Positions 1 to 64,000 of a stretch of 64,000 bases of DNA are shown here, piece after piece. Origin of the DNA: Zootoca vivipara (Eukaryota); NCBI RefSeq assembly GCF_963506605.1, contig NC_083288.1, positions 28,582,001-28,646,000 on the forward strand. Reading direction: 5' to 3'. Below the pieces are notes generated by a model that worked only from the letters and a program-made list of their open reading frames with translations, did no database searches and was not told the origin of the DNA. Within the stretch, counting starts at the first letter, position 1. Every line of letters begins with the position of its first letter. The translations under genes and the position numbers were made by a program.

Positions 1-441
1 CACAGATGCACTGGCCCATTGTGCCATATGACCTGCATCAGTTTATTTGGAAGTCTCAGGCACCCAAAGGAAAATATAGGAAACAGGGTTGTGTTCTCTT
101 ATGTGGTAAGGAATACATTTGTTGCTACTAAACAGCAGTGTTTCAAATGTCAGGGGGTTACTAAATCTGTCTGAACTGATTTGTGTTTAAAGCTGCTTGT
201 GATAGGAAGAAATATGTTCCCCATTCACAAGTCCAGAGCATATGCATGAAGTTGCACATAGGTGTGATTGCATTTGTGTCACAAGAACATACATATTAAC
301 TGAATGGATCAGACCAGGCTGTATATGCAATTTAGCATTCTAATTCAAACAAATCACTTCCCTATGAAAGCATGGTATGATCATGGTAGCCATCTCAGTG
401 AAATAGTAGCAGCAGCTTTTTCATTTTTATTTAAATAAAAA

Positions 442-546
442 AGGCCCTCCAGATGTTGCTGAACTGCTTCTCCCATCAACCCTGACCATTATCCATGGTA
501 GCTGGAACTCATGTAAGTTGAAGTCCAACAAGTTCCCCATTCCTGG
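442..546. mobile_element. Degenerate short hAT-type MITE (same family as 59588-59725)
   Basis: GGCCCTCCAGATGTT...CTCCCATCA.CCCTGACCA core shared with 59588-59725; further decayed copies near 7655-7755, 20120-20255 and 29120-29255. Confidence 0.5.
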
Positions 547-573
547 AGTATACAGAAGAAAGCCTGATGATGC

Positions 574-1518
574 TTATGATCTATAGACAAAATATCTCAC
601 AGCTTTCCTTAATGTTTGTTTAATGTCTTTATTCCTCAGGCTGTAAACGAAAGGATTCACCAAGGGCGTTAAGACGGTGTAAAAGACAGAGCAGACCTTG
701 TTAAGGTCTCTAAGTGTTCTGGTTTTTGGTAATACGTATACAATGACTATAGTGCCATAAAAGAGTGTAACCACAATGAGGTGTGATGAGCAGGTGGAAA
801 ATGCTTTCTTCCTTCCTAAAGTGGATGGGATCCTCAGAATGGTTTTTATGATGCAGCTGTAGGAAATAAGTGTTAAAAGAAATGGCACCAATCCAAACAG
901 AGCTGAGAGAACAAAAATCAGCAGCTGTATTTTTAGGGTATCGTTACAAGACAGTTGAAGTAATGGTGCAAAATCACAGAAGAAGTGGTCAATTTCATTA
1001 GGTCCACAGAATGATAAGTGCATCATTGAAGAGGTTGTTAAACTATTAACGAGAAATCCAATGACCCAAGAACCACTTGAAAGTTGCAGGGAGAACCTGG
1101 CATTCATAATGGTGACATAATGCAATGGTTTGCAGATTGCCAGATACCGATCATAAGACATAGCAGCAAGCAGATAGCATTCTGCAGTAGCCAAGGCCCC
1201 AAAGAAATACAGTTGCATGAAACAAGAATTCACAGACATAGACTGGTTCCCAGTTATGAAACTGTTCAGCATTCTGGGCAAAATAGTTGAGATGTAGCAT
1301 GTCTCTAAAGAAGACAAATTTGCTAGGAAGAAGTACATGGGAGTGTGTAGGTGTTGATCAGCTGCAACTAAGATAACTATCAAAAGGTTTCCCAACATGG
1401 TCACGAGGTAAATCACTAGAAACACCAGGAAAAGGAGCTGAAATGAATGGATATTTCCAAATCCAAGGAGGATGAATTCTTTGACTGCTGTTTGATTGTT
1501 CCATTGTTTATTATCCAT
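574..1518 (-). CDS. Olfactory receptor, class II (OR11/OR10/OR6-like sauropsid expansion), 314 aa
   Basis: OR motifs LHTPMYFFL, MSYDRYLAICKPLHY, KAFSTCSSH, NPFVYSLRN. Likely start MDNKQWNNQT (ATG 1518, N-glycosylation site NQT) just downstream of a pyrimidine-rich TTCTGCAG acceptor at ~1547; the ORF-track extension to 1584 is probably intron. Confidence 0.95.
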   Translation of the reverse strand: MDNKQWNNQTAVKEFILLGFGNIHSFQLLFLVFLVIYLVTMLGNLLIVILVAADQHLHTPMYFFLANLSSLETCYISTILPRMLNSFITGNQSMSVNSCFMQLYFFGALATAECYLLAAMSYDRYLAICKPLHYVTIMNARFSLQLSSGSWVIGFLVNSLTTSSMMHLSFCGPNEIDHFFCDFAPLLQLSCNDTLKIQLLIFVLSALFGLVPFLLTLISYSCIIKTILRIPSTLGRKKAFSTCSSHLIVVTLFYGTIVIVYVLPKTRTLRDLNKVCSVFYTVLTPLVNPFVYSLRNKDIKQTLRKAVRYFVYRS

Positions 1519-2396
1519 GAAATGCTCCTCGGGGTATTTCAAGGAACTGCAGAATGCAATAGGTAGAAATAGAGGTTTCATCATTCAAATCTAACACATA
1601 ACATTTAATATACAAGTGTGACTACACTCTGTGTTTTTATGTGCATATGCACAAGTGTGTGAATGTGGAGATAATTCTTTTAATAAGCAAGTTCCTTGGT
1701 TCAGCAGATGAAAGGAACAGATTATTCCTTGTTTTCTGATGAAGTTTGGGGTTTATATTCTTTGGATACTATGAACCGACTAAATGTAGCCATATACATG
1801 TCTACTGAGAAGTCCTAAAGAGTCTAGATAAATATGTATAGAGCAGTATAATACTACCCAACTTCTAAAAGAGGAAACATACTTTTCTCTAACTACTTTA
1901 TAGGTAAGACACAAGAGACATCTTTTGTTTTTCAGAATCAGTGTAGATTTTAAATAAATATCATTTTGAAACTTACTTGCAAAAAATAAAATAAAAATGA
2001 AGTTGTTCAGATTACCTTTCCTGCTATAAGCAAATATTTACTCAGAGAAGACCAATTGAAATGAATGTACATATTCATGTTCATTAATTTCAGCAGGTTT
2101 ATTCTGAGCAAAACTTAGTTTAATAAAACTCATTGTTCATGACTTCCATTTGCTGTTTCTTTTTTGTCTCCATCACAAGCAATTTAAACAATCTAGTTGC
2201 CTATGGAAATTGATGGTACTGCACTCAGATAGCACTAACACACGTGCAATAAGAGTAAGTAAAGCTTATTGGATCTTATATGCCATTGATTTTAAGCATG
2301 TAACCACATTTCTCTTCCATTTATGTTTTTCTCATATTACATGAGTATGGTTTTTCAGGTCAAACCCATGTCAAATTCAAAGACAAATGAGCACTA

Positions 2397-2771
2397 AAAG
2401 ATAAAGGTAAAGGACCCCTGGCACTTAAGTCCAGTCACGAATGACTCTGGGGTTGCGTCGCTCATCTCGCTTCACTGGCCGAGGGAGCTGACGTTTGTCA
2501 GCAGACAGTTTTTCCAGGTCATGTGGCCAGCATGACTAAGCCGCTTCTGGTGAACCAGAGCAACGCACGGAAACACTGTTTACCTTCCCGCCAGAGCGGT
2601 ACCTATTTATCTATTTGCACTTTGACGTGCTTTTGAACTGCTAGGTTGGCAGGAGCTGGGACCGAGCAAGGGGAGCTCACCCTGTTGTGGGGATTCAAAT
2701 CACTGACCTTCCAATCAGCAAGCCCTAGGCTCAGTGGTTTAGAGTTTAGACCACAGCACCACCCACGTCCC
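2397..2771 (-). mobile_element. Sauria SINE, full length
   Basis: Minus strand starts GGGACGTGGGTGGTGCTGTGG, has a tRNA-like head and ends in an ACCTTT-type tail; direct repeat AAATGAGCACTA at 2385-2396 and 2772-2783. Confidence 0.92.
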
Positions 2772-3634
2772 AAATGAGCACTATCATATCACTATTTAAA
2801 CATCTTCTATTTCAATGTGCTAAGTATGTTGCATTTGCCCAATCATTTAAAACTGGCAAGCTCATTCAAGTTTAGCAACATATTTAAAAGGTAATGGTGA
2901 TTTCATGATTATAATGAGATGGCATGTTTTGTTTTTAGGCTAAATTATCATGGATATCTTATCTGAAGATGCTGTATCATATCCCCCTTTCATGCCACAT
3001 TAAGGCTTTTACTTTACACATCCTCACAACCTACAATACTGTCTAACCTCTTAGAGTGAAATCAGCTGTCTCCGTTTTTATTTGTTACCCTGTGTTGATA
3101 TTCAAGTAGAATCCAATTGTTGGGCACCATCAAGGAGCCAGCTCTGCTCCTTGTAAATCATGCATGGGTGGCTAATCAAATGTGAACAAAGAACTTCAAA
3201 TAAAATCACCTTATTTCCCCCCTTCTGAATTTAGTCACAATGATCCAGATCACATTTGTAACAACAGTACCTCAACAACCACTTCTTTCTTTCTAGAAAC
3301 GAAAAACGAATGATTTTACGGGATGAAAAATGGGCTGCACTCAACAGGCAACATTATATCCTTATGAAACTGTCATGCATGGCGGTTTGTGGAATTCTCT
3401 ACTGTGATGACAACCACAAATCTGTTTACATTCATCACAGTAGGGAATTAATTAAGGTAAGTGTATGAAGAGAGGGAATTATTAAAGTCTAGTTGCAGAT
3501 ATCCAGAGTTCCCAAAGCTAGCATCAGTATTTTTGTTTAAATAATATGTGCATAGTAAATAAATTTACATCAGGCATAAGAGAGTCTCCATTGATTATTT
3601 TAATAAGCAAGCAGGTTCTTATGGGATACATATG

Positions 3635-3862
3635 AGAACCAGTGTGCTGTAGTGGTTAAAGTATTGGACTAGGCCCTGGAATACAGGGTTCAAATCCCAG
3701 CTCAGCAATGAAGTGGGTGACCTTGAGCCAGTCATTTTCTCTTGACCTAATCTAGCTCAGGGTTGGTTTGAGAGTAAAATGGGAAGAGGGAGTTCTCCGT
3801 TTGCGACCTTGAACTTCTTGGAGGAAATGTGAAATTTAAATGTAATAATAAATAAAATAAAA
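3635..3862 (+). mobile_element. Old tRNA-derived CORE-type SINE (Squam3/MIR-like)
   Basis: A-box-like TGTAGTGGTTAA, B box GGTTCAAATCCC, CORE-like GGGTGACCTTGAGCCAGTCA, and A-rich tail AATAATAAATAAAATAAAA. Confidence 0.65.
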
Positions 3863-4782
3863 ATATGAGTGAAGGTGGTCTTTCAAATATGCCTATCCTA
3901 AATATATGTCATAGCCGGTTCTTTTGTCCTGGAAGCCATTAAGAAGCAAGTTGAATTCTGTCTTCTTCTTTTTCTCATATTTTATTAAAGCTTTTTCATA
4001 ATACAGAGAAAGGGAGAGAGAGAGAGAAAACACAGAGACCTCTCTCAAAGGCAGTGCTTAATCCTTGTCAGGCACAGAAGGTGGTGGACCCTGCCAGCTC
4101 TCATCTGGGAACTCTTCTTCTTCTACCAGTCTCTCAATCTGTGATATCTTCCCTTCCCCACCTCTCACTCAGGGTCCTTCCACCAACCATCCACTGCTTT
4201 CATGTGTGTGCCATCATTGGGCACCATGTTTTGGGGTATTGCCATCAGGATTTGGCATTACTAATATGGCCACCTTCCCAAAGAATTCAGTATGAATTTG
4301 AAATCAGTCTGAAAACACTAATGACGTAAAAAAAAATACTGTGGTGCAGATGCTTTAGCCATCTGGGGCATGGCTGCAACTTCTAGGGTTCTTGTAGTGG
4401 AGTACATTTTGAAACAAATCTCACTAGGATTAACCATTTCAGTTAATTCTATATGTGCTAAACTAAAACCAATTTGCTACACAAAATGGTACCCAAAGTG
4501 TAAGATAGCTTCTATTATTCTGTACTAACTTACTACATGCTGCCTCTTTTTGCATGTAATTAAAAGTGCCGTTCTTTCAGGGCTAGCCCTATGTTAGGCA
4601 GACTGAGGCAGCTGCATCATGTGGCAGATACTGAGAGACAGGAAGTGGTGGTCAAGGACAGAGTTGTGTGTGCTACTGAGCCCAAACTATCCTGCTGCCT
4701 CGAGGTGTCTTAGAAGCTGCTAGCTTATCACCATTATTAAATATTCAACTGTCTATGCAGTTGACTTCATTACATGGAATGG

Positions 4783-4826
4783 TGTGTGTGCGTGCGTGTG
4801 TGCGTGCGTGCGTGCGCACACACACA
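4783..4826. repeat. (GT)n/(GCGT)n/(CA)n microsatellite
   Basis: Seen directly in the sequence. Confidence 0.85.
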
Positions 4827-5901
4827 GACATCTTGTTCTCTGCTGCAGGTAACTGAAAGAGTTATTAGGTAGAACTGAAAAGACCACATTTCTGACAGCA
4901 TCTTGGCATCTGTTTCCACTAGAGGAGAGAACGCTAGAGACTTTTAGTTTATCTGTTATGACCTCTTTATTTACACTCTTTATTTACACTTGTTGAGAAG
5001 GTTCTAGAATACAGAAGCAAATATTTAGGCACACAAGTTGTAGCATGGCTGGGGAAACCCAGCCAGATGTGCGAGGTATAAATAATATATTGTTATTGTT
5101 ATTGTTAGAATATTGACCTTTCTGGCTGCCATACCAGAAACTACCTGTATCATCTCTCTGTTTCACCACTGTTTGTGTCAGTTGTTTCTCACTTCATAAC
5201 TATTTGTATTAAATTTGTTTTTGTCATGCATCCTCTCTATGGCCTTATCTTCATGATAGCTTTCACCAGAAATATTAGTCCGGCTTTTCTTTTTGGCAAA
5301 AAATTGTGGGTGAATGGGATACATTTCTGAAAAGCACACCTTTGTCATTAGATTAAGTGGTTTTGCATATTCTTTTCCTTTGATCAAAATTAAGAAGAAG
5401 CATTTGGGTGGTTTGGGGCTGCACTCTACCGCACTTCCGGACTGAAATGACTATTGGAGTGATGGTACATAAATATGTGGTTCCCCCCCCCCTTGGGCAT
5501 TCTAAGAAATGTAGGTGGAAGGCTATAAAGAGCTTCACCAACCATGAGGCCTTTTAAACTATAAAGAGGCCTCCCACCCACATTTCCTGGAAAAGAATAC
5601 TCATGGGAATTCTGGAACTGGAAACATGGTGGGGAGGGCGTAAAAGCCTCATACTCAGAGTCACTACATGTGCAAAAAACAAACAAACAACCCAACAACA
5701 ACCTAAAGTTTCTCCCACCCTTGGGCACTTTGTCTAACCCCCCACATTATTTTCTCAAAAAATGTCTCCCCTTACTCAAAATTCTCCTACACATTTGCAA
5801 AGAGAAAATTGCCCCATGGAAGGGGATGATTTTTTGGACCTGTTTTCAAAGAGTCCTTCCTTCCTTGCTAGGAATTTAAGAGCAAAATAGTCTTTTTTCC
5901 C

Positions 5902-6821
5902 TTATAATTCATTTGCTCTAGCATTTGATTTCTTTAGTAACTTCCTTTTGGTGTTCTGGTCAGGCCTCATGACAATAATGTAGACTTTGGGGAAGAAGAT
6001 GCACCCCAGCAAGCCTGCACTGGAGGTTAAAATGGAGAAGACCTCTACAGCCACCATAAACTTCCCTTTCGTGCTGAAATATGTGGGAATAAATGAGATC
6101 CAAATGCTGCAAAAAATCAGCATGCTGAAGGTGATGAACTTGGCTTCATTGAAAATGTCCGGCAGTTTCCTGGCTAGAAAAGCTACAGAGAAGCTTACAA
6201 TAGCAAGAAAGGCCATGTAACCAAGGACTGTGTAGAACAGAGGCACAGCTCCTTCATTACACTGGATTACTATGTGATTAGCCTCAGATTCAAAGTCAAA
6301 ATCAGGGAATGGAGGAGATGATTTAAGCCAAGCAATGCAGATGATAACTTGAATAAGGGTACAGAAAAGAGTGATGGAGTTTGTCAATTTTGTTCCATTC
6401 CATTTCCTAATCTTATTTCCAGGCTTAGTGGCCATGAAAGCCAGAACCACAGTGACAGTCTTTGTCAGGACACAAGAAATAGAGGCAGAAAATACAATCC
6501 CAAAAGTAGTTTGTCGGAGAAGGCAAGTCACTTTCCCAGGCTGACCGATAAATAGCAAGGAACAAAGAAAGCAGAGCATCAGGGTAACGAGAAGGGTGTA
6601 GGTAAGATTCCGATTGTTGGCTTTTACAATGGGAGTATCCTGGTTCTTAATAAAAACCCCTAGCACCAAAATCGTGATAAGAAAAAGGGAACCAGCTATC
6701 CCAGCCAAACCAATCCCCAAAGTCTCATGAAATGACAAAAATGTGACTGACTTTGGAATGCAGTTTGTTTTATCTGGATTTGGGTACTGATCTTCTGGGC
6801 ATTTCTCACAATGATCTGCAT
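5902..6821 (-). CDS. V2R exon 6 (end of cysteine-rich domain plus 7TM)
   Basis: TTCATTCAG|..[14 protein letters not shown]...CIPK, continuous in frame with ORF 5902-6738. Confidence 0.94.
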
Positions 6822-9800
6822 CTGAATGAAAGGAAGAAACATTAGAATTGGGGGGGGGGGGGTAATGCTTTGCAGCCAGGAAGTCCAGTTGATGTGATGC
6901 AAAGACATTTTAGTATCAGCAGCTGACATGGCATGCAGTGTGAGCTCCTGATAGTTTGATAATATTCTCTAAAGCTGCATGTAGGACATTGACTCTAAAC
7001 CTCCTGTAGTTACAAACTGTTTACCCAGTTTTGGGATTCACACCATAAACTGAGCTCAATCTCCCTTAGGGTGGAAAGCAAACTCATCTGTTCAGTTGAG
7101 GGGGATCTGCATATCTTAGTAGCAGCCTGGCATTGGTGCCAGCATCCTCTTTTAAAAAAATGTCATCATGTGTGAGTTTGGAAGCATGGGGCTTCTTCTT
7201 ATCTCTCCTGCACCCACAAGTCCCCTCTGGGGTTCAGTGGCCAGAGCTCTTGTCCCAGCCACCACCATGTTTCTGCAGTAGAAGTATGCTGGGTCATGAA
7301 TTGGTCTTCAGTTGGCCCTCCCTGCATTAGAGAATGAACCACAAGCCAACTAAACCCTGTAGGACTTAAATTTAAGACAAACCATTATATTGATTCCACT
7401 GAGATTAATATAGCAAAATATATGCACTTGTTTGTTTAATCAGGCTGTAGAAAAATCATAGGTGTCCTCTCAACTAGACATTGAAGGTAGTATTAAAAAT
7501 TTTCCCATGCAGTTTGAACCACACTTGTTTCACTGTCACATCAAGTAAACAGTTTTGCTGGGTTTTTCAATTGCGTCAAAAACAGAAACAGTAAGGAACA
7601 ATGTCTCTAACTCACTTTCAACTATCTTAATGCCTATACTCACTAACTAAATTACCCTTCCCCAATCTCATGCCCTTCCGATATTTTGGATCATGCTGGT
7701 TGAGTGATGGGCGCTATAGTGAACATCTGGAGGACAAGAGGTTGGGGAAGGCTGGGCTAGATAAAATTCTGAGACCACTTCATTTTAATCAAATGGGTTG
7801 TGGTGATGCCTTCTGATAAAATGAATGAATTGTAAAAACAAAACAAAAACCCTTTTTACATGTACAGTCGTACCTCGGGTTACGAACACCTCAGGTTACA
7901 AACATCTCGGGTTATGAACTCTGCAAACCCGGAAATATTTTCGCCGCGCGCACGGTCGGCGCAGAAGGAGCACATGGTCTGCGCATGCGTAAAAGCAGCG
8001 CACGCAGTTTGCACATGCGCAAAATGACGCTTCGGTTATGACCATTTCGGGTTACGAACTGTGTCCCAGAATGGATTGTGTTCATAACCCACTGTATTAC
8101 CACTGTAATAGAGTATTTGCATACAGAGCAAAATAAAAAAATTCCTTCAGTAGCACCTTAAAGACCAACTAAGTTTATATTTTGGTATGAGCTTTCGTGT
8201 GCATGCACACTTCTTCAGATGTGTGCATGCACACGAAAGCTCATACCAAAATATAAACTTAGTTGGTCTTTAAGGTGCTACTGAAGGAATTTTTTTATTT
8301 TGCTTCGACTCAGACCAACACGGCTACCTACCTGTATACAGAGCATTTGCAAAGAACAAAGTCCCTCCTGATTTTTCAGATCTATAAGTGTGGGTCTGAA
8401 TTTCATAGGACATTGACTATATTCCAGGTTTTTGCAAGACATGATCTCTCCATAGCTCTTACTTGTGTAGTTAGAAAATGTTCCTTCTGGGCATACAGAA
8501 CAAGCAAAGCAACAGACAGGTTTCCCTTCAATGGCTAACTTATGCTGACCTTCAAGGCAGCTCTTGGTGCAGATGGATTGTGGCACCTAAAACAGCATGA
8601 AAACGAAGTTCAGCCAATCACGAACAAACAACCACACCCTAGGCCAACCCCAGCCTCTCTCACCACCAAAGGAACACAAGTGAATAGGAAATAGAACCCT
8701 CCCAAGCAGCGCTGACACAAATCCCCACACATACATTAAGAAGAATAGAAACACTGCCACCCCACCCCCACTCATCATGCCCCCCCTCCGCCTCTTTCCC
8801 CCTTTTCTCCCTAAGGTAACACTAATGCCTCAACAAATGAAACTGATCTGTAGAAAATGTAACTTGAAAAAGAGACATTGCACATACTTCTGTAAACCAA
8901 GAAATCTTTAATAAAAATATGTTTTCTTTTTGTTTTGTTTTTTTTAAAAAATAGAATAGAGATTCAAAAAAATGATGGGAGAAAGCAATGGTTCATGTCA
9001 GTATGTGAAAGATATTACTGAAAGACCATATGCTCTTTGTGAATATAAACAAATTTTATATATCTGGAAAAACAAATGGCTCAAAGGAAGGCTTTTTAAA
9101 AATTATTTTGTACTTTCATGGGAATCTGTATTTGTGGACATTTCCATGGGTCAAATGCACTGTGTATTTATTGAAGCTGCACACAGGATTCCCATTCTGA
9201 TTTTGGGGCTGATCCAGGGCTTCCTATCAGCCCTGATTTATCCTGGAACCAAGCCCTCAAGTGAAACAGGGGGGGGGGAGCCCTAATGCTTAAATAGGCT
9301 TGAAAACCTTATTAAACATGTGGTTGAGAGGGAGAAAAGAAGGAGATTCAGTCTCTCTTTCTCCCATCTTCCTGAACTCATGTTCAGTCAGAGTTTAAAA
9401 CCACTGCATTCCTGCACTGCAGGTGGTTGGACTAGATGACCCAAGGGATCCCTTCCAACTCTATGATTCTATCTCAAGCCCTGCTGATTCACATCAGTCA
9501 AGATGNNNNNNNNNNNNNNNNNNNNNNNNNNNNNNNNNNNNNNNNNNNNNNNNNNNNNNNNNNNNNNNNNNNNNNNNNNNNNNNNNNNNNNNNNNNNNNN
9601 NNNNNNNNNNNNNNNNNNNNNNNNNNNNNNNNNNNNNNNNNNNNNNNNNNNNNNTATTTTGAGTGAATTTATTTTAAAGAAATGCAAAAGTATGATGGAC
9701 CAGAAATAGACAGATTTTTTGATTCTCATCTACAAGTAAAGAAGTAAAGATTTATGAAATTACTACTTAGTGTGGTAGGGAGAGAAATGGCAAGTGAATG

Positions 9801-12800
9801 GTAGTATATTATATTAATTATCAGTGATTAAAATTTAAAAAACAACAACAACCCAAAACCCCCATAACATTTCTTACTTTCTTGAAATTCTTTTGCCAAA
9901 CAATTCTTGTTGAATTTATAAAGAAAAATGGTTCAATTGATGGATGGCGCATGTAGACTCCACCAACTTTCCTGTTAATTAAGGTCATGTTTGGTAGGGT
10001 AAACCAATTGAGAATGTCATATCCAGATGTTGATTCCTCCCTCTCATCAAAAAAGACATCATCTGTTGAAGTAATATGGTATCTGACTTCCTTCAGAAAA
10101 GGATGCAGCTGCATAGCATGATAAATTAAAACAAGGAAATGCACAATGGTCAATATTTTTTGCCCAAATGCAAGCAACGTTTTTTTAAATATATTGCAAT
10201 AGCATTTTTTTGCATTCATATCCCAAATAATAAAAAAAACATTAGACCTGTGCAGACATCCTGTGTATACATGCTTAGAGAAATAAAGTTATGAACTATG
10301 CTGAAGAAGCCTTACTCTGGGCACTTTCATTTTTAGACATGGAATCTTCTTGTGAGCTCAGAGCAGGGCTTTCACAGTGATGGATCTACAGCTGTTGAAC
10401 CAAGTTACTGGCAAGCCAAAATAATTGTTTGGTTAATTTCAAATGTGCAATACAAATATTGGATTGCACCCAAACCTGACTCAATATGAAAGCAATGTGA
10501 GATTTTAATCATGACTAATGTTAAATCCTATTGATTTCGGTGGGAAGTAAGTGTACAACTAATTTAGCCTGGATGCAAGCTATTGTTATTTTTAAAGTCA
10601 TTTTTGAGGACAATTTGGTTCTTTTGGTGTGTGTTTTTGCAACTGGAAGTAATGGTAATAGTAAGAATTTTCAAGTGAATGGATAGGCTTTAACTGACTT
10701 CTAAATGCCACCGTGAGAGGCTATCCATATTTCCTCAAGGATGGAATTCCAGAGACCAAAGGCCACCACTGGAAAGGCCCTGCCTTTTGTAATCACTCAA
10801 TGAGCCACCCCCAGTTGTGGGACAATGAGCACGATCTCTCCAGTTAATTGAAACACATGGACTGAGTAGCATGGCAGGCCATGATTTAGGATGTTTTATG
10901 TCTCATTAGCCCCCATCTAGGGCTAATCGTCAAAACCTTTCTCATGAACCCCTTTACCAGAGTAAAGATAAAGGCAAAGGTTACGTCCTGACCATTAGGT
11001 CCAGTCATGAATGACTCTGGGGTTGCGGTGCTCATCTCGCTCTATAAGCCGAGGGAGCCATGTTTGTCTGCAGACAGCTTCTGGGTCATGTGGCCAGCAT
11101 GACTAAGCCGCTTCTGGCAAACCAGAGCAGCGCACAGAAACGCTGTTTACCTTCCCACCGGAGTGATACCTAATTATCTACTTGCACTTTGACATGCTTT
11201 CAAACTGCTAGGTTGGCAGGAGCTTGGGACTGAGCAACGGGAGCTCACCCCATTGCGGGGATTCGAACCGCCGACCTTCTGATGGGCAAGCCCTAGGCTT
11301 TGTGGTTTAGACCACAATGCCACCTTAACATTTTGTTGCAGTTTTGACTAAGGATCCAACCCAATGCCTTTTCTGCCAAAAGTTGTGACTGTTGCTATGA
11401 GGTAGGCAAAAACTCCAGACAGGCTTGATTTGTCTGCAGGCAAATTCCTCCTTAGCCCTTAATATAGCAACTGATTAATTCCACAGCAAGGCTGTGCTGG
11501 AGCACTCTCTACTAGCCTTTGGGCAGAGCCAAAAGATACAGAGTGAGTGTGTTGACTGTGCTGTCCACTCAAAGCACAACAAGAATTTGTGCAATGGAGA
11601 TGGATCTGAATGGAGACTAGCTCCCTCAGGTTCATCTCCCAAACCATGCTCACTATTGGCCGATCTGAAGTTTGGAGGGATGTCCCAGAATTCCCTGTTA
11701 CTGCTGGTGGTGGTCATGCAGGTGAGAACCCCTGGCTTTCCCATTGCCACACAGAGCCACAATTGTCGCCACTGGAAAAACAGTTTGAAGAACAATAGCA
11801 ATCTGTCTAACAAGAACACACTAAGGCAAGTAATAGAAAGTTGTAGCAATAAATGCAACTGAAATGTTTCATTGGTGGGAACAGATGGGTTTCTGGAAAG
11901 CTGAAAATTTGGTTGTCCCTTCTTTAAGCTGGAGACCATCATTGCTGTCATTCATCTTTCAATTTCTCAGGAAATGGAAACCTTAAATAATAATATTCCT
12001 TTGTTAACATAGATCCATCCTGAGACATACTTTTCTTTAGTGGAAACAGAAGTTAGCATCAATTGCTCATAACTTTAAATAAGTAGAAAGTAAATATTCT
12101 TACTACCTTCCATGGTTCAACTTTATGCATCTTTGGTCTTGATCTGTTCTCCAGTTTTGTTGAGATGTATCTGGATGAATGTATTTCATGTAAAGATTTT
12201 GCGATAGCATAAACAGCTTTGTATATATTGTAGCTCAAGTCCAATGTTTGCAAATCAAATTTGTACTTAGGCAAATCCTTAATCCTTTCATTTCCAGTAC
12301 TTAGTTGCCAAAACATGCTGCCTGAATCTAGTGATGGAATGAAACAGCTGAATGCAGCCCCCCAAAAATGTGGCAGAAAGACATCATCTGGGTATTTGCT
12401 GAGGGTTATGTTCTGAAGAAAATGGCAAAATCCCACAATTTCGTGTTTATGGAGAGCAAACGACAAGGTGCCACTGAAGGACGAGAATCCCACATGCAAA
12501 GAAGAGACACTAGATAGGAAGTCCCATTGGGATGTGATGATTAAAACCTTCCCTGAAACTGTGGAACTTTCAATAGTTATCTTTACCCAGATGAGAAAAT
12601 CTGTATCTCCATACACCACAATGATACTGGAGGAGGACTTAATTATTTTATTTTTTATATGCATAGTCTTATCAAGCATTTTGGGAAGCATTTCTGTAAA
12701 TTCAATGCATACACCCTTTTGGACAAATGCCTTCTTCAATTTCAGGACAAAAGTTTCACCTTGCTCATTATAAGATGCTATGAGGCCAACCCAGGCCCAA

Positions 12801-14232
12801 CCAAAGTGCAAAACCAATTTGGTTATTCCGAAGGTCTGAAGACCTTCATTTGGGACTGTCCGGTAGAAAAATGGGGAAAGGGTTGTACTTCTCAATACTT
12901 CATCAGATGATCCATAGCTGATCTAAAATGACGGGGAAAGAAGATGAGTTTGAGTACCCTTTTCACTGAGAGTCACAAACAAAGTATCACACATTTCCGT
13001 ATTTATTTACATCTCGACAACCTTCCTATTGATTGTGAAAGCCTGCTCACCTATAAACTCTAGTATCGCTAGAGATAAATAACATGCCAAAAGAAGATCT
13101 GGATTTCTGAATGTTCTATCATGAAAGTCTCTCCCAATATACATACCTGTGGTATCTTGTATAAACCTAAGATAGTTGACATCTGAATGGATGACATGCA
13201 CTTCAGCCCTCCAATAACAGCTATTAAGTTGTTCTGTTTCCTGCAGGTGTAGTTGGGAACTGTTCTGCCTTTTCCTGAAAGGATTCTTAATGAACATTCA
13301 TATGTTTTCCTTGCATTGAAATAGTTTTCATGGGTGTGAAATCCCAGAGTCATGTTGGGTAGCAAATTAGGGTTCTTGTTTATCTCCTCTACTGCATAGA
13401 CCAAGGCAAGAACATGTTGATAATTGCGAGTCAAGGGACTGCAATGAGAATTAATGCACAGAAGATGCAGTATTCCATTACCACCACACATGCGCGCACA
13501 CACTGCAAAATTTAATTTCAAGAGTAATTGCAAGAAACCACTTATAGAAAAATGCAGTAATCATAACAAAATGCTTAGAAGTGAATCACAGGTAAACCCC
13601 ATTGAAATCACAACAGTTGACAGCTATTGAGTAAACATTCATGAGCAAACCAAGGTTTACTTCTGTGTAATGTATGGAATGGACCTTGTAATATTGTACA
13701 GAAATGCCATCTGGGTTTGGAGTGATCATTGATTACTTTGGGGAAAATATATGTGATTGCTGAAGAGTTTTTTTTAAAAAAAAACAATTCTTCCAAGTTT
13801 AGCCCTTATTTAAATATTTTTGTATATGTATTCAGGTGTGTGTGAAGAATATGAAGAACCGTGTCTGTATACCCACCAAAAACAACAACAACAACAACAA
13901 AAACCGTACAGGGATCTATCTTTATTGAAATAAATGACCTTTATTTTATCAGAAGAAGCATTTCACAACATATTTGAAACAGCTTTAACATTTAAAGGAA
14001 GAAGAGTGACTTACTATGGATCTAATGAGTAAGCAAGAGGAGGCTGAATATCAAATCCCTCTAGCTTATCCCATGTAAGGAACTGAGATACAAGAGCACC
14101 AATAGTGAAGTCCCCATCTTTATGGTATCCCTCTGGGTAGCGGTGTTCAAGTATACATTTAAAGTGGGTTTCCTTCCCTACCACATTTGGAAATAGCAGT
14201 GAAAGGAATATCAGAGAGAGCATCATGAACAT
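5902..14232 (-). CDS. Vomeronasal type-2 receptor (V2R, class C GPCR), six coding exons, ~866 aa, apparently intact
   Basis: Exons 14232-14015, 13438-13147, 12922-12107, 10108-9878, 8586-8463 and 6821-5902, all with GT-AG introns and compatible phases (2,0,0,0,1); total 2601 nt with no internal stop. Signal peptide, Venus flytrap motifs ([34 protein letters not shown]), nine-cysteine domain and 7TM region ([23 protein letters not shown]). Confidence 0.93.
7865..8105. mobile_element. Tc1/mariner (Tigger-like) MITE in V2R intron 5
   Basis: Termini CAGTCGTACCTCGGGTTA ... TACCACTG, flanked by TA on both sides; same family as 33201-33441. Confidence 0.8.
8128..8335. mobile_element. Inverted (fold-back) Penelope pLTR remnant with hammerhead motif
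   Basis: Perfect ~83-bp arms (8128-8210 / 8221-8303) around a 10-nt loop, matching the Penelope ends at 29580-29680 and 58385-58470; direct repeat ATACAGAGCA at 8121-8130 and 8336-8345. Confidence 0.85.
8463..8586 (-). CDS. V2R exon 5 (124 nt, cysteine-rich domain)
   Basis: TTTTAG|[10 protein letters not shown]...[18 protein letters not shown]|GTAAGA. Confidence 0.93.
9405..9472 (+). mobile_element. CR1 LINE 3' terminal fragment
   Basis: GGTTGGACTAGATGACC...CCCTTCCAACTCTATGATTCTAT, the typical CR1 3' end with its octamer-repeat tail. Confidence 0.7.
9506..9654. other. Assembly gap (in V2R intron 4)
   Basis: Run of N. Confidence 1.
9878..10108 (-). CDS. V2R exon 4 (231 nt)
   Basis: ATGCAG|LHPFL...GYDILNW...IVW..NFKK|GTAAGA. 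Confidence 0.9.
10963..11324 (-). mobile_element. Sauria SINE in V2R intron 3
   Basis: Collinear with the 2397-2771 copy; a few 5' bases are missing and there is no clear TSD. Confidence 0.9.
12107..12922 (-). CDS. V2R exon 3 (816 nt)
   Basis: TTTTAG|ISYGSSD...FYRTVPNE...VEPWK|GTAGTA; an alternative in-frame donor GTAAGA lies 3 nt further. Confidence 0.92.
13147..13438 (-). CDS. V2R exon 2 (292 nt)
   Basis: TTGCAG| ... [16 protein letters not shown] ... YKIPQ|GTATGT. Confidence 0.93.
14015..14232 (-). CDS. V2R exon 1 (signal peptide)
   Basis: [19 protein letters not shown]...[10 protein letters not shown]; ends CCA TA|GTAAGT, so the ORF-track stop is the splice donor. The exact ATG (14232, 14226 or 14223) is uncertain. 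Confidence 0.85.
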
Positions 14233-15803
14233 TTCAGAACAAGGTCTGCCAGAGCATGTTTCCTTCACATGTATCCCAGGGCTATGATAAGAAAGTGAGG
14301 CCTTTGGGGAAAGGATCAAGTGAATAAGAGAGAGGAAGAACAAGGATTTTTGATGCATGCCTAGACTGAGGAAGTAGGTAATAGAAGAAAACTTCCAAAT
14401 GAAGATACATTCCAATCTATCTCTCTATCTGCCCTCTGAATTGGACACAAATGGGAAAGGTGTTTGAGGCGAATTTGGTGTTTCCTGCAAAATATTCAAG
14501 TGATTTCAAAGAGGGTGGAGGGTTAAAATGAGTGGATATTTTTTCAGAGGTGCCTCATACCTCTGTGTTGCCATCTGCTTCACCAAAAATAAAATTTCAA
14601 GACCAACTCAGAGGTCCAGGTGGAACATGCAAAGTATTTTGTCAAGAAGTAATTTGAGAAGGCTAGAAAAACATATTCCACACATGAACTATATAATCTC
14701 AATATAAACCATCTTGCTCATAAAACAATACGTTATCACTTAGGAGCCACGTATCTGAGGGTGAAATGTTAGGTCTGGCGAAAGGGCGGTCTTATTTATA
14801 GCTTCACGTAAGCACTCCTGACAGAATTCTAGCCACTTTCACTGCAACATTTTTTTTCTTAATACATCACTTCATTGCTATAATTCTGATGATCCTCAGC
14901 TGAATATGGGGCATGAGGGAATTTACCTAGGTGCTTCAGTAATTGCAAGGTAGATAGAAAACTAATTTCAGCTAGAAGAAACCAAACTAAAACAAGTGAC
15001 AGATTGTCTCTACCCAGATGCCCCCAATTTTGTTTACATTCTCCAGTCCTTGTTCCATGCGTCAACATCATCTGAAGTTATGATACCATAATAATTCATT
15101 TCTACATTTACTCTGTGGATGTGGAATCTCCCTGAAGAGATACAAAAATCTGCTCTATTTTTGTATCCCTTCAGGAAGGAAGCAAAACATATATTTTTCA
15201 GAGACCTCAGTCTGCAAGAGGTACATTCCAGCCTTGTTTTTTTTTAAGTTGCTAATTTTCCCCTGTTCAATGCCACCAATATTCTCAATTAATACACAAA
15301 ACGAACACACAATACTCAACAAAACACTAAATCCAAGATAAATATATACCACAATTGCAAAAGGTAAACCGCACATGCACTCCCCACCAAAAAAAATCAG
15401 CCTTAATTCCCACCAAAGGTGAACTTGTTGCAAAAATACAAATTGTGATCAAAACAAGATATATGTTCAATATTAAATGACTGAGTGATTACTGTACTAC
15501 TGCTATCATTGTCATTATCATCAATATTGTTACAATATGATTACATAGCTATTACAAATGTAGTTCATATACATGAAAAGCTCTGTGTCTTGTAAGAATA
15601 TTGCAAACGTTAGAGACATTGAGTTCCTAGAACAGGAGAGGATTGGGGTCAAGGGGAGAGGGAGAGAGGAAAAGACAACAATGAAAGATAAAATGGGAGG
15701 ATAAAAGGTAATCAAGAGAAGTGACTAAGTTAAAGCATCAAAGTTTAGTTGTGTGTGTGATGCATGATTGCCAGGAAGGAAAATGTGATTTCTTATAAAC
15801 TCA

Positions 15804-15880
15804 CCAGGAGTGCCTGGCGTGCTCTGGTCCATGGAGTCACGAGGAGTCGGACACGACTAAATGACTAAACAACAACAACA
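15804..15880 (+). mobile_element. Very short BovB 3' end (paralogous copy at ~25978-26055)
   Basis: GGAGTGCCTGGCGTGCT...GTCGGACACGACTAAATGACTAAACAACAACAAC; TSD ATAAACTCA; present in both duplication units, so it predates the duplication. Confidence 0.8.
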
Positions 15881-16540
15881 TAAACTCATACCTCTCTACT
15901 GACTGAAAATATAGAGCAAGGCCTACCTAGGTAGTTCTATGGTTCTCTAGAAAGATTCAGCCTATGGAAGGAGGATAGAAATTTGCTAAATTTTGGGTAA
16001 AACTAGTCCAGATTCTGGCATAGTCACTTCCGGCGTAGAAGGAGGTGAGATTGTGGGCGGGCCACGAGCCCGAGCACATGCTGGGAGAATGGCTGCCATT
16101 CTCACAGCCCATTGGCTGCCTCCCAGATGCGGCGCTCCCTTGGCGTGTTCAATCAGGACGCTCCAAGGGGGCATGGCTCGCTAATTTAAGCAAGCGTGCG
16201 GCTGGGATTCAGTCTCTCTTTCCAGACCCCCAGATGCTTCATTTTTGCTTTAGGAGTTCCTGGATCGCTGCTGCAGGACAAGCCTCACCGTGGCTTCAGT
16301 ATTTCTATCACTTTCTAGCTAGATTCAGCCTGTGGAAGGAAGATAGAAATTTGCTAAATTTGGGGTAGAATTCCACATTCCACATTGGCATTCCACATTC
16401 TCTCTCTCTTTGTGTATGTGTGTGTGGTGTTCTAATATGCACAAAAAGGAGTACATTTATCTATAAAAATGAAATCATATGTGTTAGTGATGTTATCAAA
16501 TTTGAAGTCACTTTTGAGAAAACAACAACTTTAGCAAGTC

Positions 16541-17877
16541 TTAAATCTGCCTTTTCTTCTCATTTTGCACAACTAGGAATGAGATATTTCTTCTCAATGC
16601 TTCCTTTACTTCTTTATTTCTCAAACTATATATGATGGGATTGATCATGGGAGTCAGGATGGTATAACAGATAGAGAAGACTTTGTGCAGGGCCTTCAGT
16701 CTGTCAGTGTTTGGAATCACATAGACAGCCATCAGTGTGCCATAGAAAATTGTAACTACCAAGAGATGAGAGAAACAGGTAGAAAATGCTTTTTGTTTTC
16801 CAGTTGCAGAAGGGATTTTCATTATGGCTACAATTATGAAAGTGTATGATATGAAGGTCAATATAAATGGGGGAAAGGTGAATATAGAGCCTAAAACATA
16901 CATATACCACTTAAATTTGCTAGTGTCACCACAACATAGTTCTATAATGGGGAAGGTGTCACAAAAGAAATGGTCAATTTTATTACCACCACAGAAAACT
17001 AACGTGGACATGATGATCGTTGTCATAGTAATTGACAGAAAACCAATCAACCAAGAGCTGACTATTAGCTGGAAACACAATTTGCCATTCATCATGGTGA
17101 CATAATGGAGAGGTTTACATATAGCTAAGTACCGGTCATAAGACATTGCAGATAATAAGTAGCATTCCACAGCTCCAAAAAAACCAAAGAAGTAATGTTG
17201 CACAAAACATGCATTGACTGAAATCACTTTCCTTCCCGTAAGGAAACTGGATAACATTCTTGGCAAGATGTTTGAGCTGCAGCAGGTCTCCAAGCATGAG
17301 AGGTTCCCAAGGAAGAAGTACATTGGGGTGTGAAGGTGTAGGTCAGTGGCAACTAGTAAAATGATGAGGATGTTCCCAACCATTGTCACAATGTAGATGA
17401 AAAGGAACAACAGGAAAAGAGGAATCAGCAATGCCTGGTGGTGATCTCCAAATCCCAGAAGAATAAATTCAGTTACATGTATAAATTCAGTTATATTTAT
17501 CTGTTCTTTATTTTCATATAACTTCACCTGTAAAATAGAAAAAGGTTCATGGCAAATCTGAATGGCTTCAAAAGGAGCACATTTCCTTTCTTTTCCATGT
17601 AATAATTGTTCAGATGCCTAGCTTTTGCAAAAGTTTATAGTTCCAACAACGATAATTTCATTTCTCAAATGGAATATGGGTTTCCTGTTTCCACCTAATG
17701 GAATTACAATATCTGCATTAGAAACCCAACCTGCCAAATTTCCATTCCTCCGTCTAACTCACACCTTAGGTACCCTTGCACCCTTGCAATTCTAAGCATT
17801 GTTAAGTACTATATTGTATGCATTTTATATATTTAAAAAGAGAGAGAAAGGCCACATACCTTTAATGGGGTAGTCAT
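16541..17877 (-). CDS. Olfactory receptor with two coding exons (17877-17860 + 17527-16541), 334 aa
   Basis: Full OR motifs. The main exon begins after TTTTACAG| with GTG and has no in-frame ATG before TM1. Upstream GCC ATG ACT ACC CCA TTA AAG|GTATGT supplies an in-phase start. Confidence 0.88.
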
Positions 17878-18841
17878 GGCTGATTTACATAGGTTAATTT
17901 TGTCCAGCATTTCAGCAACCAACACATAATTTCATTAGAAATTCTTCATCTATAACACTTGTTTTGTCTTACCCAAACTATCTAGCATCTCCTGATTCTT
18001 CTGCTGTTCTTTCATTTGATACATTGCAGTACTTAGTCAGAATATCAAGAAACGCGTTAATTGAAAGCTCCTAAATGTGGCCAGGTTCCTTTCCACCTTC
18101 ATGTCTCTTTCTCTAAATAAACAAAGGGAGGCAACCTTATTTAGTATGTATCCGAAGGTCCAAATATGTGTTTCCAGTCACATGCTCTAACAGAACCATG
18201 CCCATTATTACTATATTACTGGAGAAAATACAGAAAGGAAACCTACCGTATCACATCTGAAAGAATCCTTTGAATGTGAGTTGCCTTTTATATGTTAAGA
18301 TTAGCTTCTCCTTGGTATAGTGATTATTACAATATGTCCCTCCTTACTACTAGTGCATTTTACACTCAAGGGGATTTTACACGACAGGGAGCAATCAGCA
18401 ATAGAGAATTTTGTTTACTTTAATGATGTTTGCTGAGCATCTTAATTCAGGAGTGGGCGATCTTCACTTCTGTTAAACATGGAGGGAGCACATGGCAGTG
18501 GTAGGTAGAGTGAGAAGCAAAAAGTGGGTGAGGAGATTGATTTTATGTTTATACAGTAGATTAGTTGATACACACACTCTCACACCCATCTCCACCATCC
18601 ATCCAAACAAGCAAGTGTCATTAGAGTGCAAGGACACATTCCAGCAAGGCAGGGAACATCCAAGGATATTGCAAAAATAAACAAGGAATGTGAGTAATGT
18701 GGCCTGGTAAAATAGGAGTTGGCTGTGTTGGGTGCCAAATGCCAAAGTGAGAGGCCTGAAAGGCAACATTTGGCTCCTGGGCCTCAGTTTCCCCTACACC
18801 TTCCTAAACTAAATCCCTTCCCTGGCTTAATTTGGAGGTGC

Positions 18842-19654
18842 GATTGCGTGTCGAGGTACCAAGACTTCCCACCAATAACTCACACTTCACACAGAATTTA
18901 AGTTTAACGTTTTTGGCATTAATTTTGGCCACAACTTTATTTAAATACAACTGATGTGAGTGGTTGCTTAGGCATTGGTTCCCTTGCCACCTGTCCCCCG
19001 CCTGGGACAGATCTGGCTCCCCTAGCGTACTGGGGAAGCCAGGATGGGTAAGCACCCTCTGAGAGAGGCCGGGGCAGGGCCACCAAGCCCTTGACCTTTC
19101 CCCCAGATGCTCCCCGAGGCTCATGCGTGGTCCTAGCCCCTACCGGGGGCATGGACAAACACGTGGAGCCCCAGGATTCCTTTCACGGAATACCCCTAAA
19201 GGCAGCATCAATTTTGAGGGGCAGGCCCAGCCAAATCCGTACCCCTCCACCATCCAATTTGAACCAATGCCTAACCACCAGCCTTACGAGTTGTGACATT
19301 TTGCTATGTAGTAGGCAAAAACCACAAGGCACCAGCCAATCAGCCAAGTGGCAAAATTCCTACTTGGGCCCTGCATCAATACAGACAACCCCATGACAAG
19401 CAAAGCAAGGTCATGCGCAAACAAGCCCTTAAATATAGGAAAGGAGGGTGGGAGATCAGTTGCAAGCACCAAAAGTGATACAGCAAACTGCTTGCCCAGT
19501 CCATATAGGCTGTGGCTGTTAATCAAACAAATTACAACATAACATTCTGCCCAGCAACAATACCCTCAGTGGCCATCCAAACTGACCCACCCAGCAAACC
19601 AGGGAACGTCTTGTTAACCCTTCAGCAACCCATGCTCTCCTTAAGGGGAGAACC
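18842..19654 (-). mobile_element. LTR-like terminal repeat, probably DIRS/Ngaro-type; specific to unit A
   Basis: Absent from the paralogous site (~28700). The minus strand shows TATA-like CTATATTTAAG (~19430) and AATAAAGTTGTGGCC (~18940), and CCAAT boxes are present; no TG..CA ends or clear TSD. Family assignment is inference. Confidence 0.55.
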
Positions 19655-19912
19655 TGCTTTCCCTACCCCTGTGTGAAATATAATACCAAGAGGCCGATGA
19701 ACAAGGTTGGAATTTTTCCTGAGACCAAACAGACTTGTTTTAGGCCCTTGGTGGGATTAGAATAATTAGAAGAAATTAGAATAAAGTTCTAAACTCAAAC
19801 ATTAAAAGCAACTGGTCCCTGGCAGGGGCCCCCATATGGCTTAGCTCTCCAAGGAGCAGGGCAAGTGTACTTGACTGCCTCCCATCTCTGCAGAGGCCTG
19901 GGCCCAAATATC

Positions 19913-20040
19913 NNNNNNNNNNNNNNNNNNNNNNNNNNNNNNNNNNNNNNNNNNNNNNNNNNNNNNNNNNNNNNNNNNNNNNNNNNNNNNNNNNNNNNNN
20001 NNNNNNNNNNNNNNNNNNNNNNNNNNNNNNNNNNNNNNNN
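19913..20040. other. Assembly gap; the paralogous interval (~28965-29045) contains a (TG)n tract
   Basis: Run of N; flanks match unit B on either side of the TG microsatellite. Confidence 0.95.
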
Positions 20041-20732
20041 ATCCCTATGATTCATACACATGGATAGATGTAGTTCCTCAAATCGGAGGAATTCTCAGAG
20101 CCCAATGGAGCCACATGGGCTAACCAGCATTTCTCAACCTGATACCTTCCAGAAGATTTGAACTTCAACTCCTATTACCCCTGACCAATGGACATGTCAG
20201 CTGAAAAGAATTGTTGTCCAGAGCAACTGGCGGTTACCAGGATGGAGAAGACTAGGCTAACCACTTTAAAAAAACAAAAAAATAACATTCCAGTAGCACC
20301 TTAGAGACCAACTAAGTTTGTCATAGGTATGAACTTTCGTGTGCATGCACACTTCTTGAGATACACTGAAACAGACCCTTATGTATAGTCAGAGGGTGGG
20401 GAGGGGTATTACTCAGAAGGGTGGTGAGAATGGGTGATTGGCTGATAGGAGTGGTAAACCTGTTGACGACTGTTAACGATTGCAATTGGTATTGCAGGAA
20501 AAAGCAATGGGTGAGATGGCTAATGACTAATGACATGTATAATGACTGAGATAAGAATCCAATGTCTTTATTCAGACCAGGTCTCTCCATGGTTTTAAGC
20601 TTGGTAATGAGTTGCTATTCAGCAACTTCTCTTTTTTTCCCCAAATTATTTTTTATTGATTTTATATAAAAAAACATAAACAAAGAAAAAAAGAGAGAAA
20701 CAAAGCAATTCACAGTAATTCCATCATTAAGA

Positions 20733-20832
20733 CGAAGTGTATCTGACGAAGTGTGCATGCACACGAAAGCTCATACCAAAATAAAAACTTAGTTGGTCTT
20801 TAAGGTGCTACTGAAGGATTTTTTTTATTTTG
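20733..20832 (+). ncRNA. Solo 100-nt Penelope pLTR insert carrying a minimal type I hammerhead ribozyme
   Basis: GTAT-CTGACGA-A-GTGTG(CATG)CACAC-GAAA-GC-TC-ATAC; exact 14-bp TSD TTCCATCATTAAGA at 20719-20732 and 20833-20846. Confidence 0.8.
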
Positions 20833-21035
20833 TTCCATCATTAAGAATAACAGGTAAAAATACAGTAAAGAGGAATATAGGTGGGGGACCCCCAAAATAT
20901 AAAAAAGATGACAAAGCGAAAAGCCTGAAAGAAAAAAGAAAAAATACAAACAATTGACATCTTATTTAATTAACATTTTGGGCTTCCCCGACCTCCCCCT
21001 TCCCGAGTTCAAATTAAATCCCTCTTATGCAACTT

Positions 21036-21451
21036 AAAAGAAGCATGCAACCATAAAGAAGGCTGATCGCCGAAGAATTGATGCTTTTGAATTATGGTGC
21101 TGGAGGAGACTCTTGAGAGTCCCATGGACTGCAAGAAGATCAAACCTATCCATTCTTAAGGAAATCAGCCCTGAGTGCTCCCTGGAAGGACGGATCGTGA
21201 AGCTGAGGCTCCAATACTTTGGCCACCTCATGAGAAGAGAAGAATCCTTGGAAAAGACCCTGATGTTGGGAAAGATTGAGGGCACTAGGAGAAGGGGACG
21301 ACAGAGGACAAGATGGTTGGATAGTGTTCTCGAAGCTACGAACATGAGTTTGACCAAACTGCGGGAGGCAGTGCAAGACAGGAGTGCCTGGCGTGCTATG
21401 GTCCATGGGGTCACGAAGAGTCGGACACGACTAAACGACTAAACAACAACA
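21036..21451 (+). mobile_element. BovB (RTE) 3' fragment nested in element A
   Basis: Nearly identical to 32579-32983; (CAA)n tail; TSD ATGCAACTT (21027-21035 / 21452-21460). Confidence 0.93.
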
Positions 21452-21737
21452 ATGCAACTTTCATTTTTACTCGTATTTTAAACTATTTCCTTTTTTCCTT
21501 TTTACATATTTACTCAATATCCTCATCTTATCTATTACTCTTGAACCAGTTCTCTATTCTCATTCTATTTATTATTTATTTCTTTTTCTATTTAATCCCC
21601 TTAGCCTATAATTTCCCCCAAAAAATACACCTTAGCTTCATTATTCTTTCTTCTCTCATACTTAGCTTTATACATTTCAATCATATTCACCTCTCCCTCC
21701 CCTGGATTCCGGTTCCCCAGACGCATCAACAAGCTCC

Positions 21738-22349
21738 TTAAAACATTCCAGTTTCAGACCATCTTATTCCGTCCAATAAGCCCACACCAGCTCTGACCCA
21801 TTCCAACCCACACCACTCCCTCACCATTCGGTGGTGACATTCTAATTCTTTAAACCATGCCCCACACCATCCTTCCTTTTTTACCCAATGTCCGTGAATC
21901 CCAATTTTCTCTCCCCAAAAAACCAATCTGATGCCTGGATTGTGCTTCCCCTCTCTCACTGGGGAAGCACCCTTCCAGACCAAATCTTCATCAACTGCCC
22001 AAGCATTATAGTCCTTCCATGGGACTTGTTCTCCCTCTCTCACAGGTTGAACAATGTCCCAAGATCTTTCCTCTTCAAGAGCCCATTGTATTATGCAAAT
22101 GTCCTGTGCAACCCCTCTCACTGGTTGCACTAGGTTACAGTCCTTCTGCTCCTCTTTTTGCTCTTCTTTTTTAGGCTTAATAATGTCCACACATTCCTTG
22201 TCCTTAGCTTGTGGCTCATCCTCTGTTGGGGAATCTGATTGTTCCCTTTTGCCTGAACGTAGTTCATATAATATTTCATGAAGTTGTTTTAAGATAAATT
22301 GTAAACAGTCTAATTCTGCAGAGGAAGCTGATGTTTTGTCTACTTCCAT
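21738..22349 (-). CDS. Element A ORF, ~203 aa acidic protein of unknown function
   Basis: First ATG MEVDK; amphipathic helix LQFILKQLHEILYEL, E/K-rich middle, three (V/S)(Q/)PVR(E)G-type repeats, Trp-rich C terminus with GVG. Coding status unproven. Confidence 0.45.
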   Translation of the reverse strand: MEVDKTSASSAELDCLQFILKQLHEILYELRSGKREQSDSPTEDEPQAKDKECVDIIKPKKEEQKEEQKDCNLVQPVRGVAQDICIIQWALEEERSWDIVQPVREGEQVPWKDYNAWAVDEDLVWKGASPVREGKHNPGIRLVFWGEKIGIHGHWVKKEGWCGAWFKELECHHRMVREWCGLEWVRAGVGLLDGIRWSETGMF

Positions 22350-24114
22350 TTTGAGTCTCAAATTTCATGGGAAAGGCATGAGTTGCAGGACCTAAGACAG
22401 TGCTATTTCTTGTATCCAAAATTCCAAGCATAAAGTTTGTATCTGGACTGGTTCCAACTCTTATTTTTAGCTCAATTTCTCACATTCAAATACAATTATT
22501 CATGCTATTCACAGTCCTGTTGTTTTGACAGCTTATACAGTTCAACAGTTCACAATAATAGAAAGTTTCCTTTCCTGTATGATGTCATAATGGTGGCTCG
22601 CCTAGGCCTCTCGGGTCCTGCTCCCAGCCTACAGAAGGGTCTTTCCCAGACCAAAATTACAGATTTTTTTTGCAGGGTTTACACTCAATCAATTTCTTCC
22701 CATTGCCCTGCAGCAAGGAGACAGATTTTAAGTCCGCTTTTTAGGGAAATTTAAAACTTTCTGTCAAACGTTTCGGCTGCAGGCAAGATAGCTGCATCAC
22801 ACACACTCAGTGGGGGGAGATCGACCTCCGTTCTTTTTAATCTCCTCCCATGGCCAAATTCTTCTCAAATCAACAGCAATTTACTCACGTCCCAGGTCCA
22901 AATCTTTTAATATTGGAGGTATTTGCTGCTCAAATGCCGTCGGCTCGGAGCTTCGCACCAGAGAGATAGCGAATCGACTCAAGGCTCCGTCTCCCCTCAG
23001 GCTGTTCTTGGGGCTCTTAAAAAAGAGCTTACCAGGCAGCGAGGGAGACTTAAAGGAGCACCGCTGAGTCTCCATATCCCCAGAAAGCCCGATGTGGGGT
23101 TACTCCGGGGGGCCACAGTGTTTGTGTGGCTCTCCCCCCTCCTCTCTGGCGCTGGGGTTCTTGGAGACCGAGGTTTCCCTCGCCGATCGGTAATGGCAGC
23201 AGACCGGAAGCTGCAATTCAGCAACTTCTCATTCCAATCTGTTTCTGAATTTTTTCTGTAATAAGAAAGCTATTTTGAGATCTTGTATAGAATGTCCTGG
23301 GAGATTGAAGTGTTCTCCTACTGGTTTCTCTGTCTTGTGATTCCTGATGTCAGATTTATGTCCATTTATCCTTTGGCGTAGGGTTTGGGCTGTTTGTACA
23401 AGAATTTTGTCAAGAAGTAATTTGAGAAGGCTGGAAAAACATATTCCACACATGAACTATATAATCTCAATATAAACCATCTTACTCATAAAACAATACG
23501 ATATCACTTAGGAGCCACGTATCTGAGGTAGAAATGTCAGGTCTGGCCAAAGGGTGGTCTTATTTATAGCTTCACTTAAACACTCCTGACAGAATTCTAG
23601 CCACTTTCACTGCAACATTTTTTTTCTTAATACATCACTTCATTGCTGTAATTCTGATGATCCTCAGCTGAATATGGGGCATGAGGGAATTTACCTAGGT
23701 GCTTCAGTAATTGCAAAGTAGATAGAAAACTAATTCCACCCAGAAGAACTAGGTGAACTGTGGTAAATTCTTTTTTTTTTTAATTTAAGCTTGATACAGG
23801 CCAAACCAAACTAAAGCAAGTGACAGATTGTCTCTACCCAGATGTCCCCAACTATTGTTTACATTCTCCAGTCCTTGTTCCATGCGCCAACATCATCTGA
23901 AGTTATGATATCATAATAATTCATTTCTACATTTACTCTGTGGATGTGGAATCTCCCTGAAGAGATACAAAAATCTGCTCTATTTTTGTATCTCTTCAGG
24001 AAGGAAGCAAAACATATCTGTTTTCAGAGACCTCAGTCTGCAAGATGTACATTTCAGCCTTGTATTTTTTCTTAAGTTGCTAATTTTCCCCTGTTCAATG
24101 CCACCAATATTCTC

Positions 24115-24726
24115 TCTTTTTATATAAATAATTTTTATTCATTTTCAGGTATGTGACAAAATAAAACATCATACACAAACACAAACACACACAACAATTA
24201 TACCAATTATTTTCATCATAACCTTTTCATCTCATCTCTTTTTTGCTCTCATGAGCTGAGACCTCCCTCCCTCCCTTCACATGGCTTTGTTGTTTTAATC
24301 CTATCTCACAGTTCCTTTTACATCTTCTGTCTCAGTTTGTAGGATTCATTTTAGTCCTGCAAGGGTCTTTATACTTGTACAGTTTTTCTCCATATAATCA
24401 ATGAATTTACTCCACTCTCTCTGGAACGTTGTCTCTGCCTGGTTCCGGATCGCACAAGTCAACTTTGCCAGTTCAGCATAGTCCATCAGTTTTGTTTGCC
24501 ACTCCTCAATAGTTGGAACCTCTTGTGTTTTCCATTTTTGGGCTAATAATGTTCTCGCCGCGGTTGTGGCATACCTAGTGAGTCTCTGGTCCCCCTTAGC
24601 AATCTCATCTCCCATTAGTCCCAACAAAAATGCCTCAGGCTTTTTGGTGAAAGTATATTTAAACATTTTTTTCAACTCATTATATAAATTTTCCCAAAAT
24701 ATTTTCACTATCTCACATGACCACCT
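24115..24726 (-). mobile_element. L1 LINE, 5'-truncated (ORF2 C terminus plus 3' UTR)
   Basis: ORF 24346-24708 (FW...PEAFLLG...A.KWK...P..EEW) resembles the L1 ORF2 C terminus; 18-bp TSD AATGCCACCAATATTCTC (24097-24114 / 24727-24744); empty site at ~15269. Confidence 0.9.
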
Positions 24727-24760
24727 AATGCCACCAATATTCTCAATTAATACACAAAAC

Positions 24761-25428
24761 CAGTGGTTCCCAACAGGTGGTCCGCGGCCCCCCAGGGGTC
24801 CGCAAGCTATGCCAGAGGGGTCCGCAAGATGCTATTAGAATAAAAAATATATTAAATATATTTCATATGATAACAGATTTTTTGTTTTGGTCGCTTCCAG
24901 CATGAGCAGAGTCTAGCGCAAAACTAGAATTAGATAGAGGCAGTACTTCTGCTGTATGCCGTTAGGTGGCGCTTTACAAACACGACTGTTTTTCAAAGAG
25001 GCAGCGTGCGCATTCTACTAACGCTCACCTCCCCAAGATGCTTTGCGCGCGTTGGCTTCATTTGTGCGCTACTGCGCAGGTACCCTGTCTTCTCCATCCC
25101 CCTCCCTCCTCCCTGGCGCGCGCTGCCTCTTTGCAAAACAGTAGTGTTTGTAAACAAAGCATTATTTTTCGCGGAAGCCACAGTTCGCGTAGTTAAAAAT
25201 GGACCGTTGGTTAAAAAGTGGTTCATCTCATTAAGAACTGGAAATTAAAACTAACTGTATACTGATGGAGTACTCTGTTGTAACTGTAAAAACGTATAAA
25301 TATAAAATATAAAAAGACTCTTAATTTGGCTCTCACTTTTTAATTTTAGGATTAGGAATTAACGGGGGTCCTCGTCACAATAGCGGCTCGTTAAGGGGCC
25401 CTCGAGAAAAATTTGTTGGGAACCCCTG
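24761..25428 (+). mobile_element. hAT (Charlie/Buster-type) non-autonomous deletion derivative
   Basis: TIRs CAGTGGTTCCCAAC / GTTGGGAACCCCTG; exact 8-bp TSD CACAAAAC; empty site at ~15295. Confidence 0.92.
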
Positions 25429-26346
25429 CACAAAACGAACACACAATACTCAACAAAACACTAAATCCAAGATAAATATATACCACAATTGCAAAAGGAA
25501 AACCGCACATGCACTCCCCACCAAAAAATCAGCCTTAATTCGCACCAAAGGTGAACTTATTGCAAAAATACAAATACAAATTGTGATCAAAACAAGATAT
25601 ATGTTCAATATTAAATGATTGAGTGATTATTGTACTACTGCTATCATTGTCATCATCATCAACATTGTTACAATATGATTACATAGCTATTACAAATGTA
25701 GTTCATATACATAAAAAGCTCTGTGTCTTGTAGGAATATTGCAAAAGTTAGAGACCTTGAGTTCCTAGAGTAGGAGTTGATTGGGGGTCAAGGGGAAAGA
25801 GAGAGAGAAAAAGACAACAATGAAAGATAAAATGGGAGGATAAAAGGTAATCAAGATAAGATGAGAAAAATCCCATATACCATGCAGATCTAACAGTGAC
25901 CAAGTTAAAGCATCAAAGTTTAGTTGTGTGTGTGATGCATGATTCCCAGGAAGGAAAATGTGGTTTCTTATAAACTCGCCAGGAGTGACTGGCATGCTCT
26001 GGTCCATGGAATCACGAAGAGTCGGACACGACTAAATGACTAAACAACAACAACATAAACTCATACCTCTCTACTGACTGAAAATATAGAGCAAGGCCTA
26101 CCCAGGTATTTCTATGGTTCTCTAGCCAGATTCAGCCTGTGGAAGGAAGATAGAAATTTGCTAAATTTTGGGTAGAACTAGTCCAGATTCTGGCATTCCA
26201 CATTCTCTCTCTCTCTGTGTGTGTGTGTGTGGTGTTCTAATGTGCACAAAAAGGAGCACATTTATCTATAAAAATGAAATCATATGTGTTTAGTGATGTT
26301 ATCAAATTTGAAGTCACTTTTGAGAAAACAACAACTTTAGCGAATC

Positions 26347-27723
26347 TTAGGTCTGTCTTTTCTTCTCATTTTGCACAACTAGGAATGAGATATGTCTTCT
26401 CAATGCTTCCTTTACTTCTTTATTTCTCAAACTATATATGATGGGATTGATCATGGGAGTCAGGATGGTATAACAGATAGAGAAGACTTTGTGAAGGGCA
26501 TTCAGTCTGTCAGTGTTTGGAATCACATAGACAGCCATCAGTGTGCCATAGAAAATTGTAACTACCAAGAGATGAGAGGAACAGGTAGAAAATGCTTTTT
26601 GTTTTCCAGTTGCAGAAGGGATTTTCATTATGGCTACAATTATGAAAGTGTATGATGTGAAGGTCAATATAAATGGGGGAAAGGTGAATATAGAGCATAA
26701 AACATATATATACCACTTTAACGTGCTAGTGTCACCACAAAATAGTTCTATGATGGGGAAGGTGTCACAAAAGAAATGGTCAATTTTATTGCCACCACAG
26801 AAAACTAACGTGGACATGATAATCGTTGTCATAGTAATTGACAGAAAACCACTAAACCAAGAGCTGACTATTAGTTGGAAACACAATTTGCCATTCATCA
26901 TGGTGACATAATGGAGAGGTTTACATATAGCTAAGTACCGGTCATAGGACATTGCTGATAATAAGTAGCATTCCACACCTCCAAAAAAACCAAAGAAGTA
27001 ATGTTGCACAAAACATGCATTGACTGAAATCACTTTCCTTCCCGTAAGGAAACTGGATAACATTCTTGGCAAGATGTTTGAGCTGCAGCAGGTCTCCAAG
27101 CATGAGAGGTTCCCAAGGAAGAAGTACATCGGGGTGTGAAGGTGTAGGTCAGTGGCAACTAGTAAAATGATGAGGATGTTCCCAACCATTGTCACAATGT
27201 AGATGAAAAGGAACAACAGGAAAAGAGGAATCAGCAATGCCTGGTGGTGATCTCCAAATCCCAGAAGAATAAATTCAGTTACATGTATAAATTCAGTTAT
27301 ATTTATCTGTTCTTTATTTTCATATAACTTCACCTGTAAAATGGAAAAAGGTTCATGACGAATCTGAATGGCTTTTATATCTGGGATCCTAACACTTCAA
27401 AAGGAGCACATTTCCTTTGTTCTCCATGTAATAATTGTTCAGCTGCATCAACTTTTAACCTGGCTAGCTTTTGCAAGAGTTTATTGTTCGAACAACGATA
27501 ATTTCATTTCTCATAGGGAATATGGGTTTCCTGTTTCCACCTATTGGAATTACAATATCTCCATTAGAAATCCAACCTGCCAAATTTCGATTCCTCCGTC
27601 TATCTCACACCTCCAGTACCCTTGCACCCTTGCAATTCTAAGCATTGTTAAGTACTCTATTGTATGCATTTTATATATTTAAAAAGAGAGAGAAAGGCCA
27701 CATACCTTTAATGGGGTAGTCAT
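26347..27723 (-). CDS. Olfactory receptor with two coding exons (27723-27706 + 27333-26347), paralog of 16541
   Basis: Same structure as 16541, with ATG ACT ACC CCA TTA AAG|GTATGT and TTTTACAG|GTG conserved; intact OR motifs. Confidence 0.88.
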
Positions 27724-28980
27724 GACTGATTTACATAGGTTAATTTTGTCCAGCGTTTCAGCAACCAACACATAATTTCATTAGAAGTTCTTCATCTATA
27801 ACACTTGTTTCGTCATGTTGGATAGTCTTACCCAAACTATCTAGCATCTCCTGATTCTTCTGCTGTTCTTTCATTTGATACATTGCAGTACTTAGTCAGA
27901 ATATCAAGAAACGCGTTAATTGAAAGCTCCTAAATGTGGCCAGGTTCCTTCCCACCTTCATGTCTCTTTCTCTAAATAAACAAAGGGAGACAACCCTATT
28001 TAGTCTGGATCCCAAGGTCCAAATACCGGTATATGTTTCTAGTCAGATGCTCTAACAGAACCATGCCCATTATTACTATATTGCAGGAGAAAATACGGAA
28101 AGGAAACCTATCACATCTGAAAGAATCCTTTGAATATGAGTTGCCTTTTATATGTTAAGATTAGCTCCTCTTTGGTACAGTGATAATTACAATATGTCCC
28201 TCCTTACTACTAGTTCGTTCTGCACTCAAGGGGAATTTACAGGACAGGGAGCAATCAGCAATATAGAAATGTGTTTTCTTTAATGATGTCTGCTGAGCAT
28301 CTTAATTCAGGAGTGGGCAATCTTCACTTCTGGCAAACATGGAGGGAGCACATGGCAGTGGTAGGTAGAGTGAGAAGCAAAAAGTGGGTGAGAAGATTGA
28401 TTTTATGTTTATACAGTAGATTAGGTGATACACACACTCTCGCACCCATCTCCACCATCCATCCAAACAAGCAAGTGTCATTAGAGTGCAAGGACACATT
28501 CCAGCAAGGCAGGGAACATCTAAGGATATCGCAAAAATAAACAAGGAATGTGAGTAATGTGGCCTGGTAAAATAGGAGTTGGCTGTGTTGGGTGCCAAAT
28601 GCTAAAGTGAGAGGCCTGAAAGGCAACATTTGGCTCCCAGGCCTCTGTTTCCCCCACACCTTCCTAAACTAAATCCCTTCCCTAGCTTAATTTGGAGGTG
28701 CTATTTCCCTCCCCCTGTGTGATATATAAACCCACTTTAGCAAGTGGCCGATGAACAAGGTTGGAATTTTGACTGAGACCAAACAGGCTTATTTTAGGCC
28801 CTTGGTGGGATTAGAATAATTAGAAGAAATTAGAATAAAATTCTAAACTCAAACATTAAAAGCAACTGGTCCCTGGCAGGGGGCCCCATATGGCTTAGCT
28901 CTCCAAGGAGCAGGACAAGTGTACCTGACTGCCACCCCATCTCTGCAGAGGCCTGGGGCCAAATTTCCCAATGCTCAGTC

Positions 28981-28982
<2 letters not shown>

Positions 28983-29021
<39 letters not shown>
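28983..29021. repeat. (TG)n microsatellite
   Basis: Seen directly in the sequence. Confidence 0.95.
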
Positions 29022-29028
<7 letters not shown>

Positions 29029-29276
29029 TCATTTAATCAGCTAATCCCTATGTTTCATACACATGGATATATGTCGTTCCTCAAATCAGAGGAATTCTCA
29101 GAGCCCAATGGAGCCACATGGGCTAACCAGCATTTCTCAACCTGATACCTTCCAGAAGATTTGAACTTCAACTCCTATCACCCCTGACCAATGGAAATGT
29201 CAGCTGAAAAGAATTGTTGTCCAGAGCAACTGGCGGTTACCAGGATGGAGAAGACTAGGCTAACCACTTTAAAAAA

Positions 29277-30230
29277 ACAAAAAAATAACCTTCCAGTAGC
29301 ACCTTAGAGACCAACTAAGTTTGTCATAGGTATGAACTTTCGTGTGCATGCACACTTCTTGAGATACACTGAAACAGACCCTTATGTATAGTCAGAGGGT
29401 GGGGAGGGGTATTACTCAGAAGGGTGGTGAGAATGGGTGATTGGCTGATAGGAGTGGTAAACCTGTTGACGACTGTTAACGATTGCAATTGGTATTGCAG
29501 GAAAAAGCAATGGGTGAGATGGCTAATGACTAATTACCAGGATGGAGAAGACGAGGATAACCACTTTTTTAAAAAACAAAAAAGTAAAATAGAAAATCCT
29601 TCCAGTAGCACCTTAGATACCAACTAAGTTTGTCATTGGTATGAGCTTTCGTGTGCATGCACACTTCTTCAGATGCACTGAAACAGAAGTCACCAGACCC
29701 TTATATCTAGTAAGAGGGTGGGGAGGGGTATGACTCACAAGGGTGGTAGGAATGGGTGATTGGGTGATAGGAGTGGTAAACCTGTTGACGACTCTTAACG
29801 ACTGCAATTGGTATTGCAGGAAAAAGCAAGGTGTGAGATGGCTAAAGATAGCTTTATCATGTATAATGACTGAGATAAGAACCCAATGTCTTCATTCAGA
29901 CCAGGTCTCTCCATGGTTTTAAGCTTGGTAATGAGTTGCAATTCAGCAACTTCTCTTTCCAGTCTGTTTCTGAATTTTTTCTGTAATAAGACAGCTACTT
30001 TGAGATCTTGTATACAATGTCCTGGGAGATTGAAGTGTTCTCCTACTGGTTTCTCTGTCTTGTGATTCCTGATGTCAGATTTATATCCATTTATCCTTTG
30101 GCGTAGGGTTTGGCCTGTTTGTCCAATATAGGGAGCTGAAGGACACTGTTGGCATTTGATGGCATACACAATGTTAGAAGATGAGCAATTAAATAGTCCT
30201 GAGATGGTATGTTTGATGTTGTTGGGGCCA
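29277..30230 (-). mobile_element. Penelope-like element 3' fragment with GIY-YIG endonuclease remnant and a duplicated end
   Basis: ORF 29795-30169 VYAIKCQQC...YIGQT...LRQRI...HF...E..E...G LN matches the PLE GIY-YIG domain; pLTR and hammerhead motif present twice (~29330 and ~29640). Confidence 0.9.
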
Positions 30231-32971
30231 GCATCCTGGGCATCAGTGAACTAAAATGGAAGGGAATGGGCGAATTCAGTTCGGATGACTATCATATCTA
30301 CTACTGTGGGCAAGAATCCTGTAGCAGAAATGGAGTGGCCCTCATAGTCAACAAAAGAGTGGCAAAAGCTGTAATGGGATGCAATCTCAAAAATGACAGA
30401 ATGATCTCGATACGAATCCAAGGCAGACCTTTTAACATCACAGTAATCCAAGTTTATGCACCAACTACCGGTGCTGAAGAAAGTGAAATTGACCAGTTCT
30501 ATGAAGACTTACAACACCTTCTAGAAATGACACCAAAGAAGGATGTTCTTCTCATTACAGGGGACTGGAATGCTAAAGTAGGGAATCAAGAGATAAAAGG
30601 AACAACTGGCAAGTTTGGCCTTGGAGTTCAAAATGAAGCAGGGCAAAGGCTAATAGAGTTCTGTCAAGAGAACAAGCTGGTCATCACAAACACTCTCTTC
30701 CAACAACACAAGAGACGACTCTACACATGGATATCACCAAATGGGCAGCATCGAAATCAGATTGATTATATTCTCTGCAGCCAAAGATGGAGAAGCTCTA
30801 TACAGTCAGCAAAAACAAGACCTGGAGCTGACTGTAACTCAGATCATCAGCTTCTTATAGCAAAATTCCAGCTTAAACTGAAGAAAGTAGGAAAAACCAC
30901 TGGGCCAGTAAGATACAATCTGAATCAAATCCCTTATGAATACACAGTGGAAGTGAGGAACAGGTTTAAGGATTTAGATTTGGTGGACAGAGTGCCTGAA
31001 GAACTATGGATGGAGGCTCGTAACATTATACAGGAGGCAGCAATGAAAACCATCCCAAGGAAAAGGAAATGCAAGAAAGCAAAATGGCTGTCCAACGAGG
31101 CCTTACAAATAGCGGAGGAGAGGAGGCAAGCAAAATGCAAGGGAGATAGGGAAAGATACAGGAAACTGAATGCAGATTTCCAAAAAACAGCAAGGAGAGA
31201 CAAGAGGGTCTTCTTAAATGAGCAATGCAAAGAAATAGAGGAAAACAATAGAATGGGGAAAACCAGAGATCTGTTCAAGAAAATTGGAGATATGAAAGGA
31301 ACATTTCGTACAAAGATTACCATAATCAAGGACAAAAGTGGTAAGGACCTAACAGAAGCAGAACACATCAAGAAGAGGTGGCAAGAATACACAGAGGAAT
31401 TATACCAGAAAGATATGGAGGTCTCGTACACCTCAGGTAGTGTGGTTGCTGGCCTTGAGCCAGACATCTTGGAGAGTGAAGTCAAATGGGCCTTAGAAAG
31501 CATTGCTAATAACAAGGCCAGTGGAAGTGATGATATTCCAGCTGAACTGTTTAAAATTTTAAAAGATGATGCTGTTAAGGTGCTACACCCAATATGCCAG
31601 CAAGTTTGGAAAACTCAGCAATGGCCAGAGGATTGGAGAAGATCAGTCTACATCCCGATTCCAAAGAAGGGCAGTGCCAAAGAATGCTCCAACTACCGCA
31701 CAATTGCGCTCATTTCACACGCTAGCAAGGTTATGCTTAAAATTCTACAAGGCAGGCTTAGGCAGTATGTGGACCGAGAACTCCCAGAAGTGCAAGCTGG
31801 ATTTCGAAGGGGCAGAGGAACCAGAGACCAAATAGCAAACATGCGCTGGATTATGGAGAAAGCTAGAGAGTTCCAGAAAAACGTCTACTTCTGCTTCATT
31901 GACTATGCAAAAGCCTTTGACTGTGTCGACCACAGCAAACTATGGCAAGTTCTTAAAGAAATGGGAGTGCCTGATCACCTCATCTGTCTCCTGAGAAATC
32001 TCTATGTGGGACAAGAAGCTACAGTTAGAACTGGATATGGAACAACTGATTGGTTCAAAATTGGGAAAGGAGTACGACAAGGTTGTATATTGTCTCCCTG
32101 CTTATTTAACTTATATGCAGAATTCATCATGCGAAAGGCTGGACTAGATGAATCCCAAGCCGGAATTAAGATTTCTGGAAGAAATATCAACAACCTCAGA
32201 TATGCAGATGACACAACCTTGATGGCAGAAAGCGAGGAGGAATTAAAGAACCTTTTAATGAGGGTGAAAGAGGAGAGCGCAAAATATGGTCTGAAGCTCA
32301 ACATCAAAAAAACCAAGATCATGGCCACTGGTCCCATCACCTCCTGGCAAATAGAAGGGGAAGAAATGGAGGCAGTGAGAGATTTTACTTTCTTGGGCTC
32401 CTTGATCACTGCAGATGGTGACAGCAGTCACGAAATTAAAAGACGCCTGCTTCTTGGGAGAAAAGCAATGACAAACCTAGACAGCATCTTAAAAAGCAGA
32501 GACATCACCTTGCCGACAAAGGTCCGTATAGTTAAAGCTATGGTTTTCCCAGTAGTGATGTATGGAAGTGAGAGTTGGACCATAAAGAAGGCTGATCGCC
32601 GAAGAATTGATGCTTTTGAATTATGGTGCTGGAGGAGACTCTTGAGAGTCCCATGGACTGCAAGAAGATCAAACCTATCCATTCTTAAGGAAATCAGCCC
32701 TGAGTGCTCCCTGGAAGGACAGATCGTGAAGCTGAGGCTCCAATACTTTGGCCACCTCATGAGAAGAGAAGAATCCTTGGAAAAGACCCTGATGTTGGGA
32801 AAGATTGAGGGCACTAGGAGAAGGGGACGACAGAGGACAAGATGGTTGGACAGTGTTCTCGAAGCTACGAACATGAGTTTGACCAAACTGCGGGAGGCAG
32901 TGCGAGACAGGAGTGCCTGGCGTGCTATGGTCCATGGGGTCACGAAGAGTCGGACACGACTAAACGACTAA
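30209..32971 (+). CDS. BovB endonuclease/reverse transcriptase ORF (920 aa; first ~8 codons come from flanking antisense Penelope DNA)
   Basis: Uninterrupted ORF; the N-terminal endonuclease motif (TWNV) region is missing. Confidence 0.9.
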   Translation: MFDVVGASILGISELKWKGMGEFSSDDYHIYYCGQESCSRNGVALIVNKRVAKAVMGCNLKNDRMISIRIQGRPFNITVIQVYAPTTGAEESEIDQFYEDLQHLLEMTPKKDVLLITGDWNAKVGNQEIKGTTGKFGLGVQNEAGQRLIEFCQENKLVITNTLFQQHKRRLYTWISPNGQHRNQIDYILCSQRWRSSIQSAKTRPGADCNSDHQLLIAKFQLKLKKVGKTTGPVRYNLNQIPYEYTVEVRNRFKDLDLVDRVPEELWMEARNIIQEAAMKTIPRKRKCKKAKWLSNEALQIAEERRQAKCKGDRERYRKLNADFQKTARRDKRVFLNEQCKEIEENNRMGKTRDLFKKIGDMKGTFRTKITIIKDKSGKDLTEAEHIKKRWQEYTEELYQKDMEVSYTSGSVVAGLEPDILESEVKWALESIANNKASGSDDIPAELFKILKDDAVKVLHPICQQVWKTQQWPEDWRRSVYIPIPKKGSAKECSNYRTIALISHASKVMLKILQGRLRQYVDRELPEVQAGFRRGRGTRDQIANMRWIMEKAREFQKNVYFCFIDYAKAFDCVDHSKLWQVLKEMGVPDHLICLLRNLYVGQEATVRTGYGTTDWFKIGKGVRQGCILSPCLFNLYAEFIMRKAGLDESQAGIKISGRNINNLRYADDTTLMAESEEELKNLLMRVKEESAKYGLKLNIKKTKIMATGPITSWQIEGEEMEAVRDFTFLGSLITADGDSSHEIKRRLLLGRKAMTNLDSILKSRDITLPTKVRIVKAMVFPVVMYGSESWTIKKADRRRIDAFELWCWRRLLRVPWTARRSNLSILKEISPECSLEGQIVKLRLQYFGHLMRREESLEKTLMLGKIEGTRRRGRQRTRWLDSVLEATNMSLTKLREAVRDRSAWRAMVHGVTKSRTRLND

Positions 32972-32983
32972 ACAACAACAACA
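30232..32983 (+). mobile_element. BovB (RTE-clade) LINE, slightly 5'-truncated
   Basis: AP endonuclease motifs (ILGISE, VYAPT, GDWNAK, IDYI, SDH), RT motifs (QAGFR, GVRQGCILSP, YADD), C-terminal GVTKSRTRL and (CAA)n tail; no TSD seen. Confidence 0.97.
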
Positions 32984-33200
32984 TTTAAACCATATTTTAT
33001 TGTCTCCATATGAATATATGATATTATTAATTTATATTCATATTTCATGTTTACATTCCTATATATTAAATATGACTACAAATACTAGAGGGAAGGAGGA
33101 AGAGGAAAGGGGAGAGAGAGAGAATAAAATAGGTGTGTTGCTTCACACCCTTTCCTTAAAAAGGAAACCCTTTTACAATGTTGTTCTTACTCTCCTATTA

Positions 33201-33441
33201 CAGTGGTACCTCAAGTTACAAATGTCTCAGGTTACAAATGCTTTAGGTTACAAACTCCGCTAACCTGGAAGAGTTACCTCGAGTTGATAACTTTGCCCGA
33301 GGATGAGAACGGAAATCGTGTGCCAGCGGCGCAGCGGCAGCAAGAGGCCCCATTAGCGAAAGCACGCCTCTAGTTAAGAACAGTTTCAGGTTAAGAATGG
33401 ACCTTCAGAACGAATCAAGTTCATAACTAGAGGTACCACTG
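33201..33441. mobile_element. Tc1/mariner (Tigger-like) MITE
   Basis: TIR CAGTGGTACCTC / GAGGTACCACTG flanked by TA on both sides. Confidence 0.9.
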
Positions 33442-33691
33442 TATTTCATTTCAGGTGTTTGGACCCAAATGCCACCTCCCCCAAATCAGACAAACCCCTG
33501 AAACCAAACAAAAGGAGACCAGCTACCTATACCTGCTACAATTACCATTGCACAGTCACCCCCACCTTCCACCCTTACTGGCACAAAGCCAGTAGGATTT
33601 TGGATTTGGTGGTTCTTCTGCCCCAGATTCTACCTCCCCAACCCCATAGTATTGATTTCCCTATTGTGCTATAATAGGTAAACACTTACTT

Positions 33692-34744
33692 TTAATGGTT
33701 TTCATGGAAACTTCCCGTTTCCCTTCTTATTTTTTTCCTATCTGTTTGCTTACACATTCTGCAGAATCCTCTTTTATGATCAATTACCTGAGTTCTGACC
33801 CATGCCACAACTGCAGACCTCTGAAGAGACGCCCTTACATCCTTGTTTCTTAGACTGTATATGAGAGGGTTGACCAGAGGTGTTATGATTGTGTAAAAGA
33901 CAGAAAAGGCTTTGTTCACATCTCCCATGGTGGCAGAGTCTGGTAAAGCATACGCAGCTGCTATTGTGCCATAGAAAATGGTAACCACAATGAGGTGTGA
34001 GGAGCATGTGGAGAAGGCTTTTTGCCTCCCAGTAATGGATGGGATCTTAAGAATGGCAGTAATGATATAGACGTATGACATTAAGGTTAGTGTAAATGGA
34101 GGAAGGGTAAATATCGATACAAAAATTAAAATCAGTATTCTTAAAAGAACTGTGTTGCTGCAAGACAACTTCATAACTGGGAAAGTGTCACAAAAGAAAT
34201 GGTCAATCTCATTAGGACCACAGAAGACTAACCGTGACATCAATATGATTGTTGTAGTACTAGCGAGAAAGCCAGTCACCCAAGATCCAGCTGCCATTTG
34301 GAGGCATAACTTGCCATCCATTAGGGATGCATAATGGAGAGGTTTGCATATGGCTAAATAGCGATCATAGGACATAGCAGAAAGGAGATAACACTCCACA
34401 GCTGCCAAATATGCAAAAATATAATGTTGCACAAAACAACCATTGACTGAAATAGTCCTGTCTCCAGTCAGGAAGCTAGCCAGCATTCTAGGCAATATAG
34501 CTGAAGTGTACAGGGACTCCAAGCAAGATAAGTTTCCCAAGAAGAAATACATGGGAGTGTGAAGGTGTCGATCAGTCACAACCAGCACAACTATGAGGAC
34601 ATTCCCAGCCATGGTCATGATGTAGATCAGGAAAAAAACCAGTAGCAGAATAATCTTCATGTTTTGAAGATGCCTGAATCCCAACAGAATGAATTCCTTG
34701 ATGGCTGTTTGATTTTTCAGTTCTGGGGTTTCATCAGCTTGCAT
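33692..34744 (-). CDS. Olfactory receptor, 350 aa with a long C-terminal tail
   Basis: Start MQADETPELKNQT directly after acceptor GGTACAG|ATG; full OR motifs. Confidence 0.93.
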   Translation of the reverse strand: MQADETPELKNQTAIKEFILLGFRHLQNMKIILLLVFFLIYIMTMAGNVLIVVLVVTDRHLHTPMYFFLGNLSCLESLYTSAILPRMLASFLTGDRTISVNGCFVQHYIFAYLAAVECYLLSAMSYDRYLAICKPLHYASLMDGKLCLQMAAGSWVTGFLASTTTIILMSRLVFCGPNEIDHFFCDTFPVMKLSCSNTVLLRILILIFVSIFTLPPFTLTLMSYVYIITAILKIPSITGRQKAFSTCSSHLIVVTIFYGTIAAAYALPDSATMGDVNKAFSVFYTIITPLVNPLIYSLRNKDVRASLQRSAVVAWVRTQVIDHKRGFCRMCKQTDRKKIRRETGSFHENH

Positions 34745-35028
34745 CTGTACCAAATAAATAATATTGTGGATCACTTTAATCACTACTGACATTGCACACA
34801 CTTCCATTGTAGAAGTCAGTCCAAAAAGTAAAAAATTCTATTTAACACACATACTTTGATTTTACTTACTGTCATGTTTTTCTTCCATGTGGAAAGCCAG
34901 TTGCTTTCAAATTCATAGATCCAGTGCAATAATTGACTTTCTTGTAAAAAAAAAACACACAGAGAGACACAAACTATATGTCTGGAAAGGACAGATATAA
35001 AACTACAACTGACTTGAAAGCAATTGTT

Positions 35029-35621
35029 TGTTGTAGAGAACAGCTCACTCCCTATTTTTAAACATATTCCTTTGCATAACTCTTGCCTGTTTTAAAACAG
35101 TATTCAGCAACATCAACAGTCCCTTGGAACCACAAGGGGAAAATATGAAATCCCCAAAGGAAATTTACTGTGGATGGGAGAATCTGCCTCTTCTAATGAA
35201 TGTAACAAAGAAAACATTGGATCAGAGGGACCCATTGTGGGGTGGCAAGTGAGTCCCTCGCTCTTCAGGTAAAGACAGCTTAGAGTAGAGAGAATTAGGA
35301 GCAAGGTGAGTTAGAAACTTAGAATTTAGGATGGGAGTTTGCTGTGATGTGACTGAGAAGGAAAGCTGCAGGTTGAAAGGCAGCATGATGTCTGCTTGAA
35401 TCCAGGGCTACAGCTATGAGAGGAACAGGACCCACTTGGAGTGTCAATGCTGTTAATCCCTCCATCCTAGGCTCAGGATGCATATATGTATAAATGAACC
35501 ATAAATGACACCACAGTCTCTTCTATGCCTCATTTTCCAAAAGAAAACACAAACAATGGGCAAGCCACTTGAAACCCCCCTGGAGTCTTGCATCACTCAG
35601 AGATTGGGGTGGGGTGCAACA
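35029..35621. mobile_element. Possible degenerate solo LTR
   Basis: TGTTG...CAACA termini about 590 bp apart; no TSD found, boundaries uncertain. Confidence 0.3.
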
Positions 35622-35749
35622 GCATGATTACTTAAAAAGATAAGGAGAGCCAAGATCGATGAGACCAAAGTCCAGCATTCAAATTACCAGATTAATATGG
35701 GAAGCCTACAACAAGGCATAAGTGCAGTAGCATCCTTCTGCTCCTAAAC

Positions 35750-36065
35750 CAGGGGTCAGCAAACTTTTTCAGCAGGGGGCCGGTCCACGTCTCTCAGACC
35801 GTGTGGGGGGCCGGACTATATTTTGGGGAAAAAAATGAATTCCTATGCCCCACAAATAACCCAGAGATGCATTTTAAATAAAAGGACACATTCTACTCAT
35901 GTAAAAACACCAGGCGGGCCCCACAAATAGCCCAGAGATCCATTTTAAATAAAAGGACACATTCTACTCATGTAAAAACATGTTGATTCCCGGGCCGTCT
36001 GCGGGCCAGATTTAGAAGACGGTTGGGCTGCATCTGGCCCCCGGGCCTTAGTTTGGGGACCCCTG
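35750..36065. mobile_element. hAT MITE with an internal ~70-bp tandem repeat
   Basis: TIR CAGGGGTC.GCAAACT / AGTTTGGGGACCCCTG; exact 8-bp TSD TCCTAAAC. Confidence 0.9.
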
Positions 36066-36359
36066 TCCTAAACCCATGCAACTGATATTCAGAGGCAAGC
36101 TAGCATATAGCTATCAAATCTAGTATTTATTGATTGAATTTATATACCACTCTAAACCCGGGGGTATATGAACAAATATTCCATGCTTTTTTTGGGGGGG
36201 GGGGGTCCCAATCCCATTTTTTGTCTAATCCCTCTTTCAATGCTTTGCTATGTTTTTTATGTATTGGAAGTTACCCAGTATGGCTGGGACTACCCAGCCA
36301 GATTGACATTGCATATTTCAAATGAGGGAATCCCAACATATCTCACTTTGGCCCATCCA

Positions 36360-36550
36360 GGCATAGCTGCCAAGTACCCCGTTTTCCCCGGGAACCCCCC
36401 GTATTTCTTTACCATTTCCCGCAGGCGTTCTGAATGGCAAAATACCTACCCCGTATTCCCCCAGATTATGGAGCTCCTGCCGGTGGCCATGTCTACGCAT
36501 GTCCGGAAGTGCGTAGAAGCGACTTCCGGTGCCGCAGCACTGCTGATCCC
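36360..36550. mobile_element. Probable partial MITE (CpG-rich, CATAGCTGCCAAG terminus)
   Basis: GC-rich island with internal CCGGAAGT...ACTTCCGG inverted motif; second terminus not found. Confidence 0.35.
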
Positions 36551-37601
36551 AGATTGGAACTTGGCACCTATGCACCCAGGATATGCAGACTTATGAGTGG
36601 ATGCTCATGTTTTTGCCCCAATGATTCATGACTGCGTGGACCCCTGCCTAAAGTAAGATATTGTGGTCAAGGAGCCATACACGCTTGCTGGGCGTACCTG
36701 GAAAGGAAGAGTCACAGAGAACTTGTACGTGCCTGCTGACTTGGCTGGATGTAACCCTTGTAAGCTTTGTAATGCCAGCAGCCCATGGACTTGATGCTTT
36801 CAGGATCCAAACCCCAAAGCTGCCACCACTGAGAATTAAATGTTAACTTGCAGGCATTCCAACACAAAGAGGCGGAAGGACTCGGAAGATGCACTCAGAT
36901 TTGGCTGACTGTTTGCCTACCAGGCTTAATGCATTAATTTTGCAACAGTCACTATGTTAATTACTGGTCAATATTAAATGATATGTAAATTCATCAAGAA
37001 TGCTTCATCACTACATTATTAGTTGGTAGATTCATGCTGCTGGTTGCTTTGGCCCCCTTTTATACTAGCGGACCAGAGTGAAATTTCCCTTGGCACAGTC
37101 CGCTCCTGTTGCCCCAGACCCCGGCCCCTGTAGATTGACCGAATTCGAATCTGGGTTTGGTGGGAACACAGAGGCCACCGTGATGGCTGTTGGGGACATG
37201 GCAATGGGCAGGAAGAAAGAGCCATGGCTGTGGGGTGATGAGAGAGCCCTGCACTAGTTCACAAACATTGCCCAACGCTGGATCAGTTAGCGGCCATTAT
37301 AGTTAAACTGTGTGCTGTATGAAGTAGTGTCCTGAATCTCTCACCCTTCAACTTCATTGGGTGACCCCTGTTCCAACATTATGAGGGTGTTTGTGTGAAT
37401 CTTATTTCTTTCCACTTTCTCCCTGGTGGGTAGAACAGCATTCATGTGAAAGATTGGGATAATGTTTCCCATGTGTCAAGATAAACTGGTTTTGAAATTG
37501 AGCAGTGCTTTATTTATTTATTTATTTATTTTGTGATACAGTCTGATAAAATCCAATTTCCTATTTGGTACATGAAAGCATATGGATTCATCTTGTGTGA
37601 G

Positions 37602-38558
37602 CTATGTATCTACAAACAACTGATGGACCTGTCTCTTAAGTGCCTTCTTTACTTCTTTGTTTCTCAGGCTGTAGACAAGTGGATTTATCATGGGAGTCAG
37701 GACAGCATAGAAGACAGAGAATACTTTGTTAAGGTCTCTCAGTGTGACAGTGTTTGGTAACACATAGACAATGGCTATTGTGGAATAGAAAATTGTGACC
37801 ACAATAAGATGAGATGAGCAAGTAGAAAAGGCCTTTTGTCTGCCACTGGTGGACTTGATTTTCAATATGGCAGTGATAATGGAAGCATACGATGCCAATG
37901 TCAGCAAAAATGGAGGAAGGGTGAATACAGAAGCAACAAGGAAAATCAAAATCCTCAAAAGACTAGTGTCGCTGCAAGACAATTCTATGAGTGGAAAGAC
38001 ATCACAAAAGAAATGATTTATTTCATTGGGGCCACAGAAAGCTAACCTGGACACTAATATTATTGTTATGGAAATAGCCAGAAATCCACTGATGAAAGAG
38101 AGACCAACTAACTGCACACAGAACTTACCATTCATATGGGTTGCATAATGCAATGGTCGGCATATAGCTAAATAGCGATCATAGGACATCACAGATAAGA
38201 GATAGCACTCAGCTGCCCCAAATGATGCAAAGAAATAGTGCTGAACAAAGCAGAGATGGAACCGAATAGATCTGTCACCAGTTAAAAGGCTGGCCAGAGT
38301 CTTGGGCAGAATAGTAGAACTATAGCAGGTCTCCAGGCCAGAAAAATTCCCTAGGAAGAAGTACATGGGGGTATGAAGATGTTTATCAGCTATAACAAGC
38401 AGGACAATGAGAATGTTCCCAATCAAGGTAATCATGTAGAAAAGCAGAAAAAGCAAGAAGAGAAGAATTTGCAACTCTCTGAGATTACTAAATCCTATAA
38501 GGACAAACTCGGTTACATTAGGTTGACTTTCCTTATCGGTGTTGCTTAAAAGTTGCAT
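37602..38558 (-). CDS. Olfactory receptor, ~318 aa
   Basis: Likely start MQLLSNTDKESQPNVT after AAAG|ATG (an alternative ATG lies 15 nt upstream); full OR motifs. Confidence 0.93.
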   Translation of the reverse strand: MQLLSNTDKESQPNVTEFVLIGFSNLRELQILLFLLFLLFYMITLIGNILIVLLVIADKHLHTPMYFFLGNFSGLETCYSSTILPKTLASLLTGDRSIRFHLCFVQHYFFASFGAAECYLLSVMSYDRYLAICRPLHYATHMNGKFCVQLVGLSFISGFLAISITIILVSRLAFCGPNEINHFFCDVFPLIELSCSDTSLLRILIFLVASVFTLPPFLLTLASYASIITAILKIKSTSGRQKAFSTCSSHLIVVTIFYSTIAIVYVLPNTVTLRDLNKVFSVFYAVLTPMINPLVYSLRNKEVKKALKRQVHQLFVDT

Positions 38559-38975
38559 CTTTGGGTAAAACATATTCAAATAAGAGAGGAACACAATATT
38601 GCAAATATTATGGGTTGGCCTTCAAATTCACCATTCAGAAGAGCAATCAAAGCAATGAGTCTAAAGCACAGTTAAATGCTTAAAACTGAATGATGTGAAT
38701 GGTACAGATGCACAACATCATTCATTCTCTGCAGTGTGCTACAGCTTGGCTGAAAGTTGTTGTTGCTGCTGCTGTGATATTCCACCCTTCCTTCTAAAGG
38801 CACCTAGGGCAACAAACACATAAGTGGTAAAATAAAATTAAAAAATAAATATACATCTTAAAAACACATTTAAAACAATTCCATTACAGATGCAGAATGG
38901 GAAAGACACGAGGCATTATGGAGAAACAGACTCAGACTCAGAAAAGAGCCACTACTCTTTCTTGAGAGAGGAGGC

Positions 38976-39112
38976 NNNNNNNNNNNNNNNNNNNNNNNNN
39001 NNNNNNNNNNNNNNNNNNNNNNNNNNNNNNNNNNNNNNNNNNNNNNNNNNNNNNNNNNNNNNNNNNNNNNNNNNNNNNNNNNNNNNNNNNNNNNNNNNNN
39101 NNNNNNNNNNNN
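38976..39112. other. Assembly gap
   Basis: Run of N. Confidence 1.
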
Positions 39113-40070
39113 ATCACCTGAAGAAATAACAAAAAAAATATCATCCCTGCAAATGGAGCTACATAAATAGGTGCTTCAATGCAGGTCTCACCAGTCTCTC
39201 CTGCTTTCTCCTACTCTGGATCTTAAGAGCAGGACTCATAAGCATCATCATACATTAGTTTAAAGTCCCCTTGATTTCCATGGGAACTTTAAAAAAGTAA
39301 GAATGTGCTTAATTCACCCACTAGAGAAAGAACCAGTTGACTTTAAAGGTGTCTAATTTTTGCACCTTTCTTTTAACTTCCAACAATGTTAAATATCTTT
39401 AGATATGTCTCATTTCTCCTGCTGCTTTCATCACAAGGGGCCATTTTAAAATCAGTGCTGACCCAGTCCTGCATTTTCATTCATTTCAACATTTATTAAA
39501 TAGAAATATGATTACTACTGAAATTAATTTATAAAGGTTCAGAACATTGTCTCAGTTTCCATCTTTTCCTTCATTATTCACCCTACCTTATACTTTGCCC
39601 ATAATCCAGGATTTTACAGTTGGATAAGTTATTAAGTCTGTGGTTTGTTGATAAGACATCCAATTAGATTCCTCACAGCATTGCAGCACACCACTTTAAA
39701 GCACTTAACAGAGTTCGTTACTAAAAAATGAATGAATTTTGGAATGATTTCAATTCTTTTAAATATCAACTGCCTCGTGGCCTGTTAATTTACAGACTAT
39801 AATTTCAGTAAGGATAAGTTTAAGCTGCAGGCATTATAATAAATTGTACCAGAGTCTCCAAGGAAGAAGGGAAATTAGGAGAAAAACCACTGGGGTATCC
39901 TGTTAGACTTAAGTAAACCTCTAATCCCACAGGAAATATTAATGAAGAAGCAGAGGCTGGTCAAAACATAATAATAATAAACAATGCCATGATTTTGGAT
40001 TTGTTTGTTTTTTCTAGGATGGGTGACTAACAGTACCACTCACAGGGATATTCAGGGAGATAAAAAATAT

Positions 40071-40650
40071 TAGCCACTCAGGTCACCTCTAGGGGCAGGG
40101 TTGAAGTGCCTTAAATAGGGGGGCACACCCTGAGCCTCTCCCTTCTTGGACCTTGCCACAGGATTCACCACCCACTCTCCCATTTGCATGTAGTCCTTTC
40201 TGAAGGTGAGTGGGCAGGATGGTGTGGACCTTGCTATGGTCACCATATTCAAGGCCTGGGAGGATTCTTCCTGCAGACAAGTTGGCTGGTCTGTAGATTT
40301 TCACCTACCTCATAGCAAATGTCACAACTTTGGTGGTTAAGGCATTGGGTTGTATCCTTAGCTGATCAGGTTAAGGTGCCAGGGAGGGTCTGTCTCTGCC
40401 TGGGAGCCCACATAGGGACCAACAGGCCATAGCAACCTTCCCAGAGGTGACCCTGGCAGGTGATCCCCCCCTCCTTTAAGGGTCTACCTACACCTCCTTA
40501 TCAACCAGCTGTCGGGCTGCTTGATACCAGATACATACCCAATGACTTTGGCCAAAGCCTATTCCATCTGCAATCGATAAAATTTGTGGCCAATTTTCAC
40601 CCAACATCAATGTCCTATGTCTTATTTCATACCCAGACCCTGAACCAGGT
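40071..40650 (+). mobile_element. Degenerate LTR-like/DIRS-type repeat related to 18842-19654
   Basis: GC-richer island with TTAAATAGGG and ATAAAATTTGTGGCCAATTT, similar to the AATAAAGTTGTGGCCAAAAT of the 18.9-kb element. Confidence 0.4.
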
Positions 40651-43393
40651 AGCAGGCATCATGTGCCTGGGTATGCAAACGACACCTGCTTTCTGCTAAT
40701 AATCTTGTGTGGTAACTGGAGTCCAGGGATTGAAAACTGTGGCCTTCCAGATTTTGTTGGGTTCCAACTTTTGTCAGATCTAATAAGCATAGGTCAGGGG
40801 TTATTGGAGCTGTCATGCAGACACACCTGGAGGGCCATAGATTTTCCTTCCGTGCTGTAAGCATCCAACACCGACACCCACACAAGAACCAGAGTGTTTG
40901 TTTGACTACCAGTCAGCTACAGAAAAACTTGTTTGGTTAAATAAAATCACCTGGAAATAGCTATAGAATTTACCAGTATTCTCATGACCTATTTATTGGA
41001 TTTTTTTTGGGGGGGGGAGGGTCATGTAAATATCACATTTGTCATACTCTCAGCCAGATCACATAATTTTCTTCTTCATGTCTAAATAATTCAATGATAA
41101 GAAAGAAAAGGGGGGAAACAACCTGCCATTTTAAGATGAGAGTTAAGACTATGGCAGGTTGACTCAAGTGCCACAGAATTGTGAAATCAGAAGCTAGGGT
41201 GGATCCCTCAAAGGATGTGTCCCATGACCATGCAATGTCACAAATATTGCTTGCTTACAACCAGCAAAAATCGTGGTTGCTGTCTTGGTCCTGCATTACC
41301 TAAGCTTTACTGGATTGCTAGAAGACTCCTCATGTGAGTTGAGGCATTGCTTTTTGCTGACCTTTTTATTCCCTTACCCCTTCAATGAAAGCTATCAGGG
41401 TGAGTTACATGATACTCCTCATCAGTGCTCCCCCCCCCCAAAAAAAATGTTTAGGACTTTTTTTCATTTTATAGTTCAAATCAGGAGGAAAATACCAGTA
41501 AATGCAGTAAATGGACAAAAGTACAAAGATTCACAAAATGTTTAGGGGTATGCATCCCCTTGTTTTCCCCCAGACACATCTCTTTCTTTCATTCGTATGC
41601 CCCCCACTCACCCCAAGCATACATAGTAATACAGTTTTCCTCATTATCTTAGGTGCACTTGTTCTTCTCCCTCCCTTGAGTGTCTTCTATTTTTTTCTTG
41701 CCTTTCTTGATTCTTGGTTGTTAGGAATTTCTACTCTACTCATTAATTTCCCTTATGGCTTTAGTGTTTTCTTCTTCTTTTAAATTTCTTACTGAGATTT
41801 TTTCAGGTTGATTAATTGGTTTGCATATGAACAGTATATATAACCTATAGATTAATTGTATTGTGCAAGGAAACGGATGTCACAAAAGATTCATCCACAT
41901 TTTCAGTATAGGACAAGATTGTCAAGGTGTCAGAGACACCTAGACAGCTTTGAAGTGTTGGGTATAATGATGTTTTATTATACTAATATAATGGCTTCTA
42001 CCTAACATACAACTGATGAAGATCAACATAAATTATGTTATGTGTCCAAGTATTCCCATGCTCCAGGATTCCTGAACACTCTTTTCCTGTGACCTGAATT
42101 ACAACCTGGGTGAAGTATTTTTTATATTTATTTTTCAATTGCAATTTAGATTTCAGCTGTTTAAATTAACTAGTTTTATTTGACAGAACATCAGGATGAA
42201 AACAGGTAGTATCTCCGACTATTCCAACACACAAACATAGGAACCAGGAACTCAATGCTAAAGGCAGGAGAGGTGTGAAAATGGAGTGGCATCAATAGCA
42301 GCAAGACTGGCCAGCAGATCATGCTCAGGCATAATCTTGACTCCAGTTACAGAAATGTCATGCAATAATCATAGTGACTGAATACAGTTTTCATATTTCT
42401 CTTTTTCACATTTTATTTATCATCTTTCCAGCTCTCTCTCTCGCTCTCGCTCTCGGTCACACACACACACACACGTGTGTGTGTGCCTGCAATCACAGAG
42501 ACACACAAGCCCTTGTAGCTGTTCATTCATTAAAAGGATGCACAGAGAAAACGTAATCAGAAATGCTCACTTTCAAGACGCAGAAACATATTGAAAACCT
42601 CTGACATTGGGTTCTAGCATTTTCAACTGTTTTTTTTTTTTTGCAGTTTGACAGACAATATTTAGGCTATTTTATCGGACAATTCTTAAGTCTGATAGTG
42701 GGTGGAACTTCACCCTCTCCTTTGTTTCATACTGCATGCAAAAAATTATATTTGTTGCCAATTGCTGCCAGAGAATGAGAGCAATTCTGCATGATAATAG
42801 AAATTAAGATGCCTCTACATGTGCATATGCATTTGTGTGTCTAGATACTGGTGAGTTCTTGCATGCTGCTGTAATGTTTAAAACAGAACTTGCACAGATT
42901 AGCTATGTAAGCTCCTTTATTGAAATTATCCATACAAACATACTATTTACTTCAGTTGCTGCCAGCATAGAAATTGAAGCAGCTGATGCATAGCATTCAC
43001 ATAAGTTTTGCCTCACCACGAACTTGAAAGCAGCCCTTTAACTGTTCTGCTGACTAATGTATGTGAGCTAATGTATGTGAGAAATATCCCTGAGAAACCA
43101 ATGAGTTACATAATTTATTGGTGAAACTAACACTGAAAGCATAAAACATTGTGAATTTTCAACAAATTCCATCTTCAAATGTGAGCATCAATTTATTCGG
43201 ATTGTTGTCTTTGGGCTTTGGGCTTTAACTGCACATAATGTTAAATGACTGAATGCAATTGAAATGCAGTGTTTCTTTTGTAAAATAAATGAAATGAAAT
43301 CCCAAAACAAGAGACAAAGAAGGACTTTGCACCAAAATAGACATTTAGTGTAATGCATAATAGCATATTTTTAGCATGATATAATATGGTGTA

Positions 43394-43747
43394 GGGGACC
43401 CAGGTGGTGGTGTGGTTAAACTACTGAGCCTAGGGCTTGCTGATCAGAAGGTCGGCGGTTCGAATCCCTGTGACGGGGTGAGCTCCCGTTGCTTGGTCCC
43501 AGCTCCTGCCAACCTAGCAGTTCGAAAGCACGTCAAAATGCAAGTAGATAAATAGGAACCGCTACAGCGGGAAGGTAAACGGCGTTTCCATGTGCTGCTC
43601 TGGTTTGCCAGAAGCGGCTTTGTCATGCTGGCCACATGACCTGGAAGCTATACGCCGGCTCCCTCGGCCAATAATGCGAGATGAGCGTGCAACCCCAGAG
43701 TCGGTCACGACTGGACCTAATGGTCAGGGGTCCCTTTACCTTTACCT
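43394..43747 (+). mobile_element. Sauria SINE, full length
   Basis: TSD TAATATGGTGTA (43382-43393 / 43748-43759); (ACCTTT)n tail; empty site at ~48174. Confidence 0.95.
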
Positions 43748-44571
43748 TAATATGGTGTACATGTACAATGTATGTATATATTGCATAAGGCATAATTTTA
43801 TTAATTACACAAAATGTAAGCATTTAGTACAATTTAGACCAAGTAATTAAGTATAATGTGATGTTTTGACGCAACACATAATATGAGTGGCGTTTTATTG
43901 TTTATGTTTATTTGTTTAGTACACTGTTTGCTTAATTGTTCCATATAATTTTTTTCAAAACCATTGGTTTTTCATGTAAATTATCAACATGTTTTATCTT
44001 AAATAAATAAATATTGCAGAAAATAATAGTATGCAACTATTATTGCTCTACATAAAACCTAAAATGTATGTTTATTAGTTCACAATTTAACATACTGAGA
44101 ATTAAATGAGTCAAATTCCTATGTTTTTATCACTCGTAGTGAGGCAAAATTTCAATCTGTAGGAGCAGGTCTAAATATTAACCGATTTGTTCCAAATTTG
44201 AAATTTGACTATGTTTATACCATACGCCTGAGATAAGATCAAGGGAGGAAACATTTTCGAAAAAGAAAAAAAAATTATGACCCACCCTACTCAATAGGTG
44301 CTGAGTAGAAACAGGAAGCCTTTTCTCTTCTAAGGTGATCCCACCTGCAAAGTTTCTATGCATTGACAGGAATACAATCTTAGCAAATAATTACATGCCG
44401 TGCTCATTTGAATGTCAACTTCACAATATAGAAAAACGGTTTATTTAACCTATATAGAATGTGGTGCGCTCACCCTACCATCCCTGCCCATGTGATGAGA
44501 AACTCCTGCATCAGTTCTACAAGTGCAAAGCTTTATTAACACTGCCTGCTGTTATTTAGATACACCTCAAC

Positions 44572-45504
44572 ATGAAACAAGAAGAAGGAAATCAGACAGC
44601 TCCTGTGGGATTTATTCTCCTGGACTTCAATAGTGATGATGTACAGATACTACTTTTCATACTGTTTCTACCAATCTACCTTGCAACCATGGCTGGAAAC
44701 ATCCTCATTATTATTCTAGTGATTCTTGATCATCATCTTCACACACCCATGTATTCATTCCTGGGAAACTTGTCATGCCTGGAGACTTGTTATAGCTCAA
44801 CCATCATGCCAAGGATGCTGGTCAGTTTTCTGACTGGGGACAGAACCATTTCTATTAATGGATGCTTTGTACAGCTATATTTCTTTGGGTTTCTTGTTGC
44901 TACAGAATGCTACTTCCTAGCAGTGATGTCTTATGATCGCTATTTAGCAATATGTAAGCCATTGCATTATGCAATACTCATGAATGGAAGAATTTGCTTT
45001 CTGCTAATTGCTGGATCATGGATCAGTGGGTCACTACCTATCAATGTCATGATATTCTTGGTATCTCACCTGAGTTTCTGTGGACCTAACAAAATAAACC
45101 ATTTCTTCTGTGATTTCACCCCAATGATAAGACTTTCCTGCAATGACACCAAAGTGGCTGAAATGACAGCCTTCATTTTCTCCTCCATAGGCACTCTGCC
45201 CCCTCTTTTAGTAACCGTGGCATCTTATGTTTGTATTATCAAAAGCATTTTAAGGATCCCATCCACCACTGGGAAACAAAAAACATTTTCTACATGTTCC
45301 TCTCACTTGACCGTGGTTGCTTGCTTCTATGGCTCCCTGATGATAGTCTATGTATTACCAAACATGAGTTATCTGAGTGAGTTGAAGAAAGTATTCTCTC
45401 TATTCTATACTCTGCTCACCCCTCTAGTCAACCCCCTTGTGTACAGTCTGAGGAACAAAGAAGTAAAAGATGCTTTATTTAAGATGATTCATAGAATTCA
45501 TTAA
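44572..45504 (+). CDS. Olfactory receptor, A-type, 310 aa
   Basis: Intact ORF with OR motifs; acceptor TATTTAG 12 nt upstream of the ATG; motif variants PMYSFL and QKTFSTC. Confidence 0.93.
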   Translation: MKQEEGNQTAPVGFILLDFNSDDVQILLFILFLPIYLATMAGNILIIILVILDHHLHTPMYSFLGNLSCLETCYSSTIMPRMLVSFLTGDRTISINGCFVQLYFFGFLVATECYFLAVMSYDRYLAICKPLHYAILMNGRICFLLIAGSWISGSLPINVMIFLVSHLSFCGPNKINHFFCDFTPMIRLSCNDTKVAEMTAFIFSSIGTLPPLLVTVASYVCIIKSILRIPSTTGKQKTFSTCSSHLTVVACFYGSLMIVYVLPNMSYLSELKKVFSLFYTLLTPLVNPLVYSLRNKEVKDALFKMIHRIH

Positions 45505-48500
45505 GATTGAGGATAATGTGGGGGGGGGTGAGGATGCTTCACTAACATAGATTTAATTATTTGAATGTTTTCCATTGTCTTCTATTATATCTGCATGATG
45601 TAGTTAGTTGAAATCTTAATCAGGTATCTTTTGCATATGCTTTTTCTCATTGAATCTGGACTATGCCAATCTAAACAGCAGGAGCAGTCGCAAACGACAC
45701 AATGTTCAATAATACAATATAAATTCCCTGCACACAGAAAACTGGGATGTCAAACAGAATAGTGAGATGTTAACCTATACTGAGATTAATGTGTGCTAGA
45801 CTGAATGTTCAACTCATTCTTTTTCTGAGTTGGGATGAATAAAAGGGAGTGAAAATTGCTGTGAAACTTCAACACAAGCACTTGTTTTGGTTGTTTTTGC
45901 GAACCCTTTTTTATGATACCAGATTCCCTCCCACTAGGAGTCCCCTCAAAGCAATTCCCATCATTATATAGCATCATTCTATGGTAAAGCACTAGGATTC
46001 AGTTCTGTGAGGAAAAACATCACAAAAAAATTTAAAAAATGAAACGGGTGTTCCAGTTTTGCCACGTACAAATGTGGAAACTAATTGGGGTGGATATGTT
46101 TTGGCTCTTAATTATATGTTTCTACTTGGCAGGCTAAATTTCTGAGATCAGAGAATGTATTTCTATAGATAAACTTATTTATTAATAATGTTTATATCCA
46201 ACCCTTCATGAATATAGAAAGCAGGTGGGATCTGGAATGCTTTCAAGTGAGCCCCCACTTGAAGTTTGGGGTGATACAGTCTAAAAAAAGATTTACCATT
46301 TCATTTTATATTTCTGTGAGAACGAGGCATAAGTTATATCAGTTCTCCTGGTTGGAGGACTGCCATTTTAAACATGTGAGAGAAATAATGAGATGATATC
46401 TGTTCATTCTTGCATTCTCTATCTATGTTTATCCTCTCTCTCCCACCTGACCAGTGGTCTCCCTTGGGTAGAAACTTCATTTGCAGTCAACAATCAACAA
46501 TGGTTCTTGGGGGCTTTTGTGTTCTGCTTGGCTTTTCCCACTGAGAATAAAAGAATGATGTAATTAACCAGGAATATGAAAGAGAATGTGTCTGTGAGAC
46601 TGTGCAGATACAAATAATACAAATATAAATACAAATGAATATATTCAGTATTTCAGAGCCTTCTTTTCAATAGTATAGACAGATCAGTGATGTCACCTGG
46701 CCTTACAAACATCATGAAACAAAGAACTTTCTAGAAATGGATGTGAAAAGGTGTTGCCCTCAGAAGCAGGTACACTGAGATTTTGGGTAAAATTGCTTTA
46801 GGTAGCCCTGCGACCACCAATTTACACTCATTCCAGGGATTTTTCACTCATTTAGGATCTTATTGATGATTCCTCAATGGGAACAATCCTAAATGATAAG
46901 AGAAGCAAGTTTTCCTGATAGACAGCTCCCCATTATTACAGATTACATTGCAATGCACTCAGTTCTCTCCCATTATTCTCAGGGTTTCATTAATTTTTAA
47001 TTTCATTCAATAAGGTTTTCGACTGCTTATAAGAGGGAGAATTTTGCAAATTTTATACCATACAACATTGTTCAAAAGATGGATATCAGACATGAGCATT
47101 TATTTTTTTGACTAAATTTTTAAGGATCTCTGACTCAGTATGTTATCTTTTACTTATAGAAAACATGACTCTCTTTCTACAGTCAATATAAAACAATTTA
47201 TTTTTATTCCACACTGTTAAGTGCAATTTCTCCTAATATGGATTTGTAGGGAACCAGATCTGTTGCACAACAGCACAAGCCAATTTCCCTTTTCACTTTT
47301 GCACCCTGAATATGCCTTTCAGTGACTGAATCTCACTCCCAAATAATGGCAGTTTGACAGTGCCCTTCTTCCAAGTCGATGATTTTCTGCAGCTCATAGC
47401 AACTTGTTAAGAGATGCAACAAAAACAATGCAAGCACTGGTGTATGTGTGTTGAGTGATGGTCGCTCAATTCCTGTGTGGGGATAGGGGGGAACCTAATT
47501 TTTTAATTACTCAGTACGTGACTTCCTATATGTAGATGCAGCATTATATTTGTTGCCAATTGCTGCCAGAGAATGAGAGCAATTCTGCATGATAATAGAA
47601 ATTAAGATGCTTCTACATGTGCATATGCATTTGTGTGTCTAGATACTGGTGAGTTCTTGCATGCTGCTGTAATGTTTAAAACAGAACTTGCACAGATTAG
47701 CTATGTAAGCTCCTTTATTGAAATTATCCATGCAAACATACTATTTACTTCAGTTGCTGCCAGCATAGAAATTGAAGCAGCTGATGCATAGCATTCACAT
47801 AAGTTTTGCCTCACCACGAACTTGAAAGCAGCCCTTTAACTGTTCTGCTGACTAATGTATGTGAGCTAATGTATGTGAGAAATATCCCTGAGAAACCAAT
47901 GAGTTACATAATTTATTGGTGAAACTAACACTGAAAGCATAGAACATTGGGAATTTTCCACAAATTCCATCTTCAAATGTAAGCATCAATTTATTTGCAT
48001 TGTTGTCTTTGGGCTTTAACTGCACATAAAGTTAAACGACTGAATGCAATTGAAATGCAGTGTTTCTTTTGTAAAATAAATGAAATGAAATGCCAAAACA
48101 AGAGAACAAAGAAGGACTTTGCACCAAAATAGATGTTTAGTGTAATGCATAAAAGGATATTTTTAGCATGATGTAATATGGTGTACATGTACAATGTATA
48201 TATTGCATAAGGCATAATTTTATTAATTACACAAAATGTAAGCATTTAGTACAATTTAGACCAAGTAATTAAGTATAATGTAATGTTTTGACGCAACACA
48301 TAATATGAGTTGCGTTTTATTATTTATGTTTACTTGTTTAGTACACTGTTTGCTTAATTGTTCCATATAATTTTTTTCAAAACCATTGGTATTTCATGTA
48401 AATTATCAACATGTTTTATCTTAAATAAATAAATATTGCAGAAAATAATAGTATGCAACTATTATTGCTCTACATAAAACCTAAAATGTATGTTTATTAG

Positions 48501-48971
48501 TTCACAATTTAACATACTGAGGATTAAATGAGTCAAATTCCTATGTTTTTACCACTCGTAGTGAGGCAAAATTTCAATCTGTAGGAGCAGGGTCTAAATA
48601 TTAACTATGTTTATACCATATGCCTGAGATAAGATCAAGGGAGGAAAAAAATTCGATTTTTTTTTTTTTTATGACCCACCCTACTCAATAGGTGCTGAGT
48701 AGAAACAGAGAGCCTTTTCTCTTCTAGGGTGATCCCACCTGCAAAGTTTCTATACATTGACAGGAATACAATCTTAGCAAATAATTACATGTTGTGCTCA
48801 TTTGAATGTCAACTTCATAATATAGAAAAATGGTTTATTTAACCTATATATAATGTGGTGTGCTCACCCTACCATCCCTGCCCATGTGCTGAGTTAAAGA
48901 AACTTCTACATCAGTTCTACAAGTGCAAGCCTTTATTAACACTGCCTGCTGTTATTTAGATACACCTCAAC

Positions 48972-49904
48972 ATGAAACAAGAAGAAGGAAATCAGACAGC
49001 CCTTGTGGGATTTATTCTCCTGGACTTCAATAGTGATGATGTACAGATACTACTTTTCATACTGTTTCTACCAATCTACCTTGCAACCATGGCTGGAAAC
49101 ATCCTCATTATTATTCTAGTGATTCTTGATCATCATCTTCACACACCCATGTATTTTTTCCTGGGAAACCTGTCATGCCTGGAGACTTGTTACAGCTCAA
49201 CTGTCATGCCAAGGATGCTGGTCAGTTTTCTGACTGGGGACAGAACCATTTCTATTAATGGATGTTTTGCACAGCTATATTTCTTTGGGCTTCTTGCAAC
49301 TACAGAATGCTACTTCCTAGCAGTGATGTCTTATGATCGCTATTTAGCAATATGTAAGCCATTGCATTATGCAATACTCATGAATGGAAGAATTTGCTTT
49401 CTGCTAATTGCTGGATCATGGATCAGTGGGTCACTACCTATCAATGTCATGATATTCTTGGTATCTCACCTGAGTTTCTGTGGACCTAACAAAATAAACC
49501 ATTTCTTCTGTGATTTCACCCCGATGATAAGACTTTCCTGCAATGACACGAAAGTGGCTGAAAATACAGCCTTCATTTTCTCCTCCATAGGCACTCTGCC
49601 CCCTCTTTTAGTGACCGTGGCATCTTATGTTTGTATTATCAAAAGCATTTTAAGGATCCCATCCACCACTGGGAAACAAAAAGCATTTTCTACATGTTCC
49701 TCTCACTTGACCGTGGTTGCTTGCTTCTATGGCTCCCTGATGATAGTCTATGTATTACCAAACATGAGTTATCTGAGTGAGTTGAAGAAAGTATTCTCTC
49801 TATTCTATACTCTGCTCACCCCTCTAGTCAACCCCCTTGTGTACAGTCTGAGGAACAAAGAAGTAAAAGATGCTTTATTTAAGATGATTCATAGAATTCA
49901 TTAA
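48972..49904 (+). CDS. Olfactory receptor, A-type, 310 aa
   Basis: Intact, near-identical paralog of 44572. Confidence 0.95.
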   Translation: MKQEEGNQTALVGFILLDFNSDDVQILLFILFLPIYLATMAGNILIIILVILDHHLHTPMYFFLGNLSCLETCYSSTVMPRMLVSFLTGDRTISINGCFAQLYFFGLLATTECYFLAVMSYDRYLAICKPLHYAILMNGRICFLLIAGSWISGSLPINVMIFLVSHLSFCGPNKINHFFCDFTPMIRLSCNDTKVAENTAFIFSSIGTLPPLLVTVASYVCIIKSILRIPSTTGKQKAFSTCSSHLTVVACFYGSLMIVYVLPNMSYLSELKKVFSLFYTLLTPLVNPLVYSLRNKEVKDALFKMIHRIH

Positions 49905-51934
49905 GATTGAGGATAATGTGGGGGGTGGTGAGGATGCTTCACTAACATAGATTTAATTATTTGAATGTTTTCCATTGTCTTCTATTATATCTGCATGATG
50001 TAGTTAGTTGAAATCTTAATCAGTTATCTTTTGCATATGCTTTTTCTCATTGAATCTGGACTATGCCAGTCTAAACAGCAGGAGCAGTCGCAAACGACAC
50101 AATGTTCAATAATACAATATAAATTCCCTGCACACAGAAAACTGGGATGTCAAACAGAATAGTGAGATGTTAACCTATACTGAGATTAATGTGTGCTAGA
50201 CTGAATGTTCAACTCATTCTTTTTCTGAGGTGGGATGAATAAAAGGGAGTGAAAATTGTTGTGAAACTTCAACACAAGCACTTGTTTTGGTTGTTTTTGC
50301 GAACACTTGTTTCATGATACCAGATTCCCTCCCACTAGGAGTCCCCTCAAAGCAATTCCTATCATTATATAGCATCGTTCTATGGTAAAGCACCAGTAAT
50401 CAGTTCTGTGAGGAAAAACATCACCAAAAAAATAATTTAAAAAATGAAACGGGTGTTCCAGTTTTGCCATGTACAAATGTGGAAACTAATTGGGGTGGAT
50501 ATGTTTTGCCTCTTAATTATATGTTTCTACTTGACAGGCTAAATTTCTGAGATCAGAGAATGTATTTCTATAGATAAACTTATTTATTAATAATGTTTAT
50601 ATCCAACCCTTCATGAATATAGAAAGCAGGTGGGATCTGGAATTTTTGTGAGAATTAGGCATAAGTTATATAAGTTCTCCTGGTTGGAGGACTGCCATTT
50701 TAAACATGTGAAAGACATAATGAGATGATATCTGTTCATTCTTGCATTCTCTATCTATGTTTATCCTCTCTCTCCCACCCGACCAGTGGTCTCCCTTGGG
50801 TAGAATCTTCATTTGCAGTCAACAATCAACAATTGGGGGCTTTTGTGTTCTGCTTGGCTTTTCCCTGTGCAGATACAAATATAAATACAAATGAATATAT
50901 TCAGTATTTCAGAGCCTTCTTTTCAATAGTATAGACAGATCAGTGATGTCACCTGGCCTTACAAACATCATGATACAAAGAACTTTCTAGAAATGGACTT
51001 GAGAAGGTGTTGCCCTCAGCAGCAGGTACACTGAGATTTTGGGTAAAATTGCTTTAGGTAGCCTTGCGACCACCAATTTACACTCATTCCAGGAATTTTT
51101 CACTCATTTAGGATCTTATTGATGATTCCTCAATGGGAACAATCCTAAATGAGAAGAGAAACAAGTTTTCCTGATAGACAGCTCCCCATTATTACAGATT
51201 ACCTTGCAATGCACTCAGTTCTCTCCCATTATTCTCAGGATTTCATTAATTTTTAATTTCATTCAATTAGGTTTTCGACTGCTTATAAGAGGGAGAATTT
51301 TGCAAATTTTATACCACACAACATTGTTCAAAAGATGGATATCAGACATGAGCATTTATTTTTTTGACTAAATTTTTAAGGATCTCTGACTCAGTATGTT
51401 ATCTTTTACTTATAGAAAACATGACTCTCTTTCTACAGTCAATATAAAACAATTTATTTTTATTCCACACTGTTAAGTGTAATTTCTCCTATTATGGATT
51501 TGTAGGGAACCAGATCTGTCGCACAACAGCACAAGCCAATTTTCTTTCTTCACTTTTGCACCCTGAATATGCCTTTCAGTGATTGAATCTCACTCCCAAA
51601 TAATGGCAGTTTGACAGTGCCCTTCTTCCAAGTCGATGATTTTCTGCAGCTCATGAGAAGTGAACAAACACATTACATAGCAACTTGTTAAGAGATGCAA
51701 CAAAAAAAAATCCAAGCACTGGTGTATGTGTGTCGAATGATGGTTGCTCAATTCCTGTGTGGGGATGGGGGGGGGGACACCTAATTTTTTAATTACTCAG
51801 TACGTGACTTCCTATCTGTAGATGCATCATTTGAAAAACCCAGAATGGCAAAACGTAACAGGTATCGCCGAATTCTTTCTCCTTGGATTTAGGAACGTTG
51901 AGAACGTGAATATACTCCTCTTTCTGTTATTCCT

Positions 51935-54039
51935 TTTTTTAATAATAATTTTTATTGGTTTTTATATAGACAAGACAAACAAAAAGTACAATATAAATTC
52001 TGTCCCTTCATCCCCTCCCCCCCACCGGCCCGCTTCTGCCACCAGCAACACCCACGGTGGTGGAGAGTCAAAGGGGTCCATTTTAAGGCTAGGTTCGACC
52101 TCCCCCCCTCTCCTCCCCCCCCCAGTCCCTCCCCTGCCACTGAAGGGACGGGGACGGAGGAGCACTGAGGTTTGGTTTACTCCCTGCTTCTCCTTCAACA
52201 CAACCAACAAACAAACAATAAAACAATAACATAATCTAAATCCTACTTCCTTAACATTGTATTTGTGACTCCCTCAATTCTCTTCTTCCTGGTTTTCTTA
52301 ATTTCTATATCAAATTGTGGCAATTTTCGTATTCTAATTCAAAATCTTACCCTTATAATATTCACTCAATCCTCCTCCTTCTTCATGCTGCACCTCCGCC
52401 AGTCCTCTCCTGCCACCAGAGGAACCCGCAAGGCGCAGCACTTCAAAGGACATCCATTTTTGCATCTGGGTTTCCTCCCATCCCCCTCCCCTCAGGACAC
52501 CCCCTGCCACCAGGTGTTCCCAAGTGCAGAGAGGAGGAAAATGGCTCTCTGCCCAGATGCCTATCTAAACAGAAAATATTTAATACAAATCTTAAATTTT
52601 TTCCTAGATCATTCTTCTTTCTCCCTCCAAAAAACCTCAATTTTCATATATATTCATTTCCCTAATCAAAATCTTAACTTTATACTTAAAAACACTCTCC
52701 TTCCCCTCCCCTGATGCTCTTCCCCCAACTGGATCAACATTTCCTTTTACAGGCCAAGATTTCTTAAACCGTTGTTCAGCTACCAAAAGTTTCTAACTAA
52801 AAAGTTTTTACCCCACACCACATCTTTCCCCTTTCCAAATCCAGGCCTCTAACTCCCCCTCCTTCTGCATTTCCCTTTCCACCAACACACATCTCCATAT
52901 TTCAGTCCCTCCAGGTTCCTCCATTTCTTGAGTCTTCTTTTCACATTGTTGCTCCTTGCTTTCATCTTCTTTTTTTCCAATTCCTTGTTGTGCAACATCC
53001 AGATCTTGTTTTTTACAATCCCAGTCAGTTTTAGTAAAGTCAGTTTTGATAAAGTCTTCTACTTCTTGTTCCTTAATCTCACTTTCAAAGTCATTCTCAA
53101 AATCCTGTTCTTGAGCCACAGTCTCTGCCCATGACGAGCTGGAATGTTGCAGTGTCTTATTCATGTCCTTCAATATTTCCAAGTAACCCAACACCGCTTC
53201 CTGGAAGGCCGGAGTATACATTGTTTTCATTCCTCTCCTAACCACAAGCAGTCAGGAGGTTTGCAAACAAAGCAGACAAAGGGCACTGGAAATTTCCTTT
53301 CAGCTACACGGTGTCTCCATCTTGGCTGATCCTTCCCATTGTTTTAACTAATCCACAAGTCAAATCAAAGTTCAGTCTGTCACAGCTTCAAACATCAGAA
53401 ATATCTTATACCGCAACGATTTAGCAGATTTTCCAAATCATTTTGCAGCTTTGACAGCTTTTGACAGCTGTCAACGCACCTTCCCCTTAGGACCTTGCTG
53501 ATCCTCAAGGGGTGCCAGTTCCAGGGTCTAGGAAAGGTTTGCGAAGTCTTTCATTCTTTTGGGATCCACAGTCAAATAGTATCCCTTTGATTTAGGATTG
53601 CATAATTAATGTGCCTCCTAATTGTCCATTAGGAAGAGATCGACTTCCGTTTTTTAAATCTCTTCCTTTTCCCCAATCTTTGCCGAGATTAACAGAAAGT
53701 CCAATTAGAGATTCCACTTACTTTCCTTCCTTTTGATTCCTTTGGAAGAATCCACAGCTAACTGGTAGAAGACTTGAGGCTTCGCTTCTCGGAGGCAAGA
53801 TATCGTCCGAAAATGGCTCCCGCGACTCCACTCCGCCGGCTCACAGGGTCTCTATTGATTCCCTGGGCAGCAGAGGAATCGCGGACCGGAGCCTGCCGGA
53901 CCTGCTCCCCAGGGACGCTCTTCCCTGGGTTCTTGTGGGGAATCCGCTCGCCCCGCGGCATTCCCCCCCCTCCGCGATACCAGGGACCTTGGAGCTCGAG
54001 GTCCCTGCGTCCTCTCCCCAGCGCTGTAGACCGGAAGTC
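51935..54039 (-). mobile_element. Non-autonomous poly(A) retroelement B (L1-dependent, HAL1-like), 2105 bp
   Basis: Exact 18-bp TSD CCTCTTTCTGTTATTCCT (51917-51934 / 54040-54057); CpG-rich 5' end GACTTCCGGTCT; 3' end AATAAAAATTATTATT plus short poly(A); no RT. Confidence 0.85.
52808..53230 (-). CDS. Element B ORF, ~140 aa acidic protein of unknown function
   Basis: Amphipathic helix FQEAVLGYLEILKDM, very E/D/K-rich middle, Trp-containing C terminus ending GVG. Coding status unproven. Confidence 0.4.
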   Translation of the reverse strand: MKTMYTPAFQEAVLGYLEILKDMNKTLQHSSSSWAETVAQEQDFENDFESEIKEQEVEDFIKTDFTKTDWDCKKQDLDVAQQGIGKKEDESKEQQCEKKTQEMEEPGGTEIWRCVLVEREMQKEGELEAWIWKGERCGVG

Positions 54040-56089
54040 CCTCTTTCTGTTATTCCTAGTCATCTATATTGTGACTCTGTCTGGTAATCTCCTCATTGTT
54101 GCACTTGTTATGGCTGAGCAGCACCTGCACACTCCCATGTATTTCTTTCTGTCAAATTTGTCCTTCTGGGAGATATGCTACACCTCAAATATCTTACCCA
54201 GAATGCTAAACAGTTTTCTTACAGGGGACAAAACCATTTCTTTTGTGGGCTGCATCTTACAGATGCATTTATTTTCCACCCTGGCAGCTACTGAATGTTA
54301 CCTCCTGGCAGTGATGTCATATGATCGCTACCTAGCCATATGTAGACCATTGCATTATGTCATGCTTATGGACAACAGAACATGCATCCTGCTGGTTTCG
54401 GTATCCTGGTTAATTGGATCGCTGCTTATAACCATCTTAACATCTTTGTTGACCCAGCTCACTTTCTGCAGCCATTATCAAATTGACCATTTCTTTTGTG
54501 ATTTTACACCTGTAGTAAGACTGTCTTGCAGTGACACCTGGGTTATTGAAACTGCAGCTTTCATAACGTCATCCATTGGAATTCTACCCACATTTCTCAT
54601 AACTGTAACATCTTACATTTTTATCATCAGCACAATCCTGAAAATCCCATCTATGACTGGGAGGCAAAAGGCCTTTTCCACCTGCTCTTCTCATCTCACT
54701 GTAGTTTATGTTTTCTATGGATCTTTAATGTTTGTCTACATCTTACCAACAACTGGTAAATTCAAAGAACTAAATAAGGTTTTCTCCTTCTTGTACACAA
54801 TCCTAACTCCAATGGCCAATCCCTTCATATACAGCCTAAGGAACAAAGATGTAAAGGATACCCTTAGAAAAGCATTGTGCCAATTTGGTTGTTGTTTTTA
54901 TTGTATTCATTGATATCAGAGAATACCAGAAATAAGGACTGGTGTAACTGCTGTTGAAGGTCACAGAGCTCTGTCCTTTAGGCATGTGTGTTTAATTACA
55001 TGAATGGGTTTGAATTCTACTAAGTCATAGACACATTGAAATCCATGGACAAGACTGATTAAATCCATCAATTTTAATGGGTATGCTATGAGTGTGACTA
55101 AGGGCAGACCCATATCACCACGTATTTAAGGTACATGTTTTCCCCCAAATAACCTTGGGAACAGCATTTTTCCATTTACAGAGATACAATTATCATCATT
55201 TTTGACAAATACATTTCCCAGCGTTTTCTGTTGGAAACCATGTGATTTAAGTGTGGTTTGCATGTGTTTTAAATGGACAGTGTGGGTCTGCTCTTAGCTG
55301 GATTCAAACCATGATGAAGATGCTTCTCTTATTTTGCTGTTAATGGATACTGTCTACAATATGTGCTGTTACATTATATATATTTCAAAAACCTTTTAAA
55401 AAAGAATCCATTTTGCTTCTACATTGCTTTGCAGATTGTGTATCTTATATATGATCATAATGTAATGAAAAATTATATTAAATGCATTATACAATATTGT
55501 ATGCCTTAAACAAGATTATTATTGACCGGATGGTGTTAAGTAATCATTTACCCATCAAATCACAATTTGACATTTATTCCAATACTTTGCAGCAATTTTA
55601 GACTTGATGTTGTCCACTTAGGATTAGAGTAGTTGTTTTGTTCTAAAACCAAGGCCAAGCATGTGATTTGTGTTGGAACAAACTTTGAACACCCAGGTAA
55701 GGCATCAGCATTGGCTTGAAATAAAGCTCAATTGACTTTCCACAAATGCTGTTAAAGAGCAATGCATTACTTTGCACTTTGTATTGTTTCTTTGTAAATA
55801 TTTTAAGGCTGTTTCCAGTAAATCTTTGAAACTCATTCTTGTGGTGGAAAGCTATTATTCTTTTTTTTTATTCATACCCCGTCTTTTTTCTTGACAGGAC
55901 TCGAGGCATCTTACTAAAATGAGAACTGCTGAAAGTATAAAAGCATAATTTTGTATGCCTCTTTAAAATGGGTTCTGTGAAAACAAAAATCTTTTGATAT
56001 GTCATTTATATTACCCTATGAATCACAGTGATTTCAGCATCAAATATTCAAGTCTTTATTTTTTTCTAGATATCATCTAATTTATTTAT

Positions 56090-56941
56090 ATGCAACTGAA
56101 AAGCAATAAGAAACAGGGAAATAAAACAGAGTCCATAACATTCAACCTCTTATACTTTAATAATGAAGATATGTAAGTTTTATTTTCTATATTGTTTCTA
56201 CGTATATAACCGTAGCTGGAAACATCCTCATTATTATTCTAGTGATTCTGGATCAGCATCTTCACACACGCATGTATTTCTTCCTGGGAAGCCTTTCCTG
56301 TCTGGAGACTAGCTATAGCTCAACTCTCATGCCAAAGATACTGGTCAATTTTCTGACTGGAGGCAGAACCTGTAGAATGTTGTTGTTCAATTTCCAATTG
56401 GTAAACAACATAAACACAACTATTAGCTGTGTTGTAGAAGCGTTGTAAAAAACTTCTTGCCCAGCACGCTTCCTTCACATCCAAAAGTCAAGCCTGGTTT
56501 CTAAACGGTCAGGAATTTTCCTTCTGAAGTTCAGATAACAGTCTTCAGCAGCCTGTGGCAGCGGAAGTCTTATCCAGCTTTCAGTGCCCTTGCGTGCCTG
56601 AGAAAATAACTCACTTCCACTCCCTTGTTCATTAAAACAGAGATTTGTTGCTTAAGGCAACTCCAGCCAGGAGAAGACTGGTCCATCTCGGCTGGAACTG
56701 CGACACACACAGCACAGAATGCAAACATACAATCCCATATATGACAGAAAGTTTACAACAGTACACATACAGTTCCTGTTTCCTGTTTACATGACACCTC
56801 ACAGGTACTTCCTGTTTATATGAGAACAGGCCCCATGATACAGGACGACTGCTGAGCTATTAATCAGCTCACAGAACCATTTTTATCAATGGATGCTTTG
56901 CAACACTATGTTTATACGGGCTTCTTGCAACTTCAAAATGC
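56090..56941 (+). pseudogene. A-type OR pseudogene (5' third only; stops, indels, solo LTR insertion)
   Basis: GNILIIILVILDQHLHTRMYFFLG...LTG homology, resuming after the LTR, then jumping to 3'-flank-like sequence at ~56945. Confidence 0.85.
56371..56873. mobile_element. Solo LTR (503 bp)
   Basis: TGT...ACA termini; exact 5-bp TSD GAACC; OR homology is continuous once it is removed. Confidence 0.85.
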
Positions 56942-57064
56942 CGCAGAACCCCTCCCAGAAGGATTTGCCTCAGAACAATGGCATTCACCATATAGCATCA
57001 TTCCATGGGAAAGCATCAGTCATTAGCTACTGTGAGGAGTACCATTATCAGTGCCAATAGGAAC

Positions 57065-57279
57065 TAGGGTTGCCAGACTCAATAGAGGACAGGACTTCTG
57101 TGCCTTTAATTGCCCTGCTCTCTTTTGAGTCTGGAAACCCTAAAGAGAAACGAGCAGACCCTTTGTTTAATTTCCAAGCAAAGGGTCTGCTGGTTTCTCT
57201 TTAAGGTTTCCAGACTCAAAAGAGAGCAGGGTAATTAAAGGCACAGAAGTCCTGTCCTCTATTGAGTCTGGCAACCCTA
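57065..57279. mobile_element. Palindromic hAT (Blackjack-like) MITE
   Basis: ~100-bp near-perfect arms starting TAGGGTTGCCAG; flanks ATAGGAAC / CTAGGAAG (6 of 8 match, consistent with an 8-bp TSD). Confidence 0.8.
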
Positions 57280-58383
57280 CTAGGAAGCCAAGCTAGCTTT
57301 CTAGAAGCTTTTTTTTAATCCCTGGAACAAAAATTCCAAAATGGGTGTACCATTTTTGCCACGTACAAAGGTGGAAACTAATTGGGTTGAATATGTTTTG
57401 GTTCATTCTTAATTAACTTTCTGTGCTCAGAGAATGTATCTCTATAGATGGAACATTTCTATTAATAATGTTTATTGCAGGTGTTATTTGGCATGAACAG
57501 TCATGTGAGCCCTCACCTGAAGTCTGAGGACATACAGTCCAGAAATAGGTCTACCATGTTATTTTCTATTTCTGTGAAAATTAGGCTTAGTTATATTATG
57601 ATAACTTTGATTCTCCTGGCTGGAGTGCTGCCATTTTAAACATGTGAGAGAAATAATATGATGATATCTGTTCATTCTTTCATCCTCAGTGTTAATGCTC
57701 TGCCTCTCTCTTCCACCTGGCCAATAGTCTCCCTTGAATAGAAACTTCATTTGCAGTCAACAATGGCTCTTGGGGGCTTTTGTGTTCTGCTTGGCTTTTC
57801 CCACTGAGAATGAAAGAACAATGCAATTAACCTGGAATATGAGAGAGAATGTGTCTGTGAGACGGTGCAGATACAAATATAAATACAAATGAATATATTC
57901 AGTGTTTCGTAGCCTTCTTCTTAATAGTTTAGACTCATCAATGGGTAAGCCAGAAAGACATCACCAGGACTTACAAACATAATGAAAGAAAGAACATTCT
58001 AGAAATGGATGTGAAAAAGCAGGTAAGCTTAGATTTTAGGTAAAATTGCTTAAAGTAGATGTTTTAAAATTCTACTCCTTCCAGGGATTCTTGATTCATT
58101 TAGGATCTTATTGAAGATTCCTCATTGAAAACAATCCTTAATTAGAAGAGCAGCAATGTTGGGCACGTTTTCCTGAAATCCAGCTGCCTCCATTATTGCT
58201 GCTCTTCCCTGCAATGCACCCCACTTTCTGCCATGAATATCTTGGTTTCATAATTCTTATTTTGATTAAATTACGTTTTCCACTGCTTATGAGAAGGGAT
58301 CTCAATTATGTGCAATTTTTAAAATACCATACAACCTTGTCCAAAAGATGTATACAGTATCTGACATGAACATTTATGTTTCA

Positions 58384-59148
58384 TAAAAAAATTCCTTCAG
58401 TAGCACCTTAAAGACCAACTAAGTTTTTATTTTGGTATAAGCTTTCGTGTGCAGGCACACTTCTTCAGATATGGTGAAATAGGAGTCCCTAGGCGCTTAT
58501 GTAGAGAAGGGGTGGGGAGGGGAGGGAGTATCACTCAGAGGGGTGGTGGAAGTGGGTGATTTACTGACTGATAGCTGTTGATGACCGAAAACGACTGCAA
58601 ATGGTTTTGCATGAAAAAGCAAGGGTTGAGACAATGAGATGGCTGAAGATCGCTTTATCATGTATAATGAGATAAGAATCCAGTGTGTCTGTTCAAACCA
58701 GGTCCCTCCATGGTTTTGAGCGTGGTGATAAGTTGTAATTCAGCAACTTCTCTTTCCAGTCTATTTCTGAAATTCTTTTGTAGTAAGACAGCTACTTTGA
58801 GATCTTGTATAGAATGTCCTGGGAGATTGAAGTGTTCTCCTACTGGTTTTTCTGTCTTCTGGTTCCTGATGTCAGATTTATGTCCATTTATCCTTTGGCG
58901 TAGGGTTTGGCCTGTTTGTCCAATATAGAGAGCTGAAGGGCACTGTTGGCATTTGATGGCATACACAATGTTAGAAGATGAGCAATTAAATAGTCCTGAG
59001 ATGGTATGTTGGATGTAAGTCTGGTGGTTGTATTATTGTGGGTGAGGAATTGTTTAAGATTGGGTGGCTGTCTGTAGGCAATGAAAGGTCTTCCTCCCAG
59101 AGCTTGAGAAAGGGAGCTGTCATTGTCCAGGAGAGGCTGTAGATTGCT
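58384..59148 (-). mobile_element. Penelope-like element 3' fragment (GIY-YIG plus pLTR with hammerhead motif)
   Basis: ORF 58658-58966 is a GIY-YIG domain; CTGAAGA...GAAAGCTT motif at ~58434-58472; absent from paralogous spacers. Confidence 0.9.
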
Positions 59149-59364
59149 GTTAACTAATCCCTTTAGAGTCCCCGACTCAGTATATTATTTGTTAGTTGTA
59201 GAAGACATGACTTCCTTTCTGAAGCTAATATAAAACCATTTATTTTGCAGTTTTGCACTCATGGTGCCATTATACCTGGGTGATTGAAACTACAGCACCA
59301 GCCACAGGAATTCTGTCTATTTTTCTTGAAACTGTGATACCTTTTTTATTTTTGACAGCAGCAC

Positions 59365-59432
59365 AGACCTGAAAATCCCATCCATGGATGGGAGGCAAAA
59401 GCTACTATCTACCTGCTCATTTCACATCACTT
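59365..59432 (+). pseudogene. OR fragment (intracellular loop 3 / TM6)
   Basis: Translates LKIPSMDGRQKLLSTCSFHIT, similar to B-type LKIPSMTGRQKAFSTCSSHLT. Confidence 0.65.
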
Positions 59433-59587
59433 CAGGTTAGATTTCTAGTTTAAAGAAACTGAGATTATGATTTATTTTTTAAAGGAGGGGATAATAATCA
59501 GCAGCCAAAACATTTAGATTAACATTGGCTCTAAACTGGTATCATGAATCTTCCTCGCATTGCACACACCTCCTTTTTCTTTTGCAC

Positions 59588-59725
59588 CAGGCATAGGCAA
59601 ACTCCGGCCCTCCAGATGCTTTGAGACTACAATTCCCATCATCCCTGACCACTGGTCCTGTTAGTCGGGGATGGTGGGAATTGTAGTTCCAAAACATCTG
59701 GAGGGGCAGAGTTTGCCTATGCCTG
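59588..59725. mobile_element. Short palindromic hAT MITE
   Basis: TIR CAGGCATAGGCAAACTC / GAGTTTGCCTATGCCTG; degenerate 8-bp flanking repeat. Confidence 0.85.
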
Positions 59726-59927
59726 GTTTACACCTTACTCCCATCCAACTTATCTATATTTGCTATGAAATGCACACCTGTTTCTACATGTATTAAGTTG
59801 CTTCTAGATGACTTGGAATCAAGAGTCATCTTGATTGCTTTGCACAAAGTTTGCAGGGATGATAGACAGCATCAGGGGAGTTATAAAATGTTGCAATTGG
59901 TATTTAAGAGCAGTTCCCCTTATTCTA

Positions 59928-60254
59928 GGGACGTGGGTGGTGCTGTGGGTTAAAACACAGAGCCTAGGGCTTGCAGATTGGAAGGTTGGCAGTTCGAATC
60001 CCTACGACGGGGTGATCTCCCATTGCTCGGTTCATGGTCCTGCCAACCTAGCAGTTCGAAAGCACGTCAAAGTGCAAGTAGATAAATAGGTACTGCTACA
60101 GCAGGAAGGTAAACAGTGTTTCTGTGTGCTGCTCTGGTTCTCCAGAAGCGGCTTTGTCATGCTGGCCACATGACCTGGAAGCTGTACGCTAGATCCCTTG
60201 GCCAATAATGTGAGATGAGCGCTACAACCCCAGAGTTGGTCACGACTGGACCTA
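59928..60254 (+). mobile_element. Sauria SINE, 3' end lost at a rearrangement junction
   Basis: Collinear with the 43394 copy until ...ACTGGACCTA, then switches to B-type OR upstream sequence. Confidence 0.9.
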
Positions 60255-60718
60255 CAACACAAGCCAATTATATTTCTTTTTTACTTTTGCACCCTGAATT
60301 CGACAGTCAGTGATTGTATCTCACCCCCAAATACTGGCAGTTTGAAAGTGCCCTTCTTCTGAGTCAATGATTTTCTGCAGATTTTCTGCAGCTCATGAGA
60401 AGTGAACAAACACATTGCATATTAACTTGTCCAGAGATGCAGCAAAACCAATGCAAACGCTGATTTAAAATGGCCCTGCTCAAAAAGATGTGTATATGGC
60501 ACAATGGTGTATGTGTGTTGAGTGATGGTTGCTCAATTCTTGTGTGGGGATGGGGGTGGAAACCTAATTTTTTAATTACTCAGTATGTGACTTCCTATCT
60601 ATAGATGCAGCATTTGAAAAACCCAGAATGGCAAAACGTATCAGTTCTACAAGTGCATCAGTTCTACAAGTGCAAAGCTTTATTAACACTGCCTGCTGTT
60701 ATTTAGATACACCTCAAC

Positions 60719-61651
60719 ATGAAACGAGAAGAAGGAAATCAGACAGCCCCTGTGGGATTTATTCTCCTGGACTTCAATAGTGATGATGTACAGATACTAC
60801 TTTTCATACTGTTTCTACCAATCTACCTTGCAACCATGGCTGGAAACATCCTCATTATTATTCTAGTGATTCTTGATCAGCATCTTCACACACCCATGTA
60901 TTTTTTCCTGGGAAACCTGTCATGCCTGGAGACTTGTTACAGCTCAACCATCATGCCAAGGATGCTGGTCAGTTTTCTGACTGGGGACAGAACCATTTCA
61001 ATTAACGGATGCTTTGCCCAGCTGTATTTCTTTGGTTATCTCGTAACTACAGAATGTTATTTTCTAGCAGTGATGTCTTATGATCGTTACTTAGCCATTT
61101 GCAAACCGTTGCATTATGTAATGCTCATGAATGGAAGAATTTGTATCATGCTTATTGCTGGATCATGGATCAGTGGATCACTGTTTATCAGTCTCATAAT
61201 ATTTTTTGTGTCTCAACTGCAATTCTGTGGACCCAACAAAATAAACCATTTCTTCTGTGATTTCATCCCAATGATAAGACTTTCCTGCAATGACACCAAA
61301 GTGGCTGAAACGACAGCCTTCATTTTATCCTCCATAGACACTCTGTCCCCTCTTTTAATAACCGTGGCATCTTATGTTTGTATTATCAAAAGCATTTTAA
61401 GGATCCCATCCACCACTGGGAAACAAAAAGCATTTTCTACATGTTCCTCTCACTTGACCGTGGTTGCTTGCTTCTATGGCTCCCTGATGATAGTCTATGT
61501 ATTACCAAACATGAGTTATCTGAGTGAGTTGAAGAAAGTATTCTCTCTATTCTATACTCTGCTCACCCCTCTGGTCAACCCCCTTGTCTACAGTCTGAGG
61601 AACAAAGAAGTAAAAGATGCTTTATTTAAGATGATTCATAGAATTCATTAA
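60719..61651 (+). CDS. Olfactory receptor, A-type mosaic, 310 aa
   Basis: Intact ORF with full OR motifs; diverged internal patch 61000-61234. Confidence 0.95.
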   Translation: MKREEGNQTAPVGFILLDFNSDDVQILLFILFLPIYLATMAGNILIIILVILDQHLHTPMYFFLGNLSCLETCYSSTIMPRMLVSFLTGDRTISINGCFAQLYFFGYLVTTECYFLAVMSYDRYLAICKPLHYVMLMNGRICIMLIAGSWISGSLFISLIIFFVSQLQFCGPNKINHFFCDFIPMIRLSCNDTKVAETTAFILSSIDTLSPLLITVASYVCIIKSILRIPSTTGKQKAFSTCSSHLTVVACFYGSLMIVYVLPNMSYLSELKKVFSLFYTLLTPLVNPLVYSLRNKEVKDALFKMIHRIH

Positions 61652-63713
61652 GATTGAGGATAATGTGGGGGGTGGTGAGGATGCTTCACTAACATAGATT
61701 TAATTATTTGAATGTTTTCCATTGCCTTCTATTATATCTGCATGATGTAGTTAGTTGAAATCTTAATCAGGTATCTTTTGCATATGCTTTTTCTCATTGA
61801 AACTGGACTATGCCAGTCTAAACAGCAGGAGCAGTCGCAAACGACACAATGTTCAATAATACAATATAAATTCCCTGCACACAGAAAACTGGGATGTCAA
61901 ACAGAATAGTGAGATGTTAACCTATACTGAGATTAATGTGTGCTAGACTGAATGTTCAACTCATTCTTTTTCTGAGTTGGGATGAATAAAAGGGAGTGAG
62001 AATTGCTGTGAAACTTCAACACAAGCACTTGTTTTGGGTTTTTTTGCCAATGCTTGTTTCATGATACCAGATTCCCTCCCACTAGGAGTCCCCTCAAAGC
62101 AATTTGCATCATTATATAGCATCGTTCTATGGAAAAGCACCAGTCATCAGTTTTGTGAGGAAAGACATCACGAAAAAAAAATTTAAAAAATGAAACGGGT
62201 GTTCCAGTTTTGCCACGTACAAATGTGGAAACTAATTGGGGTGGATATGTTTTGGCTCATATATTATATGTTTCTACTTGACAGGCTAAATTTCTGTGAT
62301 CAGAGAATGTATTTCTATAGATAAACTTATTTATTAATAATGTTTATATCCAACCCTTCATGAATATAGAAAGCTGGTGGGATCTGGAATGCTTTCAAGT
62401 GAGCCCCCACTTGAAGTTTGGGGTGATACAGTCTAAAAAAAGATTTACCATTTCATTTTATATTTCTGTGAGAACTAGGCATAAGTTATATCAGTTCTCC
62501 TGGTTGGAGGACTGCCATTTTAAACATGTGAGAGAAATAATGAGATGATATCTGTTCATTCTTGCATTCTCTATCTATGTTTATGCTCTGCCTCTCTCTC
62601 CCACCTGACCAGTGGTCTCCCTTGGGTAGAAACTTCATTTGCAGTCAACAATCAACAATGGTTCTTGGGGGCTTTTGTGTTCTGCTTGGCTTTTCCCACT
62701 GAGAATAAAAGAATGATGTAATTAACCAGGAATATGAAAGAGAATGTGTCTGTGAGACTGTGCAGATACAAATATAAATACAAATGAATATATTCAGTAT
62801 TCCAGAGCCTTCTTTTCAATAGTATAGACAGATCAGTGATGTCACCTGGCCTTACAAACATCATGAAACAAAGAACTTTCTAGAAATGGATGTGAAAAGG
62901 TGTTGCCCTCAGCAGCAGGTACACTGAGATTTGGGGTAAAATTGCTTTAGGTAGCCCTACGACTACCAATTTACACTCATTCTAGGGATTTTTCACTCAT
63001 TTAGGATCTTATTGATGATTCCTCAATGGGAACAATCCTAAATGAGAAGAGAAGCAAGTTTTCCTGATAGACAGCTCCCCATTATTACAGATTACCTTGC
63101 AATGCACTCAGTTCTCTCCCATTATTCTCAGGGTTTCATTAATTTTTAATTTCATTCAATTAGGTTTTCGACTGCTTATAAGAGGGAGAATTTTGCAAAT
63201 TTTATACCACACAACATTGTTCAAAAGATGGATATCAGACATGAGCATTTATTTTTTGACTAAATTTTTAAGGATCTCTGACTCAGTATGTTATCTTTTA
63301 CTTATAGAAAACATGACTCTCTTTCTACAGTCAATATAAAACAATTTATTTTTATTCCACACTGTTAAGTGTAATTTCTCCTATTATGGATTTGTAGGGA
63401 ACCAGATCTGTCGCACAACAGCACAAGCCAATTTTCTTTTTTCACTTTTGCACCCTGAATATGCCTTTCAGTGATTGAATCTCACTCCCAAATAATGGCA
63501 ATTTGACGGTGCCCTTCTTCCAAGTTGATAATTTTCTGCAGCTCATGAGAAGTGAACAAACACATTACATAGCAACTTGTTAAGAGATGCAACAAAAACA
63601 ATGCAAGTACTGGTGTATGTGTGTTGAGTGATGGTTGCTCAATTCCTGCGTGGAGATGGGGGATGGGGGAACCTAATTTTTTAATTACTCAGTACGTGAC
63701 TTCCTATCTGTAG

Positions 63714-64000
63714 ATGCATCATTTGAAAAACCCAGAATGGCAAAACGTAACAGGTATCACCGAATTCCTTCTCCTTGGATTTAGGAACGTTGAGAACGTG
63801 AATATACTCCTCTTTTGGTTATTCCTAGTCATCTATATTGTGACTCTGTCTGGTAATCTCCTCATTGTTGCACTTGTTATGGCTGAGCAGCACCTGCAAA
63901 CTCCCATGTATTTCTTTCTGTCAAATTTGTCCTTCTTGGAGATATGCTACACCTCAAATATCTTACCCAGAATGCTAAACAGTTTTCTTACAGGGGACAA
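63714..64000 (+). CDS. Olfactory receptor, B-type, 5' part (runs off the window)
   Basis: CTGTAG|ATG MHHLKNPEWQNVTGITEFLLLGF...GNLLI...TPMYFFLSNLS, open to the window end. Confidence 0.85.
   Translation, partial: MHHLKNPEWQNVTGITEFLLLGFRNVENVNILLFWLFLVIYIVTLSGNLLIVALVMAEQHLQTPMYFFLSNLSFLEICYTSNILPRMLNSFLTGD

Follow-up and report, generated by a model that had tools for sequence, protein, structure and literature searches.

Two insertions in the genome of Zootoca vivipara, here called A and B, raise the question of how an element with one short frame and no reverse transcriptase (RT) multiplies, and why it keeps a protein at all. They lie in a window of 64,000 nt (contig NC_083288.1, positions 28,582,001 to 28,646,000), which we take to be a cluster of olfactory and vomeronasal receptor genes that also contains an RTE-type LINE. 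Its relevant features are the following.

51935..54039, minus strand: element B, an MKTMY-lineage copy complete at 2105 nt and covered over its whole length by 21 of 30 fetched loci (73-100% identity)
51917..51934: exact 18-nt TSD of B on the poly(A) side; the paralogous site at 63809 is empty
54040..54057: 18-nt TSD of B on the 5' side, an exact match to the poly(A)-side copy
53231..54039, minus strand: 5'UTR of B, almost certainly L1-derived and likely the internal Pol II promoter; alignable with the donor L1 lineage over the first ~410 nt (E 1e-18 to 1e-26 against seven donor L1s)
53631..53666, minus strand: conserved stem-loop in the 5'UTR of B, with covariation
52808..53230, minus strand: ORF of B, 140 aa, ending GVG-stop
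53147..53230, minus strand: aa 1-28 of B, the N-terminal helix, where the constraint sits
51935..52807, minus strand: 3'UTR of B with A-rich tail; AATAAA at 51951-51956; donor-like patch at 52209-52341
20632..23211, minus strand: element A, an MEVDK-lineage copy that later received two inserts, recognised by family matches, TSD, and empty sites
20613..20631: 19-nt TSD of A on the poly(A) side, differing from the 5' copy at one position; empty sites at 29937 and 58734
23212..23230: 19-nt TSD of A on the 5' side, differing from the poly(A)-side copy at one position
22350..23211, minus strand: 5'UTR of A, almost certainly L1-derived; alignable with the donor L1 lineage over the first ~670 nt (E 1e-52 to 1e-65 against eight donor L1s)
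22812..22849, minus strand: stem-loop in the 5'UTR of A, from the covariation analysis
21738..22349, minus strand: ORF of A, 203 aa, with helix at aa 10-36, acidic linker, W..xPVREG repeats, and Trp-rich end
21050..21452, plus strand: later insert of 403 nt in the 3'UTR of A, a LINE 3' end 99% identical to 32579-32981
20741..20835: later repeat insert of ~95 nt in the 3'UTR of A, with copies at 8126, 8218, and 58383
51822..54913, plus strand: olfactory-receptor gene disrupted by B; intact start in the paralogue near 63750

Two insertions with a common architecture

Both elements lie where the preliminary description had placed them, on the minus strand, with B measuring 2105 nt and A about 2.08 kb net after removal of the 403-nt LINE piece and the ~95-nt insert; the TSDs of 18-19 bp reported for them are borne out by the empty paralogous sites, the duplication being exact in B and carrying one mismatch in A. 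Such elements are mutagenic, copy B having disrupted an olfactory-receptor gene. The LINE piece in A is presumably of the RTE/BovB type. At 30209-32971 (+), the window holds a 920-aa open endonuclease and RT frame of a LINE that we likewise take to be RTE/BovB-type, the 3' end of which is 99% identical to the insert in A. The core of the ~95-nt repeat looks to us like the hammerhead ribozyme of Penelope-like elements; a search of Rfam gave no match for this repeat.

Each element has one ORF, as first claimed; the frame of A continues beyond the family's usual stop after GVG. The further claim, that the two have a common architecture without being copies of each other internally, calls for a correction. 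Pairwise, their similarity is indeed limited to a 32-nt patch near nt 370-400 (E 3e-5), but family profiles of A and B match across the first ~400 nt (E 1e-14 to 1e-26), and on the strength of these profiles the two are distant homologues, more than look-alikes.

A dispersed superfamily with L1-type insertion marks

Family searches covered the 1.44-Gb, 48-contig genome. The B query gave 46 matches from the 40 scored of 1560 candidates, and the A query 55 matches from the 40 scored of 610. TSDs of at least 10 nt flank 24 of the 30 fetched B loci (one of these, in a microsatellite, is doubtful), and the frame is open to the GVG-stop in 13. Fourteen B copies are at least 89% alike at the 3' end, eight reaching the 5' end and six being 5'-truncated, while several whole A-type copies of 1.9-2.2 kb are flanked by TSDs of 14-18 nt. 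A degenerate 22-nt motif of the 5' end has 326 exact matches genome-wide, against none for the control. Forty motif loci were picked from the first 100 listed so as to cover the motif variants, and thus do not constitute a random sample; 30 are whole elements of 1.6-2.2 kb, two are partial, two internally deleted, and four fragments or chimeras. The remaining two are 6-kb decayed L1s with the same start as the elements. Together with the 21 whole copies among the 30 B loci, this agrees with the expectation that copies are typically full-length, about 2 kb, and flanked by TSDs.

At least five lineages can be distinguished, namely A, B, C (205-aa ORF), D (165 aa), and E. Their members are about 1.7-2.2 kb long, RT-less, mostly full-length, and endowed with an ORF of 135-205 aa; among 89 element loci, an ORF of at least 90 aa starts at nt 600-1000 in 61, and the GVG-stop is present in 31. 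This stop is common to the five lineages, with varying third positions and stop codon, and copies within young subfamilies are 95-98% alike. Twenty-three copies have TSDs of 13-24 nt; in 21 of them a pyrimidine precedes the TSD, and in 14 the TSD opens with four purines, a pattern that fits the YYYY/RR target rule of the L1 endonuclease as set out in the source used here (PMC4859970). Only one ORF exceeds 120 aa on the element strand and no ORF2/RT frame is found there, which sets the elements apart from autonomous L1s. The genome thus contains what had been proposed from the window, a lineage of RT-less elements with one ORF that has diversified and bears the insertion marks of L1.

Two other identities were rejected. 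A processed pseudogene, above all a single-copy one, is contradicted by hundreds of 5' ends with subfamily structure, by the L1 UTRs, and by the want of a protein relative in the databases searched; a SINE with a Pol III head is contradicted by a head that is L1 5'UTR, by the constrained ORF, and by the absence of a real Rfam match in A. Among the other loci, L202, L038, L042, L194, and L195 hold TSD-flanked copies reduced to 0.4-1.1 kb by internal deletions with differing breakpoints, the first retaining only the 5' 90 nt and 3' 300 nt, and family members are inserted antisense within or beside L1 copies at L066, L197, and L273. At the 5' junction of L005, the element's first ~20 nt are also present inverted just upstream of its start. 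Locus L013 carries at 673-1419 (-) an intron-less 248-aa frame, presumably a creatine-kinase retrocopy.

Derivation from a third L1 lineage

Young intact L1s of this genome start GACTTCCGGT, the sequence that the account consulted gives for the 5' end of lizard L1 clade 1 (PMC5381506). The elements resemble clade 1 in this 5' end, in a long 5'UTR, and in an A-rich tail; unlike them, clade 1 is described there as autonomous and ~6 kb long, with an ORF1 of ~350 aa and an ORF2 of ~1250 aa (PMC5381506), with which the young L1s here agree. Two sets of young L1s (40 and 20 loci) were nevertheless rejected as the donor, as they have in common with the elements only the start and low-complexity patches, one weak match and one nested antisense copy excepted. 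The L1 at 24115, to whose tail those of the elements had first been likened, is placed by its ORF2 end in the second young set (20 loci), a lineage other than the donor, and was rejected with it.

The donor is instead a third L1 lineage, reached through two 6-kb motif matches and a search with its ORF1. Its 5'UTR is matched over 410-670 nt by the profiles of lineages A (E to 1e-65), B (1e-26), and E (1e-98). The same three profiles match the donor 3' end, matches to the ORF2 end plus 3'UTR having E 1e-10 to 1e-14, and a profile of five donor 3' ends matches members of all five lineages. The donor-like 3'UTR patch of B reaches E 0.03 in this copy and 1e-7 in other B copies. Within lineage E, the match extends into the last ~40 codons of ORF2 as a degenerate trace. 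A tree of the first 430 nt splits 22 elements from 16 donor L1s by a 100/100 branch; since it is unrooted, a single origin is consistent with it but not proven by it. A 58-row tree gives the same split save for one row, the inner second 5' unit of the donor L1 L209. This unit, located ~850 nt into the L1 and inside its 5'UTR, groups with lineage A, whereas the true 5' end of L209 groups with the L1s, which suggests that the inner unit is an inserted or recombined element promoter.

UTRs common to the elements and one L1 lineage point to an ancient internal-deletion derivative. The elements are thus almost certainly an L1-derived non-autonomous family, and we infer one ancient internal deletion at its origin. 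The alternative of a simple internal deletion of an L1 is accordingly right in part: the elements are an old internal-deletion derivative, though more than a simple one, L1s offering no counterpart to most of the ORF.

An ORF2 frame of at least 1000 aa is missing from all 22 copies of the donor lineage. Among 150 matches of a search with the donor ORF2 end, four hold such a frame, all at no more than 80% identity; one of the four is L266, an intact sister L1 whose UTRs resemble those of the elements weakly. Among the donor 3' ends, some agree at 98-99%, so that the decay of the donor lineage, if it is dead, would be recent.

Selection on the open reading frame

The B set for dN/dS (omega) comprised 36 of 38 whole B-type copies, without L164 and L183, the frame of the latter being shortened. 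Its ORF has an omega of 0.60 (LRT 33), as against 0.77-1.14 in eight control frames, two of them with LRT 7-8; it contains 3 stop cells, against 181-388 in the control frames, and none of 2000 base shuffles stays open. Lineage A also gives 0.60 (12 copies, LRT 32; control frames 0.73-1.28), followed by E with 0.65 (9 copies), D with 0.55 (5 copies; controls noisy, 0.50-1.51), and C with 0.66 (4 copies, not significant). Low-omega control frames occur in A and B (0.73-0.80, LRT 5-11) and in the small D set (0.50). Of the shared indels, 6 of 11 within the ORF preserve the frame, as against 6 of 43 within the 5'UTR and 1 of 28 within the 3'UTR. The identical method yields an omega of 0.12 for six genomic copies of L1 ORF1, so the constraint on the element ORF is mild by comparison. 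We consider it highly probable that the ORF is translated and selected.

The amino-acid constraint is concentrated in the N-terminal helix, the first ~30 codons. The values by region in B are 0.32 for aa 1-28 (LRT 38), 0.89 for the acidic part, and 0.92 for the C-terminal part; the first 35 codons of A give 0.38 and its last 45 codons 0.71. An ORF that is not neutral, as the preliminary description had anticipated, is therefore what emerges, at about 0.6 overall and 0.32-0.38 in the helix instead of near 1. Shared changes in the B helix are 21 N/31 S and singletons 22 N/11 S (p 0.026), whereas the same test on the whole B ORF is not significant (p 0.68); one control frame has a p of 0.0135, smaller than that of the helix, and no control has an N/S below 1.5. 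A helix stands at the start of the ORF in all five lineages, and in the AlphaFold model of the A ORF (mean pLDDT 50) only helix 10-36 is confident.

A possible docking role for the helix

The reading that we favour, and regard as reasonably likely when taken whole, is that of an L1-derived RT-less superfamily whose selected helix, likely a remnant of ORF1, would dock the element's RNA on the ORF1p/ORF2p particle of a helper. Its RNA would be transcribed by Pol II from the inherited L1 5'UTR promoter, polyadenylated at the AATAAA, and, judging from TSD length, target site, and tail, copied in trans by the ORF2p of another, still-intact L1. The nascent helix is predicted to enter the coiled coil of helper ORF1p in cis and to carry its own RNA into the particle, the remainder of the protein being a putative flexible spacer that needs only an open frame. 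The docking role itself would seem to fall slightly short of an even chance. According to the study drawn on here, truncated human ORF1p that has kept its N-terminus along with the coiled coil heterodimerises with full ORF1p; the shortest fragment, of 54 aa, was undetected and gave no suppression, and longer fragments inhibited L1 (PMC5605252). Kojima's article includes a proposal of multimerisation with helper proteins for HeT-A, HAL1, and Ag-Sponge (PMC5786205). Complex prediction for the B helix with two L266 ORF1 coiled coils returned scores of 0.10 and 0.00, which speak neither for nor against docking.

Three runs of same-species RNA hold 16-31 reads per run on B, all partial, and 42-386 reads on a lineage-C copy, covering 15-30 of 30 bins in both directions. 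This shows that family sequence is present in RNA, and the reads do not demonstrate a promoter-driven transcript.

The main rival starts from the same L1-derived family and holds that translation itself keeps the RNA on ribosomes and stable, the helix acting on its own protein through self-association, localisation, or turnover, and not on helper ORF1p. This would account for the ~80% of the ORF that is near-neutral (0.89 and 0.92 in B) yet open, and for a B helix that is strongly constrained though no longer like donor ORF1. Translation alone does not, however, explain an omega of 0.32-0.38 in a helix that heads all five lineages, and we hold this explanation to be unlikely, if less so than the others considered below. 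Deleted copies that lack the ORF but are flanked by TSDs, their breakpoints differing from copy to copy, do not decide between docking and translation.

Returning to the docking reading, a bolder version of it would make the family a minimal L1 parasite: a coiled-coil tag of ~28 residues with a new tail, hooking its RNA in cis onto helper particles, radiating into at least five lineages, and continuing to jump beyond the decay of its donor by switching helpers. We offer this version tentatively and consider it rather doubtful.

Origin of the helix and of the tail

A profile of ORF1 found none of 61 element proteins (best E 0.17), and hhalign against ORF1 gives at best E 0.004 (range 0.004-0.1, probability below 9%), with reversed controls reaching E 0.054; the alignments of A, C, D, and E nevertheless all fall where the donor coiled coil begins. 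An ungapped window scan of the helix was also run against six donor ORF1s, with 100 shuffles each. The best window falls at the first ORF1 heptads in six of six donor ORF1s for lineage E (0/100 shuffles each), five for D (0-1 shuffles), four for C (0-4 shuffles), three, weakly, for A (4-14 shuffles), and none for B; the same scan against ORF2 gives no such match. Scanned against the sister L1 L266, B, D, and E have their best window further along, at similar heptads, so that the exact register is not fixed. The protein of A is homologous to those of D and E (hhalign E 4e-6), while that of B is linked only weakly (E 0.009) and is placed in the superfamily by its DNA, ORF start position, and GVG stop.

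From these likenesses, statistically weak as they are, the helix probably descends from the ORF1 coiled coil. The initial impression that the ORF is unrecognisable as L1 ORF1 is right as far as profiles go, but a few ORF1 heptads likely survive at its start. One may object that the ORF came to stand between the L1 UTRs by capture or de novo formation, the likeness being that of any amphipathic helix: the profile matches are not significant, A scores equally against the heptads of unrelated L1 ORF1s (3/100 shuffles), and the tail has no L1 match in six frames. We judge this fairly improbable, for in E and D the best donor-ORF1 window beats 99-100 of 100 shuffles at the expected place, the helix stands directly behind a homologous 5'UTR, ORF2 offers nothing comparable, and A is tied to D and E by homology.

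Beyond the helix, the acidic and Trp-rich tail has no match in any of the six frames of 12 L1s, nor was a match to the RRM or CTD found in six frames. Pfam contains no match for the element ORFs, its PF02994 being silent across the genome and controls alike and hence uninformative. A set of 5.8 billion proteins yielded no relative for B alone or for a 7-row alignment (near lengths only), and the ESM Atlas none for either ORF. The sole representative-set match of a 15-row A/D/E alignment, the unnamed tandem-repeat protein P0001, was taken as chance. These blank searches show neither the absence nor the novelty of relatives. With the helix presumed to be inherited, the tail is best read as a new protein segment that arose inside a retroelement.

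Relationship to other non-autonomous LINE derivatives

The closest counterpart is HAL1, or half-L1, of mammals, reportedly described by Smit in 1999 and by Bao and Jurka in 2010. The source used here presents it as a non-autonomous derivative of L1 with ORF1p as its sole product and several origins among mammals (PMC5753468). Like HAL1, the elements combine L1 5' and 3' parts, lack ORF2 and RT, have one ORF, and are multi-copy with TSDs and poly(A), going by the parts of the sources that treat these traits (PMC5753468, PMC5786205, PMC4859970). Unlike HAL1, which encodes ORF1p with coiled coil, RRM, and CTD, they keep at most a few heptads, their model has one confident helix, the RRM and CTD were not found, and the other ~110-170 aa of the protein are without L1 match; they also differ from mammalian HAL1 in their squamate host and in their radiation into five or more lineages. 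They function like HAL1 and lie outside it by the ORF1p definition, and we have not filed them there because the RRM, the CTD, and the greater part of the coiled coil are missing. HAL1-like parasites are thereby extended to squamates. We found no description of such a squamate family in the literature searched; Repbase, Dfam, subscription journals, or supplements may hold one.

As treated in PMC5786205, HeT-A (Jockey clade) and Ag-Sponge (CR1 clade) are like the elements in their internal-deletion origin and have proteins proposed to multimerise with the helper, but they belong to other LINE clades and keep an ORF1p equivalent, where the elements have one helix and a new tail. RIME, NARTc, Bov-A, and the Vingi derivatives, in the same source, likewise fuse 5' and 3' parts of the parent LINE by deletion, but code for no protein, whereas the elements hold an open, partly selected frame (PMC5786205). 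Why ORF1-only LINEs retain a protein is an open question, for which that source mentions multimerisation with the helper's protein as a printed proposal (PMC5786205). The family amounts to a natural deletion experiment in which selection is relaxed nearly everywhere but in a short helix; this singles out the helix as the part that matters and as a small testable unit.

Truncated human ORF1p supplies the precedent for a coiled-coil fragment pairing with full ORF1p, but its sources are described as dead single loci with an inhibitory effect in trans (PMC5605252), while the elements form a replicating family under selection. The comparison brings up the idea that the element protein is itself a trans inhibitor of L1 ORF1p, as in a defective-interfering element, freeing ORF2p or damping rival L1s. 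Besides the trans suppression of L1 by the human fragments (PMC5605252), an ORF2 frame of at least 1000 aa in 0 of 22 donor copies, beside element copies up to 98% alike, could be cited for it. An effect in trans would, however, help ORF-less cheats equally, so the frame should not stay open in five lineages, and the ORF-less deleted copies each have their own breakpoints; we regard inhibition as a poor candidate. That the ORF is a neutral remnant whose low omega reflects composition or alignment artefact, as the control frames at 0.73-0.80 (LRT up to 11) and the few, partial RNA reads on B (16-31 per run) might suggest, is very improbable in view of 3 stop cells against 181-388 in controls, no open frame in 2000 base shuffles, and a post-GVG stop common to five lineages despite varying third positions.

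A stem-loop in the 5'UTR

The stem-loop noted early on, which lies near nt 365-405 of the elements, proves well founded, with two-sided changes in 6 of 10 predicted pairs across 12 sequences. At ~nt 385 stands the conserved motif that folds into this covarying hairpin; it is complementary, besides, to the first 8 nt of the element. Predicted folds prefer the hairpin in A and the long-range pairing in B, D, and E. The full motif is present in 0 of 19 L1s of another lineage, and in 16 of 17 donor L1s the GGAAGT core occupies a comparable position.
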